Virus record (IMG/VR): IMGVR_UViG_3300025229_000020
Location: 1 to 63,082 of that record
DNA length: 63,082 nt
DNA from: a virus
Direction: 5' to 3' (one strand)
In this document: piece by piece, positions 1-63,082 of the stretch
Position numbering within the stretch: position 1 is the first letter of the stretch
Layout of the letters: each line of letters opens with the position of its first letter
The notes under the pieces: generated by a model
What the model was told of the DNA's origin: nothing
What the model saw: the letters and a program-made list of their open reading frames with translations, nothing else
Databases searched by the model: none
Translations under genes and position numbers: made by a program

Positions 1-127
1 ACAGATTCACTCAATTACGAAATCGTTGAATAGCGGGACAAAAAACAGATTATTTTCTCATTTCACTGCTTTGGTAACAGATCCCATCCTTAATGATGTT
101 TTTTGGGAATTACGGGGAGTTAGAACT
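1..127. repeat. Terminal direct repeat, copy 1 (identical to 62956..63082); circular-closure overlap
   Basis: nt 1-127 are letter-for-letter the last 127 nt of the window; an ORF stays open across the implied junction. Confidence 0.95.
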
Positions 128-946
128 GATTCTTATGACAGCAGTCTGACCAGAGAAGAAGTTCTAGATCGAATACGACGTTATATCAGGTCGTCATTAA
201 AAAATTATCGTAAAAATAGTAAAGGTGAATTCAAACCAGAAGTAACAAAAAGAATGATGGTAGAGGTTAATTTTACTGGTGTTGGTGGTGAGCATAATGA
301 CACGCATTTCGGAATTGTGTGGGATTCTGACCCCATTCGCGATAACGTTTTAGTTATACCAACCACAAGCCTAAAAGAAGATAAAAAATTCTACAATCAT
401 TACTTTTCAATCGGAAAAGTTGATTTCTTTACAAAAGAAACTGTTGTTATGTTGGACCAAACGTTAGCAATTAGCCATAAGAGAATAACCAAGGAAACTT
501 TTACTGACCCTAGTTCCAGAGCTATAACTCCTGTCTATATAAGCCAAGATCAGGAATGGAGAATTCGTGATGGAATTCGTGTTAGCTATTTAGGGCAACC
601 AACACTGTTTGATTATTTGCTCAAAAATTTTCGGGGATTCATTCCGGAAATGTCAAATGAACCATTACAACATTCTCACTTGCTGAGGCCCTTTATTCTT
701 GTCAGTAATGATCCTGAAAAATTGCAGTATAGCTTGATTGACGATCCTGGTACGGTTTACACAATATTTTGGAAGAGCTCTTCTGTCTCCAGAGGGCAAC
801 GGGATAGATTGTTGTCAACTTGGCACTATGCGCTTGGAGAACATTATAAAGATCCTGTCACTAACAAAAGAATGGGTGTAAAAATACTTCGCAGAACAAG
901 TATTGCAGCGGCGTACAGTAATTTGATCGGAGCAGCATCTCCATAA
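26..946 (+). CDS. C-terminal 306 aa of a junction-spanning ~388-aa protein with a central MazF/PemK-like (CcdB/MazF fold) domain
   Basis: VEVNFTGVGGEHNDTHFGIVWDSDPIRDNVLVIPTTS...TVVMLDQTLAISHKRI follows the PemK/MazF pattern (V-x-F..G.E..., viPtTS, dQ...i...R). The frame is open back to TTG 62735 once the 127-bp overlap is merged. Terminator at 1071. Confidence 0.6.
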   Translation: MNSGTKNRLFSHFTALVTDPILNDVFWELRGVRTDSYDSSLTREEVLDRIRRYIRSSLKNYRKNSKGEFKPEVTKRMMVEVNFTGVGGEHNDTHFGIVWDSDPIRDNVLVIPTTSLKEDKKFYNHYFSIGKVDFFTKETVVMLDQTLAISHKRITKETFTDPSSRAITPVYISQDQEWRIRDGIRVSYLGQPTLFDYLLKNFRGFIPEMSNEPLQHSHLLRPFILVSNDPEKLQYSLIDDPGTVYTIFWKSSSVSRGQRDRLLSTWHYALGEHYKDPVTNKRMGVKILRRTSIAAAYSNLIGAASP

Positions 947-1070
947 ATTACGTAATTCGGTATTGCGAAAATGGTAGTCTTGTCCTATAATTTAGTCATG
1001 GAAGCAAACGCGTGCTTGGGGATCCGAGCAATTTTTGCAAGACAATAGAGCGGACACGGGGTACCGTGGC

Positions 1071-1111
1071 AAAGAACCTCTGGGATAATATCTCAGAGGT
1101 TCTTTGTTTTT
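1071..1111. terminator. Rho-independent terminator, usable on both strands
   Basis: Perfect 12-bp stem AAAGAACCTCTG/CAGAGGTTCTTT (1071-1082 / 1094-1105) followed by GTTTTT; sits between convergent genes. Confidence 0.8.
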
Positions 1112-1308
1112 CGTTCTTGCTTTGAATTGTCAAACGGTTTGAAAACCATAATGTGTCCACATAGCTCACACTTGCGATTTTGTCTTCGATTGTATTGTTT
1201 GGCGTTTGAAAGAGCTGATTCTAAATCTATAGCAGATATAACAGTGACATACTCTTCACTTTCACATTCTGGATTCACACAAGAGAGAAAAATCCCGAAT
1301 CTACTCAT
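1093..1308 (-). CDS. Small zinc-ribbon-like protein
   Basis: 71 aa with CxxC (CVNPEC) and CxxC (CELCGH) pairs; RBS GGAGAAAG upstream. Confidence 0.6.
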   Translation of the reverse strand: MSRFGIFLSCVNPECESEEYVTVISAIDLESALSNAKQYNRRQNRKCELCGHIMVFKPFDNSKQERKTKNL

Positions 1309-1378
1309 AATCTTTCTCCAATCACTGGGTTATTACCAATAGATTATTTCGAAGAATATCGAGTTATTCTCGTAGATA

Positions 1379-1603
1379 TTACATACTCCAAAAGTCATCC
1401 TGTTTAACATTCGGATCCACCTGGCGCAGCACCTGGAGGATCTTTTTCATTGTGCTTCCAGAAGGTAGCTTTGAAGCGTCTTTACAAAGATTCGTTATGG
1501 TATCCTCGCTTACTTGAGCTTGCTTTGATAACCACGATTGGCGAATACCTCTTGCATCCAGCCATTTCCCTAATTTTGAACGTTGTTTTCCTAACCCGTA
1601 CAT
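1379..1603 (-). CDS. Small HTH DNA-binding protein (XRE/Cro-like)
   Basis: 74 aa; IRQSWLSKQAQVSEDTITNLCKD helix-turn-helix-like segment; RBS GAGGTGA. Confidence 0.6.
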   Translation of the reverse strand: MYGLGKQRSKLGKWLDARGIRQSWLSKQAQVSEDTITNLCKDASKLPSGSTMKKILQVLRQVDPNVKQDDFWSM

Positions 1604-1866
1604 AAAATCACCTCAGTCACAGCTTTGACCAGGTATCCGAAAAAAATACGTGCCATCCCCGAAAAAACTCGGAATTTTGGACAATCAGTCCCTCGTAGTC
1701 TTTACTACACCAGCAACCTCACTAGAGACCGCCATACATACCGACATAAGCCTACCGCATTAAACAAGCCGAGAACCGAATGGAGAGGAGAAAAAGCAGT
1801 TTTGTTAAGAGCGGAGCGATGAGCATAGCGAAGCGCGAGCTCTGAGCGCGGAGGAGGCGGAATTGC

Positions 1867-3309
1867 ATGAATGTTTGGGGGAGCGCAGCAACAGTCCTGG
1901 ACAATTACCTGCAGAACATCGCCCGTGATACAATGATCGATCTATTCGGCGGGGTGCTACTTGGGGGATTGCCGACTGTTCGTTTGGCTGATGGACTTTA
2001 TGTCGTCGCGAAAGGTATCGCCACAGCGTGTGCGTTGACGTATTTGGCACTCAAGGTTCCGGGGTGGGTAAATGATAGGGTCAAGGTGAAGGAACGTCTA
2101 ATTCGGGCATTTATCGCGTCTGGAACCTACGTGGAAAGGCAGCGAAGGGATATCGGTGATGGAAAAATCAAACCGTACCGGATATTTCCGACCATCGAGC
2201 GCGTGTCGATCGCAAGCAACTGCACGACCGTGAATATCCATCTGCCAATGGGGATGGATCCGGCTGTCATCGAGCGAAACGCATGGGTGTTCCAAAATAC
2301 CTTCGGCCCAACCGCGCAGCTTGTGAACGACAAGGCAGGACGATTCCGCCTGCTGATACCGAAGCAACTACCGGCCAAGATAGCTTACGATCTAGAAACA
2401 GCAAAGGCTGCCATGAAGAGAGCAGGGGGCTTTGCACTCTACATTGGGGAGGCGTACAACGGTAGCGTGGCCGTCGATCTAAAGCAAACGCCACATGCCG
2501 GCCTGGTCGGCGTCACTGGATGGGGTAAGTCAACGGCCCTGCGCGTGATCCTCAATACCTGGCTGCAGGTGTACGGCCCGGATCGGCTCCGTCTGTTCCT
2601 TGGTGATCTGAAAATGACCGAGTTTGGTATGTACCGAGGCATTCCTCACATAGAAGGCAGCATCGCTGTCCGGAAGGGGGAAGTCGTGGCAATGCTGGCG
2701 GAAGTACACGAAATCCTTTTGTACAGACAAGAGCAATTCCACGTGGCGGGTGCTGTAGACCTGGACGAATACGAGGAGTTGACCGGCGAGACGCTGCCAT
2801 TCGTCGTGGTTTGCATCGATGAAGTAGCCAGTCTGGAAGGGGAGGCAGTTGCTCATGACATCCTTGAAGAGATCGGGCAGCTGGGACGTAGTTTTGGCAT
2901 CTTCCTCATGCTCTCACAGCAACGGGTTGACCGCGAAGTGATGGACGGCAAATTGAAGAACAATCTGAATGTGCGGATTGCTTACCGAATGAGCGACGAT
3001 ATGAACAGCCGCATGTTTTTGAGTAGCACGGCAGCAGCCGAATTGAACACCAAAGGCCGTTGCTATGTAAAGCAGGCAACGGACATGGTAGAGGTTCAGA
3101 CGCCATGGCTGGCACCGAAGGAAGCACGGCAACAAATTGCCGCGATCAAAAAGCGGTTCACTGGGGTTAAGAAAGCGCCATTGATACCGCCGATCAACCC
3201 GGATGTGCCGCAGCCAGTTGAATTAGGCCGAGAAGAAAGCAATGACCTGCGGGAGCTTTTGAACGCCCTTATGGAAGAACAGGAGGTGCCACCCCATGCG
3301 AGCGCGTGA
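1867..3309 (+). CDS. FtsK/SpoIIIE-family DNA translocase
   Basis: Walker A GVTGWGKST, Walker B VVVCIDEVA, N-terminal hydrophobic segments; RBS GGAGGAGG. Confidence 0.9.
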   Translation: MNVWGSAATVLDNYLQNIARDTMIDLFGGVLLGGLPTVRLADGLYVVAKGIATACALTYLALKVPGWVNDRVKVKERLIRAFIASGTYVERQRRDIGDGKIKPYRIFPTIERVSIASNCTTVNIHLPMGMDPAVIERNAWVFQNTFGPTAQLVNDKAGRFRLLIPKQLPAKIAYDLETAKAAMKRAGGFALYIGEAYNGSVAVDLKQTPHAGLVGVTGWGKSTALRVILNTWLQVYGPDRLRLFLGDLKMTEFGMYRGIPHIEGSIAVRKGEVVAMLAEVHEILLYRQEQFHVAGAVDLDEYEELTGETLPFVVVCIDEVASLEGEAVAHDILEEIGQLGRSFGIFLMLSQQRVDREVMDGKLKNNLNVRIAYRMSDDMNSRMFLSSTAAAELNTKGRCYVKQATDMVEVQTPWLAPKEARQQIAAIKKRFTGVKKAPLIPPINPDVPQPVELGREESNDLRELLNALMEEQEVPPHASA

Positions 3310-3889
3310 CAGAGCAATTCTCCGCGATCTGGAGCGGTTCCGTTGCCTCTCCCGGGACGATGTAATCAAACTTCATTTCAGCGGTGTCAAGGACAGCGTA
3401 AATGCCGCAAATAGAGTCCTCCGCCGGTTGCGCGATCGGGGCGAAGTAGAAGTCATCACCAGCCAATCACCATACGTGTACGCTGTGAAGCCAGCGCCAA
3501 TCAAGCGTGACTCCCAAAAGATCCCTCACTACTTGGAAATTGCCGCGGTCTTTCACCAGATGTGTCGTTTGCGGCAACCTGACCTATTCATTCCGGAACC
3601 CAAATATGGCAAGGGGTTACCGGAACCAGACGCATTTGCCCTCTGGGGGAAACCGATGTTTTTGGAAATACAACGTAATCAGTTCACGCCTGCCATTTGG
3701 TCAGATAAATTTGCCAGGTATCGCACTCTGTACCACCGTGGCGACTGGTCACGGGAACCATGGCAAAACAAACAGACGCCGACCTTCCCCTGGCTGATTA
3801 TCCTAACAGAGAACCGGATCCCGGTTCCAGATGGTCTATCGTTCAAGGTATTTCAAATTAAGAGCATAAAGGAGTTGATCAAAGCATGA
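3296..3889 (+). CDS. Replication-relaxation family protein
   Basis: N-terminus MRARDRAILRDLERFRCLSRDDV is typical of replication-relaxation wHTH proteins that pair with FtsK-like translocases; overlaps the FtsK stop; RBS GGAGGTG. Confidence 0.7.
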   Translation: MRARDRAILRDLERFRCLSRDDVIKLHFSGVKDSVNAANRVLRRLRDRGEVEVITSQSPYVYAVKPAPIKRDSQKIPHYLEIAAVFHQMCRLRQPDLFIPEPKYGKGLPEPDAFALWGKPMFLEIQRNQFTPAIWSDKFARYRTLYHRGDWSREPWQNKQTPTFPWLIILTENRIPVPDGLSFKVFQIKSIKELIKA

Positions 3890-3969
3890 ACACGAGCTGT
3901 GTAAAATGCGGTAAGCCCCAACCTCGCCCGCAGATATGCGATGATTGTCTTGGCAGAGGAGGGCGGTGA
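3886..3969 (+). CDS. 27-aa zinc-ribbon mini-ORF (MNTSCVKCGKPQPRPQICDDCLGRGGR)
   Basis: ATGA start/stop overlap with the upstream gene; CxxC...CxxC; a terminator follows directly. Confidence 0.4.
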   Translation: MNTSCVKCGKPQPRPQICDDCLGRGGR

Positions 3970-3983
3970 CATTTCTCTGTCAT

Positions 3984-4012
3984 ACTCGTCCACGAATGGG
4001 CGAGTTTTTTTG
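3984..4012 (+). terminator. Rho-independent terminator
   Basis: Stem ACTCGTCCA/TGGGCGAGT (one G-U pair), loop CGAA, then a T7 run. Confidence 0.75.
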
Positions 4013-4114
4013 TTCTAAATCGGACAAGTCACACATAATGTCTCAGTAAATGTGTAACACCGTAACTTGTTAACAGTGTTCCTGAGATAACAGCCGAAGA
4101 GAGGTGTCTTTTCG

Positions 4115-4399
4115 ATGCAAATTAGGGTAGGGCAGGGCCAACCGGTGCCTATAAGAAAAGTACGATCAGATAAAAAAATACGAGTCAATTCTTCGCTTTC
4201 TCAGGACACCCATAACAAACTCGTTATGTTGGCCACTAGCTGCGGCTTGACCAAGACAAGCATGCAGGAAAAGATCGTCGAAGCAGTTCTCAATTCACCT
4301 GAATGGGTGAACTTCTTCCAAGATCGTTACAACAAGACCGGCCGATACCGGGTCATTCCGATGAAAGAGAACGGAAAAATCACCTACCTGCTGCCTTGA
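4115..4399 (+). CDS. Hypothetical protein, possible ribbon-helix-helix
   Basis: 94 aa; RVNSSLSQDTHNKLVMLATSCGLTKTSMQEKIVEAVL resembles an Arc/CopG-type beta-alpha-alpha segment. Confidence 0.5.
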   Translation: MQIRVGQGQPVPIRKVRSDKKIRVNSSLSQDTHNKLVMLATSCGLTKTSMQEKIVEAVLNSPEWVNFFQDRYNKTGRYRVIPMKENGKITYLLP

Positions 4400-4597
4400 G
4401 TTGATTCCTCATGATCTTAGCTGCAGTTTGTGCCTTCTTCCAGTTGGAATAACACTTCTGGCACATACCAATTTGCAAACGCCAGGCTCTCCTGGAGCAT
4501 TCAAGTGTGCCACACTCACATCTTTGCACGACTATCCCGACCCTTCCGAATTGTTTCGATGGTATCAGGATTGCCTCATCTGGGAATATTTATACTA

Positions 4598-5425
4598 TCA
4601 GCGGTAAATGTACGGCTCCAGCAGGGGGAATCTGTCAGCTGTAGCACGTTTTAATGCTCCGTAAAAGACACCACAGAAGTTATTGAAATCGCGCTCTTTA
4701 TAAAGCTGCTTGGTTCGTTTCCAAGTATCGGATGCAATCTCCGCAAGCGTAGCATCATTTTGAAGTCCGCAAAGCTTGTCCACTAGCAGAACCTTACCCC
4801 ATAGGCGGAAAGCTACTTGTCCGTCAGCGGTGTCTCTCATGATGGAAGAGGCAAACTCATCTGGCACATTTTTCGGAACCTTCTTCCAAACACGGGAGTT
4901 CGGAATACGTATTTCTTTTCTTACGTCTTTATGATTTTCTTCGGTAGACAACCCAGTTTTAAAAGACACAGTTTCGGTGGCGATACATTGCTCTTCAGGC
5001 ATTGGCGTTGTTGGCGTTTCAGGTTCATTACAATGTGACATTGGCAATGTGCCATTCAACGTGCCATCAGTAGGGGAGGGGAGCTCCCGGAGGTCTTCCA
5101 TCGGACGGATCTGATAGATGTTTGAGCCGCGCTCACCACGTTTTTTTCTCCTGGTGATCCGTGTGATGATTCCGTAGGACTCGAGCTGCTTCACAGCACG
5201 CCAAAAAGTCCGTACGGAGATCCCTAGCTTGGGTGCAAGCGTTTCGGCCTCCGCCCAGGAGACACCAACGACCTTGCAGCTGTACCGAGCCAGTCTCTTT
5301 AGGAGATTAACGGCGGATTCGGTAAGCTCATGCCCATGCGTATACAGGAACCGGCGGACAGTCTTGTCCATGTCAGATACGCTGGCGAAAGTAGCCAACG
5401 ACTGATCAATACTGATTGTATTCAT
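4598..5425 (-). CDS. Winged-helix DNA-binding protein, possible plasmid-type replication initiator
   Basis: 275 aa; wHTH segment LAPKLGISVRTFWRAVKQLESYGIITRI; RBS GGGAGGAG; followed by a non-coding, promoter- and terminator-rich region. Confidence 0.45.
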   Translation of the reverse strand: MNTISIDQSLATFASVSDMDKTVRRFLYTHGHELTESAVNLLKRLARYSCKVVGVSWAEAETLAPKLGISVRTFWRAVKQLESYGIITRITRRKKRGERGSNIYQIRPMEDLRELPSPTDGTLNGTLPMSHCNEPETPTTPMPEEQCIATETVSFKTGLSTEENHKDVRKEIRIPNSRVWKKVPKNVPDEFASSIMRDTADGQVAFRLWGKVLLVDKLCGLQNDATLAEIASDTWKRTKQLYKERDFNNFCGVFYGALKRATADRFPLLEPYIYR

Positions 5426-5498
5426 ATGTATTCTCCTCCCAGCAGGGAAGGAAGAAGCAAACCCGTAAACTCGGTTTCTTGCAATAAGAAACTAGACC

Positions 5499-5527
5499 TT
5501 GCATGCTCGCTTTTTTCGCGATATAAT
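5499..5527 (+). promoter_or_regulatory. Near-consensus sigma-A promoter
   Basis: TTGCAT (5499-5504), 17-nt spacer, TATAAT (5522-5527). Confidence 0.7.
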
Positions 5528-5533
5528 GAAGGC

Positions 5534-5590
5534 AACAATTTGGATATTGAGTTTTTGTTCGGGTCCGGTGCTACCAACACCGGGCTTTTT
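5534..5590 (+). ncRNA. Candidate ~57-nt small RNA
   Basis: Runs from the consensus promoter to an intrinsic terminator (stem 5563-5570/5578-5585, then T5); contains no ORF. Confidence 0.4.
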
Positions 5591-5710
5591 CCTTTTCTGC
5601 AGTTCTTTTTTTATGTCGGGAAACCAAAAAGCGCCCTGCACCGATCCGGCTGGATGGTAACAGAGCGCTATGTATGTCGAGGTTTGACAAACATTACCGA
5701 TACTTCCGCC

Positions 5711-5739
5711 TTGAAAGAATCACCCGAACGGGTTATACT
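5711..5739 (+). promoter_or_regulatory. Sigma-A-like promoter
   Basis: TTGAAA (5711-5716), 17 nt, TATACT (5734-5739). Confidence 0.55.
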
Positions 5740-5909
5740 AAGGTCGAAAGATCGGAGCGTTCAGTTTTACCGAGTCTCGTTCGGTGGCTGATGAATCTGT
5801 TGAGAGCGCCAACTCTCTTAGATTCCCGATCATTTTTTGTTTTCAAATCTTTCTGTGGATAGTTTAGCATGTTTTTGGCAAGGTTGTCCACATGTGAATA
5901 GTTTTCCGA

Positions 5910-5940
5910 CTGATCGGCGTAATTGCCGGTCAGTTTTTTT
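5910..5940 (+). terminator. Rho-independent terminator
   Basis: 9-bp stem CTGATCGGC/GCCGGTCAG (one G-U pair), loop GTAATT, T7 run. Confidence 0.8.
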
Positions 5941-5980
5941 ATTTAGTAAGGGGGGGGCCGAAATTCCCGCCGCAATCTAT

Positions 5981-6244
5981 TTAGACTTCGGAGTCGCACT
6001 GTGGATAACTTAATTTGTGTGAAGATTTATAGTCTGTTCTCCCAAGCAAATAATCAATCGATACATCAAAATAGTTCGCGATATCAAGAAGTGTATCGAC
6101 TGTAGGGTATGATTTTTCCGACAAATACAAACTAATTGAAGATTTATGTAATCCTACAGCTTCAGCTAGATCTTTAGCCATTGCATTACTCTGTTCTAAT
6201 AGTAGGCCAAGCCGTTCAGAAAAAATTCTCCTATGTTTTGGCAT
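5981..6244 (-). CDS. XRE-family HTH regulator
   Basis: 87 aa; LGLLLEQSNAMAKDLAEAVGLHKSSISLYLSEKSYPTVDTLLDIANYFDVSIDYLLG is a canonical XRE HTH; RBS GGGGTGA. Confidence 0.85.
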   Translation of the reverse strand: MPKHRRIFSERLGLLLEQSNAMAKDLAEAVGLHKSSISLYLSEKSYPTVDTLLDIANYFDVSIDYLLGRTDYKSSHKLSYPQCDSEV

Positions 6245-6257
6245 ATTATGTCACCCC

Positions 6258-6286
6258 TTGACAGTTGAGTGAGACTCAACTACTAT
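6258..6286 (+). promoter_or_regulatory. Consensus-like promoter with a palindromic operator in its spacer
   Basis: TTGACA (6258-6263), 17 nt, TACTAT (6281-6286). The spacer is GTTGAGT-gag-ACTCAAC. It points antisense into 6342..6596 and towards 6689. Confidence 0.55.
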
Positions 6287-6293
6287 GATTTTA

Positions 6294-6311
6294 GTACATG
6301 ATTTCATGTAC
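6294..6311. promoter_or_regulatory. Palindromic operator-like site
   Basis: GTACATGA-tt-TCATGTAC, 8-bp perfect arms. Confidence 0.5.
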
Positions 6312-6341
6312 ATGAAAGGGCAAGTAGATTCTGAAATAAAT

Positions 6342-6596
6342 CTACTCGCGCCTACTGCTTCGCTCTCTTTTTAGTTCTTCTACCGAAACAACTTCTAATT
6401 CATACATGCTTTCGACAGAGCAACCTAGTACAGCAGAGATGTTGATCGCATTCTCTAACGTCATGATGGCGCGATCATGGGCATAATTGTTAATCTGTTG
6501 CCGAGTCATTCCTACGCGATCAGCTAGTTCTTGCTGACTAAGGTCAGAATTTTTTAGGTGCAGAAGCAGCAGGCAGCGTCCGACTCGAAAAGCCAT
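6342..6596 (-). CDS. XRE-family HTH regulator
   Basis: 84 aa; LSQQELADRVGMTRQQINNYAHDRAIMTLENAINISAVLGCSVESM; RBS AGGAGG. Confidence 0.85.
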   Translation of the reverse strand: MAFRVGRCLLLLHLKNSDLSQQELADRVGMTRQQINNYAHDRAIMTLENAINISAVLGCSVESMYELEVVSVEELKRERSSRRE

Positions 6597-6688
6597 AGCT
6601 GCCTCCTGGGGTTAGTCAGTTAGAACTAATGATATCACAATCAACCAAAATGTGGCAAAGATACATAGGTGGTTAGGAGGAGTCCATA

Positions 6689-7924
6689 ATGACGATTTTG
6701 GTACGCAATATTGCCAACGTAGTTACTGAAGCAGTCGAAAAATCTCAAATGCAGAAAATAAATATTGCAAGAGAGCTTGGGCTTACTCTGCCACAACTTA
6801 GTCGTTATCTTAGCGGAAAACGCCCATTTGACCTGAAATCTTTGGATGGAATAACCGAACTCCTGGGACTATCTAAGGGGTATTTCTATGACGAATACAT
6901 TCAAGATTGCTGGCATGCTCCTCGAAATCGAAATTCACGAATTGAGAACTTCCTCTGGCACACAAAGAGTAACGGGAAAGAGGAATACACAAGTAAGATG
7001 GTCAACCTTCTTTTGGATAGTGGAAAAGGACTAGACGATCTGTACAAAGCAGGTGAGAACTTTTATAAAAATGGTATGAATGACGAGGCGCTTTATTTCT
7101 TCAACTTAGTAATTGAAAATGAACGGAATAGATTAGCAGAATGTCTGGCGTTAAGCTACTATCGCAGGTTTATGATTGTTAGAGATTGGGATATGGACTA
7201 TGCGTTTGAGGCAGCAACGAAACTTGGAGAGCACGTACGAACTTTATCGGGGAAGGTCATGTATGAGGCTTATATCAACATAATGACAATATTCTACGTG
7301 CTTGATAAGTGGGAACACTTGCTTAAATACGGATACGAAGTTAGTTCTGTTATGGAGAGGTCGAAAGATCGAGATTTATTCCTTTATGCCAAATGTCTGT
7401 CTTATCTTGGATTTGCATACAGACACAACAAACAGTATGACAAAGCTTTGGAAACTCACAAAAAATGCGGCCAACTTCCAGGGGAGACCTTTAAAATTTG
7501 GGAGGAGTTAAATTGTTGTGTGGTGCTTCTTGAGTCAGGCCAACAAGAGAAGGTATATGAATTGATCAACCTGACTCTAAAATATAAATCAGAGGCTCCA
7601 AATCACTTAGACCATATTTTTAGCGCCTTTGTCAAAAGAAAAAGTTACGATGAAATGGATTCTTTCCTTCCGCAATTTGCAAATGAAATTAAAGAACTCT
7701 TTGCAAAGAAAGACCCTTATAACAAAAAAAGAGCGATTCGAGTCCGATTACTCCTAGCCGACTTCTATATAAATCAAGGGCGACATGAGGAGGCAGCGTA
7801 TTCAATGAAGACTGCTCTTCATCTAGCCAGACAGCTACGCTTAACGAATCAAGTAGATGAATGTATCAGAATGCTTAACCGATTTGGAAAAAACGATATA
7901 GAACTGATATGTTCAGCAATATAA
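6689..7924 (+). CDS. HTH + TPR receptor of the RRNPP type (AimR/NprR/PlcR-like)
   Basis: 411 aa. N-terminal XRE-type HTH (INIARELGLTLPQLSRYLSGKRPFDLKSLDGITELLG), then at least 5 TPR-like helical pairs (e.g. AGENFYKNGMNDEALYFFNLVI, LGFAYRHNKQYDKALETHKKC, LADFYINQGRHEEAAYSMKTAL). RBS AGGAGGAG. Confidence 0.75.
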   Translation: MTILVRNIANVVTEAVEKSQMQKINIARELGLTLPQLSRYLSGKRPFDLKSLDGITELLGLSKGYFYDEYIQDCWHAPRNRNSRIENFLWHTKSNGKEEYTSKMVNLLLDSGKGLDDLYKAGENFYKNGMNDEALYFFNLVIENERNRLAECLALSYYRRFMIVRDWDMDYAFEAATKLGEHVRTLSGKVMYEAYINIMTIFYVLDKWEHLLKYGYEVSSVMERSKDRDLFLYAKCLSYLGFAYRHNKQYDKALETHKKCGQLPGETFKIWEELNCCVVLLESGQQEKVYELINLTLKYKSEAPNHLDHIFSAFVKRKSYDEMDSFLPQFANEIKELFAKKDPYNKKRAIRVRLLLADFYINQGRHEEAAYSMKTALHLARQLRLTNQVDECIRMLNRFGKNDIELICSAI

Positions 7925-7951
7925 AAAGAGCATCTAACGATGCTCTTTTTC
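7923..7951. terminator. Bidirectional rho-independent terminator
   Basis: A5, stem AGAGCATC, loop TAAC, stem GATGCTCT, T5; lies between the convergent receptor and peptide genes. Confidence 0.85.
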
Positions 7952-7956
7952 ATTTA

Positions 7957-8115
7957 TTACCAGCCGCCACCACTATCTGATGTAGTAACAACTGGCGGTT
8001 TATTTTCATCAATGTCAGGTTTTGGAGCCCAACCACCGCCACTGTCTGCTGACGCTACTGCAGTTACTGAGAATACTGAAAGCACCAACATCAGTGTAAG
8101 AAATGCGTTTTTCAT
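7957..8115 (-). CDS. 52-aa secreted pro-peptide, candidate signalling peptide precursor
   Basis: MKNAFLTLMLVLSVFSVTAVASA / DSGGGWAPKPDIDENKPPVVTTSDSGGGW. Sec-type signal peptide with an AxA site. DSGGGW is present twice (8029-8046 and 7960-7977) in different codons. RBS AAGGA. The internal Met of track ORF 7957..8163 was chosen as the start. Confidence 0.65.
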   Translation of the reverse strand: MKNAFLTLMLVLSVFSVTAVASADSGGGWAPKPDIDENKPPVVTTSDSGGGW

Positions 8116-8132
8116 GCGAATCACATCCTTGT

Positions 8133-8152
8133 TTGTGCTGTATACAGAACAA
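8133..8152. promoter_or_regulatory. 20-bp palindromic operator (family member 1) in the leader of the peptide gene
   Basis: TTGTGCTGTA-TACAGAACAA; same family as the sites at 8958, 8979, 9053, 9074, 9323 and 17600. Confidence 0.65.
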
Positions 8153-8170
8153 GAGTACCACATAATTTTT

Positions 8171-8187
8171 ACATTGTCGACAAATGT
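8171..8187. promoter_or_regulatory. Palindromic site ACATTGTCGACAAATGT
   Basis: Perfect TGTCGACA core with matching flanks; lies between the -35-like TTTTCC and -10-like TAAAAA of a minus-strand promoter candidate for the peptide gene. Confidence 0.45.
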
Positions 8188-8270
8188 CGGAAAATTTTGT
8201 TGCGGTTTCCATTATCTTCACTCATCGACTAATGGAAACTTGCCGTATGATAAAATTGTAAAATACACAA

Positions 8271-8298
8271 TTGTCCAAATCAACATCATGTGGGACAA
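8271..8298. promoter_or_regulatory. Inverted repeat TTGTCC-N16-GGACAA upstream of 8347 gene
   Basis: 6-bp arms overlap the -35 position of a TAAAAT (8300-8305) -10 element that lacks a good -35. This is the layout expected for an activator box. Confidence 0.4.
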
Positions 8299-8346
8299 TT
8301 AAAATAGACATACAAGAACGTTTGTTCTCATCGGAGGGGTTATTTT

Positions 8347-8553
8347 ATGGATGCAACGTTAAAAAACAATATGGATGACAATGTAACTAACTCTGCAGAT
8401 GATAAAGAGAGAAAATGGACAACCCAAACTTTAAACACTTGTTTTTGGATATTTGAATCTGATGAACCAGAAGCACTTGAGCTTAGAGAAAAACTGATAG
8501 CGGTGCTTACGCCAGAGCAAAGAAAGAAAATGGAGGCCATCCTGCAAACGTAG
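8347..8553 (+). CDS. Small acidic hypothetical protein
   Basis: 68 aa; RBS GGAGGGG; divergent from the peptide gene; ends inside a strong terminator. Confidence 0.6.
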   Translation: MDATLKNNMDDNVTNSADDKERKWTTQTLNTCFWIFESDEPEALELREKLIAVLTPEQRKKMEAILQT

Positions 8554-8569
8554 GATAGGCCTCCTTTTT
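8532..8569. terminator. Bidirectional rho-independent terminator
   Basis: GGAGGCCATCCT-gcaaacgt-AGGATaGGCCTCC followed by T5; lies between convergent genes 8347..8553 and 8568..8954. Confidence 0.85.
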
Positions 8570-8954
8570 ACTTTACGCTGTCGATGATCTTCAACCATGA
8601 ATCGATTTGATCATCTGACATTTCTTTTATCAATTCAATTAATCTTTTTCTCTTATCAGAAACGGTTGGATCCTCTAATGCAGAATTAAGGGGATCTATT
8701 CCGTCATCAGAAATAAATCCTGCAGCTTTCATTAGGTCTTCATATGGATAGTCATAGGCCAAAGCTAATTTTCGTAATGTGTCTGGTGATGGAGATATTG
8801 GGCCTTTGCTGCGTGAGCTTTGATTTATTTCTATAGATCGGATGTATGAAAAACTCATACCAGTCTTATCAGCTACCTGACGTAGGGTGAGTTTTTTCTC
8901 TTTTCTTATCTTTTCAAGAAGAGAACCTAATTGATTTCTCATCATCATATCCAC
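8568..8954 (-). CDS. CI-like phage repressor (XRE HTH, no recognisable S24 peptidase domain)
   Basis: 128 aa; KLTLRQVADKTGMSFSYIRSIEIN HTH; divergent from a Cro-like gene across an operator-rich region. The start is probably one of the ATGs at 8942-8948 (RBS AAAGGTGG). Confidence 0.75.
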   Translation of the reverse strand: MDMMMRNQLGSLLEKIRKEKKLTLRQVADKTGMSFSYIRSIEINQSSRSKGPISPSPDTLRKLALAYDYPYEDLMKAAGFISDDGIDPLNSALEDPTVSDKRKRLIELIKEMSDDQIDSWLKIIDSVK

Positions 8955-8957
8955 CTT

Positions 8958-8998
8958 TTGTATTGTTTACAGTACATATTGTACAGTTTGCAGTACAA
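8958..8998. promoter_or_regulatory. Two tandem 20-bp operators (family members 2 and 3)
   Basis: TTGTATTGTT-TACAGTACAT (8958-8977) and TTGTACAGTT-TGCAGTACAA (8979-8998), 21 bp centre to centre. Confidence 0.6.
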
Positions 8999-9044
8999 AT
9001 TTAGAAGAGGAGCATGTGTTCGTGTAGAATTTTGCGTTAAATCG

Positions 9045-9073
9045 TTGACATTATGTTCTGCTAGCAGTACAAT
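9045..9073 (+). promoter_or_regulatory. PR-like early promoter
   Basis: TTGACA (9045-9050), 17 nt, TACAAT (9068-9073). Confidence 0.75.
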
Positions 9074-9093
9074 TTGTGCTGTAGACAGAACTA
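9053..9093. promoter_or_regulatory. Two tandem 20-bp operators (family members 4 and 5) over the PR-like promoter
   Basis: ATGTTCTGCT-AGCAGTACAA (9053-9072) and TTGTGCTGTA-GACAGAACTA (9074-9093), 21 bp apart. Confidence 0.6.
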
Positions 9094-9120
9094 AATGAAT
9101 GAGTATTTGTACATAGATGG

Positions 9121-9423
9121 ATGGTGAATGTAATGAGGAGCAATAAAGTTTGGGAACTTCGGCAAGAGTACGGCGTTACGCAGGAAGAATTAGCATCTGC
9201 ATGTGGAATTAGTCGATCTTCAGTGACTGAGATCGAACGCGGACACACTCCAGCAGGAGACGTTGTGCTTAAAATATCAGCATTTTTCAATAAAGACCCC
9301 CGGTATATTTTCTATGCACGTTCTGTTCTGTTTACAGCACAAGACGTTAAGGCAAAAAAACTTCAAAAGCAAAAGGAGCGAATGCAGGATGACAGCAACA
9401 GAAGCAAATCGTCGACAGGCTGA
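9121..9423 (+). CDS. Cro-like XRE HTH regulator
   Basis: VTQEELASACGISRSSVTEIERGHTPAGDVVLKISAFF; the start may be ATG 9133. Confidence 0.75.
   Translation: MVNVMRSNKVWELRQEYGVTQEELASACGISRSSVTEIERGHTPAGDVVLKISAFFNKDPRYIFYARSVLFTAQDVKAKKLQKQKERMQDDSNRSKSSTG
9323..9342. promoter_or_regulatory. 20-bp operator (family member 6)
   Basis: CTGTTCTGTT-TACAGCACAA, inside the 3' part of the Cro-like CDS. Confidence 0.5.
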
Positions 9424-9574
9424 AATCTGGGCAAGGGATCTGCAACACGAAAACGACTTGATGAGACCCGTATCAAGTGACGATGTATGCCAGGACTTCT
9501 CAGAGCGTGTTTTAGCGTTCTGCGAGCGGTACGGGGTAGATTGTTCGCTAGAACCTGTAGAACGTCCAGAATAA
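9389..9574 (+). CDS. Hypothetical protein
   Basis: 61 aa starting MTATEANRRQ; RBS AAAGGAG 9372-9378; this is the internal start of track ORF 9263..9574. Confidence 0.55.
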   Translation: MTATEANRRQAEIWARDLQHENDLMRPVSSDDVCQDFSERVLAFCERYGVDCSLEPVERPE

Positions 9575-9603
9575 GCCAATAGACGGCGAAAGGGGGATGC
9601 TAG

Positions 9604-9843
9604 ATGAAAGAAGCTTTTGATAAGTTGGATGAGTTGGAAAAGAATCGGGGTTTGATAGCAAAGAGCCTAAAGACAGCGCAGAGTGTGTTGGAGAAAACAA
9701 AGGAAGCCCGTCGCAATGCAGAGTCAACGGAAATCGACGCTCAACGTCTGGTGAATCACATCCAAGACGAATTGAATGAAACTGACAAAGAGATAGGGCG
9801 ACTAATGCAGATCGCTCGGAACGAATTGGGGGGTGACATGTGA
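9604..9843 (+). CDS. Coiled-coil hypothetical protein
   Basis: 79 aa with heptad-rich sequence; RBS AAGGGGGA. Confidence 0.6.
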   Translation: MKEAFDKLDELEKNRGLIAKSLKTAQSVLEKTKEARRNAESTEIDAQRLVNHIQDELNETDKEIGRLMQIARNELGGDM

Positions 9844-10031
9844 TGCTCGACAGATTCGCGCAAGGCTTACCAGATTCACAGGAATCCAAGGTAGTTGAGC
9901 ACTGCGAGGAATGCGGTGGAGAAATTTACGAGGGCCAATCCGTTTGGAAGGCAGGAAGCGATTTCTTCTGCTGTCGTGGTTGTATGCTGACAAATATCGG
10001 AGCTGTGCCAATTACAGCTGGGGAGGAATAA
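9843..10031 (+). CDS. Small Cys-rich (zinc-finger-like) protein
   Basis: CEECGG...CCRGC; start coupled to the upstream stop (ATGTGATG). Confidence 0.55.
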   Translation: MLDRFAQGLPDSQESKVVEHCEECGGEIYEGQSVWKAGSDFFCCRGCMLTNIGAVPITAGEE

Positions 10032-10034
10032 AAA

Positions 10035-10268
10035 GTGCCAAATGTTTTCTTCAATCAAGCAGTTGGAACCAGCAGTGATATCAAGGCCATCGAGCGCTTT
10101 GAAAGTTTCTTGGATGATAACCATGCCGTGATTGCTCAGAATCTTCACGAACAGCTTCTTGAATTCCATTCAGATATTGATCGTGAGGTCGAGGAAAAGA
10201 TATCGGAATTGCAAGAGAGAATCGAAGAATTGGAAGAACGAGTAAAAGAGCTTGAAGACGAAGAATAA
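10035..10268 (+). CDS. Acidic coiled-coil hypothetical protein
   Basis: 77 aa; GTG start after GGGGAGGA. Confidence 0.55.
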   Translation: MPNVFFNQAVGTSSDIKAIERFESFLDDNHAVIAQNLHEQLLEFHSDIDREVEEKISELQERIEELEERVKELEDEE

Positions 10269-10452
10269 CACAGGCTTCGGCCTGTCGCGGAGGCATCGAG
10301 AAAGAACCCGCACAGTTCTTCCATATCGCTCGATGCTTCCGCAAGTGGTCGAAACCACAGATCGAGGTACAGCAGGCGTGTTCAACGGAGACACATGGCT
10401 CCCTGAGAGGTAGGGCTGGGGGCACCTCGATTTAGATAGGAGGATAAAGAAA

Positions 10453-10635
10453 ATGACAGCTAAATTGCAAGAAAAGCCACGCCGAGTAAACCCGGAAAAA
10501 CTCTCAACTTCAGAGTTGGTACGGATGATTCAGTCTGGACGCCAGGTTGATGAGTGTAAAAGCGAATGGCAGTATCGCTGGGGCCTGGATTACCCGATGT
10601 ACCGTGTCGGCGATGATGTGAAGTCCTATATCTAA
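10453..10635 (+). CDS. Hypothetical protein
   Basis: 60 aa; RBS TAGGAGGA. Confidence 0.55.
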   Translation: MTAKLQEKPRRVNPEKLSTSELVRMIQSGRQVDECKSEWQYRWGLDYPMYRVGDDVKSYI

Positions 10636-10655
10636 TCAAAATGGAGTGAGGATTC

Positions 10656-11525
10656 ATGACAATGCAACAATTCGATCCATCGCAGTATATGCCTGCACCA
10701 TCTGATCAAAGGTCCGTCACTGCTCAGGCAATGACTGGGCGCCAGGCACAGGAAGTCCAAATGATGTTATTCGCTGCAAAGCAATTCCCGCGAGATGTGA
10801 ATGTAGCATACGCCAACATCGTTAAGGCATGTAGCCGCAAGATCCTGGCCGAAACGGCGATGTACGAATATCCGCGGGGCGGCCAAAAGGTAACCGGCCC
10901 ATCCATTCGCCTTGCAGAAGTTCTCGCACAGAATTGGGGGAACATTGATTTTGGAGTGATCGAGCTGGAGCAGAAAAACGGCGAGTCCTCCATGATGGCG
11001 TATGCCTGGGATCTGGAAACGAACACGCGGCAGACCAAGATTTTCACAGTGAAGCATGAACGAATGGCAAAGGGTTCTGTAAACAAACTGAATGATCCGC
11101 GCGACATTTACGAGATGACGGCAAACCAAGGCTCTCGCAGGGTCCGGGCCTGCATCCTCGGAGTAATACCTGGTGACATCGTGGAGGCAGCTATCAAACA
11201 ATGCGAGATCACGCTCACGAGCGGGCACAAGGAGCCTCTTTCGGATCGAGTCAGACAAGCACTGGTCCTGTTTGAAAAGGATCACGGCGTCTCCAAAGAA
11301 ATGATCGAGAAGTTCGCCGGTTGCAAAGTGGAGGCTTTTACCGAGCAGGATCTTTTGAAAATCGGCCGTGTTTATAACTCCCTGAAGGACGGCATGTCGA
11401 AGCGTGAAGATTACTTCGAAATTCGTGTTTCTCAGGATGTAGGATCGAAAGCCGAAGAGCAATTCAAGCAACAACAGCAAGGACAAGGCGGTGCAAAACT
11501 TGATGCTGGAGCTGAACAACAGTAA
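10656..11525 (+). CDS. Putative single-strand annealing / recombination protein (family not recognised)
   Basis: 289 aa; sits directly upstream of the nuclease and SSB, which is the classical SSAP position; Gln-rich tail. Confidence 0.4.
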   Translation: MTMQQFDPSQYMPAPSDQRSVTAQAMTGRQAQEVQMMLFAAKQFPRDVNVAYANIVKACSRKILAETAMYEYPRGGQKVTGPSIRLAEVLAQNWGNIDFGVIELEQKNGESSMMAYAWDLETNTRQTKIFTVKHERMAKGSVNKLNDPRDIYEMTANQGSRRVRACILGVIPGDIVEAAIKQCEITLTSGHKEPLSDRVRQALVLFEKDHGVSKEMIEKFAGCKVEAFTEQDLLKIGRVYNSLKDGMSKREDYFEIRVSQDVGSKAEEQFKQQQQGQGGAKLDAGAEQQ

Positions 11526-12291
11526 CTACTATTCTCTTGAAGCTGACCAGGCGTACATGAGCAACAGCCAGTACAAAGACTTCATTGACTGCGAGGCAAG
11601 AGCAATGGCCAAGCTGTCGGGTGCATGGAACGAGCCGCCAAGCGAGGCAATGCTCCTCGGTAATTATGTACATGCCTGGTCTGACGGAACGTTGGAAGAG
11701 TTCAAAAAGACGACTCCTGAACTCTTTACCCAAAAAGGAGAGCTCTACGCCAAATACAATATCGCTGACAAGATGATTGATAAATTGGCAAATGACCCGT
11801 TCATTATGTTCCTGCTGCAGGGAGAGAAGGAAAAAATCATCACTGCGGAATTCGCGGGCGCAATTTGGAAGGCAAAGCTAGACGTCCGGAATGAAGAAGG
11901 GGAGCGGATCTCAGACATAAAAACGGTGAGGGATATTCGAGGCAAGCACTGGGACAAGGATCTCGGCTACTACGTCTCGTTCGTGGAAGCATTCGGGTAC
12001 CTGCGTCAAATGGCACTTTATGCTGAGTTGGAACGCCTTTATTACGGCCACAGCCATTGGTATGACCCATACATCATTGCTGTTTCAAAGGAAGATCCAC
12101 CGGACAAGGAAGTAATCAGCATGGACACACACCGGATGGAAGAAGAACTGGAAGAGATCGAACGCCGCATGCCGCGGGTCCTTGAAGTGAAGTATGGAAT
12201 TGCGGAACCTAAGCGATGCGGAACATGCCGGTATTGCCGGGAAACGAAGCAATTGAGCAAGGTAGTCCATTATATGGACCTCCTTGTGTAA
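11491..12291 (+). CDS. PD-(D/E)XK exonuclease with Cas4-like Cys cluster
   Basis: ISDIKTVRD (D/E-x-K), N-terminal Cys (DFIDCEA) plus C-terminal CGTCRYC. Confidence 0.7.
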   Translation: MQNLMLELNNSNYYSLEADQAYMSNSQYKDFIDCEARAMAKLSGAWNEPPSEAMLLGNYVHAWSDGTLEEFKKTTPELFTQKGELYAKYNIADKMIDKLANDPFIMFLLQGEKEKIITAEFAGAIWKAKLDVRNEEGERISDIKTVRDIRGKHWDKDLGYYVSFVEAFGYLRQMALYAELERLYYGHSHWYDPYIIAVSKEDPPDKEVISMDTHRMEEELEEIERRMPRVLEVKYGIAEPKRCGTCRYCRETKQLSKVVHYMDLLV

Positions 12292-12747
12292 ATGGAGGCG
12301 GAGCAATTGAACAAAACTTTTCTTATAGGCAACCTTACGAAAGACCCTGAGCTACGGTACACACCGAATGAAATCGCAGTCTGTACATTCACTCTGGCAA
12401 TTAACCGTCCGAGACGAGGAGAAAATCAAGAGAGTGATTTTATCAACATCGTTGTTTGGCAGAAGCTTGCTGAAGTAGCAGCTGAGCACCTCAAAAAGGG
12501 GAGGCAGTGCGCGGTAGATGGTCGGATCCAAACACGCAACTATGACAACAAGGAAGGCAAGCGTGTATATGTGACAGAGGTAGTTGCCGAAAACATTAAA
12601 TTCCTTGGCAGCAGAGGAAACGATAACAGCAGCAATGGAGATCAGCGATCAGATCGGGGAGCTGATAAAGTCGGCGAGCCATTTGGAGATCCGTTCTCTA
12701 ACTCTGGACAACCTATCAACATTTCGGACGAAGACCTTCCTTTCTAA
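12292..12747 (+). CDS. ssb: Single-stranded DNA-binding protein
   Basis: NKTFLIGNLTKDPELRYTP...FINIVVWQKLAE OB fold; acidic C-terminal tip DEDLPF. Confidence 0.95.
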   Translation: MEAEQLNKTFLIGNLTKDPELRYTPNEIAVCTFTLAINRPRRGENQESDFINIVVWQKLAEVAAEHLKKGRQCAVDGRIQTRNYDNKEGKRVYVTEVVAENIKFLGSRGNDNSSNGDQRSDRGADKVGEPFGDPFSNSGQPINISDEDLPF

Positions 12748-12774
12748 CAGAAAAGTCAAGTGGGGGATAGAAAA

Positions 12775-13728
12775 ATGAAAATCCGCGATATGAAGCCAGG
12801 TGATCAACTCACCGGCTTCTACCTTCTGAAAACTGTGAAGGTTGGTGAAACAAGCAGAGGAAGCAAATTCCTAGACTTGACTCTTGGAGACAAGACAGGA
12901 GAGATCAATGCAAAGCTTTGGGACGCCACACCTGAACAAGAAGCCACGTACAAACCCTCTACGCTGGTAAAGGTACAAGCCAGCGTAGAGACCTACCAAG
13001 ATAAACTCCAGCTGAAGATCATCCGCATTCGCCAGGCTGACCTGGCTGATGGCGTAGCCGTTACCGACTTCATCAAATCGGCTCCTGCAGATCCAATTTC
13101 GCTATTGAACATCATCACCGAGACAGCAGAGAAGCTAGGTGATTCCGTCCTGAAAACGATCGTACAGGATTGCTTAGGACGAGTCACAGAAAGGCTTGTG
13201 TCATTTCCGGCGGCAAAGTCAGCTCACCACAATTACCACTCAGGCCTTGCTTACCACACTGTCCGCATGTTGGAGTTGGCCGACTTCATCTGCAAGCAGC
13301 GCCCGTTTCTTAACCCTGACATGCTGAAAGCAGCCATTATCCTTCACGACATTGCAAAAACGGAAGAATACGAAGCTGAAAACGGCATTGCCACAGGATT
13401 CAGCACTCGAGGTAGTCTGATCGGGCATATCAGTTTGGCATACGGTTGGATCCTAGAAGCCTGCTTACACAACGGAATTGATCAGCACAGCGAGACAGTA
13501 ACGCTCCTGCAGCATACGATTCTTGCTCACCACGGCCAGTTGGAATGGGGATCACCGGTCCAGCCGCAGACACCAGAAGCAGTGTCCATCCATTTCATTG
13601 ATCAACTGGATGCCAAGCTGCAGGCAGTGGAAGACGCGCTGTCGGAAGTTCCAGATGGTGAACAATGGACCAGGCAGTTGTTTATTTTGGACAGAGCGCG
13701 TGTGTACAAGGTTGGTGGTAAGGTATGA
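12775..13728 (+). CDS. OB-fold + HD-domain phosphohydrolase (YhaM-like 3'-5' exonuclease)
   Basis: N-terminal OB region (FYLLKTVKVGETSRGSKFLDLTLGDKTGEINAKLW), HD motifs HHNYHSGLAYHT and ILHDIAK; RBS GTGGGGGA. Confidence 0.75.
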   Translation: MKIRDMKPGDQLTGFYLLKTVKVGETSRGSKFLDLTLGDKTGEINAKLWDATPEQEATYKPSTLVKVQASVETYQDKLQLKIIRIRQADLADGVAVTDFIKSAPADPISLLNIITETAEKLGDSVLKTIVQDCLGRVTERLVSFPAAKSAHHNYHSGLAYHTVRMLELADFICKQRPFLNPDMLKAAIILHDIAKTEEYEAENGIATGFSTRGSLIGHISLAYGWILEACLHNGIDQHSETVTLLQHTILAHHGQLEWGSPVQPQTPEAVSIHFIDQLDAKLQAVEDALSEVPDGEQWTRQLFILDRARVYKVGGKV

Positions 13729-14063
13729 CCGAGCAACAGATCATTGAAACGATGGCAACGATGGTGATGGGGTGGAGGGAAGGAGTAGACGCCTGGGGAT
13801 TTCCCTCTTGGTACAAAGACAGGGAGTGTTTGGTTCACAAAGATAAATGGAACCCACTCCAAAACATATCCGATGCGTGGCAAGTGGTAGAGAAGATGAA
13901 GGCGCTTGGATGGCGTTATGCCCTAGCAAATAAAACAGGTATGGGTGATGTTTGCTGCTACTTCTTCGATGACAACACAAAACCATTCATCCACTATGCC
14001 TCAAGAGAAGAAGAAGCGATCTGCAAATCTGCATTAAAAACTGTAGGGGTGGAAGTTGAATGA
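13725..14063 (+). CDS. Hypothetical protein (paralog-like of 24764..25087)
   Basis: 112 aa; shares the GW...W.PL/W..M..v.E motif layout with 24764..25087. Confidence 0.55.
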   Translation: MTEQQIIETMATMVMGWREGVDAWGFPSWYKDRECLVHKDKWNPLQNISDAWQVVEKMKALGWRYALANKTGMGDVCCYFFDDNTKPFIHYASREEEAICKSALKTVGVEVE

Positions 14064-14224
14064 AAAACGGAAGACGACTCACACGCAGCGAAATGCAGCT
14101 GATCAAGGCTACGCAGCCCAGTCTGAACGTATCTGACTACCTCCGGGTGAAAAGAAACGGAAACGTACTGACTTTGGTTCATCGACACACCAACACGATT
14201 CTGAAAGTTCCAGTAGCGCGATGA
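14060..14224 (+). CDS. Hypothetical 54-aa protein
   Basis: ATGA overlap with the upstream stop; open frame MKNGRRLTRSEMQLIKATQ... Confidence 0.4.
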   Translation: MKNGRRLTRSEMQLIKATQPSLNVSDYLRVKRNGNVLTLVHRHTNTILKVPVAR

Positions 14225-14391
14225 AAGGGCAGGTCTACATCATCCAGGGGATGCGCTGGGAGGTTACCAAAACCTTCTGGCGCAGAAAGGTCGAATGGGC
14301 ACAAATCAAGTGTTTGGATAAGCGGCGGAAGCATCGATCGGTGACGGTCGAGTTTTTGAAACTGATCGAGCGGGTGCGCCGGGTTTCATAG
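14221..14391 (+). CDS. Hypothetical 56-aa protein
   Basis: ATGA overlap; MKGQVYIIQGMRWEVTKTF... Confidence 0.4.
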   Translation: MKGQVYIIQGMRWEVTKTFWRRKVEWAQIKCLDKRRKHRSVTVEFLKLIERVRRVS

Positions 14392-14404
14392 GGAGTGAGA
14401 AAGC

Positions 14405-15247
14405 ATGAGCATCAAGTGGATTAAGATCACAACAACCATGTTTGACGACGAGAAAATAAAGCTTATCCGCAAACTTCCTGAAGCTGACAGTATTCTTTTG
14501 ACCTGGATTCAGCTATTGGTTCAAGCAGGAAAAGCAAATGCGAGCGGTAGCATCATTCTGAACGAGCGGATTCCTTACACAGAAGAGATGCTCGCCACAA
14601 TATTTGACAGACCGATCAACGTCATCCGGTTGGCTTTGAACACTTTCGAGCAGTTTGGAATGATCAACATCGAAAACGGCGTGATCACTATCTCAAACTG
14701 GGAAAAGCACCAAAACATTGATGGTCTGGACCGCATCCGAGAACAGGAACGAATAAGAAAGAAGCGCCAAAGGGAACGTCAGAAACTGCTCGCTGAAGGT
14801 TCCGAAGATTGTCCCGTGAATGTCCCGGGACATGTCCCGCAATGTCACGCAACAGATATAGATAAAGAATTAGATATAGAAAAAGAATTAAATAATAGCG
14901 TCACTGACGTTCCTGCTTTAAAAATTCCCTACAAGGAAATTGTCGATTACCTCAATTTGAAAGCAGGAACCAATTACAAATCTACTGGCAAGAAAACGCA
15001 ATCGCTTATAAGGGCTCGGTGGAATGAGGGATTTACACTGGAAGACTTTAAAAAAGTCATAGATAACAAAGTTGATGATGCCAACGACCCTAAGCACCTA
15101 TTTGACGCTCAATACTTACGACCAGAAACACTCTTCTCCAATAAATTTGAAGGCTACCTCAATCAAAGGGGGAGACAAAATGCTAGCACAACCGGACTTG
15201 ACCCAGATCGTGAGCGGCAGTATCGGAAAATTGGGCACTTCGAGTAG
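14405..15247 (+). CDS. Phage replisome organiser (DnaD-like)
   Basis: N-terminus WIKITTTMFDDEKIKLIRKLPEADSILLTWIQLLVQAGK is typical of the replisome-organiser N domain. The C-terminal IVDYLNLKAGTNYK...RARWNEGFTLEDFKKVID is the conserved phage C-terminal domain. Confidence 0.85.
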   Translation: MSIKWIKITTTMFDDEKIKLIRKLPEADSILLTWIQLLVQAGKANASGSIILNERIPYTEEMLATIFDRPINVIRLALNTFEQFGMINIENGVITISNWEKHQNIDGLDRIREQERIRKKRQRERQKLLAEGSEDCPVNVPGHVPQCHATDIDKELDIEKELNNSVTDVPALKIPYKEIVDYLNLKAGTNYKSTGKKTQSLIRARWNEGFTLEDFKKVIDNKVDDANDPKHLFDAQYLRPETLFSNKFEGYLNQRGRQNASTTGLDPDRERQYRKIGHFE

Positions 15248-16004
15248 GCATTGCACTGTCTGCGACACCTTTCTGGAAGCTAAAGAAATTGATATGCCGG
15301 GGCTGGGCAAGCAAACCGTCGCAGTGGCTTGCAAGTGTGAAACAGACCTCCTGAAGCAGAGGGAGAAGACAGCAGCTCTACGAGCGAGAAATGGCTACCT
15401 ACATACTTTCAGCGATGATGATCAGATGGTGGCCGGAGCAACGTTCGAAGCCTTTCAACCGAATCAAGGCACAGCAACCGGATTTCAGGTGGCCAAAGAC
15501 TTCGCCGAGAACATGGCGGAATGGGGTGCAAGAGGTTTTTACTGCTATGGAGACAATGGCAGCGGCAAGTCACACCTCCTTTCTGCAGTAACAAACTACC
15601 TCCGTAGCCGGGGTCACAGCGTAATCTATACCACGGGGATTAAGCTGATAGATCGAGCAAAGCCAACTTGGGCAAAGGCAGAAGTTCTGGAAGCATATCG
15701 ATCCTGCGACGTCCTGGTAATCGATGAGATCGGGGCAGACATCCCAGCAGACTGGGAGATAGGAGATTTGTTCACGGTGCTCAACTCCCGACAAGGACAG
15801 AAACCTATCTTGTATGGGTCGAATCTCACAATCAACGAACTGGAAGCCAAGATTAACGCCAAGCAAAAAGGTTGGGGAACACGCCTGATGGAGCGGATCA
15901 TTGCCGACACGGCAGGCCAGATCCAGATGAAGGCTGATAGCAAACGCTTTGACAAACATGCGGATAATCAACAATGGCTGCAAGGGAGGCTGAAGCAGAT
16001 ATGA
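15180..16004 (+). CDS. DnaC/IstB-like helicase loader ATPase
   Basis: Walker A GDNGSGKSH, Walker B DVLVIDEIG; RBS AAGGGGGAG; this is the internal start of track ORF 15072. Confidence 0.85.
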   Translation: MLAQPDLTQIVSGSIGKLGTSSRHCTVCDTFLEAKEIDMPGLGKQTVAVACKCETDLLKQREKTAALRARNGYLHTFSDDDQMVAGATFEAFQPNQGTATGFQVAKDFAENMAEWGARGFYCYGDNGSGKSHLLSAVTNYLRSRGHSVIYTTGIKLIDRAKPTWAKAEVLEAYRSCDVLVIDEIGADIPADWEIGDLFTVLNSRQGQKPILYGSNLTINELEAKINAKQKGWGTRLMERIIADTAGQIQMKADSKRFDKHADNQQWLQGRLKQI

Positions 16005-17353
16005 TCAACCTTCCTTACAACCAAGAAGCTGAGCAGTCAGTCCTTGGAGCTGTATTGATAAAACAGGAAGTGCTTCACTCGCTAACCGATTTATTGTCTC
16101 CAGGGGACTTTCACCTTCCGCAACACAACATGATTTTCGCGGCAATGGTGGACATGTACGAAGCGGACGAGCCAATCGACTTGGTGACACTCACAAATAC
16201 TCTCATAGGCCTTAAGCAATTGAATGATAGTGGCGGTGTACCGTATCTCACTCAGATCGCCTCATCAGTCCCGACAGCAGAAAATGCAGTTCATTACGCA
16301 AAGATCGTTCGAGAAAATGCATTGCGCAGGCAAATCATCTTACTTGGGCACACGCTGGCCACGAAAGGTGGACAAGAAGGGGAAACCGGCAAACTTCTGG
16401 CAGACGCGATGCAGAAACTCAGTGATATGGAGCAGCGGCAGGTTGGTACGAGCGGATTCAAGAGCTCGAAGGCAGTTCTTGAGGAAACGTATGACCAAAT
16501 AGAGATAGCAAGCCAGAACAAAGGAGCGGTTACAGGGGTACCGTCTGGCTACCCGGATCTGGATAAGATGACCTCTGGATTCCAACGCAGCGACCTGATT
16601 ATCTTGGCAGCGCGGCCATCTGTAGGGAAGACGGCGTTCGCCATGAATGTGGCACAGAATGTCGCGATCAAGACAGGGGAGCCGGTGGCGATCTTCTCGC
16701 TGGAGATGACTGCTACGCAACTGATGACGAGGATGATTTGCTCGGAAGGTAATGTGGACGCCTCACGGATACGCACTGGCTGGCTGGAGGAAGACGACTG
16801 GCAGAAGATCACTCATGCGGTGGGCTCTCTGGCTAAGGCTCCGATATTTATCGACGATACCCCAGGCATCACCACGGCGGACATTCTAGCCAAGTGTCGG
16901 AGGTTGCAAAAAGAGCGTGGCCTTGGGCTGATCTTGATCGACTACCTGCAGCTTATCGTGGGGCGCGGCGGAAATCGCGAGGAAGAGGTTTCCGCGATAT
17001 CTCGGGCCTTGAAGGGGATAGCCCGAAAGTTGAACGTCCCTGTCATTGCACTCTCGCAGTTGAGTCGAAAGGTTGAAGGGCGTCAGGACAAACGCCCAAT
17101 GTTGTCGGACATTCGCGAGTCAGGGTCAATCGAGCAGGACGCCGATATTATCGCCTTTCTGTTCCGGGATGATTATTACAACCGGGAATCTGAGATAAGG
17201 AATGTTGTAGAGTTGATCATTGGGAAGCAGCGGAACGGTCCTACTGGCACCGTGGAACTTGCATTCATAAAGGAATACAACAAATTCATTTCACTGGAAA
17301 ATAAACAAACCACAATGGCCGAGGTGGCGAATGAAAAAGGCGAAAGATGGTGA
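16001..17353 (+). CDS. dnaB: Replicative DNA helicase DnaB
   Basis: LPYNQEAEQSVLGAVL, Walker A ARPSVGKTAF, LILIDYLQL, ALSQLSR; ATGA coupling; RBS AAGGGAGG. Confidence 0.95.
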   Translation: MINLPYNQEAEQSVLGAVLIKQEVLHSLTDLLSPGDFHLPQHNMIFAAMVDMYEADEPIDLVTLTNTLIGLKQLNDSGGVPYLTQIASSVPTAENAVHYAKIVRENALRRQIILLGHTLATKGGQEGETGKLLADAMQKLSDMEQRQVGTSGFKSSKAVLEETYDQIEIASQNKGAVTGVPSGYPDLDKMTSGFQRSDLIILAARPSVGKTAFAMNVAQNVAIKTGEPVAIFSLEMTATQLMTRMICSEGNVDASRIRTGWLEEDDWQKITHAVGSLAKAPIFIDDTPGITTADILAKCRRLQKERGLGLILIDYLQLIVGRGGNREEEVSAISRALKGIARKLNVPVIALSQLSRKVEGRQDKRPMLSDIRESGSIEQDADIIAFLFRDDYYNRESEIRNVVELIIGKQRNGPTGTVELAFIKEYNKFISLENKQTTMAEVANEKGERW

Positions 17354-17528
17354 GCTCGTAAGCGAGGTGCCAACGCGCATACCGATCCCCGAATGGATTT
17401 TGCAAATTACAGAACCTCAACAACGCCGGGAAGAACTGAAGACGTGCTGGTTATCTTACGGCTACAGCGATCGGTATGAAGTGGTTCGGATTGAAAGTGG
17501 ACACTTTATCATGTCGAGAAAACGGTAA
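17331..17528 (+). CDS. Hypothetical protein
   Basis: 65 aa; RBS GAGGTGG. Confidence 0.5.
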   Translation: MKKAKDGELVSEVPTRIPIPEWILQITEPQQRREELKTCWLSYGYSDRYEVVRIESGHFIMSRKR

Positions 17529-17599
17529 GTGTTGCCGCCTATGAATATTTACACCTCTTAACGCTCTAACGCCGTTTCTAGGGGATTAATGCACAAATC

Positions 17600-17619
17600 T
17601 TGTGCTGTAAATAGCACAA
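17600..17619. promoter_or_regulatory. 20-bp operator (family member 7) in the intergenic region before 17669
   Basis: TTGTGCTGTA-AATAGCACAA overlaps a TTAATG-16-TAAATA promoter-like element. Confidence 0.55.
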
Positions 17620-17668
17620 AGAATCGTCGCCTCATATGGCGGTTAAAAACGGTCAGGGAGGGTAACTC

Positions 17669-18406
17669 ATGGGACAGCCAGTGTTGAGCAGGGAAAAGGA
17701 AATGCGGCAAGTGTTTCAGGGAGACGAAAAAACTATTCACATCCTCGATCTGCCACCTGAAGAACAAGAAGAATGGGCGATCAAGTATGGAATTGATCTG
17801 GACAAGCTGAGAAACCGCACCACTCCCGCAGAAAAGACGGAGGTTTCAGAGGTAAGTGAACCTCCAAAAGAGCTGACAAAAGAAATATACCTGGAGCTGA
17901 AAGAGCAGCGGATCCGCGACAAGGAAATCGCAGAGCGATTCGGCATCGGGTATCCAGCAGCTATTGGTGAATGGAAGAAAGAGAATGGCTTAAAAGGTTA
18001 CCAGATGAAGCCGAACCCAAAGTTCACTGCCGTACCAAAGGAACGTCCGGAAACTGAAAATAAACCAACAACACCAGATTCGCCGGTTGTAAAAGAGCTC
18101 GAAGAAGCTCTAGTGAGTAAAGACGAGCAGATTTCTAAATACCAATCTTTACTCGACGGTGCGAATAAAGCACGAGTGGAAGCGCAGGCAAAGGCGGAGT
18201 CATTGGAGATTGAGCTTCGCCAATACAAAGCTAAGTGCGAGCCACTTGATCTAAGATTTTCTGTCTCTGAGTTGATGAGCATCGGTGTAACAACAGTCCA
18301 AACATTTGCGGAGTTTCAAATCCTTGCCGAAGTGCTGGGGAAAATGAAAATGCCATGGACGGCTTCGCATGATGGGAGTTGTTTCAACATCCAGGCGGCG
18401 ATATGA
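17669..18406 (+). CDS. Hypothetical protein
   Basis: 245 aa; RBS AGGGAGGG; central HTH-like IRDKEIAERFGIGYPAAIGEW; C-terminal coiled coil. Confidence 0.6.
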   Translation: MGQPVLSREKEMRQVFQGDEKTIHILDLPPEEQEEWAIKYGIDLDKLRNRTTPAEKTEVSEVSEPPKELTKEIYLELKEQRIRDKEIAERFGIGYPAAIGEWKKENGLKGYQMKPNPKFTAVPKERPETENKPTTPDSPVVKELEEALVSKDEQISKYQSLLDGANKARVEAQAKAESLEIELRQYKAKCEPLDLRFSVSELMSIGVTTVQTFAEFQILAEVLGKMKMPWTASHDGSCFNIQAAI

Positions 18407-18627
18407 GAAAGCGGTACTGTCCGCTGCTACGAAAAATCGAAGCTTTCGGAGAGATTTTCCTAGGCGACCTAGTCAAGGGTGTTTACTTCTCGGATGACGA
18501 GCAGATCCGAATCAGGCTGGAAGACTACAGACAACGCGGGATGATCGACTACAAGGGCAATCGGATATGGGAAGGCACGGTTATTAAAGTGAGGAGGAAA
18601 AAACGTGGCAAGGTACGTAGGAATTGA
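18403..18627 (+). CDS. Hypothetical protein
   Basis: ATGA coupling; 74 aa. Confidence 0.5.
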   Translation: MRKRYCPLLRKIEAFGEIFLGDLVKGVYFSDDEQIRIRLEDYRQRGMIDYKGNRIWEGTVIKVRRKKRGKVRRN

Positions 18628-19123
18628 CCCATCAACAAAAACGGGGTTAGTCATTTTGGATGAAGAGGGCTCAGTTATCGAGTCGGAAGAAGTCACCAAA
18701 GAAGGCGCGGATCCACAACGAATGTCATCGCTAATTGACTACATCGTTTCAAAAATACAACTTGGCGATCGAGTGGGAATAGAGGGATTTTCATTTGCTT
18801 CTAAAGGGCAAGGTGTTGACTTTCAATATGGACTTGGGTGGGCTCTTCGGATCGCCTTATTCAAAAAAGGTATTCATTACATTGAACCAGCACCAACACA
18901 AGTAAAGAAATTTGCCACTGGGAAAGGCACTGCAGATAAAACAGAAGTTGCTTTAGGGCTGTTCAAGCGATATGGATACGAAAATAAATCGGACAACGTT
19001 CGTGATGCTTTCACGGTTGCTCAAATTGTCAGAGGGTATTTCAACCAAGAGAAACTTGTATCCCATCAGCGAGAAGTGATTGGTGCAATGAAAAATCCAG
19101 TTACGAAGAAATCTAAGAAATAG
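18605..19123 (+). CDS. RuvC-like Holliday junction resolvase
   Basis: YVGIDPSTKTGLVILD (catalytic Asp), KKFATGKGTADK, NVRDAF; GTG start after GAGGAGGA. Confidence 0.75.
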   Translation: MARYVGIDPSTKTGLVILDEEGSVIESEEVTKEGADPQRMSSLIDYIVSKIQLGDRVGIEGFSFASKGQGVDFQYGLGWALRIALFKKGIHYIEPAPTQVKKFATGKGTADKTEVALGLFKRYGYENKSDNVRDAFTVAQIVRGYFNQEKLVSHQREVIGAMKNPVTKKSKK

Positions 19124-19136
19124 GAGCGTGTAACTG

Positions 19137-19637
19137 ATGCAAACGACTGTACTTTCAAAAATGGTAAAGGCTGAGAATCAACTGAAAAAGCGTGTCCTGA
19201 CACTGCATCTGGACTTGGACATTGAAGATGAGCAATTGAACATTCTGGCTGAACTGAAAAAGAACAGTATTGCTCTTCTGACATTTGGTGAACAAGCCAA
19301 ACCGAACACAAAAGTAGAGCAAAAGGCAGCTATCCGCACGATTAACAATCAACAAAAGAAAATCGTGCTAACAATCGACATTGAAAAGGACATCAAAGAA
19401 GAGAAATGGATACAAATTCAGCGCTTAGTCGGCTTAGAAGTTATCGAACTGACCGCAGAGTACTGCGAACCGGACGAAGAAGGTGTTGAGGAAGGGCAGA
19501 TGAATATCGACGATGTTCACGAAGGCATCGAATACAAGGCAGGAGCGGATGGGATCGTGGAGCTGACAGGCGCTGACCGTGCAGCCAAAGAGTTTGAAGA
19601 AGCACAACAAGCAGCCGGAGAACAGGAGCCCTTCTAA
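19137..19637 (+). CDS. Acidic hypothetical protein with an internal duplication
   Basis: KKRVLTLHLDLDIEDE.. and KKIVLTIDIEKDIKEE.. are repeated segments. Confidence 0.55.
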   Translation: MQTTVLSKMVKAENQLKKRVLTLHLDLDIEDEQLNILAELKKNSIALLTFGEQAKPNTKVEQKAAIRTINNQQKKIVLTIDIEKDIKEEKWIQIQRLVGLEVIELTAEYCEPDEEGVEEGQMNIDDVHEGIEYKAGADGIVELTGADRAAKEFEEAQQAAGEQEPF

Positions 19638-19672
19638 TCAGGGCTCTGCTCTCTCGGAAAGGATGACGTTAG

Positions 19673-20011
19673 ATGGAAATTCACATCAATGAGAAATACC
19701 GCATTACACATGACGGCAACCACAACTTTATCATCGAGGAACGCAAGCTGATCAAGTCCACTAAAGAGGGCGTGGACGATCGATACGAGTGGAAGGAACC
19801 AAGGTACTACGGTACGTTGCATGGAGCGTGTATCGCACTTATTGACGTCGCTGCACTGGGATCGGAAGCGAAGTCCTTGGAAGAGGTAGTAGAGGAACTA
19901 CGACAGTTGAAGGATGACATCTTCAACGAATTTAGAAAGCTGAGGGAGATCGAAAGGATATGGAGGTCATCAGAGACATCAATCCACACCTCGGACACAA
20001 AAACGACGTGA
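19673..20011 (+). CDS. Hypothetical protein
   Basis: 112 aa; RBS GAAAGGA. Confidence 0.55.
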   Translation: MEIHINEKYRITHDGNHNFIIEERKLIKSTKEGVDDRYEWKEPRYYGTLHGACIALIDVAALGSEAKSLEEVVEELRQLKDDIFNEFRKLREIERIWRSSETSIHTSDTKTT

Positions 20012-20646
20012 TTCCCAAAAACATCAACATCGTGCACAGCGTTTGCCAGCGGTTCAAGAAACGCGCGGCAAAAATACGCATTGAATACGATGACATGTTT
20101 GGAAATGGCTGTATAGGTCTGATGAAAGCTTTTCATAAGTTCGATCCAACGACTGAGAGGGCATGCAAATTTTCAACCTTTGCCTTCAGTTACGTCGAAG
20201 GATATATCCAAAATTTTTTGCGTGACCATAGCGGATTGATTCATGTTCCACGGCGAGTCATGGAAGTGGCAGCAAACATTCAAGATGGAGGACTACTGGA
20301 CGCAGAATCACGCATCGCTGCCAAAGCCCTAGGATGCTCTATCGAGTATGTAGAGAATGCGAAGGACTTCCTGACGAGGAAAATAGTTTCATTGGATGAG
20401 CTTCTACCAATCCAGCGGAATGACAAGATACGTGTCATAGACTCTATTCCTGTTCAAGAAGACTTCACTTCTGTAGAAATGATAGATTTCATAAGCACAC
20501 TTTCAGGCTATGAAATAGAAATTGTGGGTCACTTGCTCATGGGTAAAAGTCAAAGAGACATTTGTAGTGATATGGGTAAAAGTCCAATGACCATCAGAAA
20601 GACAACCAGAGCGATAGGGGAAAAGTTACTGGTTTACATCGGTTAG
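19960..20646 (+). CDS. Sigma-70 family sigma factor (phage-encoded)
   Basis: Region 2 FGNGCIGLMKAFHKFDP...FSTFAFSYVEGYIQNFLRDH..IHVPRR; region 4 HTH SQRDICSDMGKSPMTIRKTTRAIG. Confidence 0.8.
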   Translation: MEVIRDINPHLGHKNDVIPKNINIVHSVCQRFKKRAAKIRIEYDDMFGNGCIGLMKAFHKFDPTTERACKFSTFAFSYVEGYIQNFLRDHSGLIHVPRRVMEVAANIQDGGLLDAESRIAAKALGCSIEYVENAKDFLTRKIVSLDELLPIQRNDKIRVIDSIPVQEDFTSVEMIDFISTLSGYEIEIVGHLLMGKSQRDICSDMGKSPMTIRKTTRAIGEKLLVYIG

Positions 20647-20663
20647 GCAAAGGGGGGCAGTGA

Positions 20664-20963
20664 ATGTCAAAACGCAAGAAGCACAAGAAGCCACCGATCA
20701 GGAACAAAAACACGGTCATTCCGGTCAAACTTTCCGACTTTGAAAAAGCAGCTGAGGAAGCAGTCGATCGCGCTACCTGGTTGATTGAAGAAGCATTGCG
20801 AGAAGAGTTTGGATTCGGTGATACACGCATTCAACGGCTCCGGGCAAAAGTTAAAGAAATGGCCGAATATAAGAGTTTCGAGGCGTGGGTTGACGGTTCG
20901 TTAAGTGCAAAAATGAAGGTATTTTGGGTCAATTCGGATAGGAGTGTCCATGGACGCCTGTAG
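20664..20963 (+). CDS. Hypothetical protein
   Basis: 99 aa; RBS AAGGGGGG. Confidence 0.55.
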   Translation: MSKRKKHKKPPIRNKNTVIPVKLSDFEKAAEEAVDRATWLIEEALREEFGFGDTRIQRLRAKVKEMAEYKSFEAWVDGSLSAKMKVFWVNSDRSVHGRL

Positions 20964-20995
20964 GGTACACTAGCTCAATTATGTAAAACAAGGCG

Positions 20996-21817
20996 GTGAG
21001 AAGAGTGCGGCAGACAAAGCATGTGGTCATGTTTTCAACTGGATTAAGCTCGGCATATCTCGCCCATTGGGTCATCCAGACATACGGCAAGGAGAACACG
21101 ATCCTGTTCTTCACAGACACGCTTTGGGAGGACGAAGACAACTATCGATTTATGTCTGAAGTATCTGATCACCTTGGCTTGCCAATGACGATCACAGCAG
21201 ATGGCAGAACTCCAGAAGAAGTATTTTTTGATCACAGGTTCATGGGAAACTTCGGCACAGCCCCTTGCTCAAAGGATCTAAAAATGAAGCAAACAGTGCT
21301 GTTTGTTGAAAATCTGAGGCTGCAGGGATTCGAACCAGTCCTGTATTTTGGGATCGGCTACAAGGAAAGAGAACGGGCACCCAGGATTGCAAAGAACTAC
21401 GCCCATAATTGCCTGGAGCTTGTGAAATGCAGGTTCCCTCTGATCAAACTTCACATCAAAGGGCAAACGAACCTCCACAACGACTACTACCAAAAAGTGA
21501 TTGAGAAAGAATGGGGAATCAAGATTCCGCGCATGTACGGCCTTGGATTCTCTCACGCTAATTGCGGAGGACGCTGCATCAAGGGTGGATTTGAGCATTA
21601 CAGGACGCTATACAAGGTGTGGCCGGAACGATACAAGGATCAGGAAGAAATGGAACGCAAGTTTGGTGAAGAGGTAAATGCGTATACGATCCTGAGACGC
21701 AACGGACAACCATTCACGCTTGAGCAACTGAGAGAGGAAATCGAACGCAAAGGGTCCCAGTTGTCATTCGGTGATTTGCAGCTGGAAGAAGACGTGCCAT
21801 GCGCATGTTTCATTTAA
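20996..21817 (+). CDS. PP-loop / PAPS-reductase-like protein
   Basis: VVMFSTGLSSAYLAHW looks like a degenerate SGGxDS PP-loop; the size and Cys-rich C-terminal half fit phage PAPS-reductase-like proteins. Confidence 0.5.
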   Translation: MRRVRQTKHVVMFSTGLSSAYLAHWVIQTYGKENTILFFTDTLWEDEDNYRFMSEVSDHLGLPMTITADGRTPEEVFFDHRFMGNFGTAPCSKDLKMKQTVLFVENLRLQGFEPVLYFGIGYKERERAPRIAKNYAHNCLELVKCRFPLIKLHIKGQTNLHNDYYQKVIEKEWGIKIPRMYGLGFSHANCGGRCIKGGFEHYRTLYKVWPERYKDQEEMERKFGEEVNAYTILRRNGQPFTLEQLREEIERKGSQLSFGDLQLEEDVPCACFI

Positions 21818-21841
21818 CAAACTGCTCAGGGAGGTAAGGTC

Positions 21842-22201
21842 ATGAAAAAAAAAATCGTGAAGATCATGTTTTCACCGGACCATGTGATGATGTTCGGAGA
21901 CTCTTATAAGACATGGGAACAGCAATTGGAGGAATACCTACTCGTACTAAAAAACCACGATTCGTACCCGAAAGAAATCCAAAGTGTTCAGGTATCGGAC
22001 GAGCCTTGGATCAAGTGGGGTGGATTGAAGTGGTGCCCAGAATATAAATTTCAACGCCACCTGAACCGTGAAGGTTGCCAAGACAGTGAACTCGACAATC
22101 CAAATCCAAGAAAGTACGCTGATATGCGATTTTACCTTGACGATACATTCACCGCAAAAGCGAAGAAACTGCTTAGCAATGTTGCTGCGGGAATCTATTA
22201 A
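21842..22201 (+). CDS. Hypothetical protein
   Basis: 119 aa; RBS AGGGAGG. Confidence 0.55.
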   Translation: MKKKIVKIMFSPDHVMMFGDSYKTWEQQLEEYLLVLKNHDSYPKEIQSVQVSDEPWIKWGGLKWCPEYKFQRHLNREGCQDSELDNPNPRKYADMRFYLDDTFTAKAKKLLSNVAAGIY

Positions 22202-22225
22202 CAAATTGTGTAAAGGGTGAAAGAG

Positions 22226-22843
22226 ATGCAGGAATACAGCATTGGAAAATCCACAATGGAGCGGTATAACATCCGATTGAAAGGCGGAAACCATTGGCGT
22301 TGTGCTTGGGCAATTATCTCGATAAGTGATGACGGTGTTTTCAATGCACAAACCGATTGTGGTGATTTCTCGTATCGCTGGTCGTCTTTCGGAGATTGCT
22401 TCAAATCGTTTCTGATCGACATTTGCTCGAAGGATGCAGACTATCTTTACAGAAAAATCTGTGATCGTGAGCGTGACGGAAAGATTGACATGGAGAAAAC
22501 CGTCGAAAATATGAAATCTCGAATCATCCAGAAACGCAGAGAAGACGGGAATCGAAACCCATTTTTGAGTGAGGAACTATCACCAGATGAAGCAAGAGAA
22601 TTGTGGGATGCGTTGGATTTGGTTGACCATGGAGAAGTGTCCAACGATGCGTTCGCTTCAATCTTTTATCATGAGTTGCCAAGCGATGAAAGACGGAAAG
22701 TGTTCTCAGATGAGTTTTGGTATGACGATCTCTTGGTCACGTCTCCTGATAGACAAGCTAAAGCATTCTGCGATGTGGTTGCACCAATATTCGCTGAAAT
22801 CTTGAAGACTGAATTGAAGGAAGCGAAAGCCGTTACTGCGTAA
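22226..22843 (+). CDS. Hypothetical protein
   Basis: ATG after GGGTGA; track ORF 22217. Confidence 0.55.
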   Translation: MQEYSIGKSTMERYNIRLKGGNHWRCAWAIISISDDGVFNAQTDCGDFSYRWSSFGDCFKSFLIDICSKDADYLYRKICDRERDGKIDMEKTVENMKSRIIQKRREDGNRNPFLSEELSPDEARELWDALDLVDHGEVSNDAFASIFYHELPSDERRKVFSDEFWYDDLLVTSPDRQAKAFCDVVAPIFAEILKTELKEAKAVTA

Positions 22844-22900
22844 TTCGATGATTACACGAAGTATTTAACACTATAGTTATTTTGGAAAGGAGCAATATAC

Positions 22901-23104
22901 ATGTTTTGCGTTGACGATATCGACGGTTGCGAATTCGTAAAAAGTTTAGGCGTTGGACATATGCTGGTTTCTTTCGATACAGACTCAAATGGTATTCCCA
23001 CAGGTAAGATTCGCGTTGTATACGCTGATGGATCAAGTAAAGCAATAAGTTATGAAGAAGCTCAAGAGAGATTCGATTCAGGCTATTGGAAAGTAGTTCG
23101 TTGA
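22901..23104 (+). CDS. Hypothetical protein
   Basis: 67 aa; RBS GGAAAGGAG. Confidence 0.55.
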   Translation: MFCVDDIDGCEFVKSLGVGHMLVSFDTDSNGIPTGKIRVVYADGSSKAISYEEAQERFDSGYWKVVR

Positions 23105-23137
23105 ACAAACCACACGATTTGTAAAGGAGAGAGGATC

Positions 23138-23467
23138 ATGGTTCAAAACAAGCTGTTCCGTTTCAGGGAAGAATGCTGCATCTACATCATCGCTCCTGAT
23201 AAAGATAGAGCCATTGATTGGTACATCGGCAGGTGCGTTGGTCACAAGGTATTCGGGATTGAAGTCGAGGCGTATTTGAAAGATGGGATGTCATATGACG
23301 AGTTCATTGAAGTGTTTGTCCATGAAGTCCCTATGGATGAGATGTTTACCCTGTACGTTATGGACGATGGAGAGCCGCTGGAGTTAACGGTCAGGGACCA
23401 TATTGCAGCAGCGGAGAAGGATTATGGAGACGAGTTCCCGCGATTCTTTGCGCAGTCCGAAGACTGA
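23138..23467 (+). CDS. Hypothetical protein
   Basis: 109 aa; RBS AAAGGAGAGAGG. Confidence 0.55.
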   Translation: MVQNKLFRFREECCIYIIAPDKDRAIDWYIGRCVGHKVFGIEVEAYLKDGMSYDEFIEVFVHEVPMDEMFTLYVMDDGEPLELTVRDHIAAAEKDYGDEFPRFFAQSED

Positions 23468-23508
23468 TGTTAACAAACCAATCGATGTGATAAATGGGGA
23501 GGGAGAAA

Positions 23509-24051
23509 ATGAAGGCTCGGGATATTGTTTTGGCACTGGAAAAGCGGCATGGTGCGGACAAACTAGGCACAACAGGCAGGGAGTGGGCATTCTTTGCAGA
23601 GTTAAGAGCAGGGACAGGCTATTCAACTTATGACTACGCCCTGAAAAAGAGAAAGCCGTTTAATCCGGAGCAGAGATTTGATGCGTGGGCGATCAACTTA
23701 TACCCATCAAAAAAGCACGAGAGAGTCGTTTATGAAATAAAGGTTAGTCGAAATGATTTTCTCCATGAAATTAAGCATCCAGAGAAAAGGGAGCAAGCAC
23801 TACAGCTCTCAAATTACTTCTATTTCGCTACTCCAAAAGGTCTTGTAGATGAAGCAGAAATACCTCCTGAGTGCGGACTGATTGAAGTGGACACGGAATT
23901 AAAGACAAGGGTGATCAAGAAAGCGCCATTCAGAGAAACAGAGTGCTTGTCGTGGCAATTCCTTTGTGCGATTGCGAGAAGGGCGTGCGTTGCAGAGAGA
24001 TCAGTGAAAGATCATGAAAAACGAATTCGTGACGAGTACGTACCTGTTTAA
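23509..24051 (+). CDS. PD-(D/E)XK-type nuclease-like protein (MmcB-like)
   Basis: FDAWAINLYP...VVYEIKVSRNDFLHE (D...E-x-K layout); RBS GGGGAGGGAG. Confidence 0.5.
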   Translation: MKARDIVLALEKRHGADKLGTTGREWAFFAELRAGTGYSTYDYALKKRKPFNPEQRFDAWAINLYPSKKHERVVYEIKVSRNDFLHEIKHPEKREQALQLSNYFYFATPKGLVDEAEIPPECGLIEVDTELKTRVIKKAPFRETECLSWQFLCAIARRACVAERSVKDHEKRIRDEYVPV

Positions 24052-24084
24052 CTTAACATTACGTTTGATAAGTGAGGTGACGGG

Positions 24085-24312
24085 ATGCTGAAATGGTTTC
24101 TCAAGTTCCTATGGAACATGGGATGCATCGTCGGAATAGCAGCAACTCTCATTTACATCATTAATCACGGCGGCAAGCCGTACAAACAAATAGATGCACA
24201 CACGATTAAGCCAGCCACCGTCATCACGACAGACAAGCGAGAGAGCGACGAAATGATGGAATACATGTACAACGTTTGGCTGCCGGTAACAACCGTAGTC
24301 ATCATGCAATAG
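24085..24312 (+). CDS. Small membrane protein
   Basis: One TM segment (CIVGIAATLIYIINH); RBS GTGAGGTGA. Confidence 0.5.
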   Translation: MLKWFLKFLWNMGCIVGIAATLIYIINHGGKPYKQIDAHTIKPATVITTDKRESDEMMEYMYNVWLPVTTVVIMQ

Positions 24313-24323
24313 GAGGGGACAAC

Positions 24324-24620
24324 TTGATCCACGACCTTAAAACATGGCCCGAGCATTTCCGCGATGTTCGGGCAGGCATCAAGACTGCGGAGATCCGGCA
24401 AAATGATCGGAACTATCAGCCTGGCGATGCGCTGTTGTTGCGAGAGTACGACCCGAAGGCTGGCGAGTATACCGGACAGGTTGAGACTCGGACAGTAACA
24501 CACGTTCTCGCAGGAGAACAATACCTGCAGCCAGGAATGGTTATGCTGTCGATGACTGGAGGGGAACGGGATGACCGGTACAAAAGTTGTGATTATAGAG
24601 TCCAAAAAAGAACTCGATAG
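24324..24620 (+). CDS. ASCH/DUF3850-like protein
   Basis: HDLKTWPEHFRDVRAGIKTAEIRQNDRNYQPGDALLLREYD matches the DUF3850 pattern; TTG start after AGGAGGGG. Confidence 0.6.
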   Translation: MIHDLKTWPEHFRDVRAGIKTAEIRQNDRNYQPGDALLLREYDPKAGEYTGQVETRTVTHVLAGEQYLQPGMVMLSMTGGERDDRYKSCDYRVQKRTR

Positions 24621-24780
24621 TTTTATCGCAGAAAATGATGTGATCTCCATTCAGGCGTTGATTGTAAGTGGTCTATCGCAGTCAATCCTACGTGGCGGCG
24701 GAACCATTATGGAAAACAGATTGATATGGAATGTGTGGTACAAAACGCCGGGAGGGGAACAGGATGCAAGCAGGACGTGA
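24571..24780 (+). CDS. Hypothetical protein
   Basis: 69 aa; RBS GGAGGGGAA. Confidence 0.45.
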   Translation: MTGTKVVIIESKKELDSFIAENDVISIQALIVSGLSQSILRGGGTIMENRLIWNVWYKTPGGEQDASRT

Positions 24781-25087
24781 GTTGGACAAGCTAATCGGTC
24801 AATCGTTTGGATGGAATGTTGATCCGACAGGAACGATCTACAGGAAGAGCGACATGTGGTTTGATTTACCACGTTTCTCCACCACTTGGGAAGGCATGGG
24901 AGTGCTGGTTGAAGAGGCACGTAAGCAAAGGTATGGGTTCAAACTATCTCTTCATGGCAGCTGCGATATGGCTACCGTTGGAACGGAGTTGGACGGACAA
25001 TTTAAACTTGAGGCATTTTCCCATGGCGCAACTGCTGCACACGCTGCATGCCTGGCGTTCCTGAAAGCGAAAGGAATCGCCATTTAA
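24764..25087 (+). CDS. Hypothetical protein (paralog-like of 13725..14063)
   Basis: RBS GGGAGGGGAA; ELDKLIGQSFGWN N-terminus. Confidence 0.5.
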   Translation: MQAGRELDKLIGQSFGWNVDPTGTIYRKSDMWFDLPRFSTTWEGMGVLVEEARKQRYGFKLSLHGSCDMATVGTELDGQFKLEAFSHGATAAHAACLAFLKAKGIAI

Positions 25088-25110
25088 CATAAGAGAAACT
25101 CTGGAAAGGA

Positions 25111-25317
25111 GTGAGCTTCAAATTGAGAAGCAATTTTTTCGAAGAACACGATAGAAGAATGAAACGGATGTTTCGATTGTTTTGGATTCTCTTCGGGATC
25201 GTGGTAGCTATCATCATTGGCAGCTGGACATTTTACGGATACGTTGCCCTATATGTACTGGACAACCCAGAAAGTGTGGGGAATTGGTTCGGTCGGCTGC
25301 TCAGCGGCGGCTCTTGA
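25111..25317 (+). CDS. Small membrane protein (start uncertain)
   Basis: TM segment LFWILFGIVVAIIIGSWTFYGYVALYVL. Confidence 0.45.
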   Translation: MSFKLRSNFFEEHDRRMKRMFRLFWILFGIVVAIIIGSWTFYGYVALYVLDNPESVGNWFGRLLSGGS

Positions 25318-25341
25318 GAAATTGTGATGAGGAGGGCTGAT

Positions 25342-25500
25342 ATGAATCGGGTAAGCCTTGGCCTTAGCAATCAATACGGCAGTGTAGAAGCCGTTGAACG
25401 TGATAGTAAGTACTATCTGGAACTTGGGTGCTATAGTAGCGTCGACTACGTTGAAATCAGCGAAGAACTGTTCTTGGCAATTAAAAAAGAGCTTGCTTAA
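25342..25500 (+). CDS. Hypothetical 52-aa protein
   Basis: RBS GAGGAGGG, 6 nt before the ATG. Confidence 0.45.
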   Translation: MNRVSLGLSNQYGSVEAVERDSKYYLELGCYSSVDYVEISEELFLAIKKELA

Positions 25501-25565
25501 CACAAAGTGTTGCTATTGAAATAGCGCAGCATAGCGAATGGATAAGAAATAAATAGCGAACGGGG

Positions 25566-26066
25566 ATGGATGGCATGGAACAAAAGCTTGAATATGACCA
25601 GGAACAAGAATTGATACTTGACGAGAAGGTCAGATCCATGGGTTACCGACAGCCGATCATTGACCGACTAGATCGGCAAACACGAAAGGGCATTGTGGAG
25701 TACGGGGATACAATCGACAAGTCTGGTCATCTTCGAAATAACACCGACAGGTTGGAGTATCTGGCAGAAGAGTTAACGGACGCGCTGGTCTACATAGAAG
25801 ATTACAATGCCAACATGTCCAATATTGAGCGTTTGTTTCAGGAAGTAGCAGCTGAGAGGGCAGTGTATCTGAAGGAATTGGACACGGTCAAAACGATCTT
25901 ACTGGAATGCATTCAAACCAAGAAGCCAATAGAACTTGCGCCGTGGTCAAACTCAATTGCATTAGAACCACTGCAAGTGAGTGATTTAGCTAGATTATTG
26001 GCAAAGCAGTACGATGATGACCACAAAAAGCTAGTTAGATTGACAGCAGAGAAGATCGAGTCATAA
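25566..26066 (+). CDS. Hypothetical protein
   Basis: 166 aa; the start may be ATG 25575. Confidence 0.55.
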   Translation: MDGMEQKLEYDQEQELILDEKVRSMGYRQPIIDRLDRQTRKGIVEYGDTIDKSGHLRNNTDRLEYLAEELTDALVYIEDYNANMSNIERLFQEVAAERAVYLKELDTVKTILLECIQTKKPIELAPWSNSIALEPLQVSDLARLLAKQYDDDHKKLVRLTAEKIES

Positions 26067-26148
26067 AAAAAGCCCCCTCAGCGGGAGCTAACGTGAAATC
26101 GACAATTTTTATTATACCACGGGCTTACCATGAGGGGGAGTTTTACAA

Positions 26149-26625
26149 ATGAGCGCACAGCTGGATCTTTTCGTGACCGATGCAGACAAGGAAAATGCAC
26201 GGAATTTGCTCAAAGCCTATCCATCATTCAAGGCAGCCGTGGAAATCTTCACGATTGAGAAGCACTTCCCTGAACAGTATGACTATAACGAGATAGAGAT
26301 GGCCAACATTGAAGGGAAAGGGACTCGGGGAGACCTGGACGGACGGGGAACAAGAGGCGATGTGGTAGGCAACACTGTCATCCTTCGGGAAGAGCGCCCA
26401 GCAATGATCCTCGACTTTGAAAAGAAGTGTAGGGCGGTCGAAAGGGCCATGGGCGCTCTGACGTGGGAAGGCAAAGAGATAATGACCAAGTGCTACTTCG
26501 AGCAAAAGAGAGACAAACACATCTACGAAATGGTATTGAATTGGCCGAAGAGCACTTACGATTTCCATAAAAACAGAGCAATCAATCAAGTCACGTTCAT
26601 TTTGAAGACGGCTGGAGTAATTTAG
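26149..26625 (+). CDS. ArpU-like late transcriptional regulator
   Basis: 158 aa; lies just upstream of the packaging region; C-terminal sigma-region-4-like segment EIMTKCYFEQKRDKHIYEMVLNWPKSTYDFHKNRAINQV. Confidence 0.5.
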   Translation: MSAQLDLFVTDADKENARNLLKAYPSFKAAVEIFTIEKHFPEQYDYNEIEMANIEGKGTRGDLDGRGTRGDVVGNTVILREERPAMILDFEKKCRAVERAMGALTWEGKEIMTKCYFEQKRDKHIYEMVLNWPKSTYDFHKNRAINQVTFILKTAGVI

Positions 26626-26636
26626 CCGTCTTTTTC
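26605..26636 (+). terminator. Rho-independent terminator
   Basis: 9-bp stem AAGACGGCT/AGCCGTCTT followed by a T run. Confidence 0.8.
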
Positions 26637-26736
26637 ATTGGGCGAAATTTAAGCGAAACCTAGACTTTTCTTGTACCAAAATTGAACGTCAACCCTGGTA
26701 TGATGAGAGCATGAAAAATTGTGAAGGTGATCAAAT

Positions 26737-26997
26737 ATGGCTTCGCTCAACAAACTGCGCGATAGGAACCTGAAACGCATGGCAAGCAGATTGATCAACG
26801 AAGGATTCCACTTGGCTGAGACACAGCGCGCATGTGACGGGAGTGAATACGTCTTCTTGGTTCCGTCAAATAGAAGCCGGATTCTCAGATTGGAGTCGCC
26901 TGAGAACGAAGATGAAGAAGTGAAGTTCGTATCAATTACCGAAGATGATTTTCGAATCTTCCAGGAGCATTGCAAAACAAATACTGGGATGAAATAG
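26737..26997 (+). CDS. Hypothetical protein
   Basis: 86 aa; RBS GAAGGTGA; followed by the hairpin AGCCATCC..GGGTGGCT and a T run. Confidence 0.55.
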   Translation: MASLNKLRDRNLKRMASRLINEGFHLAETQRACDGSEYVFLVPSNRSRILRLESPENEDEEVKFVSITEDDFRIFQEHCKTNTGMK

Positions 26998-27036
26998 CCA
27001 TCCTTCTGGGGTGGCTTTTCTATTGGGGCTGAGACT

Positions 27037-27192
27037 ATGAGATTTATTAAGAAGGTCGTTAAATCAACACCGACCGTCGAGTTGCCAAAAGACCACAAAT
27101 GCTATGGCTGCGTGTGGGCAAACGCTCATGACAATAAAGTGGTATGCGTGCGAATGCCATGTATTAAAGCAAAATGGCCAGTGAGGAAGTAG
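27037..27192 (+). CDS. Cys-rich 51-aa hypothetical protein
   Basis: MRFIKKVV...CYGCVWANAHDNKVVCVRMPCIK; weak RBS. Confidence 0.35.
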   Translation: MRFIKKVVKSTPTVELPKDHKCYGCVWANAHDNKVVCVRMPCIKAKWPVRK

Positions 27193-27404
27193 TGGTGCCC
27201 GGCGCACAGGGGAACATACGGGGATAGCCCCGACAAATGTGCTGCAGGGTGAAGGCTCTGGCCACCTGCCCCTTGTTCGGCGGGCATTGCTCGCCTCATC
27301 TACTATCCCCCATACTACCGCCCTGGAAACGGGGCGGGATTTTCAATTCTGGACAAGATTCCTCCGTTGTATCAAAATAGGAAAATAAAGGGGGGATCAA
27401 CATT

Positions 27405-27929
27405 ATGTTTCAGCAAACAAGTGCGTTTATTGATGCGCTCAAACAATGGAACCATGAAGTTGGAGAGTACACCACACTGGACTTCCGTACCTTACTATTT
27501 ATGGTGAGCTATCCCATTAAGGTAAATGAACTCTTTGCGGATAGTGCGGAAGAACAATTGAAAGAGTTGGAAGCGAGAATCAAAGAACTCGTTAGCACGC
27601 AAGGCATTGATGAGGACTTCCTTATCACTGGGCTTATTGCTGCTGTGACTAAGAAACTTGAGCAACAACTTACTGGTCATGGTGAGTCTATCACAACTAA
27701 TGAATTTATGTTGGAATATGCGATTGAGAACGGGAAAGAAGGCATTGCTAACCAGGTTAAAAGAGTCCTCGAACGAGTTAAGGACTCGTCCTATTACTAC
27801 AATGCTGAAAACGCCATTGACAAATGGGAAGTTATCCTTGCGAAGAATTTCAGTCGCGCGAACCGCAGAGAATGGGACGGGAATAGATTGAGCGAGCAAT
27901 TTCGGAATTTCAAAGTAATGAATGAATAG
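27405..27929 (+). CDS. Hypothetical protein
   Basis: 174 aa; RBS AAAGGGGGGA. Confidence 0.6.
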   Translation: MFQQTSAFIDALKQWNHEVGEYTTLDFRTLLFMVSYPIKVNELFADSAEEQLKELEARIKELVSTQGIDEDFLITGLIAAVTKKLEQQLTGHGESITTNEFMLEYAIENGKEGIANQVKRVLERVKDSSYYYNAENAIDKWEVILAKNFSRANRREWDGNRLSEQFRNFKVMNE

Positions 27930-27950
27930 AGCCTTTGGGCTCTTTTTTTG
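27928..27950 (+). terminator. Rho-independent terminator
   Basis: AGAGCC-tttg-GGCTCT followed by T7. Confidence 0.75.
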
Positions 27951-28073
27951 TTCAACGCTGGGCAGCTGAAAGAGACCTCGGATCCAACCTATAAAAAGGC
28001 CTTATCCCGGGTGAGGATGAATTCGGCTCACGAGCGGTGTTCAAGTATAGATTTACAAGGAGGGTGGAAAGGG

Positions 28074-28577
28074 ATGGATGAACGTTATGTGGATCAAGAC
28101 ACCGGCGAAATCCTCCGTCAGGAAACCATCCTATTACGAAGCGACCAAACGTATCGTGTTTTCCGAAAGGGCGGAGGGCGCCGGATCAAATTCGTTAAAT
28201 TCAGGACCAGTCATCGTGTGAAGCGGCTGATTTACAACATGCCGAACGATGAATTGGTCTTTTTCTTTCGGATCGCCTTGTATGCGACAGAAGGTTTCAA
28301 CTACTTAATGGGGGATAACGAACGCGGACGGCGCGGATCGCCATTATCAATCAATGACCTGGCTAAGATTACGAAGAGCTCTCTTTCAACCGCCAGGAGG
28401 CACGTGAAGAACCTGACGGATAAAAAGGTGATTAGACAAACCGAGCTGCAGGATGGCCAGAAAGTATGGGCCATCAATCCAATGTACGCGATCAATGGGA
28501 AGGAACCTGCACCAGAGCTACTGCAACTATTCAGTCAGGAAATTGAAGATTCTGGGGAAGGGGGCGATGGTGAATGA
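28074..28577 (+). CDS. RepL-like wHTH replication/maintenance protein
   Basis: MDERYVDQDTGEIL..., FVKF.., central wHTH SINDLAKITKSSLSTARRHVKNLTDKKVIRQ and ..WAINPMYAINGK follow the firmicute RepL layout as recalled; RBS AAGGAGGGTGG. Confidence 0.5.
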   Translation: MDERYVDQDTGEILRQETILLRSDQTYRVFRKGGGRRIKFVKFRTSHRVKRLIYNMPNDELVFFFRIALYATEGFNYLMGDNERGRRGSPLSINDLAKITKSSLSTARRHVKNLTDKKVIRQTELQDGQKVWAINPMYAINGKEPAPELLQLFSQEIEDSGEGGDGE

Positions 28578-28732
28578 TCAGCCGTTTCTTGTTGACGATA
28601 TCAGATAGGGCGTTGGAAATCATGCTGGTCCTTTCTGTTATAGAAATTCTGAGAGGTCATCACGAAAATGCAAGGTGGTTTCTGTTGTTTGGGATGATCT
28701 TTGACATAAGAAGCAAACCAGCACGATTTTAA
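28574..28732 (+). CDS. Hypothetical 52-aa membrane peptide
   Basis: ATGA coupling to the RepL-like stop; hydrophobic segments. Confidence 0.35.
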   Translation: MISRFLLTISDRALEIMLVLSVIEILRGHHENARWFLLFGMIFDIRSKPARF

Positions 28733-28811
28733 TCGATTTTCTCAAAGGTGGTCGCCAGAATCCAAAGCGCAACGAAGCGTTGAGGCTCTAAGCGCCAAGC
28801 CCTCATTCTCT

Positions 28812-28834
28812 GTGTTCATGCGTGAACACTTTTC
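28812..28834 (+). terminator. Terminator-like hairpin
   Basis: GTGTTCA-tgcg-TGAACAC followed by TTTT; a third TGAACAC half-site lies at about 28854. Confidence 0.45.
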
Positions 28835-29005
28835 GGGCAAAAAATGCTCATCCATGAACACATCAAAAACAGCATTCAACCCACGCCACCCAAAGGATAC
28901 AGCCATCGGACTACTGGTGATGTTCTTTATTCTATATACAAACGCCAGTGCAGGGCAGTAGCGTTACTGTGAAAGCAAAATCATTGAGGAAAAGAGCGTG
29001 ACAGC

Positions 29006-29365
29006 ATGCAAGGACTCTATCAGCATTACAAAGGTGGTATTTATCAGGTTTTCGAAACAGCACGACATTCTGAAACACTGGAGGACCTAGTCGTTTATCA
29101 ATCCTGCGAAACGGGAGAATCATGGATTAGACCGTTGACTATGTTTAATGAAACAGTCGAGCATGACGGGCAACAGGTCCCCAGATTCCAAAAGCTTCCC
29201 GATCCTGAACCCGACTACATCGATGAAGATGAAGAGGCGGAGTTCATCCAGGAATACCTCATCAAGAATGGATCAGGCATCATCTCCGTCGATGACATCA
29301 AACTCATTATTGAGGCACAGTTTGAATTCCTGCGGTCGAAGGGACTCGTGACAGAACAAAAATGA
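29006..29365 (+). CDS. DUF1653-domain protein with acidic C-terminal extension
   Basis: YQHYKGGIYQVFETARHSETLEDLVVYQS...WIRPLTMF matches the DUF1653 pattern. Confidence 0.65.
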   Translation: MQGLYQHYKGGIYQVFETARHSETLEDLVVYQSCETGESWIRPLTMFNETVEHDGQQVPRFQKLPDPEPDYIDEDEEAEFIQEYLIKNGSGIISVDDIKLIIEAQFEFLRSKGLVTEQK

Positions 29366-29375
29366 AAAAGCCCCA

Positions 29376-29627
29376 TCAATAGGGCTCGCTCATTATCTCA
29401 GCCAAGACAACGGACATGAACTCGTCCGATGCTACACTCATCTCGGTTTGGCCGCGAAAGAATCTCGTGACGAGCTGTCCATCAACATACTTTGGGAACA
29501 TGATAAATCCGTGCTCATTACTCACCTTGGATGTCCAGCGGTGAACGATGTAGTCAGGGTTGTATTCCCAATGCAATTTTTCGTAAATGAATTCGTCCGA
29601 TTCGGCGAGCTTCTTTGGTTTAATCAT
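29376..29627 (-). CDS. Hypothetical protein
   Basis: 83 aa; RBS GAGGAGAAG. Confidence 0.55.
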   Translation of the reverse strand: MIKPKKLAESDEFIYEKLHWEYNPDYIVHRWTSKVSNEHGFIMFPKYVDGQLVTRFFRGQTEMSVASDEFMSVVLAEIMSEPY

Positions 29628-30040
29628 GATTTTTTCTTCTCCTCTGATAAATGATTATTATTTAGTGGGGCAGATCGGTAAAATTGCACCCATTGATATG
29701 GTTATACTCATTTCGCAAATAATCTTTAAAGGGAAATCTGGAATGTGGGAATCCTGCGTTTATCCCCTGCGGATGGCACTTTTCCCGGTCGGTCGCTTCT
29801 TTTGGTTCCCTTCTAGCAAATTGCTTCTAATAGTAACTAGAGAGATACCAAGGAACAAAACGGGCACAAAAAAGCGGCTGAACCGATACATACGGCTGCC
29901 GGATTAGAATGATGACCTAACTGCTGGTTACCCCATCATGAAGCGTTCGCAAACGTATACCTTACGGGAGATTCGAAAGAACAGACGAAGATAGTTCCTA
30001 AAGGTATTTAAAATATTATACGAACGTTCATGATAATCGC

Positions 30041-30069
30041 TTTACCTTTACGAACGCTCTTGCTATAAT
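30041..30069 (+). promoter_or_regulatory. Promoter of the serine recombinase gene
   Basis: TTTACC (30041-30046), 17 nt, TATAAT (30064-30069); a TACGAACG repeat lies inside the spacer. Confidence 0.6.
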
Positions 30070-30104
30070 TTGGGTAAGAGATAAGTTTGTGGGGGGATTT
30101 AGAT

Positions 30105-30731
30105 ATGGAACTCGGGTATGCTCGTGTATCGTCAAAGGACCAGAACGAAGAACGCCAGGTAAAAAAGCTGATGGATCTGGGAATTGAAGATCGATTCCTT
30201 TTCATCGACAAGCAGAGCGGTAAGGATTTCAACCGTCCGCGCTACCAAGCGATGAAGGACATGATCCGTGAAGGTGATTTGATCTATATCGACGCGCTCG
30301 ATCGACTAGGCCGGGATTATGACGGCATCATCAATGAGTGGAAGTGGATCACACGGGAGCGAAATGCAGACATCGTAGTACTTGAGAACGAAACTCTATT
30401 TGATAGTCGGAAATTCAAAGCCATGGGTGACATGGGTAAACTGATGGAGGATCAATTCCTCGCTCTTCTGGCTTATGTGGCTGAACAGGAGCGTAAGAAA
30501 ATCAAGCAGCGGCAAGCCGAGGGAATTGCCATTGCCAAGGAGAATGGAAAACATCTCGGTCGCCCAAAGGTAACACTGGATGCTCTCACCAAAGAACAGC
30601 GGAAACAATTCGAAGCGCTCTACCCGAAGTGGAAGGGCGAAGAAATCACAGCCGTTCAGTTCATGACAACTCTCGATCTGAAAAAGACAACCTTTTACAA
30701 GATCGTTAAGGAATACGAACAAACTGCATAG
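30105..30731 (+). CDS. Small serine recombinase (resolvase/invertase family)
   Basis: MELGYARVSSKDQNEERQ (catalytic Ser), DRLGRD, C-terminal HTH KKTTFYKIVKEY. Confidence 0.9.
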   Translation: MELGYARVSSKDQNEERQVKKLMDLGIEDRFLFIDKQSGKDFNRPRYQAMKDMIREGDLIYIDALDRLGRDYDGIINEWKWITRERNADIVVLENETLFDSRKFKAMGDMGKLMEDQFLALLAYVAEQERKKIKQRQAEGIAIAKENGKHLGRPKVTLDALTKEQRKQFEALYPKWKGEEITAVQFMTTLDLKKTTFYKIVKEYEQTA

Positions 30732-30740
30732 CGAAATCGA

Positions 30741-30766
30741 AAGACTCCAACCGGGGTCTTTTTTTA
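30741..30766 (+). terminator. Rho-independent terminator
   Basis: AAGACTCC-aacc-GGGGTCTT followed by T7. Confidence 0.75.
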
Positions 30767-30788
30767 TTGCCAGAAAGGTGGAGATCAA

Positions 30789-31100
30789 ATGAGCGTCATC
30801 AGTCACGATGAATTGACGGTTACATTCCGAGGGAATGAATATCGATTCTTAGAGGTCGGAATAGACATTTCCAATCAATTCGACAAACCCATAGGGACCG
30901 TTCTCATGACACATGAAATCGAGGGGTTCGAAGTTCCTCTTTTCCTGGTTGAAGAGACAGACGATGCCGGTGATGTTGGATTTTTCTTCGGTGTGAAGGT
31001 CGGGCAGACTGGGCTGTTCGTCACCCTGCAGGACGAGCGTATTATAGAAACGGCCAACGAGTTGGTCTTTCACGTTGCAGAAATGGAGGGCTGGGAATGA
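30789..31100 (+). CDS. Hypothetical protein
   Basis: 103 aa; RBS GAAAGGTGGAG. Confidence 0.55.
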   Translation: MSVISHDELTVTFRGNEYRFLEVGIDISNQFDKPIGTVLMTHEIEGFEVPLFLVEETDDAGDVGFFFGVKVGQTGLFVTLQDERIIETANELVFHVAEMEGWE

Positions 31101-31657
31101 ATCCGACAATCAAGCTGAAAAAAATACATCCTGATGCAGTTGTGCCCAAATACGCCAAGGAACTGGACTCAGGATTTGATCTGCGAGCAATCGAAGATTA
31201 CGTCATCGCGCCGGGAGAGTCGGTGAAGATCCACACAGGCATAGCCATCGCCCTCCCGCCAGGACACGAGTTGCAGGTCAGGCCGCGTTCCGGTGTCAGC
31301 GAAAAGACAAAGCTTCGCATCAGCAACGCACCTGGCACATGTGACGCGGGCTATCGCGGTGAGATTTGCGTCCTTATCGATAACATTGCGCAGCTGGTTC
31401 CTTCCAGCGTGATGAACGGCAAGATCATGTTTGACGCCACCTTCAAGTTACTCGGCATCGATGGCAAGCCTGCCGATTATGTCCCGTCTGACAGAAAAGA
31501 TGATTCCTTCTACAAGCAGACCTACGTGATCGGGAAGGGTGACAGGATCGCCCAAGGCGTTCTTGCCAGTGTGCTGCAGGGTGAGTTTGAAGTAGTCGAT
31601 GAGCTCGACGAAACAGAGCGCGGGGAAGATGGGTTTGGGAGTAGCGGCAGTAATTAA
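31097..31657 (+). CDS. dut: dUTP diphosphatase with an internal insertion of roughly 35-45 aa
   Basis: AKELDSGFDLRA, VRPRSG, CDAGYRGEI, GDRIAQ, ERGEDGFGSSG are the five Dut motifs. It is 186 aa, against about 140-150 aa for typical trimeric Duts. Confidence 0.9.
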   Translation: MNPTIKLKKIHPDAVVPKYAKELDSGFDLRAIEDYVIAPGESVKIHTGIAIALPPGHELQVRPRSGVSEKTKLRISNAPGTCDAGYRGEICVLIDNIAQLVPSSVMNGKIMFDATFKLLGIDGKPADYVPSDRKDDSFYKQTYVIGKGDRIAQGVLASVLQGEFEVVDELDETERGEDGFGSSGSN

Positions 31658-31680
31658 GAAAGGGCTGTACGCCCCTCTTC

Positions 31681-31779
31681 TTACAGAGAGATGTACAACC
31701 CGGCTCCGAGCAATGCAAGTCCATAAAAAATGGCTTTGATTGCGTCAGCCGTGATCTCGAAATTTACATGAAATTTCAT
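31681..31779 (-). CDS. 32-aa hydrophobic peptide (MKFHVNFEITADAIKAIFYGLALLGAGLYISL)
   Basis: RBS AAAGGA; convergent with dut; one TM helix. Confidence 0.3.
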   Translation of the reverse strand: MKFHVNFEITADAIKAIFYGLALLGAGLYISL

Positions 31780-31975
31780 GAGTCACGTCCTTTCTCGGAG
31801 AATCGCAATTTCATCATACACGGCATGACCATATACTGTAAACCGTCTATAACCATCAAATTAGATTGACTGGCACCGTAGCAATGTATTTACACCCACG
31901 GAAGGGGAAACGCGCTAATTTCATGGCTAAAATCGCTAAAATGCATCTGCAAGCCATAGAAAGGAGTGAATAAGC

Positions 31976-32527
31976 ATGGCAGCCAAGACAGAAGCAGGCA
32001 AGCAAAAGCAAAAAGAAGCCTTGATGGAGCATCGCCCAGACTCGCCAAACCTCAAGCATGGTGTGCCTGGGTTCCTCCAATCCGGCTTGCACCCGTGTGT
32101 GAAGTGTGTGAAACAAAAGACTTGTGATCGTTTCAAGAAAGGTGCTGACTGTTCCTATCTCGCAGAATTTCAGCGGAATATCGAGGTAGGGGTTATGGAC
32201 CTGGAATACATCGACGATCAAGACCTGATGATGGTACAGGTACTGGCAAAGGATATGGCTGCAATCGCGCTATGCGAGATGTATTTCTCCGTGGAGGGCA
32301 TGGTCATCCATGACAAGCGCAAGAAGCAGCTATCCTCACAGCCATTGGTCAGCACTTATAACGAATTGAAGCGATCTGTGCGGGAAACCATGAAGGCTTT
32401 GGGTATTGGTCCGGCAGCAAGGGCAAGGTTGAAGATGGAGCAGGTCAACGTCGTGAAGCAGATCAATGAGCTTGGTCTGGACGAAGACAAATCAGCTCTG
32501 GAAGGCACTGAGTTCCTCAATGATTAA
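31976..32527 (+). CDS. terS: Terminase small subunit
   Basis: Lies immediately upstream of and overlapping TerL; C-terminal ..ETMKALGIGPAARARLK is typical of P27-type small terminases. Confidence 0.6.
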   Translation: MAAKTEAGKQKQKEALMEHRPDSPNLKHGVPGFLQSGLHPCVKCVKQKTCDRFKKGADCSYLAEFQRNIEVGVMDLEYIDDQDLMMVQVLAKDMAAIALCEMYFSVEGMVIHDKRKKQLSSQPLVSTYNELKRSVRETMKALGIGPAARARLKMEQVNVVKQINELGLDEDKSALEGTEFLND

Positions 32528-34202
32528 TTTCGCGAAGGAAATCCGCGCCAAGATCGATGCGTTGACCAAGAAGGATGCAAAGAAGGGAAAGAAAGCATAC
32601 GACATCCTTAAGGATTTCGAGCAGTTTGCCACTCGGTGCCTGAAGATCAAGACCAAAGAGGGCGCGATCGTTCCTTTTTCGCTTAACGAGGCCCAAAAGC
32701 GCTTTGCTCGGCTGGTCTTCGAACGGATGCAGAATGGGAAACCCGTACGAATCATCATCCTGAAGGCACGGCAGATGGGATTCTCTACTGTAACCGAGGC
32801 GATCATTTACTATCTGACGTCTACCCAGGAAGCAAAGAATAGCTTTATCGTCGCTCAGGACTCCAAGGCGTCCGAAAACCTGTATGAAATGTTCAAAACG
32901 TACTACGATTACGTGCCAGCGCTGTACAAGCCCATGAGGAAACGGAACAACTCCCGCAAGCTAACATTTGAGAACCCGACAGCGCTGGAATCACTGCGGC
33001 AGAAGAATCCGGGGTTGAAGTCACAAATCACGGTAGACTCCGCAGAAGCAAACGTCTTGGCTCGTTCAGGCACCATCCATTACGCGCACATCTCAGAGTT
33101 GGCGTGGTGGCCAGAGAACAAGAAGTCCAAGCACATGCTTGCCCTGATGAACTCCCTGTCAGACGCGGCTGGCACACTTTGTATTATAGAATCCACGGCG
33201 AACGGCATCGGGGAGCATTATCAGCAGATGTGGGAGAAGGCCGAGAAGGGGGAGAACGACTTTATCCCGTTGTTCTTCGCCTGGCATGAATTTCCGTCAT
33301 ACCGTGAGGAATTCGATTTCGAAGAGGAAATGCTGGATTTTGCAGCATCTTTGGATGAAGAAGAGAAGTTTCTGCAAAGCCGATTCAACCTGCAGCTGGA
33401 GCAACTGAAGTGGCGCCGATCGACGATCCGTAACAAGTGTGACGGCGACGTGAAGCTGTTTCAGCAGGAGTATCCGTCGTTTCCTGAAGAAGCGTTCCTG
33501 GTATCCGGAAGAGGAATCTTTGATCAGCGGAAAATTCAAGAGGAAATGCTTAATGCACCGGAACCAATCCGCGAGGAAATGGACGGTGCTGTTTTGATTT
33601 GGGAAGACCCGCAGGAAGATGAGCTCTACGATATGGGCGCTGACGTCGCCGAAGGTTTGGACGACAAAGATACCGACTCTTCTACCTACCTCATCTGGAA
33701 GCGAAGCACCGGGGAACAAGTCGCTGAGTTGCAGATCAAAGCCGAGCCATTTGAGTTTGCAGAGATCCTGAATCAATATGGCCGCCATTACAACAATGCA
33801 TTGCTTGGCGTAGAGCGTAACAACCATGGGCACGCGGTTCTCCTTGCGCTCATCCAGATATTCGACTACGCGAACCTGTATGAACACAAGGATTACGATC
33901 AGAAAGGGAATGTGGAGAAGCGCCCGGGCTGGCCAACTACATTGAAAACGAGAGCCATCCTGGTTGAAGAGTTCCGCCAAGCCTACAAAGATGGCGAAGT
34001 GAAGATAAAGTCCCGACGGTTACTTGGCGAGATGCGAACGTTTGTGAAGAAAAACGGCAAGGCCCAGCACCAGGCAGGCTGCCACGATGACATTCTGTTC
34101 GGGGCTATGATCGGCTGGGAAATGCGGAAGCATAGGCATCGCGGAAGCATAAAGCCTATCGGGTTCTCCATCATGCCTGACTTTAAAGCAATTTTTGGAT
34201 AA
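32520..34202 (+). CDS. terL: Terminase large subunit
   Basis: PFSLNEAQKRF, ATPase segment IIILKARQMGFSTV, nuclease-half CHDDILFG; internal start of track ORF 32466. Confidence 0.85.
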   Translation: MINFAKEIRAKIDALTKKDAKKGKKAYDILKDFEQFATRCLKIKTKEGAIVPFSLNEAQKRFARLVFERMQNGKPVRIIILKARQMGFSTVTEAIIYYLTSTQEAKNSFIVAQDSKASENLYEMFKTYYDYVPALYKPMRKRNNSRKLTFENPTALESLRQKNPGLKSQITVDSAEANVLARSGTIHYAHISELAWWPENKKSKHMLALMNSLSDAAGTLCIIESTANGIGEHYQQMWEKAEKGENDFIPLFFAWHEFPSYREEFDFEEEMLDFAASLDEEEKFLQSRFNLQLEQLKWRRSTIRNKCDGDVKLFQQEYPSFPEEAFLVSGRGIFDQRKIQEEMLNAPEPIREEMDGAVLIWEDPQEDELYDMGADVAEGLDDKDTDSSTYLIWKRSTGEQVAELQIKAEPFEFAEILNQYGRHYNNALLGVERNNHGHAVLLALIQIFDYANLYEHKDYDQKGNVEKRPGWPTTLKTRAILVEEFRQAYKDGEVKIKSRRLLGEMRTFVKKNGKAQHQAGCHDDILFGAMIGWEMRKHRHRGSIKPIGFSIMPDFKAIFG

Positions 34203-34214
34203 GGAGGTGAGAAT

Positions 34215-36398
34215 GTGAATATCAAGAACAAACTGCTGGATTTCTTTGGGCTACAGGTTAAGCAGCAGGCTATCGAAAAGCAAGATGACAAGCGTTCATC
34301 ATACGCAGAGTCGCCGCCCACTTATATCTTCGACCAATTTAGGGTGTCAGCCGACCGAATCACAACAATTCGTGAAATTCGGGAGCTGATCAAGAAAGAT
34401 CTTCGCTTTAAAATGACAAACCACCGTATCGCCGCAGACGCAACGCGTGGAGGTTGTAGGGTAATTGTGCAGGGGAGCGAAGCACATCGAACACACCTGA
34501 AAAGGCAGGGGAAATCGACTCCTAAACGTTTGACACCGGGAGCAAACATCGCGCAGCAAGTCGTAGATAATTTCATGAGGCGTACAAAGCTATCCGTCAA
34601 ATCAGAAGAACACCTGCGTGCTTTATTGCGTGATGGAGACGTATTCCTTAATCCGGTTATTGATTTGAAAGCCGGCCTTGTGCTGGATGTAAAACGCGCG
34701 CCTGCCTTAACCATGAAACGAAACAGTGATCAATATGGCGAATTTCCTGATCCAGAAAGAGCCTTCAGCCAGATAGACCCATTAACACAAATCAACTCTC
34801 TAATGGAGATCGGACCGCCGAGCAAATCACGAGCTGACTTTGCTCTTTTCCAAATGAATCACATACGTTGGCTGGCGGAGGAGACCGAGCACTACGGAAC
34901 ATCCCATTACGCTTCAGCGCGGAGAACGTACAAGATTCTCGAAAAGATGGAAATGGCGGCAGCGATCAGGCGCGAGTTCAGATCCGTGCAAAAAAATAGC
35001 CACCACTTTCCGGACGGTACGCAAATGAAGGATGTGATTGAGTACGCTCGGGAGAACAGATTGATTGACGAGTTTGGAAACCCTACTCCAAATTCCCATT
35101 TGCTCAGCGATTTCTTCGGAACGGCAAAGGTCGAGGCTATCGAAGCCGACGCCAATCTGTCTGAAATGAAGGATATCGAATACTTCGATGACTTGCTGTG
35201 GCTTAATCTGGGGGTACCAAAGACAATCCTGACATCTGGGCAAAACATCAACCGGGATATTCTAAAGGTGCAGTATCCGCAGTATTTACACTCGCTGGAT
35301 GACATGACAGACACACTGGAGTATGGAGACATCGGCCCCTTTTCCGGGTACCGCGCACTAATTGACCTGCAGTTCCTGCTCGCCGGTATTAATCCGGAAT
35401 CAATCATCTATGACGTTGTGTGGACTGAAAAATCGATGGAGACAGCGTCGGAGCGTCTGGAGAGAGTGCAGAATGCACGTGGAGCAAAAGGTGGAGATGT
35501 CCTTATCACACGCCTAAAAGCCGTCCAGGAGATTGCAGATGACTTCGATATTGAAGATCCGTTGGAAATGATAGCCCAAATTGAAGAAGAAAAGGCTCAT
35601 GTAGCATCTGTTGTCCAAAGCCTGGCTAAACCATTGGATAAATCCAAGAAAGAGGATGAAGAACCGGTAACGGATGTAGTTCTTGCTGACCGACCGGCAT
35701 TCCAAAACCAGGAAGACCAAGCGAAGGAAACTGTCCTTCGTTTTTTTCGTTCCGTTCACCGAAAAATGACTGAGCGGGAAGAGTCCGGGATGACTGATGC
35801 AGCGCTACTGGATTTTTCTGAAGAAATGCTCCTGTCAGTTCTCGATGAAGCTTGGGATGAGGAGCAAGGCAAATATCAGGCCGGCATTGTGAAATGGATG
35901 ACTCTTTCCGGCGTGATGGGAGCAGAACGAGCTGCCATGTTGGTGGCAGACAAGAAGCAGAATGGTCAGCCGGAAGAAGGAGTATTCGTCAAGCCGAGGA
36001 TAGTCAAGGACGATATCAGATCAGACTTGCTGGAGGCATCCAGCGAGAGGATTCGCGGAATCAAGGAGACCACCCGCAATCAAATTCGCGAGGTGTTATC
36101 TGAAGGATTTGAGGAGAATATCGGTTGGCGCGGGCTTATGAAACAAATCGAACCAATCATTATCAATCCGATTCGAGCTGAGATGATTGCCCGTACTGAG
36201 CTCTCCTGGTCCTACAATCGAAGCGCGAAGCGCATATATACAGACGCTGGATTCGAAAAAGTAGAATGGTTTGCTGTCATCGACGATCGCACATGCCCAA
36301 CCTGCATGGAGCGTCATCAAAAGGTTTATCCGATTGATGACCATCCCTTTATACCAGGGCATCCTCGTTGTCGATGCACGCTGTTACCAGCTGACTAA
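34215..36398 (+). CDS. Portal protein fused to an SPP1 gp7 / Mu F-like head-morphogenesis domain
   Basis: 727 aa directly after TerL. The C-terminal ARTELSWSYN...VIDDRTCPTCMERHQKVYP...HPRCRC is the MuF/gp7 signature. Confidence 0.7.
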   Translation: MNIKNKLLDFFGLQVKQQAIEKQDDKRSSYAESPPTYIFDQFRVSADRITTIREIRELIKKDLRFKMTNHRIAADATRGGCRVIVQGSEAHRTHLKRQGKSTPKRLTPGANIAQQVVDNFMRRTKLSVKSEEHLRALLRDGDVFLNPVIDLKAGLVLDVKRAPALTMKRNSDQYGEFPDPERAFSQIDPLTQINSLMEIGPPSKSRADFALFQMNHIRWLAEETEHYGTSHYASARRTYKILEKMEMAAAIRREFRSVQKNSHHFPDGTQMKDVIEYARENRLIDEFGNPTPNSHLLSDFFGTAKVEAIEADANLSEMKDIEYFDDLLWLNLGVPKTILTSGQNINRDILKVQYPQYLHSLDDMTDTLEYGDIGPFSGYRALIDLQFLLAGINPESIIYDVVWTEKSMETASERLERVQNARGAKGGDVLITRLKAVQEIADDFDIEDPLEMIAQIEEEKAHVASVVQSLAKPLDKSKKEDEEPVTDVVLADRPAFQNQEDQAKETVLRFFRSVHRKMTEREESGMTDAALLDFSEEMLLSVLDEAWDEEQGKYQAGIVKWMTLSGVMGAERAAMLVADKKQNGQPEEGVFVKPRIVKDDIRSDLLEASSERIRGIKETTRNQIREVLSEGFEENIGWRGLMKQIEPIIINPIRAEMIARTELSWSYNRSAKRIYTDAGFEKVEWFAVIDDRTCPTCMERHQKVYPIDDHPFIPGHPRCRCTLLPAD

Positions 36399-36480
36399 AG
36401 TTGATTCTGCGAAAGGGGTGATCTCAATTGTAAACCATAGAGCAAGCGCGACTGTTCAAGAATGTGAAAGGAGGAATAGT

Positions 36481-39441
36481 GTGAAACGGCATAAAATGAA
36501 ATTCCGTTATCCAACGGACATGCAGTTTTTTTCTGGAATTGGTTTCACCGCAGGGAACGAAGATGAAGCCATGAAAGATGCACTGGCAGATGATCCATTA
36601 ATGAAACAAATCTTGGAAGCTACCAGTGCGATCGCTTTGCTCGCGATCAAAAAGAGTCTGGCCAACACGCCATTGACGGAGGTAGACCGCCGCATCTATT
36701 ACGAAGCGGTTGAAGCAAAATGCAGAGCAGAATTTGGTTACTATGACGTTGAGTACGCCGCACGCAAAGAGCAGGAGGCAGAAAAGCCAAACCTTGGATT
36801 TACAGTGCAGAATGCGACTGTAACAGTAGCTACTGACTCTGTAAAACTCGCGGTTTTGACTGACAGCGCCGGAGAAACAAAAGATGTTTGTCTGTCTCGA
36901 GCAGTTCCTATATTGGACTCCACACAAAAACCGTCTGGATGGTATCGGCAGCCTGTCTCCCGGGTGGATTCCATAAACGGAAACAACCGCCTTTACCCAA
37001 AGAATGTCTATCAGCCAGCATTGGACCAACTGAAAGCAGCAGGATTCCCTCATGCTGGAGAGCACCCACACCCGCGCAGTTACAAAGGCGCAGATGGACG
37101 GGTGCTTTTTGATTCCAGTGTTCCCAATCAAGCTGTTGTCTTTCGCGATGCCAGCATTGATGAGAGCGGAGTGGTATGGGCCGAATACAAGCCACTGGCC
37201 ACAGACATGGGTAAACAGGTGCAAGCAATGCTTGATGCCGGCTTACCGATCGGTTTTTCCAATCGCATGAGCGGAGACATTGTAACAGCGACTGTACAAG
37301 GAAAAAACGTTGGAGTTGCCAAGCGGCTTAACCTATACACCTGGGACGTGGTGCTTAACCCGGCAGAGCCGGAAGCATTCAGTGCGCCCGAATCTTTAAC
37401 CGATGCAGCTGTATCGGTCATTCTCGATTCCATTTCCAAGGAGGAAAACACTGTGAACTTTTTGCAAATGACTTTATCCCAACTGAAAGCTTGGAAAGCA
37501 GCAAACCCTGGACACGCAGACATGGTCATGTGCGACCAAGCAATTGAACTGAAAGAAAAAGCGGAGAACGCGGCGGCTATTACAGATGAATTGGATAAAT
37601 TGCGCCGTGAAAAAGCAGAACGTGAAGAACGCGAAGAAGCAGAGCGAAAGAAAGCTGCTGCTCAGCAAGCGTTGACCGATGCCGTAACCGCATTGCCTTA
37701 TGACCAAAAAGTAAAGGACGGCTTAATGCAAAAGGGATCCGTCATCACAGACGCTGCTGAAGTCGATAGTTTCATTCAGCGCGAGCGGGCTTTTGTTGAC
37801 TCTCTGGTAATCGACCAACGACTCGGCGCTCTCGGCGTTCCACAAGCTGGCCGCGCAGCTGTAATCGAACCAGGCGTACAAGTGGGCGCTGAAGGCCAAC
37901 CATGGAGACCAATCGTCGATAACCTTCAGTCGGCAATGGATGATGTTATCCGTTCAAAGACAGGCGCTATCCCTGATCCCGAATTAAGAAAGGCAAACCT
38001 GGCAATCATGGATCGCGCCCTGAAACAATTGGAGCGTGAGAACAACCAAGAATTCAAAAAATACATGCAGAGTCTTGCGGATTCTGCAGAAGCCATCAAT
38101 GGCGGTGCGATTACAGATTCCGCTGTATCCACCACTGGTGACTTCGCACAAGCAGCTATCATCAGCAATGCATTGATGACTCAATCCTGGCAAGACCTGA
38201 ACTTCTTGCAGCTGGTCATGGCTGAAGGGTTCGGCGGAACCACTTACAAAGTACCAGTGGAAATCCTGTCCACTGACTTGTATTCGCAGGACGACCTCGT
38301 TGTGGGCGAGCTCGACGGCATTCCAACAGAAGGCGCAACCACGTCGCTGCTGGAATTCGGCGCTGAATGGATCAAGCGCGGTACTGTCGTAACGAAAGAA
38401 GCCATGGTCGAAATGCAGTCTGGTCCATTCCGTTACGATGTTTTGGCACGCAACCTGGCGAACCTGCCAATGCGTTTCCAACGTTATTTGGACCAACGAT
38501 TCAGCTTGGAAATGCTTCATGTAGCTGACGAATACCAGGCGAAAGTTGTCAGCGGTGAGGCTGTAGCTGCTACAGAAATCGAAGAAGCGAATGCATCTAA
38601 CGTTCCTGCTGGCTCCAACGCTGCGTTTGTCGTCAAACTGCTTTGCGGACAGGCAGCCGGTTCGTACAATCCTAAGCTGGTGCCAACGATCGTACGCCCA
38701 CGTAACCGTCAGTCCATTGACGCTGCTGGCCAAAAACAAATTGCAGTGGCAAACAACATTGTGGCAAAGAAGGGTGCAACAACCCTTACACGAGGCACTT
38801 GGGATCCTGTTACTGGTCAAATCAAGAACGGCGACTACGCAGTGGACTTTGAAAAGGGCAAAGTATACTTCACAGCAGCATCCGGCGTAGACGCAACAAA
38901 CCGCCCAACAATCTCTTACAGCTATGCAACTAATGTTTCGTTCTTTGATTTGTCCGTACCAAACGGTGTAGATCCATCGAAATACTTCAATCGCTTGCTG
39001 GAGCGCTTTGACTACGAAAAAGCGTACATGGGATCCGCACCCCGATACGTCACTCCTGACTTCGCGATCGGAAGCCTGAACGCGATGGTTAACCTGAAGA
39101 TTTCCGAGCTGTTCTACAAGTGGGCATCTCCTGAAGGAACTCGTCTTTTGCAGGGTCGCATGTGGTTCGCTGATCGTAACGGGTTGAATCTCGGTGAAAT
39201 CAATGCACCGTGGGCTGCCGGAGATAGCCGTATTCTTCTGGGTAAAATCAACGCAACGCGTTTTGGCGTTGGCTCACCCATGCAAATTGAAGGTCCAGAA
39301 CCTTACTACGATGGAACCGGCAAGCTGACATCTGCGAAGCAATACTATGCGACGGAACAAATCAGCATTGCAACTCCACTGGTAACTGATCGCAACGGTA
39401 TTGTCTACAATCCACCATACCGCACGATTAAATTCGTATAA
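36481..39441 (+). CDS. Large head protein: prohead-protease-like N domain + coiled-coil scaffold-like linker + major-capsid-like C region
   Basis: GTG start 6 nt after AAAGGAGG. NGNNRLYPKNV...AGEHPHP...GFSNRMSG resembles the His/Ser motifs of T4 gp21-type prohead proteases. KAEREEREEAERKKAAAQQ is a coiled coil. The C-terminal ~550 aa lie in the capsid position. No separate capsid gene was seen. Confidence 0.55.
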   Translation: MKRHKMKFRYPTDMQFFSGIGFTAGNEDEAMKDALADDPLMKQILEATSAIALLAIKKSLANTPLTEVDRRIYYEAVEAKCRAEFGYYDVEYAARKEQEAEKPNLGFTVQNATVTVATDSVKLAVLTDSAGETKDVCLSRAVPILDSTQKPSGWYRQPVSRVDSINGNNRLYPKNVYQPALDQLKAAGFPHAGEHPHPRSYKGADGRVLFDSSVPNQAVVFRDASIDESGVVWAEYKPLATDMGKQVQAMLDAGLPIGFSNRMSGDIVTATVQGKNVGVAKRLNLYTWDVVLNPAEPEAFSAPESLTDAAVSVILDSISKEENTVNFLQMTLSQLKAWKAANPGHADMVMCDQAIELKEKAENAAAITDELDKLRREKAEREEREEAERKKAAAQQALTDAVTALPYDQKVKDGLMQKGSVITDAAEVDSFIQRERAFVDSLVIDQRLGALGVPQAGRAAVIEPGVQVGAEGQPWRPIVDNLQSAMDDVIRSKTGAIPDPELRKANLAIMDRALKQLERENNQEFKKYMQSLADSAEAINGGAITDSAVSTTGDFAQAAIISNALMTQSWQDLNFLQLVMAEGFGGTTYKVPVEILSTDLYSQDDLVVGELDGIPTEGATTSLLEFGAEWIKRGTVVTKEAMVEMQSGPFRYDVLARNLANLPMRFQRYLDQRFSLEMLHVADEYQAKVVSGEAVAATEIEEANASNVPAGSNAAFVVKLLCGQAAGSYNPKLVPTIVRPRNRQSIDAAGQKQIAVANNIVAKKGATTLTRGTWDPVTGQIKNGDYAVDFEKGKVYFTAASGVDATNRPTISYSYATNVSFFDLSVPNGVDPSKYFNRLLERFDYEKAYMGSAPRYVTPDFAIGSLNAMVNLKISELFYKWASPEGTRLLQGRMWFADRNGLNLGEINAPWAAGDSRILLGKINATRFGVGSPMQIEGPEPYYDGTGKLTSAKQYYATEQISIATPLVTDRNGIVYNPPYRTIKFV

Positions 39442-39455
39442 GGAGGACTTGCTGC

Positions 39456-39668
39456 ATGAAGGTAAACACTGGTTGCTCGTTCATTCATAAAGTTACTGGC
39501 CAAATGATTCATCCTGGGCAGACATACGAAGATCCAGTAGCGCCAAAAACAGATGAGAAAAAGGAGGCAGCAAGCAAAAAGGCTGCCTCTTCCTCTGCAA
39601 AGGAGAAAGCGGGGGCGGCTGCCGATGACGGAAAAGGAAAAGAAGCTGATAAATCGTCTGCGGAGTGA
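39456..39668 (+). CDS. Lys/Ala-rich small protein
   Basis: 70 aa; RBS AAGGAGGA. Confidence 0.5.
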   Translation: MKVNTGCSFIHKVTGQMIHPGQTYEDPVAPKTDEKKEAASKKAASSSAKEKAGAAADDGKGKEADKSSAE

Positions 39669-40164
39669 AATAGGGGACAAGGAGGAACCCTATCGCTTTC
39701 TTGATGAAGACCTCTATGATCTGTTGAAAGAGGCAGTTGGTGACTATTCGAGGCACCGTCCTCAGAAACTAAGAGGGAAACTCACTTTGTTGTCAGGCGT
39801 CACAGAGTACCAACTGCCAGATGATTACCAAACGTGGATAAGCGGTTTAGCGGGGTACGACATTTTCGAGCGTACCCTTTTCCTTTCCGCAACGCCGACA
39901 GGACAGGTTGATCTCGTATTCACATATTTGGGTGATCACACATTGGAGACCATACCTGATCGTGACGCTTCGCTTTTGTGTGATTACTCCATGTGGAAAC
40001 TGTTGGACAGCATTGTGCGTGAAGGCGCAGAAATTAGCGGTCTAAAACTTGGAAAAGGGCTAGACATCAAGTTTGGGAACTTCGATCAGATTTCCGCGAT
40101 AGCCAAACAGCGCCATGAGCGGTATATGCAACTCGTTACCAAGCCATTAGGGGTGTGGTCCTAA
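39625..40164 (+). CDS. Head-tail connector (gp6-like) protein
   Basis: Position after the capsid gene; N-terminus KEKKLINRLRSEIGDKEEPYRFLDEDLYDLLKEAV is typical of DNA-packaging/connector proteins. Confidence 0.45.
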   Translation: MTEKEKKLINRLRSEIGDKEEPYRFLDEDLYDLLKEAVGDYSRHRPQKLRGKLTLLSGVTEYQLPDDYQTWISGLAGYDIFERTLFLSATPTGQVDLVFTYLGDHTLETIPDRDASLLCDYSMWKLLDSIVREGAEISGLKLGKGLDIKFGNFDQISAIAKQRHERYMQLVTKPLGVWS

Positions 40165-40589
40165 TGAATGCCACCAAGCTTGCTGGAAAAGTCCAACAGA
40201 TTATCGATCGCCATATCCGGAAGAAGGGGTATGAATCAGAAGTCATTTTGGAAACTCCCAAAGACGGTATGATCAATCGCCCGAAACTTTCGATAGAGGA
40301 CGAAGGCAGGGATGACAAAGGCAACGAGATTCAGATGCACCAAGAGAGAATCAAGGTCGTCATAACAGGGCACCAAATCGATGAAAATGCAACTCCTATA
40401 GGGGATAACCCGATCAAACTATTGGATTTCATTGTCATCGACGATAGCAACTTAGGGGATAGGAGCCAGGTGCAGGAAGGCCGTTTTTTGGTCTACAATG
40501 ACGAACGCTACAACATCATCCTGGTTTCTCCCGCCTCATTGGCAGACATCTTGATCATAAAAGAGTGTCAAGCAAGGTCGGTGATGTAG
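40164..40589 (+). CDS. Head-tail adaptor-like hypothetical protein
   Basis: Position; RBS GGGGTG. Confidence 0.4.
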   Translation: MNATKLAGKVQQIIDRHIRKKGYESEVILETPKDGMINRPKLSIEDEGRDDKGNEIQMHQERIKVVITGHQIDENATPIGDNPIKLLDFIVIDDSNLGDRSQVQEGRFLVYNDERYNIILVSPASLADILIIKECQARSVM

Positions 40590-40590
40590 G

Positions 40591-41157
40591 ATGGCTGGCT
40601 TTGATGAACTGTTTAAAGCCTTGAACTCGATACCAAAGCAAGTGGACGCTGCCACGAAGCGGGGTTTAAAACGCGGGGCTACCAAGGTAATGAGAAAAGC
40701 GAAGGAGAAACTAGGCTCCTACCAATCTGAATCTGGTCCATACACGGCGTGGAAACCTCTCAAACCGTATACAGTGGCTCGTAAATTTACGGTTAAATCT
40801 GGACCAAACAAAGGCTTCTTCAATAAAAAAGGGCTGAAATTGCTCCATCAGCCAGGTGGTTGGCGAGTCGGATCCAGCGCTGATGCTCCACTCGTAGACA
40901 CTGGACTATTGCGCCAGGCCATCACAACAGATGACAGCGATCTGAACAGCAGAGGGATTATGTATGTCGGCGTTGCTTCTGGCGGAGCTGAACCGGGGAA
41001 GGGAGATCCGGCAGACTACGCTGCAGCCCATGAGTTTGGATACGCGCCGAAGAATATTCCAGAGCGCCCATTCCTGCGTCCGGCCCTGCATGAGTCCCAG
41101 GATGCCATCAAGGAAGCTGTTACCTCTGAATTAATGAAGGGGTTGAGGCAGTTATGA
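40591..41157 (+). CDS. HK97 gp10-family tail-completion/neck protein
   Basis: AAHEFGYAPKNIPERPFLRPAL matches the gp10-family motif. Confidence 0.65.
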   Translation: MAGFDELFKALNSIPKQVDAATKRGLKRGATKVMRKAKEKLGSYQSESGPYTAWKPLKPYTVARKFTVKSGPNKGFFNKKGLKLLHQPGGWRVGSSADAPLVDTGLLRQAITTDDSDLNSRGIMYVGVASGGAEPGKGDPADYAAAHEFGYAPKNIPERPFLRPALHESQDAIKEAVTSELMKGLRQL

Positions 41158-41687
41158 GCGTAAGGGACCCCTTGATTTGCACTTACAAAGCAATCCAGGA
41201 GGCGATACGGCATGTGCATGGACAAAACTTTCAGATTCGCGATGACACACCCAATCCGATCGAGTTTAAAAAGATTCTGCCGGCCGCCAACATCTCGTAT
41301 GTGAGCGGAAAAGCTGAGAAGGCTTTGATGAGAGAGTACGAGCCGCATGGCATCAAGAAAAATTCGGACGGGACGTTCACTGTTGGCACTGAGTCAACTA
41401 GGTTCGACTATCTCATTCAGGTCTCCTTTTTTGCGAATAAACCTGGAATCGCGCAGCGGATGTCAACTACATTCATGGCGTACATCGAGACAGAAAACGA
41501 AATCCCCATTCCTGATGACGATTGGGAGAAGACGATGGACATTTTCTTAGCTTCTCCACCAATCCCTCCAAGGGGAGAGCCCGATCTGTACCAAGTGGAT
41601 GCAACGTACCAATGCACCGGCAAGCTGATAACCGAGACAGTGGTCAATGCCGTTGATATATCGAAATTTAAACCGAAAGTAGGTTGA
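41154..41687 (+). CDS. Tail-completion-like hypothetical protein
   Basis: Position between the gp10-like gene and the sheath gene. Confidence 0.4.
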   Translation: MSVRDPLICTYKAIQEAIRHVHGQNFQIRDDTPNPIEFKKILPAANISYVSGKAEKALMREYEPHGIKKNSDGTFTVGTESTRFDYLIQVSFFANKPGIAQRMSTTFMAYIETENEIPIPDDDWEKTMDIFLASPPIPPRGEPDLYQVDATYQCTGKLITETVVNAVDISKFKPKVG

Positions 41688-41691
41688 AACA

Positions 41692-43221
41692 ATGATTCTG
41701 CGTGGTGTAACATCCTTGGCCGGGTACCCACCTGGCGTGTATGTAAACGAGCTTGCCGTACCACAAAGCGACGACATAAAAACAAGTGATTTTATTCCTG
41801 CATTTATTGGGGAGTTTGACCGTGGCCCAGTGAATCAGTATGTGCTGATCAGCGAGACTCCTACAACAAAACTGTATGAGGTAGCTGCTCCTATACTGGG
41901 TCTGACAACGAAACCGAATGCCGGAAATGCATTGCTGGACCATTTGAAACATGCCAAGATCCAGAAGGCCGCATTTGTCCGCGTGCTGGGAGCAGGGCAC
42001 CAGACAGCAAGCCTAACGCTGAAAGATCGTCAAGCCACATCGAAGGACACAGCCCTGATCAAGCCAAAGGCTGGCCCCGGTGATTTTGCAAATATCTTCA
42101 CAGCGGAAGTGCTGGATGGTACGGCAGCAGGAACTTTCAAGTTAATCCTCGTTTCCGACTTCGGACAGGAGACATACGACAATTTGACGATGGACCCTTC
42201 AGGTGCTCGATATGCGGAGAAGATCATCAACTCCAGCAGCGGGCATTTTGTATTTGAAGATCTGAAAAGTGATGCCGCAGACTTCTCCGATGCAATACCG
42301 GCTGTAAAAGCAAAAACACAATTGACTGGCGGTTCCAATGGAGCTCCAGTAACAGATAGCGATCGCATTGGAACGTATGATCCCGGAACAGGAAAGCGAA
42401 CCGGTCAGAAGTTACTTGAAGTAATCGGAAATATCGTGACAGACGTCGCACATGTAAACTACTCCAGTACAGAAGTAGATAGTGCCCTCACCACCTTTGG
42501 TGAGAAGTACAACTGCACGACATACACTGGAACCGACACAGCCCAAACAGCGGAAGATGCTGTAACATACCGCAATACTTTCGACTCCGACTTTGGGCAA
42601 ATGGTTTTTGGCTACTACCGATCAGTGACAGGACAACGGCTTTCAGGCGCATGCCTCTCTGCAATCGTACATGTAAAAGGAAACGTGGAGGACTCTGGAC
42701 TGGCTGTTGAGTGCGGCTGGATCGTGGGAGCTGATCAAGAATTAGGCTTCGATGATTACTCCAAACTGTACGAGCATCAGATTGCGGCATTCCAATTGAA
42801 GCCATCTGCAACTGGAGACGGATCGTTGGCTTGGAGAATGGCGAATGACTACACGCTGGCTAAAACTGATGTGGCCGGCGCTGTAATCTCGGACAATGAG
42901 AACCGCAAAACCAATAAGCGTCGCTTGAATAGCTGGATTGAAAAGCAACTCGAAGCGGTCGCTGCTCCATGGCAGGGCAGAGCGATGACAAAGAAAATGC
43001 GTGATGACGCTGAGCGTCGCACCAGAACATTCTTTGACAAACTCGTTCAGCCCACAAACGCCGAAGAAACAAGCAAGATCGAGGCCTACTCGATCGTTTT
43101 CAATGACTCCGCCAAGAACATCGACCAATTCATTGAGGACATCAAAGTGAAGCACTACAACACCGCCGAATGGATTCTTTTGAACTTCATGGGCGGAACA
43201 AACGTGGAGGTGGATCAATAA
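41692..43221 (+). CDS. Contractile tail sheath protein
   Basis: 509 aa; N-terminal PPGVYVNE motif; followed by the tube gene. Confidence 0.8.
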   Translation: MILRGVTSLAGYPPGVYVNELAVPQSDDIKTSDFIPAFIGEFDRGPVNQYVLISETPTTKLYEVAAPILGLTTKPNAGNALLDHLKHAKIQKAAFVRVLGAGHQTASLTLKDRQATSKDTALIKPKAGPGDFANIFTAEVLDGTAAGTFKLILVSDFGQETYDNLTMDPSGARYAEKIINSSSGHFVFEDLKSDAADFSDAIPAVKAKTQLTGGSNGAPVTDSDRIGTYDPGTGKRTGQKLLEVIGNIVTDVAHVNYSSTEVDSALTTFGEKYNCTTYTGTDTAQTAEDAVTYRNTFDSDFGQMVFGYYRSVTGQRLSGACLSAIVHVKGNVEDSGLAVECGWIVGADQELGFDDYSKLYEHQIAAFQLKPSATGDGSLAWRMANDYTLAKTDVAGAVISDNENRKTNKRRLNSWIEKQLEAVAAPWQGRAMTKKMRDDAERRTRTFFDKLVQPTNAEETSKIEAYSIVFNDSAKNIDQFIEDIKVKHYNTAEWILLNFMGGTNVEVDQ

Positions 43222-43655
43222 TGCCACAGGCAGGTCTGCTCGGAAAGAAACTCGTAATCGGGATTACCGATTCTGATGGTAAAGTCTTGCAAAGGTCGCC
43301 GGAAATTTTGAAGTGGTCTGAAGAGGAAATCACTTCAGAAGAAAAGAAAAACCCAATCGGTGAAGAGGATGAATTTCGTCAGGTCATCCAGAATGGGTGG
43401 AAGGGCGCCATCAGTGGCCAAGACACGAATGGAGCTTACGATGACATCGTAGACGCCAAAATCAAGTATCAAGAAGAAACCGGGGATACGCTGGAATTTG
43501 TAATTTTTACGACTCGAACCTATCGGGACGGTACCGTTAAGAAATACAAATACATCGGTGTAACCTTCGATGGCTACAAGGCCGATGTAGACGGAAATAA
43601 CAAGCCAGTAAATAACTCGATCAATTGGCAGGCAACGAAACGCGTGCCTATCTAA
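43221..43655 (+). CDS. Tail tube protein
   Basis: 144 aa directly after the sheath gene (TAATG overlap). Confidence 0.65.
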   Translation: MPQAGLLGKKLVIGITDSDGKVLQRSPEILKWSEEEITSEEKKNPIGEEDEFRQVIQNGWKGAISGQDTNGAYDDIVDAKIKYQEETGDTLEFVIFTTRTYRDGTVKKYKYIGVTFDGYKADVDGNNKPVNNSINWQATKRVPI

Positions 43656-43669
43656 AAAGGAGGAGCCTC

Positions 43670-44020
43670 ATGGATTCCGTTAAACTTTCGACTGGTAAAG
43701 TAATTACATTAAGACAAAAGAAAGGCCAGCATAAATTCATTGAAAAGCGACTGCTTGCCACTTGCATGGGGGAAGGCGGACAGAACTTCGGTGGACTCCT
43801 TACTTCCATGACCATCGCATCCGTCGTCAGCATCGAGGCTATTGACGGGGAGAAAGTAAACATTCCCACGAACATTGGCGAGGTCTTCGAGTTGATGTCC
43901 AACTTTGAATACGACGAGTGGGAAGAATTCGAAATGAGGCTTGCACCTCCAGCAATCCAGGCGAAGTTGGAAGAACTCGCAAAAAACTCGCAAGCGAGCC
44001 CTGGTTCAGAAACAGAGTAA
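43670..44020 (+). CDS. Tail assembly chaperone (short form)
   Basis: Position before the tape measure gene; RBS AAAGGAGGAG. Confidence 0.65.
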   Translation: MDSVKLSTGKVITLRQKKGQHKFIEKRLLATCMGEGGQNFGGLLTSMTIASVVSIEAIDGEKVNIPTNIGEVFELMSNFEYDEWEEFEMRLAPPAIQAKLEELAKNSQASPGSETE

Positions 44021-44151
44021 ACGTAGCTCTGGCGTCTGGGGCTGGCATTTCATATAACGAAACGATGGATATGGATGAGGTCACATTGATGGCCACCATC
44101 ATCGTCCTAAATGAATGGAATACGCAAGATTCCCCCGATAACGAAGAGTAA
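43670..44151 (+). CDS. Tail assembly chaperone, -1 frameshifted long form
   Basis: Join of 43670..43987 and 43987..44151, as in the conserved G/GT arrangement upstream of tape measure genes. Confidence 0.55.
43981..43987 (+). other. -1 programmed ribosomal frameshift slippery heptamer A-AAA-AAC
   Basis: In frame 0 the codons are GCA AAA AAC. The -1 frame stays open to 44151 (track ORF 43918..44151). Confidence 0.65.
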
Positions 44152-44247
44152 TCGGGGGCCTTTCTAAGCCCTATCAATCGAAATGATGGGTTTAGAAAGG
44201 TAGATGATGTAAAATATAGACAAAACTGAACAGAAGGAGATGGGTCA

Positions 44248-44415
44248 ATGTTCGGAATTAAGAAATCAGATGATGTTGGGATTATCAAAGCCTGTCCTTT
44301 TACTTTTCCATTGTCGTTAAGAGAGGGTAAGGTTGGTAAGTTCGGAAAATGCATTCAAAACGAATGTCAATTGTGGGATGAAGAAAGAAAAGATTGCGGC
44401 CTGAAACAAAAATAA
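44248..44415 (+). CDS. Cys-containing 55-aa hypothetical protein
   Basis: RBS GAAGGAGA; a terminator follows directly. Confidence 0.45.
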   Translation: MFGIKKSDDVGIIKACPFTFPLSLREGKVGKFGKCIQNECQLWDEERKDCGLKQK

Positions 44416-44430
44416 TATAGATACCGTTTA

Positions 44431-44459
44431 AAGCGCCTTTTTTAAAGGGCGCTTTTTTC
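44431..44459 (+). terminator. Rho-independent terminator
   Basis: AAGCGCC...GGCGCTT followed by T6. Confidence 0.7.
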
Positions 44460-44475
44460 TTTGGAGGTGAATATT

Positions 44476-47409
44476 GTGGGTACTATTTTGGACATTGCGA
44501 TTGCTTTAAGTTTGACTGATCGCGTGAGTAGTGGTGTGAATAGCATCATTAAGCAGTTCGGTTTGATGAAGGGCGCCACCGATGAAGTTCAGAAAAAGAT
44601 GGAGTCGTTTAAAACGATGGCCTGGACAGGTGGAGCGTTTGCTGCAGGCGGAGCATTAGCAATGACTGCCATAGGTAATGCTGCTTCTGATGCAATGCAC
44701 AGGGCAGGTAATCTCCAAGAAATTATGACGGAGATTCGATCGCAAACTTTCGGGACAGATTTGTTTGACCCAAGCAAAGCAGATGAAATCGCAGAAAAAA
44801 TGCGAGTCATTGAAAATCTGTCCAATCGCCTTGGTTTAGAGACTACATTTTCCAACCTTGATGCCGGAATGGTTATTACTGATCTGCAAAAGGGTGGCAT
44901 CCAGTACCTAGACATCATCAATGGAGCAGCTGAAGCTACAATCAAATTCGCACAGCTTAACAAAATGGCCCCGTCAGCAGCAGCGGAACTTATGGTGCAA
45001 ACGAGGGCAGGCTTTCAGTTAATCGGTGAACAGATGTTAGGGGCAGCTGACATCATCACGAAGGTGGCTGCTGCATCGAGTGCAAACTCGGAAGACATCA
45101 ACCGTGGACTTGGGAACATGGCTGGGGTTGCTACTCAAATGTGGGGAACAAGGGATAAGTATCAACAGGTTATGGATTCATCGGCCCTTGTTGCGCTCAC
45201 AAGAACCCAGACGGCGGAAGGATCAAGTGCTGGTACGTATGTAAGAAACTTCTTGCAACGATTGGTTCCACAAACCAAGCGGCAAACGGATATGATGGCC
45301 GAAGTCGGATGGCTGGACAGTGCAGGAAGGTCCGTATTCCTGGACTACGACATAGATCCGCGTGGTCAGTTAAAATCCGCCTTAGATATTGCCCAAATAT
45401 TACGTAAGACAGTCGCCGGCGGGACTCTGATTATGGACGAAAAAGAAATTGAGCGTCAATTTGAACTAGCTCAAAATGGAATGGGAACAGATACACTCGT
45501 CAAGCTTTTCCATAAGGTTTTTGGAGAACAAGGAGGACGAGCGGCTTATACACTCCTGAGAACTGGTGAAGGCTCACTAGAAGAAATAATGTCAGGTGTA
45601 GATAACCAGCTATCGCTGGTAGATCGCGTGCGTTTTCAAATGGAGAATTACAACCAGGTACTGGACACAGCGCGAGAAGCATGGAACACATTCATGACAG
45701 CACTTGGATCGCCATTACTTGAATCAGGAACTAAATTTTTCGCCGAAATTAACAACCAATTGGGACGAGCAGCCGAGTTCTTTCAGGAGCACCCACAAGT
45801 CAGTAAATATATGTTTGCAATTGCTGGTATAGGGAGTGCGCTTGTAACGGTTGCCGGTACTGCATTGGTCGGGGTCGCAGCTTTTGGGGCATTAAGAACA
45901 GGACTTGAAGCAGCACAAATTGGAATGAGCACAGTTATTAGAGCTTCACTTGGAGCCTCACTGGGAATTACTGCCCTGGCAGGAGCAGCATACCTCATCT
46001 ACGAAAACTGGGATTCGATCGAGCCATATGCAAAGGCAGTCTGGAATGGCGTCAAAAACGCAGCAGCACCCGTTGTCGATTGGTATCAAGCCAATGTTGC
46101 TCCGGTTTTTGCGGCTGTCGCTGACGAAACCGTGTACCAGCTTGAAAGACTCGGTAGCTGGCTCAGTACCAACAAAACGCAAATCGAGCAGTTTTTCGGT
46201 TTTTATCGTCAGCAGGTGCGTGACGGCAACGATCCAGAAGCCTATGAGTCCCTCGTATGGAAAGCGCCAAACTGGATGGCTCCTTTAATGGGAGCGGGCC
46301 AAATGGTGCTCACTACAGCAAAAGCCGTCCGTGAGCATTGGAGTATTATTTCTCCGATTGTACAGGGTGTTGCTTATGGCGTACTGACCTATAAAACGTA
46401 CATCGTCGCAGCTGAAATCGTAACCAAAACCATTACAGTATCTACGAAAGCATGGGGGATTGCCATCGGCATCGTGAATACAGCAACCAAATTGTGGTCT
46501 GTCTCTCAGTGGGGGTTAAACGCTGCTATGTCAGCGAATCCAATTGGATTGGTTATTGCCGGTGTAACTGCTCTCACCGTGGGAACATATCTCCTTATTA
46601 AAAACTGGGATGAAATCTCCCGGAAAACAGTAGAGTTAACGGAGAACATGGGCGCCTTTAGTGGCGTTCTCTATGCAATTCCTCTTGTCGGTGTTTTTGT
46701 CAGTGCATCCCACCTTTATCAAAAATGGGAACAGATCGTACTTGTTACTCAAAAATCAACTGTGACTTTACAGAAGCTAGGGTATGAAGGGTTCCTATTT
46801 ATAGCGAGCCTGATTAAGACAAGGGTAATGCCGATTGTAACAGCTCTATTAACCGTCTTTGATAAGATAGCCGGCACAAATTACGCAGGTGAATTACAAA
46901 ATCAATTTAATGCGATGGTTAGTAGTGCTGAAAGTAGCCTGAATAGACTAACCGACCAGAAGTACCGGATTGAAATAGAGCAGCAGGTCTTAGAAATCAA
47001 CAAAGATTCGACCTTGTCACTCCAGGAGAAGGCACAGATGGTTCGTGACATTCGAATCAATGGATCCCACCGAAGCGGCCTTCCTTATGTACCGTTCGAC
47101 GGTTACATTGCAGAGCTGCATGAGGGGGAAATGGTTTTAGACCGAAACAAAGCAAATGCTGTCAGAAACAATGATTATGCTACTGGCAGAGCGGTTCGAC
47201 CATCTTCTAGTTACGGTGGTAATGGAGTGGTTATTCAAAACGGCGGTTCCTTGGTTAAAGTCGAAGCCCATCAGCAACCCGGAGAGGATCAGGAAGCATT
47301 TGCAAACCGAGTGGCAGATAAAGCAGCCAAAAAGACCCTTGCTGAATTGCGCAGGAATAACAAAAAAGGCAGACTGACGGTTGGTAGTATCGGAGGAGGA
47401 ATAGACTGA
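44476..47409 (+). CDS. Tail tape measure protein
   Basis: About 977 aa; GTG after GGAGGTG (the track starts at 44461); Ala/Gly-rich hydrophobic central segments; position. Confidence 0.85.
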   Translation: MGTILDIAIALSLTDRVSSGVNSIIKQFGLMKGATDEVQKKMESFKTMAWTGGAFAAGGALAMTAIGNAASDAMHRAGNLQEIMTEIRSQTFGTDLFDPSKADEIAEKMRVIENLSNRLGLETTFSNLDAGMVITDLQKGGIQYLDIINGAAEATIKFAQLNKMAPSAAAELMVQTRAGFQLIGEQMLGAADIITKVAAASSANSEDINRGLGNMAGVATQMWGTRDKYQQVMDSSALVALTRTQTAEGSSAGTYVRNFLQRLVPQTKRQTDMMAEVGWLDSAGRSVFLDYDIDPRGQLKSALDIAQILRKTVAGGTLIMDEKEIERQFELAQNGMGTDTLVKLFHKVFGEQGGRAAYTLLRTGEGSLEEIMSGVDNQLSLVDRVRFQMENYNQVLDTAREAWNTFMTALGSPLLESGTKFFAEINNQLGRAAEFFQEHPQVSKYMFAIAGIGSALVTVAGTALVGVAAFGALRTGLEAAQIGMSTVIRASLGASLGITALAGAAYLIYENWDSIEPYAKAVWNGVKNAAAPVVDWYQANVAPVFAAVADETVYQLERLGSWLSTNKTQIEQFFGFYRQQVRDGNDPEAYESLVWKAPNWMAPLMGAGQMVLTTAKAVREHWSIISPIVQGVAYGVLTYKTYIVAAEIVTKTITVSTKAWGIAIGIVNTATKLWSVSQWGLNAAMSANPIGLVIAGVTALTVGTYLLIKNWDEISRKTVELTENMGAFSGVLYAIPLVGVFVSASHLYQKWEQIVLVTQKSTVTLQKLGYEGFLFIASLIKTRVMPIVTALLTVFDKIAGTNYAGELQNQFNAMVSSAESSLNRLTDQKYRIEIEQQVLEINKDSTLSLQEKAQMVRDIRINGSHRSGLPYVPFDGYIAELHEGEMVLDRNKANAVRNNDYATGRAVRPSSSYGGNGVVIQNGGSLVKVEAHQQPGEDQEAFANRVADKAAKKTLAELRRNNKKGRLTVGSIGGGID

Positions 47410-48005
47410 TGCGTGTATCTCTCGGTGGAATTGTTCTTCGTGACTTCGAAAAGCCAGATGTGGCAAACCTTGGCGGGGAGACATTCTTTGCGATCCGGAA
47501 GTTCCCCGGAGGAGCGCGTTCAGTTCAATACATGGGAGCAGACTACCGCCCTATAACCTGGAGCGGTTTTTTTATTGGCCAAGATGCTTATCAGCGTATG
47601 CTGCAAGTCGGAAACTTGAGGACGGCAGGAAAACCCATCCAATTCACAACAGATTTGTTCAATTTTCCTGTCGTCATCAAAGAATTTCTACCCGACGTGA
47701 AAACTGACAAGAGAATTCCTTTCACAATCACACTGGAGCGGGTATTTGATTTAAAAGCGGGCAGTCCTGGTCAAGCAGACTCCATCGATAAAGCAGCTCA
47801 AGCAATAGCTCAGTCCTCTACATCTTCGGCAGCTTCAACTGAGACAACGCATGTCGTCCAATCTGGTGACACCTTATCCAAGATTGCTGCCAGGTACAAA
47901 CACGACCCGAATAAATGGCCGGAAATCGCAGGAAATCCAAAAAATCAGCAAGCCCTAAAAGATGGTCCGCATAGGCTCCAGATCGGAGTGAAGCTGTATG
48001 TTTGA
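47409..48005 (+). CDS. LysM-domain tail protein (XkdP-like position)
   Basis: C-terminal LysM HVVQSGDTLSKIAARY...LQIGVKLYV. Confidence 0.75.
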   Translation: MRVSLGGIVLRDFEKPDVANLGGETFFAIRKFPGGARSVQYMGADYRPITWSGFFIGQDAYQRMLQVGNLRTAGKPIQFTTDLFNFPVVIKEFLPDVKTDKRIPFTITLERVFDLKAGSPGQADSIDKAAQAIAQSSTSSAASTETTHVVQSGDTLSKIAARYKHDPNKWPEIAGNPKNQQALKDGPHRLQIGVKLYV

Positions 48006-49137
48006 TAAAGTCAGCAAGTCAGGACCATTCCGAGGGTACGGCCGGCCTATTGTGAATATCACGATAAACGGGGTCAAGGTGCAAAATTGGATTTCTTTCC
48101 AAGTCGAGCAAAATGGACTCGGTGCCGTCGATTCTTTCGACGTGAAGCTGCCCTGGGAAGTCACGGATACGCCGAGTGATCCTTTGCTTTACAGCGGTAG
48201 CTCAAAATCTGCTGACTTGGTTTTTGGCACGGCAAAAGTTCGCATCGAAGCTGGATTTGAAGGGGAAGGGGAGCCGGATCTCCTCATTGAGGGCGACATG
48301 GATTATCCTGTATGGAACTTCGACGACACTGAGGGAGAGGTCGTCACTTTATACGGACGTTCCTATGCAGCGAAACCTTTCGACTTTAAAGAGAGCGTAA
48401 AAATGCAGAACTTGACCAGTACGGCGGCCTTTAAGCAGCTCGCGTTGCTTCATGGTCTTAAACCAGTTGTGCCAATCGAGTCAGAAGCCCTGGTCGGGGA
48501 GTACCTGAATGAAGATCATGCCAATGTGAACAGAGAGGTTTCTCACTGGGATCTGTCCCTGTATCTGGCTCAGAATGATGGTTTCACGACAAAGGTTCGT
48601 GGAACTGAGTGGTATTATGGCCCTCGTGAAATGCTTCCCAATTATAAAAAGGATCCCATTCCATTTACATGGGGGCACAACATCGTTTCAGGTCTCCAGA
48701 TAGAACGAGCCCCCAATGCTGCTCGAAATCTGGTTGTCGAAGTCATTTCGTATATTCCAGGAGGGGTTAAAACAAGCGGAGCGGGACAGAAAAAGGGGCA
48801 AAGAATTGTAGAAAAGGCGTCGTTTGCCGGATCGTCTTTTGGACACAAATATGTGATGAGGTACTATTTTCCCGGAATAACACGTGATGAAGCTCAACGT
48901 CGGGCAAGAAGCATTTTGCAAGAATTGTCCCGACAACAAATTTACGGAAGCTTTCCAACGGATTTCTTCCCTGGCTTGTCCAACGACAGGCGTATTGCAT
49001 TGTATGGTGTCGGTCAAGGGCTGTCTCAGATTTACTTCACCCCCAAAATTGTGATTGCGGGCTCCAGGGATGAAGGTCTGACTGCGGAAGTGACATTTAC
49101 AAATCTACCAATTGAGGAGGGGGGCAGATTCGGTTGA
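47998..49137 (+). CDS. Baseplate hub / late-control-D-like protein (XkdQ-like position)
   Basis: 379 aa; synteny with PBSX-type tails. Confidence 0.5.
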   Translation: MFDKVSKSGPFRGYGRPIVNITINGVKVQNWISFQVEQNGLGAVDSFDVKLPWEVTDTPSDPLLYSGSSKSADLVFGTAKVRIEAGFEGEGEPDLLIEGDMDYPVWNFDDTEGEVVTLYGRSYAAKPFDFKESVKMQNLTSTAAFKQLALLHGLKPVVPIESEALVGEYLNEDHANVNREVSHWDLSLYLAQNDGFTTKVRGTEWYYGPREMLPNYKKDPIPFTWGHNIVSGLQIERAPNAARNLVVEVISYIPGGVKTSGAGQKKGQRIVEKASFAGSSFGHKYVMRYYFPGITRDEAQRRARSILQELSRQQIYGSFPTDFFPGLSNDRRIALYGVGQGLSQIYFTPKIVIAGSRDEGLTAEVTFTNLPIEEGGRFG

Positions 49138-49454
49138 GCCTCTTTGCTGAAAATAAAATGGAGTTTGCAGGGATGCTACCAGTATCCCCGTTTTCGTTTG
49201 GTACAGTCGTCTCTGTCGACTCGACTGAAAGGCTTGTCAAAGTTGAGCTTGAACCATGGGGGAAAGAGTCAGGCTGGTGCAGGTGCTTGAAAGATACATT
49301 TTACCCGATCCCAGCCGGCGATGGCTTCTATGAACCTAAGTTTCCGTACAAAGAGGGTCAGGAAGTACTCCTGGCTTATATCCATGGAGCTAACGGATCC
49401 GGTCAATACGTTGTCCTTGGGCTTCTCGATCAAGGGGAGGTATCACAACAATGA
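49134..49454 (+). CDS. Baseplate spike/gpV-like small OB protein
   Basis: FGTVVSVDSTERLVKVELEPWGKESGWCRCL; synteny. Confidence 0.45.
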   Translation: MSLFAENKMEFAGMLPVSPFSFGTVVSVDSTERLVKVELEPWGKESGWCRCLKDTFYPIPAGDGFYEPKFPYKEGQEVLLAYIHGANGSGQYVVLGLLDQGEVSQQ

Positions 49455-49864
49455 ATTTTGGTGCAGATATCCTTGTCATAAATGGAGAAATCATGTGGAG
49501 CGGTGACACTCTGGCTACTGTAAGCGAATTGGAAAACGTAAATCAACAAAGTTATTTTCGATGCATCACCGACCTTGGAGAGAGCGAGTTTTTTAACTAT
49601 TATGGTGGCCGTCTTCAATCTGAGATCAGCAAGCCATACACTTCGGCAAACAAGAAGTCAGCAGAGGCAGAAGCCCGAGATATATTGTTGCGCGTTGGTG
49701 ACGAGAATGGCCCTGGATGGATAGAAGAGGTTATTGACTGTCAACTGAAGCTTGAAACCGTTGATGGGCAACAAGTCAAGGTTTTGTATGCCAAGTACAG
49801 GGCGAGAGATGTGGAAGGAATCGTAGATTCCACATTCGTCTTGGGAGGTGGATCAAATGTTTAA
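49451..49864 (+). CDS. Baseplate wedge (gp25/W-like, XkdS-like position)
   Basis: 137 aa; synteny. Confidence 0.4.
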   Translation: MNFGADILVINGEIMWSGDTLATVSELENVNQQSYFRCITDLGESEFFNYYGGRLQSEISKPYTSANKKSAEAEARDILLRVGDENGPGWIEEVIDCQLKLETVDGQQVKVLYAKYRARDVEGIVDSTFVLGGGSNV

Positions 49865-50978
49865 CTGGCCAACTAAAGATGAACTGACTCAGACATTTGT
49901 AAAATATATTGTAGGACCAAACAAAACTATTGATGATCTTCAGAATCAATGGGTGATAAAACATTTGATCTTGGGCCTGCGTGAGGCCACCTATATGGTT
50001 GTGGTTGTCCTCAAAATGGTTTACGACAACCTAACCGTTTTAACGGCGTCGGGAGAAAAGTTGGAGGAGTTGGGTGACGAATACGACGTCAAGCGGAAGC
50101 CTGCTAGTAAAGCGATATACTCCGTGACGATCGGAAAAAGCTCTGTAGTTTCTACAGATACACCTGTTCCAGATAATTTCTTGGTCACTACTACGCCCGT
50201 TGGAAGCGATCCACCCATTCAGTACCGTGTAGTGCCCGGCCAAAACAAGAAGATCCTCTACGGAAGCAGGTCTGTGAGTAATGTTTTGGTTGAATGTACA
50301 GAAGAGGGAGAAAGAGGCAATGTCCCGACTGGTGCAATTAATCTGGTAGCTCAAGCTGGATTTGATTTTGTGTCAGATGCCATCGTTTATAAAGCTGGCT
50401 CGGATATAGAAGACACCGAAATTTACCGCCAACGCATTCTCGATCGGAAACGTAATCCCGGCAAAGGCGGAACTGCTGCAGATTACAAGTTTTGGGCCGA
50501 AACAGTCCCTGGTGTTGTGTCTGCACTTGTCATCCCGTTAAACCGTGGAAAAGGGACAGTCGATATCGTGATAACAGGCATAAATGGAGTGCCAGACCAA
50601 ACAGTGATTGATGAATGCCAAAATCTTATCGATACAAAGACACCTGCAGGTCTGGCTGATGGCGGAGTCAAAGTACTTGGTCCAACTCCTGTAACGATAG
50701 ACGTGACCCTGCAAAAAATCACATGGGCTCCGGGTTACTCCGCAGACAATGGCACGCAATTCGTCATTGATGCTATAACCTCATACATCGAGAAACGAGC
50801 CAATTCTGAGCGAATTGTCCGTGTGATCGACCTGCTAACCACAACCAAGCAAACGTATGACCCGCAGGATCCGTCCAAGACACCTGTTCTGGTCGATTTT
50901 GAAATGTCCGTTCCAACGACCAACTACACACTGAAAAGCACCGAAATGGCAGTTGTTGGCCAAATCATCATCACATAG
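49857..50978 (+). CDS. Baseplate J-like protein
   Basis: GKGGTAADYKFWAETVPGVVSALVIPLNRGKGTVDIVI is a typical Baseplate_J motif; RBS GGAGGTGG. Confidence 0.75.
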   Translation: MFNWPTKDELTQTFVKYIVGPNKTIDDLQNQWVIKHLILGLREATYMVVVVLKMVYDNLTVLTASGEKLEELGDEYDVKRKPASKAIYSVTIGKSSVVSTDTPVPDNFLVTTTPVGSDPPIQYRVVPGQNKKILYGSRSVSNVLVECTEEGERGNVPTGAINLVAQAGFDFVSDAIVYKAGSDIEDTEIYRQRILDRKRNPGKGGTAADYKFWAETVPGVVSALVIPLNRGKGTVDIVITGINGVPDQTVIDECQNLIDTKTPAGLADGGVKVLGPTPVTIDVTLQKITWAPGYSADNGTQFVIDAITSYIEKRANSERIVRVIDLLTTTKQTYDPQDPSKTPVLVDFEMSVPTTNYTLKSTEMAVVGQIIIT

Positions 50979-50986
50979 GAGGGGGA

Positions 50987-51565
50987 TTGAAATTGGGATT
51001 CAAGGAGTTTCTTTTTAATTTCATCCCTCACCGATGGCTAGACCCTGAAAAGCAAGGCACCATCAGACTGTTCGAGGGGCTCGGCAAGGCTCTTGATTAC
51101 GTCATGGGCATGACTGATATGGTCAAGTCAGAATCGCGCGTAAAAACGGCTTTAAATTCGTTAGGTGCAAGAGAGCTGGAACACGGTCTCCCTGTTGATC
51201 AAATGTTAGATCCAGAGACCAGGCGAAAAAGAATCCTAGCGAAGAAAAGGGAGCAAGGTGGTCCTGTTAATACCCAAGACTTCGAAGCGGCATTGGCACT
51301 GTTTGTAGGTGGTACAGCGAAGATCATACCTGACCACAGCAATTACTTTGTTTTGTACCGGTTAGAATCTACAACGGAGTCTGTTAATTTGACGGTTATC
51401 GAAGAGTATGTAAAAGACAATAAGCTTGCTCATCTAGCACATGCCTACTCATTGTCAGGATCAGGTAGTAAAGTGGAATATAGCACTCCGTCAGATCCGA
51501 TCATTCAGATAAACGCTTATCAAGTGTGCGGGACCTTCTCAGCTGGGGGTGAGTACGAATTATGA
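50987..51565 (+). CDS. Baseplate/tail protein (XkdU/DUF2313-like position)
   Basis: Synteny; the start may be TTG 50993. Confidence 0.45.
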   Translation: MKLGFKEFLFNFIPHRWLDPEKQGTIRLFEGLGKALDYVMGMTDMVKSESRVKTALNSLGARELEHGLPVDQMLDPETRRKRILAKKREQGGPVNTQDFEAALALFVGGTAKIIPDHSNYFVLYRLESTTESVNLTVIEEYVKDNKLAHLAHAYSLSGSGSKVEYSTPSDPIIQINAYQVCGTFSAGGEYEL

Positions 51566-51864
51566 TGACACAGTATGCTATTGAAGAACAGGCGAAGCAC
51601 TTGGAGAAACTGTTCGACAATGCAGAGATCGAAATTAACGGTTCCATAATGCCAGTCAGCCTCACCAGCAGCCGAGAGGGTAGCAAGGTGAGGTTTTTTA
51701 TTGACGTCCCGGCAGAAGTGGTCGGACGGATTACTAGACGGTTTATCAAGAATGCAAGCGGGCAGATGTGCTGGTCAGATCCTATTGGAAAGTTGGACAT
51801 TTCTAAGCCTGACACTGATTTACGTATGGAGATTCCAATCGAAGCAACCTGGAAGGAGGTGTAG
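51562..51864 (+). CDS. Hypothetical tail-associated protein
   Basis: 100 aa; ATGA coupling. Confidence 0.45.
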   Translation: MMTQYAIEEQAKHLEKLFDNAEIEINGSIMPVSLTSSREGSKVRFFIDVPAEVVGRITRRFIKNASGQMCWSDPIGKLDISKPDTDLRMEIPIEATWKEV

Positions 51865-51866
51865 CT

Positions 51867-52223
51867 ATGCTGCAAAAGTTCTCTGATCGCAGATACAATC
51901 TTGGCCAAGAAAAGCAATACCTGCTGAAACGGGCAGACGGGTCTACGGAGATTGTAGAACTGGAAAAGCAGGGTATAGCGGAAGAAGGAAGCAGAGTCAG
52001 TGCAGCCGCCCTCAATCCTATTGTCGATCATGTAAACGATCCAAGCATACACGTTCCACAAGCGAAAGTAGCTGCGCTAGAAACTCGTATACAAGCCCTG
52101 GAAGACGCTGTTCTGAATGACTTTAGCCACAATCTTTTCAGAGTGTCATTCGCCAATCCTGTTGGTGTGAACATCAAGCGCGGCTGGTTTGATCCTACCA
52201 ATGCAAGGCTGGTGATCAAGTGA
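51867..52223 (+). CDS. Hypothetical tail-fibre-associated protein
   Basis: 118 aa; RBS GGAGGTG. Confidence 0.45.
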   Translation: MLQKFSDRRYNLGQEKQYLLKRADGSTEIVELEKQGIAEEGSRVSAAALNPIVDHVNDPSIHVPQAKVAALETRIQALEDAVLNDFSHNLFRVSFANPVGVNIKRGWFDPTNARLVIK

Positions 52224-52280
52224 TGGAATTAACAGGAATCAGTCGAAATAACGGCCATTTGCGGAAGGGAGGAAAGCGAT

Positions 52281-53996
52281 TTGGGACAAGTTTTTACCTT
52301 TAACTATAACGGCACTAATGGCAATGACGGTTCTGTACAGACGTGGGTTGTTCCAAACGGGGTCACCGAAATTTTAGTCGATGCTCGCGGAGCACAAGGC
52401 GGCACGATCACAGCTACAAATATAAACAACGGAGGAAGGGCGTCGGGAGTCATTCCTGTCTCTCCCGGAGAGACGTTGTGGATATACGTTGGCGGCATGG
52501 GCAGGGGGAACGTCGCTACAGCTAGCACAGGAGGGTTTAACGGAGGTGGCGCAGCCGGAAATGCAGACAGCTACTCAACAGGAGGTGGCGGCGCCACTGA
52601 TTTGCGACGCGGAGGAGCGGACTTGGCTAACCGAGTTGTCGTAGCTGGCGGTGGAGGCGGAAGCACAAAAGGTTCCGCTTATAATTATTACGGGGGTGCT
52701 GGAGGCGGCTTAGTGGGCGGGAACGGCCAAACTTACCCAACTTCGCGAGAGTCTGCAGGCGGCACTCAAACGAATGCAGGCAGACCTGGGGGTGGGAATC
52801 CAGATGGATCTTATGGAGGATTAGGTGTAGGCGGCGCTGGCGGTAGAAAAACAAGCACCTATGGTTCTGGTGGGGGCGGTGGCGGCGGTTATTACGGCGG
52901 TGGCGGAGGAGGCGCTTTAGATTCTTTCCCCGGTGGCGGTGGAGCTGGCGGATCTGGATTCGTAATCTCAACAGCTAGAAATATCGTTCACGAAACTGGT
53001 GTAAATAGTGGACATGGCGTTTTGACAATTACATTACTTAACGCACCTCCTACACTCACGCTCACCTCTCCCACCGATAATCAAACATTAACGGAAGGCA
53101 GCAGTTATCCGGTAGAGGGAAGCGCGACAGACGCGGATGCTGGTAATGTCGTCACTGCAAAATATCAGATCAATAACGGACCAGTAAGGGCGTTGCAATC
53201 CGGAGTGTCAGACGGGAGCACGCCTATTTCTTTTGCCAGAACCCTTGCGTATCGAAACAAACTGATCTGGGACGGCTCAACAGACGTCATCGGAGCGGAT
53301 CTGGCAGAGAACACCGACCACTTCTTAAGAGTCTGGGCAGAAGATGACCAAGGTGGGAAGAGCGCGGAGGTCACGAGGAAGTTTCAGGTCACATGGAACA
53401 GACCGCCAGTCATCAGCGGAGAGAACGGTGACCTTGGAATTCATGAGTCGGCCCCAAATGTCACATACAGCGTAACCGATCCAGAAGGTGATCCTTTTAC
53501 GGTTGTCGAGAAGATCAACGGGATCGAGCTGCGGTCGTTTCCGGGCGTAGGTGGACGACAGGAACGCTTTGAAATCTCACTCGATACCTGGCTAAAGTTG
53601 GAGCCTGGCGTACAACACACACTCAGTATTGAGGCGACCGACAACAAAGGAGCCAAGTCCGTACGCACGTACACGGTGACAAGGCTTGAAAATGAAATCA
53701 GCTTCGAGATCGAATCACCATGGCCAACAGATGTAGCTGCCAAGCGTGTACTCCTGACGTTGGACATGACACTTCCTGCAGGCGCTGAACTGGTTGCTGA
53801 AGCATGTAACAATGCTTTTGATGCTAACCCAGCATGGGAAGACATTTCCTTTTACGCTCGCTACGGACGCGGATACGTGTTCCAGAACGCCCAGAAGACA
53901 GCTGCACAGTGGGGGGTAAGTATTCGTGTTCGGATCCAGAAAGGAACTGCGACTGAACCTGTAGAGGTAAAGGGGTTTGGAGGTGCATTTGATTGA
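52281..53996 (+). CDS. Glycine-rich tail fibre / receptor-binding protein
   Basis: 571 aa. N-terminal Gly-rich domain (GGGGATDLRRGG..., GGGGGGGYYGGGGGG) followed by Ig-like repeats (TLTSPTDNQTLTEGSSYPVEGSATDAD). TTG after AAGGGAGG. Confidence 0.65.
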   Translation: MGQVFTFNYNGTNGNDGSVQTWVVPNGVTEILVDARGAQGGTITATNINNGGRASGVIPVSPGETLWIYVGGMGRGNVATASTGGFNGGGAAGNADSYSTGGGGATDLRRGGADLANRVVVAGGGGGSTKGSAYNYYGGAGGGLVGGNGQTYPTSRESAGGTQTNAGRPGGGNPDGSYGGLGVGGAGGRKTSTYGSGGGGGGGYYGGGGGGALDSFPGGGGAGGSGFVISTARNIVHETGVNSGHGVLTITLLNAPPTLTLTSPTDNQTLTEGSSYPVEGSATDADAGNVVTAKYQINNGPVRALQSGVSDGSTPISFARTLAYRNKLIWDGSTDVIGADLAENTDHFLRVWAEDDQGGKSAEVTRKFQVTWNRPPVISGENGDLGIHESAPNVTYSVTDPEGDPFTVVEKINGIELRSFPGVGGRQERFEISLDTWLKLEPGVQHTLSIEATDNKGAKSVRTYTVTRLENEISFEIESPWPTDVAAKRVLLTLDMTLPAGAELVAEACNNAFDANPAWEDISFYARYGRGYVFQNAQKTAAQWGVSIRVRIQKGTATEPVEVKGFGGAFD

Positions 53997-54238
53997 TACC
54001 ACTCGAAAAAGAAAAACCAGTCAGCCAAGCTCAAGAGGAACGGGCTGCAGAAGCAAAGCGGAAAGCTGCTATCCCCCAGCTGGAGCAGGATTCTATCTTC
54101 AGCATGATCGCTTTAACAGAGTTGTACGAAAAAACGGATTCAGAGACCCTCTTGTTAATGCAAGTGATAACAGAACTCTTTGAAAAAAATCTTGAACTGG
54201 AAGCACGAATTGCCAGACTCGAAGGAGGAACATCATAG
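53993..54238 (+). CDS. Coiled-coil hypothetical protein
   Basis: 81 aa; RBS GGAGGTG. Confidence 0.5.
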   Translation: MIPLEKEKPVSQAQEERAAEAKRKAAIPQLEQDSIFSMIALTELYEKTDSETLLLMQVITELFEKNLELEARIARLEGGTS

Positions 54239-54348
54239 TGGCCCACATTTACTACAGATTGATCAAAGAAGGGATGAAGACGATTGAACAAGTCCCTGCA
54301 AACCTTCGTAATGAAGTGCAAGCGCTACTGGACGCAGAAACTGCGTAA
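54238..54348 (+). CDS. XkdX-like 36-aa protein
   Basis: VAHIYYRLIKEGMKTIEQVPANLRNEVQALL; GTG after GAAGGAGG; typical small gene between the fibre gene and the lysis genes. Confidence 0.45.
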   Translation: MAHIYYRLIKEGMKTIEQVPANLRNEVQALLDAETA

Positions 54349-54397
54349 CCTAGCGCTTTTTTTATGCCTTTGGGCATGGAAAGGAGGTGAGGATGTC

Positions 54398-54523
54398 ATG
54401 GCAACGATCTACGTAACGCTCATTGTCCGCGGCTACAAAACCTATGCTGAAGTTCCGGATCTGCTGAAACCGGAGGTAAAACGTCAGCTTGAAGCACTGG
54501 AACTTGGCCAATTGGCTGAGTAA
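54398..54523 (+). CDS. XkdX-like 41-aa protein
   Basis: MATIYVTLIVRGYKTYAEVPDLLKPEVKRQL; RBS AAAGGAGGTGAGG. Confidence 0.5.
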   Translation: MATIYVTLIVRGYKTYAEVPDLLKPEVKRQLEALELGQLAE

Positions 54524-54532
54524 AGGAAAAGA

Positions 54533-54563
54533 GGGGAGCTCTATGTAGCTCCCCGATCCTTTT
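54533..54563 (+). terminator. Hairpin terminator
   Basis: GGGGAGCT-ctatgt-AGCTCCCC followed by gatcCTTTT. Confidence 0.6.
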
Positions 54564-54582
54564 ACGAGAGAAGGCGAAAATC

Positions 54583-55092
54583 ATGAAAGAGTGGGTATCT
54601 TCAGGAGCATTAGGCACTGTAGGGGCATTTTTCCTTTCAGTGTTTCACTATCTGTATGGAGAAGGACCTGCTCGTTATCTTGCAATCACTCTGTATTTTC
54701 TTCTGATTTTCATGGATTGGCTCGCAGGATATCGGGCTTCAAAAATAGATGGCTCCTATGCCTCTGAGTACGGAATTGATGGAGGATTTAGGACAGCTTT
54801 TATCATCCTCATGCCTGCGATCGGACATCTTGCAGATAGCATCATGGGCACCCCCGGTGTTGCATTTGGATTCCTAACTGCTGCTTTTGGGTTACACATT
54901 TGGAAAAGCATGACGGCCAATGCCATTCGAGCTGGATGGGAAAAGTGGGTGCCAGGTTGGGCGATGATTCAGGTAGCAGAGGAGCTTGAACATAAAATTT
55001 CGAGAGCAGTTAAACGCAAAGCAGAAAAAGAAAAGTACTTAGGAGGAAATGAGGATGTCGCCAAAGATCACGGAAATGTTCCTGACCAATAA
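54583..55092 (+). CDS. Holin (phage_holin_4-like)
   Basis: Multiple TM segments; LIFMDWLAGYRASK...GFRTAFIILMPAIGHLAD; lies directly upstream of the amidase gene. Confidence 0.75.
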   Translation: MKEWVSSGALGTVGAFFLSVFHYLYGEGPARYLAITLYFLLIFMDWLAGYRASKIDGSYASEYGIDGGFRTAFIILMPAIGHLADSIMGTPGVAFGFLTAAFGLHIWKSMTANAIRAGWEKWVPGWAMIQVAEELEHKISRAVKRKAEKEKYLGGNEDVAKDHGNVPDQ

Positions 55093-55903
55093 AAATGCGA
55101 GACCAGGTACAAAGATCACAGCGCGTGGCCTTGTTATCCACTGGACCGCCAATCAGGGCAAGGGAGCGAACGCTGTAGCCAATCGAAACTACTTCAACAA
55201 CCCTACTACCATCGCCAGTGCACACTACATCGTCGATGACACGCAGATTGTCCAGTGCCTGCCGGAAAACGAGATGGGCTATCATGTCGGTGCAAATTCG
55301 TACAAGCCAGAAGCACTCAAGCAGCTGAGCTCATATCCAAATAACTGCACGATCGGCATTGAGATGTGCGTCAACTCGGACGGAAACTTCCAGGCAATGT
55401 ATCAAAACACAGTGGAGCACGCTGCAGACATACTAAAGCGGTATGGCTGGGGTGTAGACAAGCTGTGGCGTCACTTCGACATCACAGGGAAAAACTGTCC
55501 AGCTTATTTCGTTTCGGATGACTATGCCCGGCGGTTCACTGGTCTGACGGCGGCACAGGCATGGGCCAAGTTTAAGGATGATGTTCAGCGGTTGCTCACA
55601 GATAATCCACAAAAATCTAACGAATCTGTGGATATCTGTCGGGTCCATCTCGCTTTAAATACATCCGGCATGCTTGTAGGTGGGGTGTCATACCTCCGGG
55701 TACGTGAAATTGCGGAAGCAGTCGGCGCAATTGTTAAATGGGATCCAGACACGAAAAAGGTTACCGTTAACGACGTCGAGATAGCTGTCAGAAACGAAGA
55801 CGGGGTCTCATATGCGGCTGCACGCGAGCTTGCGGCAATACTCGACTTGCAAGTCGAATGGAACGGAACAAACAAAACCGTTACTTTGAAAGGTGGTCTG
55901 TAG
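55055..55903 (+). CDS. N-acetylmuramoyl-L-alanine amidase endolysin
   Basis: LVIHWTAN, SAHYIVDD, GYHVGA, GKNCP (Amidase_2/PGRP). The C-terminal tandem repeats VSYLRVREIAEAVGAIVKWD / VSYAAARELAAILDLQVEWN look like a copper-amine-oxidase-N-like wall-binding domain. Confidence 0.9.
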   Translation: MSPKITEMFLTNKNARPGTKITARGLVIHWTANQGKGANAVANRNYFNNPTTIASAHYIVDDTQIVQCLPENEMGYHVGANSYKPEALKQLSSYPNNCTIGIEMCVNSDGNFQAMYQNTVEHAADILKRYGWGVDKLWRHFDITGKNCPAYFVSDDYARRFTGLTAAQAWAKFKDDVQRLLTDNPQKSNESVDICRVHLALNTSGMLVGGVSYLRVREIAEAVGAIVKWDPDTKKVTVNDVEIAVRNEDGVSYAAARELAAILDLQVEWNGTNKTVTLKGGL

Positions 55904-55904
55904 C

Positions 55905-56216
55905 ATGGACTGGTTCACTCAATTGATGATGTTTCTCCAGGAGTGGGGCGTACTAATCGGCCTGCTCCTTTTTGTTTTAGTAGGGATGGCTACCGATCTG
56001 TTTCCTAAACTGAAGAGCTACATGGATGAGGTCAATCGCCTTTATCCAAACGCCATGCACTTCATAGAAAAGAAGCAGCAATACGTGATCAACTGCTACG
56101 ACAGGTTGCCCGAACGAATCAGAGCAGGCTTTGCTGTCATCGGTGGTAAGAGAGCTTGGTCTTGGCTAGTACGTGCTGGCTACGCATACGTCCGTAGTAA
56201 AATGAAAAAAGAGTAA
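55905..56216 (+). CDS. Membrane protein of the lysis cassette
   Basis: TM segment WGVLIGLLLFVLVGMA; a strong terminator follows. Confidence 0.5.
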   Translation: MDWFTQLMMFLQEWGVLIGLLLFVLVGMATDLFPKLKSYMDEVNRLYPNAMHFIEKKQQYVINCYDRLPERIRAGFAVIGGKRAWSWLVRAGYAYVRSKMKKE

Positions 56217-56220
56217 TCAT

Positions 56221-56262
56221 AGCCCTCCTGCGGAAGAGATCCGTAAGGAGGGCTTTTTTTCG
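56221..56262 (+). terminator. Rho-independent terminator ending the late operon
   Basis: AGCCCTCCT...AGGAGGGCT followed by T7. Confidence 0.85.
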
Positions 56263-56579
56263 TTCCTGTGGACTATAGTAGTTTGACTTCACAGCTGCTT
56301 TATACGGTCTCATGCTGCATGAAAGAGCACAAAACACCGTGAAGCCTTGATACATAAGCGTTAATGGGTAAATTCCGTCGCATTTTTAGTTATAATTCGC
56401 TTCAAGTTTCGTGCTCTTTTTGGTTGTGATTTAGTTGCAATTCGCTTGCAATGCCCAAAATCAGACGGAATTGATGACGGAACACAGGACAAAAACAGAA
56501 CAAAATGCGAACAACCCCTTCCATTGCGGAGTTCATTCCGTTAGAATAAGAACAAACGTTCCTTTTGGAAGGTGATATT

Positions 56580-56780
56580 ATGCAAAAGATTAGCATTGTC
56601 ATGGATGGCCAAATGCAAGCAGTTCCTGTACTGACACCGAAACATTTATCTTTGATCCATAAGATACAAGTAGGGAAGAATTCTAGCCATGCTCCAGACA
56701 TTTTGCGGGACTTGATTGATGCCGGTCTGGTTACCGAACAAGCGGAGGATTCACTACATGGAACCAGACCAATGGCGTGA
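56580..56780 (+). CDS. Small wHTH-like hypothetical protein
   Basis: 66 aa; LSLIHKIQVGKNSSHAPDILRDLIDAGLV; RBS GGAAGGTGA. Confidence 0.45.
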   Translation: MQKISIVMDGQMQAVPVLTPKHLSLIHKIQVGKNSSHAPDILRDLIDAGLVTEQAEDSLHGTRPMA

Positions 56781-57117
56781 AGTTCTCCGTGAGCTCCTCG
56801 TTTATGGGATGTTGTTTAAGGCGGTAGCCAGGGATGCCGACAGCGTTGATCAAGCGGGTCTTAAATTGACGTACCGCCCCATACTGGATAGTATCTCTGT
56901 CTGGGCCGAGAGAAGGCATCATGAATACCGGCGACAATTCGCACGTCTTGGCGGCAAGATTCACCTGCAGGAGACGCGGGATGGATTCACTTACTTTGTC
57001 CTGGTTACCATTCGCGGGAAGCAGGAAGAAAATATCTACAACGTAGAGATCCTGCGTGCAGAGTGCCAGGAACGTCTGAACCAATATTTCAAAGCAATAA
57101 GGATCCCCCCAGCATAG
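56758..57117 (+). CDS. Hypothetical protein
   Basis: 119 aa; RBS GGAGGA; overlaps the upstream gene by 23 nt. Confidence 0.5.
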   Translation: MEPDQWREVLRELLVYGMLFKAVARDADSVDQAGLKLTYRPILDSISVWAERRHHEYRRQFARLGGKIHLQETRDGFTYFVLVTIRGKQEENIYNVEILRAECQERLNQYFKAIRIPPA

Positions 57118-57139
57118 AATGCACAGAGGGAATTACAGG

Positions 57140-57169
57140 GAACTCTCCTTTAACACAGGAGAGTTTTTT
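57140..57169 (+). terminator. Rho-independent terminator
   Basis: AACTCTCCT-ttaacac-AGGAGAGTT followed by T7. Confidence 0.8.
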
Positions 57170-57255
57170 TGCGTCTATCGATGCGTTTTACAATGCGTTT
57201 TACGATGCGTCCGGACGCATACAAAGACGCACGAATAGACGCACTGTAAGACGCA
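57169..57255. repeat. Eight TGCGTC/GACGCA hexamer sites at exact 12-bp phasing, 4+4 inverted about a perfect 16-bp palindrome
   Basis: TGCGT starts at 57169, 57181, 57193 and 57205. GACGCA starts at 57213, 57225, 57237 and 57249. The central sequence ATGCGTCCGGACGCAT is at 57204-57219. The spacers are not conserved. Confidence 0.9.
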
Positions 57256-57583
57256 TATACAAATCCATTCTTATCAACGCTTTCCATCGTTTTTAAAGTG
57301 ACAACATCACGTCATTCTCAAACCGTGAGTTAATATTGCATCGATGTGCAGATTTCGATTTTGAAATTAATACCCCTGTTTTTTCTCCCTCGATGGCACT
57401 ATATTATATCCGGGTTTTACTATGGTCGCAGAAGACTGTTTTTGAGACGTGATGCAAAATGAGCGTAAGCCGCGCCGTCACTGGGCTGGCACGTCAAAGC
57501 AAAGTGTAATTAATACCGATAACAATCGTGATACGCAGAAAAACGATTAATTACAAAATTGATTACAAAAAGCCCGAGGCAGC

Positions 57584-58621
57584 CTATCGGCTACCACGGA
57601 CCATTTCGACCAAACCTCGATCTATTTGATGGTTATGAAGTGGGTGAGATTTCATGGCATCCAGCACCTTACCTTTATCGATCGCGATATAATGCTCCAG
57701 CGTTTGAACGCGGGCATGCCCGGAGATCTCCTTCAGTATGAACAAATCGACTCCCTGCTTATGAAGAAACGTCAGGCAGCTGCGTCGGAGCGCGTGCAGA
57801 CTCAGACCATCCTTGAATACACCTAACCTCTTGGTGTACCCCTTGAACAGCCAATCGATGCCCTTACGCGTGTATGGTTGGCCATATTGCGTCAGAAACA
57901 GCGTTTGGTCGTCAACACCTTGAACAAAAAACTGCCGGCCGCATCTGTACCTGCTGATTCCGGAGCTGCGTTCGCTTTTGCTTGCTTCTTCATAAACGAC
58001 CCCAGTCTGCAGATAGAGCTGCAGGGCGTTGGCCAGTTGGGGGATCATCGGGATAATCCGATCCTTGCCGCCTTTACCGTCACGGACGTGGATGTAATTA
58101 TCTTCGAAATTGACGTCATACGTCTTCAAGCTGACCAACTCGCTGACGCGGATCCCAGTGTACAGGAATGTGGCGAACAACGCATAATCCCTGACTGCGA
58201 ATTTTCCTGTGAGCATGATACCATCCAGCAAGGTCTTTGCCTGCTGCTCACCAAGAGTGATGGGTATGGTGCGTGGGACCTTCATCCCCTGAATATTCTT
58301 GGCGGGATTCTTCACAATGTCGTAGTCGTCGTGGTCCACAAAATATTCGTAGAATGAACGTACCACCGAAATGGCTCTGTTCACAGTCCGCGGGGAAAGT
58401 CCCTGATCCACCAGACTAAACTTGTATTCGCGGATCTCCTGCTGACGCAACTCCAATACATCCCGAGTCGAGAAGTGCTTCATAAACCGTCTCAGATCAC
58501 CCTCGTAGCCGATTAGCGTCTTTGGGCGGGCTCCTCTATCACTTCTCAAGAAAAGCAGGTATTCACGCAAGTAGAGTTCGTTATGGCTGGTCTTTACTAC
58601 CGACAATACGTTTGACTTCAA
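57584..58621 (-). CDS. Tyrosine recombinase (XerC/D-like phage integrase family)
   Basis: N-terminal SAM-like domain (YLREYLLFLRSDRGARPKTLIGYEGDLRRF); GIRVSEL (Arg I); HALRRSCLTFL...GHARVQTLEHY (H-x-x-R, H, Tyr); TTG after GGGGAGG. Confidence 0.9.
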   Translation of the reverse strand: MKSNVLSVVKTSHNELYLREYLLFLRSDRGARPKTLIGYEGDLRRFMKHFSTRDVLELRQQEIREYKFSLVDQGLSPRTVNRAISVVRSFYEYFVDHDDYDIVKNPAKNIQGMKVPRTIPITLGEQQAKTLLDGIMLTGKFAVRDYALFATFLYTGIRVSELVSLKTYDVNFEDNYIHVRDGKGGKDRIIPMIPQLANALQLYLQTGVVYEEASKSERSSGISRYRCGRQFFVQGVDDQTLFLTQYGQPYTRKGIDWLFKGYTKRLGVFKDGLSLHALRRSCLTFLHKQGVDLFILKEISGHARVQTLEHYIAIDKGKVLDAMKSHPLHNHQIDRGLVEMVRGSR

Positions 58622-58817
58622 TCCTATTCCTCCCCTGGGTATGTTCCAGGGCGAGTCCTGATGTGATATGATCTTTTTTATCAGGCACTCGCCTGGTGAT
58701 CGAAAGGGCCGTTTCTTTGTCTGCCAGGACCAGGACGGCTCTTTCTCTATACTTAAACCATACCACCACCTTTCGATAGGAACAAATTTTCTGAGATCGT
58801 ATGTTCTGTTTTATTGT

Positions 58818-58848
58818 GAAAAAGAACAACACCCGGTAGAGTGTTGTC
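58818..58848 (-). terminator. Rho-independent terminator (minus strand)
   Basis: ACAACAC-8 nt-GTGTTGT, followed by a T run on the minus strand; separates the tubRZ-side operon from the integrase gene. Confidence 0.7.
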
Positions 58849-59092
58849 AGGGTAACTCCTGGCTACTCTTTAAATACTCTCTCAACACTTGCAACTCATC
58901 ATCGCTACGTAAATGAACCTCATTACACCGTTCGTCACCGTCAGGAAACATAAAACCTTGAATCAGAATCAAACCTCTGTAACGAGCTCCCATAATTACC
59001 GTCCGCATCTTATCTTCAAAGTTGTTATCATGCAAAACAAAATAACCTAGTTCAACGAACTCTGACATGCGTTTTTCCAACCTTACAAACAT
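58847..59092 (-). CDS. Hypothetical protein
   Basis: ATG 6 nt after AAGGGGGTG; track ORF 58847..59101. Confidence 0.55.
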   Translation of the reverse strand: MFVRLEKRMSEFVELGYFVLHDNNFEDKMRTVIMGARYRGLILIQGFMFPDGDERCNEVHLRSDDELQVLREYLKSSQELP

Positions 59093-59202
59093 ATCAAACA
59101 CCCCCTTAATAGTTTTGAGTCCGAAAATAAACGGTATGTTTAATCTAGTGATCCGCTGACCGCGACGCTTCGATCCGGTCAGCAGACCTGGCTACTCGAT
59201 AA

Positions 59203-59388
59203 CTATTTTGACAAATTGCATTCTGCCACGAAAAACCGACCGCCAGTGAAATAGCCCTTTAGGGTATCTCCAACTTCAAACGGAACTCTTGCCATTCCCA
59301 ACCACCATTTCCCGCCTTCTGGATCACTCAAAATTACCTTTCCATTTTCATCAGTACCAACTACTTTTGCAGCGCCGTGTACTACCAT
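59203..59388 (-). CDS. Hypothetical protein
   Basis: 61 aa; RBS GGAGGA. Confidence 0.5.
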   Translation of the reverse strand: MVVHGAAKVVGTDENGKVILSDPEGGKWWLGMARVPFEVGDTLKGYFTGGRFFVAECNLSK

Positions 59389-59431
59389 CGTCGTCCTCCG
59401 TTCATCACATTACACATTTTGTATCCAGGAC

Positions 59432-59587
59432 TCATTTTGCAGCCTTCGACTGTTTGTAAAGCATGTTCCAGCATGTTTTACAAACCCACCGCTGGTCATT
59501 CGGAATTGGAGACTTCCATAATTCATATCTTTCCCGCGTGCAAGGTTCTCGTTCGCACTTTGATTTAACTGCATTCGTCTGCAACAT
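59432..59587 (-). CDS. Cys-rich 51-aa protein (MLQTNAVKSKCEREPCTRE...WVCKTCWNML)
   Basis: C-x4-C ... C-x2-C; RBS GGGGTGA; below the ORF-track size cutoff. Confidence 0.4.
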   Translation of the reverse strand: MLQTNAVKSKCEREPCTRERYELWKSPIPNDQRWVCKTCWNMLYKQSKAAK

Positions 59588-59653
59588 TGTTCACCCCATT
59601 TTCCAAAATGAGCACTGAGTATCCAGGTACACAGTAACTATTTTTTATAGATG

Positions 59654-59875
59654 CTAGTCTGAAACGACCAAATTGCCACCGACGACTGCGATGTTATGCC
59701 TATCCAATAGGGCATTGTCGCTTTTTAAATCCAAAGGCCGACTCATCATGTACGAAAAGTAATGATCTGTAGCGCAGCTCGGCCTGCAGAAAAACTCATT
59801 CAGAAAATCGCTGTACTCGATCTCCATGTCACTGGTTAACTCTTTGTCGCATGATCGACATTTCTTGCTTTCCAC
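59654..59875 (-). CDS. Zinc-ribbon-like protein downstream of tubZ
   Basis: CRSC...CRPSC; GTG after GGGAGGAAAG. Confidence 0.55.
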   Translation of the reverse strand: MESKKCRSCDKELTSDMEIEYSDFLNEFFCRPSCATDHYFSYMMSRPLDLKSDNALLDRHNIAVVGGNLVVSD

Positions 59876-59902
59876 GCTGTCTTTCCTCCCTACACAGAGA
59901 TC

Positions 59903-61249
59903 CTATTTTTGCTTAAACGGATTTTTGGATTGATCAATTGTAGACGCGGTTTCTTTTTTTGCACTAGCAAATGGGTTTGCTGGAGCGCTTGTGGTAGCAC
60001 GAGATCGGCTCGGTGACTGCTTGAATGGGTTAACGCTCAGTTCTCCGTCAATACCAAAGCCAGACTGTTTGTTTTCACGTTCTTTCTGCTGTCTGATAAG
60101 CTCTTCTGATTCTTCTTTCAGCTTTCGAGCTCTTTCTGGAAGCCCACGCAGGCTGGTTATGGTATAAACCAACGCATGTCTGGAATCCCACGTCGATCTG
60201 CCGTAGTAGACTGGTACGCCTGGAAGCTCTTCCTGCAGCCGGCGATTTATCTTCTCCAGGGTGTTGGAATTAAGCAGATCCTCGCGCTGCTTCGGCATAA
60301 CCACATGTATCCCAAATGCTTTTGTGTCATTAATGTAGTCGAACCCGTTGGCCAGAACGTTACGACCACGGTATGTAGAAACAATTTCGTTGATAAGGTC
60401 GGTTTCGCTTTTCAGATCGTTCTCTTGAAGATTGATCTTTTTCTTTGCAAATGTGAGTACGCCACCAGTCAATAAGAGCTTATTTTTGAAGTCTTCCGCA
60501 TCCAAACTCTTGTCCGATTCAAGCGTCGTGACAACGTTCCATTCATGCAAAATGCTGGCTACCTTATAGTTTGAATATCGGTCCCATGAAATTGCTGACG
60601 CCTCAGTATCGCTCAGGTGATCTTCAATAATTTTTTTATTATCCAGGATGATTAGGCTCTCCAGTGCTCGATATTCGTTTCCTTCATTGTCTGCCCGGAT
60701 CTCTTCAAGTTTTGGAGTCAGTTCTTTAAGGGCGTTATATGCGTTGATGTTCTCATCCATATGCGGATTTGGGAGGCTCACAATAGCGATCACAGGCTTT
60801 CCTACGTAATCCGCCACGACATCGATCATCATGTTGAGTGCTCCCGTACCAGTTCCGCCGCCGAGCGAAGCTACTACACAAATTACCTCTGCATCTTTTA
60901 GTACTCGTTGAATGGCTGCAAAGACTTCCTCTCCGTTGGCTTCTACAGCTTGACGTCCCTTCTCTGGAATCATTCCAGCGCCTCGTTCGAATTCCTTCCC
61001 CTTCAACGCAATACGGTTGTGTTTATCAACATTCTTTAGGCTATCAAGATCGCCCAAATTCGTATTAAAGCACAGTACCGGATAGCAAGGATCGTTGTTC
61101 ACGCTATTTCTGATGCCTGCAAACGCATCGACGATTTTACTTCCGCCTTGACCAATACCTATAAATCCAAACTTCGTCCCGATTGCTGCAGATCTCTGCT
61201 TCACGAAATTTTCTAGGACCCATACGTTATCAAGCATGATTTTGTTCAA
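59903..61249 (-). CDS. tubZ: Tubulin/FtsZ-superfamily GTPase, TubZ-like plasmid-segregation protein
   Basis: GFIGIGQGGSKIV (T1 loop), SLGGGTGTGALN (tubulin signature GGGTGxG), ILDNKK; C-terminal tail with three NPF motifs; TTG start 8 nt after GGGAGG. Confidence 0.85.
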   Translation of the reverse strand: MNKIMLDNVWVLENFVKQRSAAIGTKFGFIGIGQGGSKIVDAFAGIRNSVNNDPCYPVLCFNTNLGDLDSLKNVDKHNRIALKGKEFERGAGMIPEKGRQAVEANGEEVFAAIQRVLKDAEVICVVASLGGGTGTGALNMMIDVVADYVGKPVIAIVSLPNPHMDENINAYNALKELTPKLEEIRADNEGNEYRALESLIILDNKKIIEDHLSDTEASAISWDRYSNYKVASILHEWNVVTTLESDKSLDAEDFKNKLLLTGGVLTFAKKKINLQENDLKSETDLINEIVSTYRGRNVLANGFDYINDTKAFGIHVVMPKQREDLLNSNTLEKINRRLQEELPGVPVYYGRSTWDSRHALVYTITSLRGLPERARKLKEESEELIRQQKERENKQSGFGIDGELSVNPFKQSPSRSRATTSAPANPFASAKKETASTIDQSKNPFKQK

Positions 61250-61250
61250 G

Positions 61251-61637
61251 TTACTCGCCTCCCATAATCTTCTTTACAACCTTGCTCTCATCTAGCAAAT
61301 TTGGATTCGCTTCTAATAAATCCCCTAGTATTTCAGCCGCCATTTCTCCCTGATCAGTCAAATGGTACTTTAATGAAGTTCCGTCAGGATAAAAATCAAC
61401 GAATGTAGTCCCAACCAGCAAAGCAACAGCCTCGTCCACTGTGTAACGAAATTTTTTCGAACCCTCATCAAGCCCTTGGTGTTTTTGGTACTCTTTCAAG
61501 ATGGCAATTTTTGAAATACCTGTCTTATGACTGAATATGATGTAGAAAACATCAAGCGCGGAATCCTTGAGTACTTTTTCGCAAATGTAACGTACGGTAT
61601 CTTTCGTAAACACACATGACTCCCCTTCCACCAACAC
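61251..61637 (-). CDS. tubR: TubR-like small DNA-binding protein (centromere adaptor)
   Basis: About 120-128 aa gene immediately upstream of tubZ (1-nt gap); wHTH-like HKTGISKIAILKEYQKH; the likely true start is GTG 61613 after GGAAGGGGAG. Confidence 0.55.
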   Translation of the reverse strand: MLVEGESCVFTKDTVRYICEKVLKDSALDVFYIIFSHKTGISKIAILKEYQKHQGLDEGSKKFRYTVDEAVALLVGTTFVDFYPDGTSLKYHLTDQGEMAAEILGDLLEANPNLLDESKVVKKIMGGE

Positions 61638-61649
61638 AATTATGGCGCG

Positions 61650-61673
61650 CTATTGTCTGCACTATTGTGTCGC
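61650..61673. repeat. Two tandem 12-bp repeats CTATTGTnTnnn just upstream of tubR
   Basis: CTATTGTCTGCA (61650-61661) and CTATTGTGTCGC (61662-61673). Confidence 0.6.
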
Positions 61674-61725
61674 GCAATTACATAGTACCATCATTCAGAA
61701 ATAATTGGCAATAGCAAAGTTGTAT

Positions 61726-61918
61726 GAACCAGTACGACCCATCAACGCATTCGTACGTAATCATACAGACTTTATACTTATGCCATCGTATTAAGTCGCA
61801 CAATTACGCACTTGCAAATCTGCTTGTGCGACACAAACTATTGATTATTAAGGGAAACTAGCTAATGATCGAAACAGTACGACCTATCAAACTAATCATA
61901 CGTATGCCGTCATTAAAG
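61726..61918. repeat. Composite direct repeat pair in the tubR / tubY-like intergenic region (candidate tubC)
   Basis: GAAnCAGTACGACCnATCAA at 61726-61745 and 61871-61890 (18/20). TAATCATAC at 61758 and 61893. TATGCCnTC..ATTAAG at 61779 and 61903. GTCGC(G/A)CAATTAC at 61669 and 61795, with an inverted copy at 61824-61832. Confidence 0.7.
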
Positions 61919-61976
61919 ATTACTCTCTTACGAACTTCATACTCATGTGCTAGTCTTAGGCTATGGGGGTGATATC

Positions 61977-62738
61977 TTGCAACAACAGATTTTCTATTTC
62001 ACTGCTCAAGTAGCTGAGAAATTCGATACGACTGCCACAAGCGTATATCGTTGGTCGGAAACCCTGGAGGAGAACGGCTACAAATTCGTTCGCGACGATC
62101 GCGGTCAACGTGCATATAGAGACATCGATGTTGAGGCATTAGCGCGATTGATCGAGTTAAAAGATGGCTTACGTATGAAGGTGGAGACAGCAGCACGTAA
62201 GGTTGTGGAGGAGTTCGCTGACCGGATCGAGGTGAATATGGAGCTCCTGGAACGTAAACCAGAAATCACTTTACCGGATACTCCAGAGAAGTTCATGCAA
62301 ATGCTCCAGGGCATCACGAGCGCATATCATGAGGTCGTCAATACAAACGAGCGACTTGCAGCTGAGCTGCAAGAAACAAAAGTAGAGATGCAGGCGATCC
62401 GTCAGCAACTGCAGGCGTTACCAGAAGCAAGCAACCAGTTGGAGAAGAAACTGGAGTCGTTGGTCAGTACAGAAAAGCTCAGCCATGACGTCCGGACATT
62501 CGTTCGTTCGTCACAATTTGACCTGCGGTTGCTGGAGTTGGAGGTCACCAAGGAGCTGCGCAAACAGGCCCTGGACGAGTGGGGGAGGCTTCCCGATTCA
62601 GAGCGGTACATAAAGTCGTTTCTCTCCAAGCGCGAGAATATGGAGAAGCGGCACGATTTCGTGAACAGGTACGTTGACGATCGACTACCTGAAGAGATGA
62701 AAAAAAGGCTAAATCGTGATATGGGGGAGTTGTCTTGA
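61977..62738 (+). CDS. MerR-type HTH + coiled-coil protein (TubY-like)
   Basis: FTAQVAEKFDTTATSVYRWSETLEENGYKFVRDDRGQRAYRDIDVEALARLIELKD is a MerR-like HTH, followed by a long coiled coil. Divergent from tubRZ. TTG after GGGGGTGA. Confidence 0.55.
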   Translation: MQQQIFYFTAQVAEKFDTTATSVYRWSETLEENGYKFVRDDRGQRAYRDIDVEALARLIELKDGLRMKVETAARKVVEEFADRIEVNMELLERKPEITLPDTPEKFMQMLQGITSAYHEVVNTNERLAAELQETKVEMQAIRQQLQALPEASNQLEKKLESLVSTEKLSHDVRTFVRSSQFDLRLLELEVTKELRKQALDEWGRLPDSERYIKSFLSKRENMEKRHDFVNRYVDDRLPEEMKKRLNRDMGELS

Positions 62739-63082
62739 TTACGGAGGCATTAGAACATGAACTTGGATCTCTTCCTGAGGGTGAAGGGGAACGATTGTCA
62801 GGTCTAATAGTTGACTTGATTACAGACATTGATTCAAGAGAAAAAATCTTTGCCTTTCATCAACACACAAGGGGCATGGATTCTGACAAAAAGAATCAAT
62901 TGTTTATACATATTGGCGACTTGCTTCTGGATGCGGACTCACAAGAAAAGCTTTTACAGATTCACTCAATTACGAAATCGTTGAATAGCGGGACAAAAAA
63001 CAGATTATTTTCTCATTTCACTGCTTTGGTAACAGATCCCATCCTTAATGATGTTTTTTGGGAATTACGGGGAGTTAGAACT
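62735..63082 (+). CDS. N-terminal part of the junction-spanning MazF/PemK-domain protein (continues at 128..946 after circularisation)
   Basis: TTG 62735 overlaps the TGA of the upstream gene (cTTGA); RBS GGGGGAG 5 nt upstream; no stop codon before the window end; in frame with 26..946 through the 127-bp repeat. Confidence 0.6.
   Translation, partial: MITEALEHELGSLPEGEGERLSGLIVDLITDIDSREKIFAFHQHTRGMDSDKKNQLFIHIGDLLLDADSQEKLLQIHSITKSLNSGTKNRLFSHFTALVTDPILNDVFWELRGVRT
62956..63082. repeat. Terminal direct repeat, copy 2
   Basis: Identical to nt 1-127. Confidence 0.95.

Follow-up and report, generated by a model that had tools for sequence, protein, structure and literature searches.

We identified a probable phage-borne, RRNPP-type peptide communication system, distantly akin to the Alo systems and built in an arbitrium-like way, in the window (the whole 63,082-nt stretch of viral DNA analysed here). 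The module consists of a gene for an HTH-TPR receptor, a gene for a secreted precursor peptide that carries the same hexapeptide at both ends of its pro-region, and a small gene that is the probable regulated target. We compared the window with 16 distinct related loci (designated by L numbers or by phage and plasmid names) from Brevibacillus phages, phage-plasmids and prophages, with receptors down to 24% identity. These relatives keep the design but change the signal, and we therefore regard the module as a well-supported cousin of arbitrium and Alo, the function of which we infer from comparative evidence. An earlier note on this DNA had proposed a candidate phage communication system from the RRNPP-type HTH-TPR receptor and a pro-peptide with two hexapeptides, and the related loci strengthen that proposal.

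The window comes from a temperate phage of Brevibacillus, which is probably a phage-plasmid. It carries genes for terminase, portal/head proteins, sheath, tape measure, DnaB and integrase, and the assembly is circular (62,955 bp). Among its relatives are Emery, a temperate phage with a sequenced genome, and viral contigs of IMG/VR. A megablast search of the module region against phage and plasmid collections gave zero matches, and more distant queries, run against metagenome and viral contigs, yielded almost no further loci.

Receptor

The receptor gene (6689..7924, plus strand) encodes a cytoplasmic protein of 411 aa with an N-terminal HTH and a TPR superhelix, as judged from the ORF, Pfam, an AF2 model, Foldseek and the family profile. 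TPR_2 (32 bits, cut-off 27), TPR_12 (31.4 bits, cut-off 30.1), TPR_6 and TPR_14 all exceed their Pfam cut-offs. HTH_3 gives a borderline score at residues 21-65, just under its threshold (22 bits vs a cut-off of 23, E=1.7e-4); residues 7-72 match PHROG repressor/regulator families, and the HTH call is consistent across tools. The description of this protein as an XRE-type HTH followed by TPR-like helical pairs is thus borne out. The AF2 model (pLDDT 89.5) forms an all-helical repeat of 24 helices, and Foldseek matched it to TPR proteins and, over the full length, to PlcR (2qfc, E=3.4e-4) and AimR (5zw5/6jg9, E=7.5e-4). The structural comparison with RRNPP receptors suggested in the earlier note accordingly recovered the TPR fold and both of these receptors, but at low TM-scores (0.25-0.43 overall, 0.38-0.43 for AimR) and ranked under generic TPR proteins.

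PDB sequence and profile searches with the receptor retrieved designed TPR proteins and HTH fragments only, with no RRNPP receptor among them; AimR chains were absent from the PDB sequence matches even at E<=10, whether a single sequence or a profile was used. The receptor-family profile matches AIG28940, a homologue of AloR13, over its full length (E=4.9e-41), and a tblastn comparison of the receptor with AIG28940 gave 23% identity over 89% of the query (E=2e-16). AIG28940 is itself 45% identical to AloR13 (Bernard et al., supplement of PMC10075063), and the link to AloR, which is distant, is judged through AIG28940 and not AloR13 itself. On these sequence comparisons, the receptor family is distantly related to AloR and has no sequence kinship to AimR. 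The AimR/NprR/PlcR architecture named previously therefore stands at the level of fold, through the Foldseek matches to PlcR and AimR, but by sequence the receptor is closest to the AloR family of Paenibacillaceae. An assignment to RRNPP_detector "cluster 8" was also considered and rejected, as the family profile does not match the cluster-8 receptor AIG28938. At 411 aa and with TPR repeats, the receptor fits the signature used by RRNPP_detector (TPR or TPR-like repeats, 250-500 aa), and the adjacent 52-aa ORF with predicted Sec export falls within that tool's range of 10-100 aa for pro-peptides.

Genomic context and regulatory DNA

The module lies, as had been described, between XRE regulators and a CI/Cro-like switch. 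On one side are an XRE gene (5981..6244) and an XRE-family regulator transcribed away from the receptor gene (6342..6596, minus strand; HTH_3 41.9 bits), counterparts of which can be found in L014 and L016, in phage Emery and in the plasmids. On the other side are a CI-like HTH repressor of 126-128 aa (8568..8954, minus strand; HTH_3 44.6 bits, HTH_19, PHROG transcriptional repressor families) and a Cro-like HTH regulator of 100 aa (9121..9423, plus strand; HTH_3 54.8 bits). The control region between these two genes (8958..9093) holds operators at 8958, 8979 and 9074 and a promoter, TTGACA-17-TACAAT (9045..9073). In all phage and phage-plasmid relatives whose receptors share at least about 24% identity, the module directly adjoins the CI/Cro pair.

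The receptor and peptide genes converge on an intrinsic terminator (7923..7950) with a perfect 12-bp stem (AAAAAGAGCATC/GATGCTCTTTTT) and a 4-nt loop, which is flanked by an A-run and a T-run and reads on both strands, in agreement with the bidirectional terminator reported before. Equivalent hairpins occur in L012, L009, L002, L015 and L016. In phage Emery, the DP1.3A plasmid and a B. borstelensis plasmid, by comparison, the receptor, peptide and small genes follow one another on one strand; the order in Emery is gp60-gp61-terminator-IR-gp63, an arbitrium-type gene order that the window does not have. This co-directional order indicates that the window carries an inverted peptide cassette within an arbitrium-like layout. 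The statement that the module is not arranged like arbitrium consequently holds for the window's subclade, but not for Emery, DP1.3A and B. borstelensis. Receptor-peptide adjacency is kept in both orientations, down to 24% receptor identity.

A candidate receptor operator, GTTTCCATTA-N15-TAATGGAAAC (8205..8239), has perfect 10-nt arms and is unique within the 63-kb window. Its TTTCC/GGAAA cores are invariant in seven aligned loci, and a repeat of the same type can also be found between the peptide and small genes in Emery and L016. Where the recognition helix of the receptor changes, the repeat becomes CCAATA/TATTGG, CCCAAA/..TGGG and similar; the 33-35-bp inverted repeat thus follows the receptor recognition helix, not the CI type. 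The receptor likely binds this element, judging from these sequence patterns; other HTH proteins of the region could be its binders instead. The repeat is always 6 nt upstream of the small-gene -10, which in the window is TATGATAAAAT (8246..8256, plus strand) and has no conserved -35. TATGATA is invariant in alignment A2, and TATAAT in Emery and TATATT in L016 have equal spacing to the operator; all promoter assignments here are made at the level of consensus.

The small-gene leader contains a further inverted repeat, ATTGTCC-N16-GGACAAT (8270..8299), which is unique in the window (0.04 expected), is kept in L012, L009, L014, L002 and L015 (degenerate) and is absent in L003. Just upstream of the small-gene Shine-Dalgarno sequence is AGAAC-gttt-GTTCT (8315..8328), the GAAC...GTTC of which is kept in alignment A2 and in the distant DP1.3A locus, and a third repeat is present at 8171..8187. 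The earlier note had listed all three (TTGTCC-N16-GGACAA, ACATTGTCGACAAATGT and AGAACgtttGTTCT), and all are indeed present, but the likely receptor operator at 8205..8239 is none of them. A riboswitch or attenuator role for the leader repeats found no support (fold z-score 0.04, not significant).

Beside the ribosome-binding site of the peptide gene, a 20-bp palindrome, TTGTGCTGTATACAGAACAA (8133..8152), is a predicted CI/Cro-type operator and abuts the -10 of the putative peptide promoter. Related sites occur at 8958, 8979, 9074, 9323 and 17600, giving six in total vs 0.15 expected, and in L012, L014, L002, L003 and L016 the peptide-proximal palindrome resembles the CI/Cro operators of its own locus. 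The putative extended -10, TGGTACTCT (8152..8160, minus strand), is a consensus-level assignment; by eye, a TGnTAnnnT-like element can be seen directly upstream of the palindrome in most aligned loci. The two best-conserved DNA elements (8205..8239 and 8133..8152) had been missed in the initial description of this region.

The small gene (8347..8553, plus strand) encodes 68 aa and is confirmed by its ORF and a GGAGGGG Shine-Dalgarno sequence. It occupies the aimX position and is the probable regulated target. Most loci examined have an ORF of 38-69 aa at this position, and ten aligned small proteins share a (W/L)(T/S)xE..L...PE..L..K..L core. The protein belongs to no Pfam, PHROG or NCBIfam family, and a word-based homologue search with the 68-aa sequence returned the self-match only. 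Two candidate identities found no support: a SinI-like anti-repressor mimicking the CI C-terminal domain (hhalign probability 0.8%) and a Spo0E-like protein (no Pfam/NCBIfam match). A hairpin with 12-nt arms (8527..8569, 92% complementary) lies between the small gene and the convergent CI-like gene, with stronger equivalents in L012, L009, L014, L002, L015 and Emery.

The identity of this gene and its surroundings bear on the possibility that the module, although truly a quorum sensor made of receptor and peptide, steers host physiology, such as sporulation, or plasmid maintenance, and not the choice between lysis and lysogeny. The nearest characterised relatives are Alo receptors, many of which have a spo0E-like gene downstream (PMC7425212); L023 carries Spo0E downstream, and some relatives are carried as plasmids. 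Host-manipulating phage quorum sensing has been proposed by Bernard et al., and a role of this kind has likewise been suggested for several RRNPP systems of phages and for Alo systems that adjoin spo0E-like genes. However, the downstream small gene has no similarity to Spo0E, AbrB or Rap, an immunity operator is predicted on the peptide promoter, and the position beside CI/Cro described above is invariable. We consider host steering unlikely, and favour a role in lysis-lysogeny.

Peptide precursor and its doubled hexapeptide

The precursor gene (7957..8115, minus strand) encodes 52 aa plus a stop codon, comprising a signal peptide, DSGGGW, a 17-aa spacer and a second DSGGGW; its translation reads MKNAFLTLMLVLSVFSVTAVASA before and DSGGGWAPKPDIDENKPPVVTTSDSGGGW after the predicted cleavage, and its Shine-Dalgarno sequence, AAGGATG, lies 8 nt upstream. 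The predicted Sec signal peptide (8047..8115, minus strand) has K at position 2, a 17-residue hydrophobic core and A-S-A. This call is based on the n/h/c-region pattern and an AxA-type motif, which in every homologue takes the form (A/V)-x-A directly before the first hexapeptide. The N-terminal DSGGGW lies at the predicted signal-peptidase cut (8029..8046, minus strand; GACAGTGGCGGTGGTTGG) and the C-terminal one ends at the stop codon (7960..7977, minus strand; GATAGTGGTGGCGGCTGG), and the two codings differ at four positions, all synonymous. The minus-strand ORF with its signal peptide and AxA site (as a prediction), the placement of the two copies and their four synonymous differences are therefore as the earlier note had given them.

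The doubling is far above chance and recurs, with altered sequence, beside the receptor in 14 related loci. A positional homologue of the precursor with a signal-peptide-like N-terminus can be found in 16/16 related loci, and the first six residues of the pro-region equal the last six in 14 of them and in the window, with one conservative K/R difference in L002. We observed 11 hexapeptide variants: DSGGGW, DSGPGW, DNGPKW, DNGPRW, DSGPEW, DNGGGW, GSGIGW, DGTPRW, HGGIGW, EDGPGW and DIGERP. The two copies co-vary between loci, and within one locus they differ by 1-5 nucleotides, all of them synonymous apart from the K/R of L002, which indicates that their likeness is kept by selection on the peptide, as had been argued from the window, and not by gene conversion. 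Even in the close pairs L007/L008 and L004/L005, the spacers differ and the hexapeptides never do. Spacers are unconserved in sequence and range from 7 to 25 aa (7 aa in L012), and in nearly all loci the two copies cease to match precisely beyond the sixth residue. The flanks are semi-conserved: [AS]-P follows the first copy and [VI]-T-[TP]-x leads into the last one. A single copy, at the C-terminus and in some cases with the ending GxGW, is what the deeper relatives and the canonical Alo loci carry, which points to the C-terminal hexapeptide as the ancestral signal.

The secreted product might not be the receptor's ligand at all; it could instead act as an antimicrobial or exclusion factor, or at the surface as a peptide with structural ends, with the HTH-TPR protein being peptide-independent or responding to another ligand. 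No receptor column convincingly tracks peptide residues among these few, phylogenetically confounded sequences, and DSGGGW accompanies receptors as little as 50% identical. Nonetheless, the adjacency of receptor and peptide genes has persisted through two orientations, conservation is limited to two hexapeptides whose size and position match known RRNPP signals, and single-copy relatives retain just the C-terminal one. The receptor is also homologous to AloR, the adjacent peptide of which is an established signal. We hold a product of this other kind to be very unlikely, and read the hexapeptide as the probable ligand.

The active signal could also be longer than the hexapeptide (SDSGGGW, or the 29-aa pro-peptide clamped by a receptor dimer) or could be internal, in the way that the KPDI of the spacer had been likened to NprX. 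In the NprR/NprX system, NprX lies inside its precursor. The exact cleavage points are predicted and the semi-conserved flanks may belong to the signal, but these options are scarcely probable, given that copy identity stops at six residues, that a bivalent whole pro-peptide is hard to square with the short spacer of L012 and the single-copy relatives, and that an internal KPDI-type signal is refuted by spacers that vary freely and share no motif while the terminal hexapeptides are always kept.

Comparison with known systems

To our knowledge, experimentally characterised phage peptide communication is essentially the arbitrium of Bacillus phages, and the Alo-like receptor lineage has so far been studied on chromosomes only. 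Among the Alo peptides, AloP13 (SHGRGG) changed transcription in P. polymyxa (Voichek et al. 2020, PMC7425212). The module resembles Alo in its receptor homology (E=5e-41 to the AloR13 homologue), its Paenibacillaceae hosts, its HTH-TPR receptor paired with a Sec-type pro-peptide that ends in a Gly-rich hexapeptide, and the small regulatory gene directly downstream, the expression of which is the proposed output. However, the receptors share only about 19-25% identity, under the 30% clustering threshold of RRNPP_detector, and the module occurs on temperate phages and phage-plasmids beside CI/Cro, whereas Alo is chromosomal. The hexapeptide is doubled in the window and 14 relatives, whereas the canonical Paenibacillus Alo loci inspected have one copy. 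The same-strand aloR-aloP operon is replaced in the window by convergent genes with the peptide behind a terminator (Emery, DP1.3A and B. borstelensis are co-directional), and the window's downstream gene is not spo0E-like.

With arbitrium (Erez et al. 2017; Stokar-Avihail et al. 2019), the module shares a phage-encoded HTH-TPR receptor and a secreted precursor that gives a hexapeptide, a single operator in the form of an inverted repeat with a long spacer, set between the peptide gene and the small gene (as phage Emery shows directly), a site at the lysis-lysogeny control region and many "dialects" among related phages. It differs in having no detectable sequence homology to AimR, the match being at fold level only (E=7.5e-4, TM about 0.4). 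The window also differs in its two peptide copies per precursor, its peptide gene convergent with the receptor, its adjacent classical CI/Cro pair and the presence, at the peptide promoter, of an operator of CI/Cro type.

Propeptides with several identical mature peptides, termed "chatterers", have been described in the AimR, NprR, PlcR and Rap subfamilies, prophages included (Felipe-Ruiz et al. 2022, PMC9765709), and the window precursor likewise holds more than one identical peptide. Their repeats are sporadic within families and lie in atypically long propeptides, whereas the window precursor is of normal length and its clade has exactly two copies, at both extremities, fixed across 24-63% receptor identity. 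A peptide gene convergent with the receptor gene, as in the window, is reportedly also present in the group III Rgg/SHP systems of streptococci, which Fleuchot and colleagues are said to have described in 2011; unlike the window's predicted products, SHPs are reportedly single hydrophobic peptides that are not Sec-exported, and their receptors are said to be unrelated in sequence and the systems chromosomal. Literature searches found the hexapeptide strings neither in papers nor in the PMC10075063 supplements, and phage Emery and the relevant protein accessions are likewise absent from those supplements, as far as the accessible portions extend; an earlier RRNPP_detector listing may exist.

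Proposed mechanism and significance

We propose that the precursor would be exported and cut after ASA, and that further cuts after the first W and before the last D would release two DSGGGW per precursor, each copy having one ready end, at the signal peptidase cut or at the stop codon. DSGGGW would then be re-imported, presumably by Opp, and bind in the TPR groove. The peptide-free receptor dimer would occupy GTTTCCATTA-N15-TAATGGAAC-type DNA (8205..8239), overlapping the -35 region, and at this promoter without a -35 element it may activate the 68-aa gene. Either the 68-aa protein or transcription of its gene, directed at the convergent CI-like gene, could favour lytic growth, and peptide binding would release or inactivate the receptor and lead to lysogeny, here probably as a plasmid-like prophage. 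As the CI/Cro-type operator of the peptide promoter has lytic-promoter geometry, signal production would be largely confined to states without the repressor, namely infection or induction. Whether regulation is by activation or by repression is the least secure step of this scheme.

We put forward tentatively, at somewhat less than an even chance, the combined proposal that the bookend precursor gives two signals, that the peptide is gated by the CI/Cro operator and that the inversion sets the promoters back-to-back around the receptor operator. If true, the bookend design would need only one extra proteolytic cut per copy, the gated signal would report active infection or induction and not mere carriage, and back-to-back promoters around a single receptor operator may let the receptor couple signal and effector output. 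The peptide dialects, at least 11 in number, would then define cross-talk groups among Brevibacillus phages.

The module would extend phage peptide communication to Brevibacillus phages and phage-plasmids through Alo-like receptors. It offers at least 11 natural receptor-peptide pairs for the study of specificity evolution, in which both copies of one precursor must change together and so serve as an internal control for the residues that matter. The wiring makes testable predictions, namely an operator over a promoter without a -35, upstream of a small effector gene, and a repressor-gated signal gene. Such peptide genes often lack an annotation or are assigned to the incorrect strand, and annotation-based surveys consequently miss them.

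Results

The receptor ORF (6689..7924, + strand) encodes 411 aa, on which Pfam places several TPR models above their curated cut-offs and HTH_3 (residues 21-65) just under its cut-off. ORF calls and Pfam agree with the earlier note, which had described an HTH and TPR protein of this length opposite a signal-peptide-like ORF carrying DSGGGW twice; the 68-aa gene (8347..8553, + strand; hereafter the small gene), the three repeats it quoted, the CI-like/Cro-like pair and the two XRE genes upstream all lie where it had put them. A word-based search returned 11 close relatives of the receptor, and an exhaustive profile search matched 369 cluster representatives at E<=0.001 (41 at E<=1e-30). A plasmid tblastn search also returned a tail of Paenibacillus and Brevibacillus HTH regulators that are 19-25% identical. 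One of them, AIG28940, encoded on pBRLA33, is assigned in the supplement to Bernard et al. (2023; PMC10075063) to subfamily AloR, with 45% identity to AloR13. Our receptor-family profile matches AIG28940 at E=4.9e-41 and does not match the neighbouring 'cluster 8' receptor.

Sequence-level searches with the receptor detected none of the solved RRNPP receptors. The receptors have an invariant block at 141-217. The AlphaFold2 model of the window's receptor is confident (pLDDT 89.5); Foldseek ranks generic TPR proteins first and gives full-length matches of low TM to PlcR (E=3.4e-4) and AimR (E=7.5e-4). The viral library yields only one strong match, a 425-aa protein that is 31% identical and, judged from its length, is probably gp60 of the Brevibacillus phage Emery. 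We conclude that the receptor is of RRNPP type and belongs to a remote branch of the Alo lineage; it resembles AimR in fold and role but differs from it in sequence.

The peptide ORF (7957..8115, - strand) begins at an ATG with a Shine-Dalgarno (SD) sequence and reads MKNAFLTLMLVLSVFSVTAVASA followed by DSGGGWAPKPDIDENKPPVVTTSDSGGGW. Between it and the receptor gene, a perfect 12-bp hairpin with flanking A/T runs (7923..7950) bears out the bidirectional terminator proposed earlier. We read the DNA beside every fetchable receptor homologue for a peptide gene, and compared related loci (given L numbers below) with the window. The peptide gene is convergent with the receptor gene in the window (DSGGGW...DSGGGW) and, with receptor identities to that of the window in brackets, in L012/L013/L021 (63%; DSGPGW-APIVTTK-DSGPGW), the HD3.3A plasmid L003 (56%; DNGPKW twice), L009 (53%; DSGPEW twice), L014 (52%; DNGPRW twice), L004-6 (51%; DSGGGW twice), L002 (50%; DNGPKW and DNGPRW), L007/8 (49%; DNGGGW twice), L001 (49%; GSGIGW twice) and L015 (44%; DGTPRW twice). 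It lies on the receptor strand in phage Emery (gp61; 34%; HGGIGW-ISGDIKPF-HGGIGW) and, unannotated, in the DP1.3A plasmid (about 30-34%; EDGPGW twice) and a B. borstelensis plasmid (26%; DIGERP twice). Convergent peptide genes are also a feature of Rgg/SHP loci.

In every one of these loci the first hexapeptide copy directly follows an (A/V)-x-A that closes the hydrophobic N-terminus, and the second runs to the stop codon. The two codings in the window differ at four synonymous positions, as the earlier note had it; within each locus, 1-5 of the 18 nucleotides are different between the copies, and the amino acids are identical except for the K/R exchange in L002. L007 and L008, like L004 and L005, differ in their spacer and have the same hexapeptides. 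Recent duplication or gene conversion as the source of the paired copies is ruled out by this pattern of synonymous differences and spacers. Together, the free spacers, the synonymous differences and the close pairs differing in spacer only show that both hexapeptides are under selection and change in concert when their sequence changes. The alternative that the active species is an internal, KPDI-containing peptide did not survive the comparison, since the spacers, 7-25 residues long, have no motif in common and the hexapeptides are kept.

More distant relatives carry a single C-terminal copy: L016 (...DSFGPGW), L019 (...SFGEGW), L025 (...SVGEGW) and Paenibacillus Alo-type loci. The single C-terminal peptide is therefore the ancestral state, and the 'bookend' duplication a derived one in the phage-associated clade.

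Ten precursors (window, L012, L003, L009, L014, L002, L007, L015, L017 and L018, the last two from DP1.3A and B. borstelensis) have semi-conserved residues flanking the hexapeptides: the C-terminal copy is immediately preceded by [VI]-T-[TP]-x, and the N-terminal copy immediately followed by [AS]-P, which is often a Pro run. Such flanks may serve as signals for protease recognition or for stopping an exopeptidase. The same peptide also occurs with receptors that share only 50-58% identity (DSGGGW, window and L004-6; DNGPKW, L003 and L002), which points to possible cross-talk among different phages or to a limited range of usable sequences.

Alignment of the DNA between the peptide and small genes for seven loci revealed several conserved blocks. 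One is an inverted repeat with perfect arms, GTTTCCATTA-N15-TAATGGAAAC (8205..8239), which is unique in the 63 kb. Its TTTCC/GGAAA cores do not vary among the seven aligned loci and are also present in Emery and L016, and the repeat is unchanged across loci with differing CI proteins and CI operators. Where the recognition helix of the receptor changes from QLSR(Y/N)LSG to VFDRW.. or DFCRW.., the arms become of CCAATA/TATTGG-, CCATTA/..TTGG- or CCCAAA/..TGGG- type. The repeat always ends 6 nt upstream of the -10 hexamer of the small gene (TATGAT, TATAAT or TATATT), whose promoter has no conserved -35. Transcription is assumed to start at about 8258 (+ strand) for the small gene and at about 8145 (- strand) for the peptide gene. 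The place of the repeat in Emery, between the peptide-gene terminator and gp63, corresponds to that of the AimR operator in arbitrium. The repeat is the best candidate for the receptor binding site, and the small gene the best candidate for the receptor's target.

A second block, a 20-bp palindrome (8133..8152), abuts the putative extended -10 of the peptide gene. Relatives of it occur three times in the CI/Cro intergenic region, once at 9323 and once at 17600, giving six sites in the window against 0.15 expected. In the Cro-side promoter, TTGACA-17-TACAAT, the operator directly follows the -10, an arrangement that matches the one at the peptide gene. CI/Cro operators vary between L012, L014, L002, L003 and L016, and in each the peptide-proximal palindrome resembles the locus's own. 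From the relatives in the window, the Cro-side geometry and these locus-matched operators, we assign the palindrome to the immunity repressor or Cro as its predicted binding site. The peptide gene would then be co-regulated with the lytic promoter. The copy at 9323..9342 is inside the Cro-like gene and that at 17600..17619 in the gap before ORF 17669..18406; both may mark further repressor-controlled promoters.

Most loci examined have an ORF of 38-69 aa with a strong SD at the position of the small gene, and 10 aligned small proteins have a weak two-helix core in common. In its leader, the repeats ATTGTCC-N16-GGACAAT (8270..8299) and GAAC-N3/4-GTTC (8315..8328, just before the SD) are conserved, the latter even in the DP1.3A locus (L017, about 4118..4135); the leader RNA folds no better than shuffled sequences. 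The small gene runs towards the CI-like gene, from which a hairpin separates it. Family searches gave it no assignment and a word search found no homologues of its product. A Spo0E-like identity was rejected, and hhalign gave no support for mimicry of the CI C-terminal domain (cf. SinI of SinR). By its position, the small gene could be a pro-lytic effector and the counterpart of aimX.

Bases 1..127 of the window are identical to 62956..63082, which makes it a complete element of 62,955 bp, assembled as a circle (or with terminal redundancy). Among its products are terminase, portal/head morphogenesis, tail sheath and tape measure proteins, a DnaB-type helicase, a tyrosine recombinase and an FtsK/SpoIIIE protein. 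All receptor relatives come from Brevibacillus: IMG/VR viral contigs, two genomes, the sequenced temperate phage Emery and 'plasmids' of 44-64 kb (CP085875, CP085877, CP150492). These 'plasmids' have the same gene order, and one of them also figures in IMG/VR as a viral genome. The phage genes, together with these relatives, identify the element as a temperate phage of Brevibacillus and probably a phage-plasmid. There are also two genes resembling replication initiators (phrog_2190; HTH_36/phrog_1835); these, the FtsK/SpoIIIE-like and the tyrosine recombinase genes lie within 1867..5425 and 57584..58621. With such genes and plasmid-deposited relatives, the whole family looks like phage-plasmids. 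The regulatory region holding the module (6001..10000) has a G+C content of 0.39-0.41, compared with 0.45-0.53 in the replication and structural parts.

Discussion

The components and their conservation, the co-variation of the paired copies, the match between operator and recognition helix, and the operator common to the peptide promoter and CI/Cro are read directly from sequence comparison, and around them we propose a mechanism. The precursor would be exported by Sec and cut after ASA, and one endoproteolytic cut per copy would yield two DSGGGW per precursor, which would be taken up by Opp-type import and bound in the TPR groove. While peptide is scarce, a receptor dimer on 8205..8239 would activate the -35-less promoter of the small gene; peptide binding would switch this activation off and favour establishment of the repressor, which would then stop peptide synthesis. 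Of these steps, the sign of regulation is the least secure. A role as a communication module is well supported, and one as lysis-lysogeny arbiter is unproven.

Phage-encoded RRNPP systems are already known from arbitrium and RRNPP_detector surveys, as are the Alo family (PMC7425212) and repeated pheromones within single propeptides (PMC9765709). In the accessible parts of the literature, we found no published description of this receptor-peptide family, its peptides or its architecture, which may sit unremarked in large survey tables. What appears to be new is the fixed two-copy precursor throughout a phage-associated clade, the inverted peptide cassette, which gives a divergent promoter pair around one operator, and the placement of an immunity operator on a signal gene.

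In Emery, an AgrB-family protein (gp55; L010 2257..2775) is encoded about 1.2 kb upstream of the receptor, and in the elements of HD3.3A, DP1.3A and B. borstelensis the receptor gene directly follows one for a LytTR protein or response regulator (L011 4120..4869; L017 1521..2258; L018 1596..2351). A second, Agr-like signalling component may be tied to the module; the window lacks one. In the L004-6 type, a 431-aa receptor ORF overlaps the 3' end of the convergent peptide gene by ~30 nt (L004 4906..5149, L005 3784..4027, L006 4911..5154) and, unlike in the window, no terminator hairpin separates the two genes. Peptide genes are often mis-annotated (L012 4265..4432; L015 1816..1914; L017 3767..3931; L018 3814..3960): JGI and Logan calls put a wrong-strand ORF over them, and in RefSeq the plasmids of DP1.3A and B. 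borstelensis carry no annotation of them. Several (L009, L014, L002, L001) have TTG, GTG or CTG-like starts.

Follow-up and report, generated by a model that had tools for sequence, protein, structure and literature searches.

A conserved dyad-symmetric array of 12-bp units in an exchangeable, gene-less cassette of a Brevibacillus phage-plasmid

The array and its genomic setting

The window analyzed here (the whole stretch of 63,082 nucleotides, positions 1 to 63,082 of IMG/VR record IMGVR_UViG_3300025229_000020) begins with 127 bases that recur at its end, from which it follows that the genome was assembled as a circle of ~62,955 bp. The + strand encodes the head, tail and lysis genes, a lytic replication module comprises DnaD-, DnaC- and DnaB-like proteins, and plasmid-type functions are represented by an FtsK/SpoIIIE-like protein, a Replic_Relax protein, an HTH_36 Rep-like protein and TubZ. 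As relatives were found in Brevibacillus genomes, several of them being whole contigs or replicons of 44-64 kb, and as plasmid functions are encoded, the host element is a circular Brevibacillus phage-plasmid of ~63 kb. The array described here is situated between the convergent 3' ends of the late-side operon and the gene for a 345-aa tyrosine recombinase, and the features of this gap and its borders are as follows:

57141..57170, + strand: intrinsic terminator of the late/lysis-side operon, hairpin AACTCTCCT/AGGAGAGTT plus T-run (inverted repeat search)
57170..57255, both strands: the whole array, eight 12-bp units TGCGTC-TTT-nnR, four per strand (sequence and repeat search)
57170..57211, + strand: left arm, TGCGTY (TGCGTC/TGCGTT) hexamers starting at 57170, 57182, 57194 and 57206 (motif search)
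57205..57220: perfect 16-bp palindrome ATGCGTCCGGACGCAT at the arm junction (sequence)
57214..57255, - strand: right arm, TGCGTC hexamers (GACGCA on the + strand) starting at 57214, 57226, 57238 and 57250 (motif search)
57256..57315: AT-rich linker of ~55-60 bp from array to box, poorly conserved in sequence (alignment of four lineages)
57316..57356, - strand: 41-bp box kept in all four array-bearing lineages (alignment)
57357..57583: stretch of ~215-225 bp from the box to the recombinase stop codon (sequence comparison)
57584..58621, - strand: Xer-type tyrosine recombinase, 345 aa (Pfam: SAM-like 19-94, catalytic 123-316)

The units are polar, with hexamer heads distal and tails directed toward the dyad axis at 57212/57213; the units of each arm follow one another at exactly 12 bp, with 2 bp separating the inner hexamers of the two arms. 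The TGCGTY left arm, the TGCGTC right arm and the palindrome given in an earlier note on this DNA are all present, with every coordinate moved by +1. The same note had the array following directly after a terminator, and this was found to be so not only in the window, where the hairpin arms (57141-57149 and 57157-57165) are succeeded by a T-run reaching into the first hexamer, but in all four lineages that carry the array, the terminator abutting it in each.

A repeat search of the window returned two families, both with spacing 12-12-12. TGCGTY shows no overall enrichment across the window (62 matches vs. 65.7 expected), 8 of the 62 matches are packed into 86 bp in perfect register, and the number of such 4+4 arrays expected by chance in the window is ~2e-22. 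No second pair or palindrome was found elsewhere in the window with up to one mismatch allowed. Pooling of 31 units from four genomes gave the consensus TGCGTC-TTT-nnR, with an information content per position of 0.9-2.0 bits in the hexamer, 0.5-1.2 bits in the T-tract and at most 0.2 bits at the next two spacer positions. The earlier statement that only the hexamers are conserved is to be qualified in that the spacers have a pattern of their own, with a T-rich triplet following each hexamer.

On the recombinase side the DNA is AT-rich, with a GC fraction of 0.32-0.37 over 57260-57410 vs. about 0.46-0.47 in the surrounding genome. Read on the recombinase strand, the 41-bp box has the sequence GAAAyCTGCA-N9-CAATATTnAnTCACrGTTTsAGA, and in the four lineages it is always recombinase-proximal relative to the array. 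The box was considered and rejected as a promoter, the -10 candidates being poor and the promoter scan negative; the scan of the gap that holds the array was likewise negative.

Conservation and exchange of the cassette

Relatives of the recombinase were gathered from IMG/VR, GTDB genomes and a large protein collection. Among these related elements the array was recovered at the same place in three other lineages, L235/L236, L122 and L121, whose recombinases are 94%, 85% and 84% identical to that of the window. All four lineages show four units per arm, the 12-bp period and the 2-bp centre, with an expanded right arm in L122, where the expansion carries a 27-bp duplication. The sample behind the conservation claims is small, consisting of these four lineages.

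In the comparison of the window with L235, changes affect 2 of 48 positions in the hexamers and 11 of 38 in the spacers (p=0.002), and in that with L121 the corresponding counts are 8/48 and 20/38 (p=5e-4). Retention of the hexamers while the spacers diverge indicates that the array is a set of protein-contact sites under selection. The central dinucleotide differs among relatives (CG, CT, TA), so the perfect symmetry of the palindrome is not conserved. The degenerate hexamers of L121 (TGAGTC, TGAGCG and GTCGCA) have no compensatory change across the dyad, which speaks against selection for a helix of RNA or cruciform type. An RNA hairpin or small RNA was rejected on the same uncompensated L121 hexamers, Rfam giving only spurious miRNA hairpin matches, and the DNA fold z-score of -4.1 is explained by the hexamers being complementary. 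The earlier proposal of a protein-binding iteron array, as opposed to a hairpin or a duplication, is supported by the 4+4, 12-bp architecture in four lineages and the concentration of substitutions in the spacers.

Alignment of the four lineages placed the array at one end of a common cassette of ~190 bp, with the order 41-bp box, AT-rich linker, array and terminator, that aligns as a whole and contains no conserved ORF. The stretch 57357..57583 occurs only in the window and its closest relative (~97% identical) and is absent from L121 and L122; by this comparison it is outside the common cassette. A coding reading was rejected as well: the array is covered by a 45-aa ORF of 4-aa periodicity (57150-57287, - strand), but this ORF has no ribosome-binding site and is interrupted by stops in L235 and L121. 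Blastn of the region against phage and plasmid collections gave no useful match, and a metagenome scan with the pattern TGCGT-N4-ACGCA-N8-CGCA-N7-ACGCA returned 98 matches and no relatives. The matches were mostly ACGC/ACAC-type microsatellites, together with a handful of other repeats that included one unrelated marine-phage repeat family.

Other lineages hold different repeats in the same gap downstream of the recombinase gene. In L250-252 it contains, in order, three 12-bp TCGATTTCGTCC repeats, three or four DnaA-box-like TATCCACA repeats with an 11-bp period, and inverted copies of the 12-bp repeat, and truncated versions of this cassette are found in L237 and L238. The slot of L132 has three direct and two inverted copies of AGGTAAAAACA around GGATATCC, and that of further lineages has a terminator only. 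The slot thus accommodates different gene-less repeat cassettes of dyad symmetry, whose distribution is not that of the recombinase tree. Judged from sequence comparison, the array is a real and conserved element with the substitution pattern of a protein-binding site, housed in an exchangeable gene-less cassette. This cassette has probably been exchanged horizontally among related phages, its presence being independent of partition system, recombinase allele and flanking ORFs.

The independence from flanking ORFs bears on one of the alternatives first named, an operator array for the small 66-aa protein of 56580..56780, just upstream; it was considered here for the 119-aa protein of 56758..57117 as well. 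Apart from proximity, the array lying 53 bp past the stop codon of the latter ORF, nothing speaks for this, and presence and absence in relatives do not match: homologues of both proteins are encoded in L123/L133, which have no array, the 119-aa protein is present in L128 and L257, where the array is absent, and L122 has the array and neither protein nearby. The array is, moreover, downstream of the terminator of these ORFs and not at a promoter, and neither protein received a DNA-binding assignment from Pfam or PHROGs. We give this reading hardly any credence. The copy of the 119-aa protein in one relative is tagged YhjD (PF26325).

Partition, recombination and replication as candidate functions

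In the earlier note the favoured idea was that the array is tubC, the centromere where TubR assembles and which couples the plasmid to TubZ filaments; in the light of the relatives we find this highly improbable. The 12-bp periodicity that the note gave for the tubC of pBtoxis is correct, as that centromere consists of seven 12-bp repeats (bioRxiv 10.1101/2022.04.29.490116) and so has the period of the array. Short repeats with this period are a common trait of the array and of the type III (TubZRC) centromeres tubC of both pBtoxis and c-st. TubC is bound cooperatively by a small winged-helix protein that forms a bent or ring-like filament, and a TubZ/TubR-like pair is also encoded in the genome that carries the array. 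TubZ was confirmed in the window by Pfam (PF22453 and PF00091), and a low-confidence model for the product of the small gene directly upstream of tubZ gave non-significant winged-helix matches that include TubR (3m8e/3m8f), the pLDDT of 55.6 being too poor to decide the fold. The features concerned are:

61251-61637, - strand: tubR-like gene
61665-61677, 61791-61803 and 61824-61836: TTGTGYSRCACAA sites upstream of tubR in the window

The tubC repeats are direct and are always located upstream of tubR (PMC6009700). They are split into blocks, adjoin tubR directly on its upstream side and overlap the promoter of the operon. In contrast, the two blocks of the array are inverted and abutting, and the array is found in a terminator-flanked gap ~4 kb from tubR, with tubZ, three small ORFs and the recombinase gene in between. 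Nor do array and TubR co-occur in relatives. The array is absent from late genes to tubZ in both L257 (B. reuszeri; TubR 87% and TubZ 90% identical) and L343 (a 64-kb replicon of B. borstelensis; TubR 86% identical), in neither of which a recombinase gene was found between the late genes and tubZ. Conversely, L121 combines the array with a ParM-like actin and an RHH protein, no tubR being found nearby, and L122 has the array on a sequenced contig with no partition genes. A more suitable tubC may be found upstream of tubR itself, where all three TubR genomes have three copies of TTGTGYSRCACAA with identical 126/31-bp spacing. The stretch beside the tubR start codon is built of 12-bp units, of which the close relative L239 has exactly one more. 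This region of TTGTGYSRCACAA copies and 12-bp units is a better candidate for tubC than the array. The ParM/RHH operon of L121 has 12-bp GCGAAC repeats of its own upstream.

A second proposal of the earlier note assigned the array to the adjacent tyrosine recombinase, either as a dimer-resolution site, with the palindrome as core and accessory sites for the same protein as in the TnpI/IRS system of Tn4430, or as attP. Single-recombinase systems often keep their site next to the gene, which counts in favour of such a role, and the array stands beside the 3' end of the recombinase gene in a single orientation in 4/4 lineages, an arrangement that fits a recombination accessory role equally well. 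Plasmid prophages are, in addition, thought to resolve dimers with Xer-like enzymes (PMC8026635), and the IRS of Tn4430 comprises four TnpI motifs, two of them inverted and 4 bp apart (PMC2847244), both of which support this view. The IRS is the closest analogue among recombination sites: like the array, it repeats a single motif several times next to the gene of a tyrosine recombinase, with a central inverted pair only a few bp apart, and its extra copies shape the synapse. However, the four IRS motifs of 14-16 bp extend over 116 bp with the accessory motifs on one side, which confers direction, whereas the array consists of eight symmetric 12-bp units, and the co-inheritance with the recombinase that defines the IRS is not seen for the array.

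Only 4 of the 14 lineages with 77-94% identical recombinases carry the array. The recombinase of L122, only 85% identical to the window's, is closer to those of L237 (92%) and L125 (89%), of which the first flanks a different cassette and the second flanks none. What is co-inherited with the recombinase gene, in 14/14 lineages, is not the downstream array but a block of ~126 bp upstream of the gene, which is non-coding and contains a hairpin and the inverted repeat CCAGGC-N3-GCCTG. The recombinase also lacks the N-terminal arm-binding domain that use of arm-type repeats requires, only 18 residues preceding its SAM-like domain (Pfam). In Cre, Xer and FLP sites a recombinase monomer occupies 14-17 bp, and the 12-bp unit is tighter than that. 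A recombinase core has two inverted half-sites around an asymmetric overlap region of 6-8 bp, and the central pair of the array can be read as arms around TCCGGA, which is palindromic in the window and asymmetric in relatives (TCCTGA, TGTAGA); with a perfectly palindromic core, as in the window, the site would lack directionality. An attP would be expected to be split at the ends of an integrated element, with attL or attR beside int; in the prophage L253, which is integrated in a chromosome of 6.08 Mb, the recombinase gene is instead ~6.5 kb inside the element and has no array. A site for the recombinase is for these reasons quite unlikely.

Three further ideas were also rejected. Abutted transposon ends and a telomere-resolution site are at odds with arm termini that are not TG/CA, a centre that is asymmetric in relatives and a circular genome. 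An FtsK-like translocase acting on converging polar sites, by analogy to KOPS/dif, does not agree with the distribution of its gene, FtsK being 25% identical in array-bearing L121 and 77-81% identical in array-less L257 and L258.

A replication origin, in which mirror-image initiator sites flank or adjoin an unwinding element, is in our view unlikely, though the array has some traits of one. It is mirror-symmetric and the adjoining 150 bp are AT-rich, as is the unwinding region beside the iterons of plasmid origins, but AT-richness is common to intergenic DNA in general, so that the flank is weak evidence for an origin. In the L250-type cassette, which occupies the same slot, 12-bp repeats are combined with DnaA-like boxes. 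Mirror-image initiator arrays are known from the site II pentanucleotides of SV40 and from the left and right DnaA-box halves of E. coli oriC, both of which, like the array, have short sites packed closely into two sets of opposite orientation, next to AT-rich DNA. The array differs from these in having neither a linked initiator nor DnaA boxes: no initiator gene adjoins it and no DnaA boxes are found within 1 kb. In the window the DnaA boxes are instead concentrated at 5853-6012, next to the HTH_36 Rep-like gene (4598-5425), and this cluster is a better origin candidate than the array. Typical Rep iterons, besides, are longer than 12-bp units, which counts against the origin reading. The notion of a lytic origin, connected to the array through the DnaD-like organiser, was rejected for want of co-occurrence, since the organiser has 90% identity in L257, which lacks the array, and was not found on the contig of L121.

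The relatives thus argue against each of the readings first named, with the exception of the plasmid origin. The comparisons made here show no linkage of the array to TubR, to the allele of the recombinase, to the small ORFs beside it or to the organiser of lytic replication.

Candidate binders and a possible role in plasmid maintenance

Close counterparts of the array are also found among type II and type Ib centromere/operator arrays, namely parC of R1 and pSK41, the omega heptads of pSM19035 and stbS of R388, which like the array have eight to ten short units in a 7-12-bp register; these units are read by a small oligomerising RHH or HTH protein. Splits into two sets occur among them, stbS of R388 having two sets of five 9-bp repeats with an 11-bp cycle. 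Tandem units of ~7-12 bp that are conserved only at contact bases, as in these centromere-operator arrays, are found here as well. In contrast to them, the array is situated between convergent 3' ends, with neither a gene for a binder beside it nor a promoter that could be recognised, and has its two sets inverted and abutting with 2 bp between them. It would seem to resemble centromere and iteron arrays, yet it lacks the hallmarks of tubC, of recombinase sites and of promoter-embedded operator arrays.

In a presence and identity table of the early-region proteins, p94 (4115-4399) was the only phage-encoded candidate binder found to co-occur with the array. It is 94% identical in both assessable array-bearing genomes, the L121 contig and the sample SRR28613557, which is also the source of L235, and 33-61% identical in five array-less genomes. 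In an AlphaFold model of p94 (pLDDT 75.5) the N-terminus is disordered and two helices come after it, and this two-helix core locally superposes on the RHH proteins FitA and CopG, the matches not being statistically significant. RHH-like p94 is a weak candidate for the binder of the array. Its link to the array is weakened by the occurrence of p94 at 92% and 87% identity on IMG/VR contigs (L254 and L258, respectively) that do not match the strict array pattern. It is weakened further by the lack of TGCGTC pairs in the vicinity of all p94 genes, where they would be expected if an RHH protein regulated its own gene.

Alternatively, the array may recruit a DNA-binding protein of the Brevibacillus host, such as a RacA-type sporulation chromosome-anchoring factor or a titrated regulator, in which case no phage partner would be needed. 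The cassette moves independently of every neighbouring phage gene, and the alternative cassette with DnaA-like boxes in the same slot carries host-factor sites. The central 14-mer TGCGTCCGGACGCA matches the ram consensus TGACGCCGGCGTCA of B. subtilis at 8/14 positions, including both of the terminal TpG steps that are read by RacA, whose ram sites are clustered (PMC4914108). The interior of the half-site is, however, unlike ram (CGT vs. ACG), and the central CCGG is replaced by CCTG and GTAG in relatives. We know of no host factor with a TGCGTC site, which counts against this reading, and recruitment of a host protein is on balance improbable. More speculative still, and in our estimation very unlikely, is that the cassette is gene-less "cis-only" cargo that hijacks a host DNA-binding protein, for example a RacA-like pole anchor that would tether the phage-plasmid into the forespore; such landing pads would be swapped in one slot, the DnaA-box cassette of L250-252 being another example.

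We tentatively favour the view that the array is part of a horizontally exchanged plasmid-maintenance element bound by a factor supplied in trans, which we regard as possible rather than probable. The array is the only such site in the genome, and the genome is circular with plasmid functions, both of which count for this view; against it counts that in every genome a set of repeats is already present upstream of that genome's partition operon. The array would serve as the binding platform of the ~190-bp gene-less cassette, placed in a variable cargo slot that reaches from the late-operon terminator to the 3' end of the recombinase gene. A small sequence-specific protein would occupy each 12-bp unit, reading the TGCGTC head and the T-tract, and may oligomerise cooperatively along each four-unit arm. 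Since 12 bp exceeds the 10.5 bp of a helical turn, successive protomers would be rotated by ~51 degrees, so that each arm may form a short spiral filament, and the two arms would meet tail-to-tail at the dyad. The binder could be the phage-encoded p94 or, alternatively, a host protein. We suggest that the resulting complex may act as a cis-acting, incompatibility-type determinant of plasmid state, centromere- or iteron-like in character (copy-control, pairing or origin-like), and that it would be distinct from both the TubZRC centromere and the recombinase crossover site.

Phage-plasmids must replicate, partition and resolve as plasmids, and their cis-acting sites are almost unmapped in Firmicutes. 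The array offers a caution for annotation, as a textbook-looking 12-bp iteron array near tubRZ appears not to be tubC, and neither proximity nor period alone is sufficient to assign a binder. With its 86 bp it provides a compact bait for pull-down of the partner. In these Brevibacillus phages the gap from the lysis side to the recombinase gene, which carries alternative gene-less repeat cassettes, would represent a new kind of variable slot, and if the cassettes are incompatibility or host-factor determinants, they may constitute a hidden layer of phage-plasmid diversification.

Sequences flanking the recombinase gene

The gap downstream of the Xer-type tyrosine recombinase gene, on the side of the late-operon terminator, is a slot with more than one kind of content among the sequences compared with the window. 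In L250 (11216-11340), as well as L251 and L252, it is occupied by a cassette unlike that of the window, deleted versions of which are found in L237 and L238, and L132 (11183-11360) carries a third cassette type. Several lineages also have, downstream of the recombinase gene, a conserved GTGCAGGATATWRAGT element followed by a hairpin with compensatory changes in its stem. The core of this element, TGCA(GG)ATATTAAsT, is similar to the middle of the 41-bp box that forms part of the array cassette.

Elements found downstream of the recombinase gene
L250-type cassette: three 12-bp TCGATTTCGTCC units; after these, TATCCACA three or four times with a period of 11 bp; last, the TCGATTTCGTCC unit again in inverted copies
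L132 cassette: AGGTAAAAACA in three direct and two inverted copies, with GGATATCC at the centre
GTGCAGGATATWRAGT element with hairpin: L123 7050-7110; L237 4085-4150; L250 11050-11115; L121 7262-7320

On the 5' side of the gene, about 126 bp of non-coding sequence (window 58622-58750) are kept as a block in 14 of 14 relatives. This block could be the regulatory region of the recombinase gene, or else the real target of the recombinase.

Features within the block, 58622-58750
Hairpin AAAAGCCGT...ACGGCTTTT
Inverted repeat CCAGGC-N3-GCCTG
CTGGAAT...ATTCCAG, ahead of the ribosome-binding site of the recombinase gene

A 45-aa ORF (57150-57287, minus strand) spans the array and was considered as a gene. 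Its 4-residue periodicity (xASx four times, then an RIVK-like stretch) arises because it runs through the array. As no ribosome-binding site was found for it and it is interrupted in relatives, the ORF was rejected as an artefact of the repeat.

Genome form, candidate centromere and candidate origin

The termini of the window overlap exactly over 127 bp (1-127 = 62956-63082), which shows that it represents a complete genome, approximately 62,955 bp long, assembled as a circle. The region upstream of the tubR-like gene (61645-61836) is likely to be the true tubC, the TubR-bound centromere. It contains three TTGTGYSRCACAA sites, whose spacing of 126 and 31 bp is identical in L257 and L343, two TubR-bearing relatives without the array, and a tandem series of 12-bp units, of which the relative L239 has exactly one more than the window.

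Features of the candidate tubC
61665-61677, 61791-61803 and 61824-61836: TTGTGYSRCACAA sites, upstream of the tubR-like gene
61647-61681: tandem 12-bp units (YGCRCTATTGYS), adjoining the tubR-like start codon

A candidate plasmid origin lies at 5853-6012, where three or four DnaA-box-like sequences are clustered, one of them a perfect TTATCCACA (6000-6008); the cluster adjoins an HTH_36 Rep-like gene (4598-5425).

Repeat arrays in other sequences

Centromere-like repeats were also seen in two relatives, L121 (2551-2588; GCGAAC three times at 12 bp, upstream of an HTH-ParM-RHH operon) and L242 (3842-3877; TTATGTA three times at 11 bp, upstream of an Alp7A-like gene). In unrelated marine viral contigs (L184, 155-230; L201, L220, L222, L228 and L229), a 16-bp palindrome, ATGCGTCATGACGCAT, precedes a series of TGACGCATAGAG repeats with a 12-bp period. 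Their architecture is like that of the window array, whereas the context is different, and no recombinase gene was found near these repeats in the six contigs.

p94 and the lysogeny-control region

The RHH-like protein p94 (4115-4399; 94 aa), a weak candidate binder of the array, is 92-94% identical between phages that are otherwise about 25-70% identical (e.g. the L254 contig). The lysogeny-control region encodes a 411-aa protein (6689-7924) that has TPR repeats in addition to an HTH_3 domain at its N terminus, which we take to be the architecture of RRNPP/AimR-type peptide-sensing regulators. For p94, the high identity in such divergent phages suggests strong constraint or recent spread.
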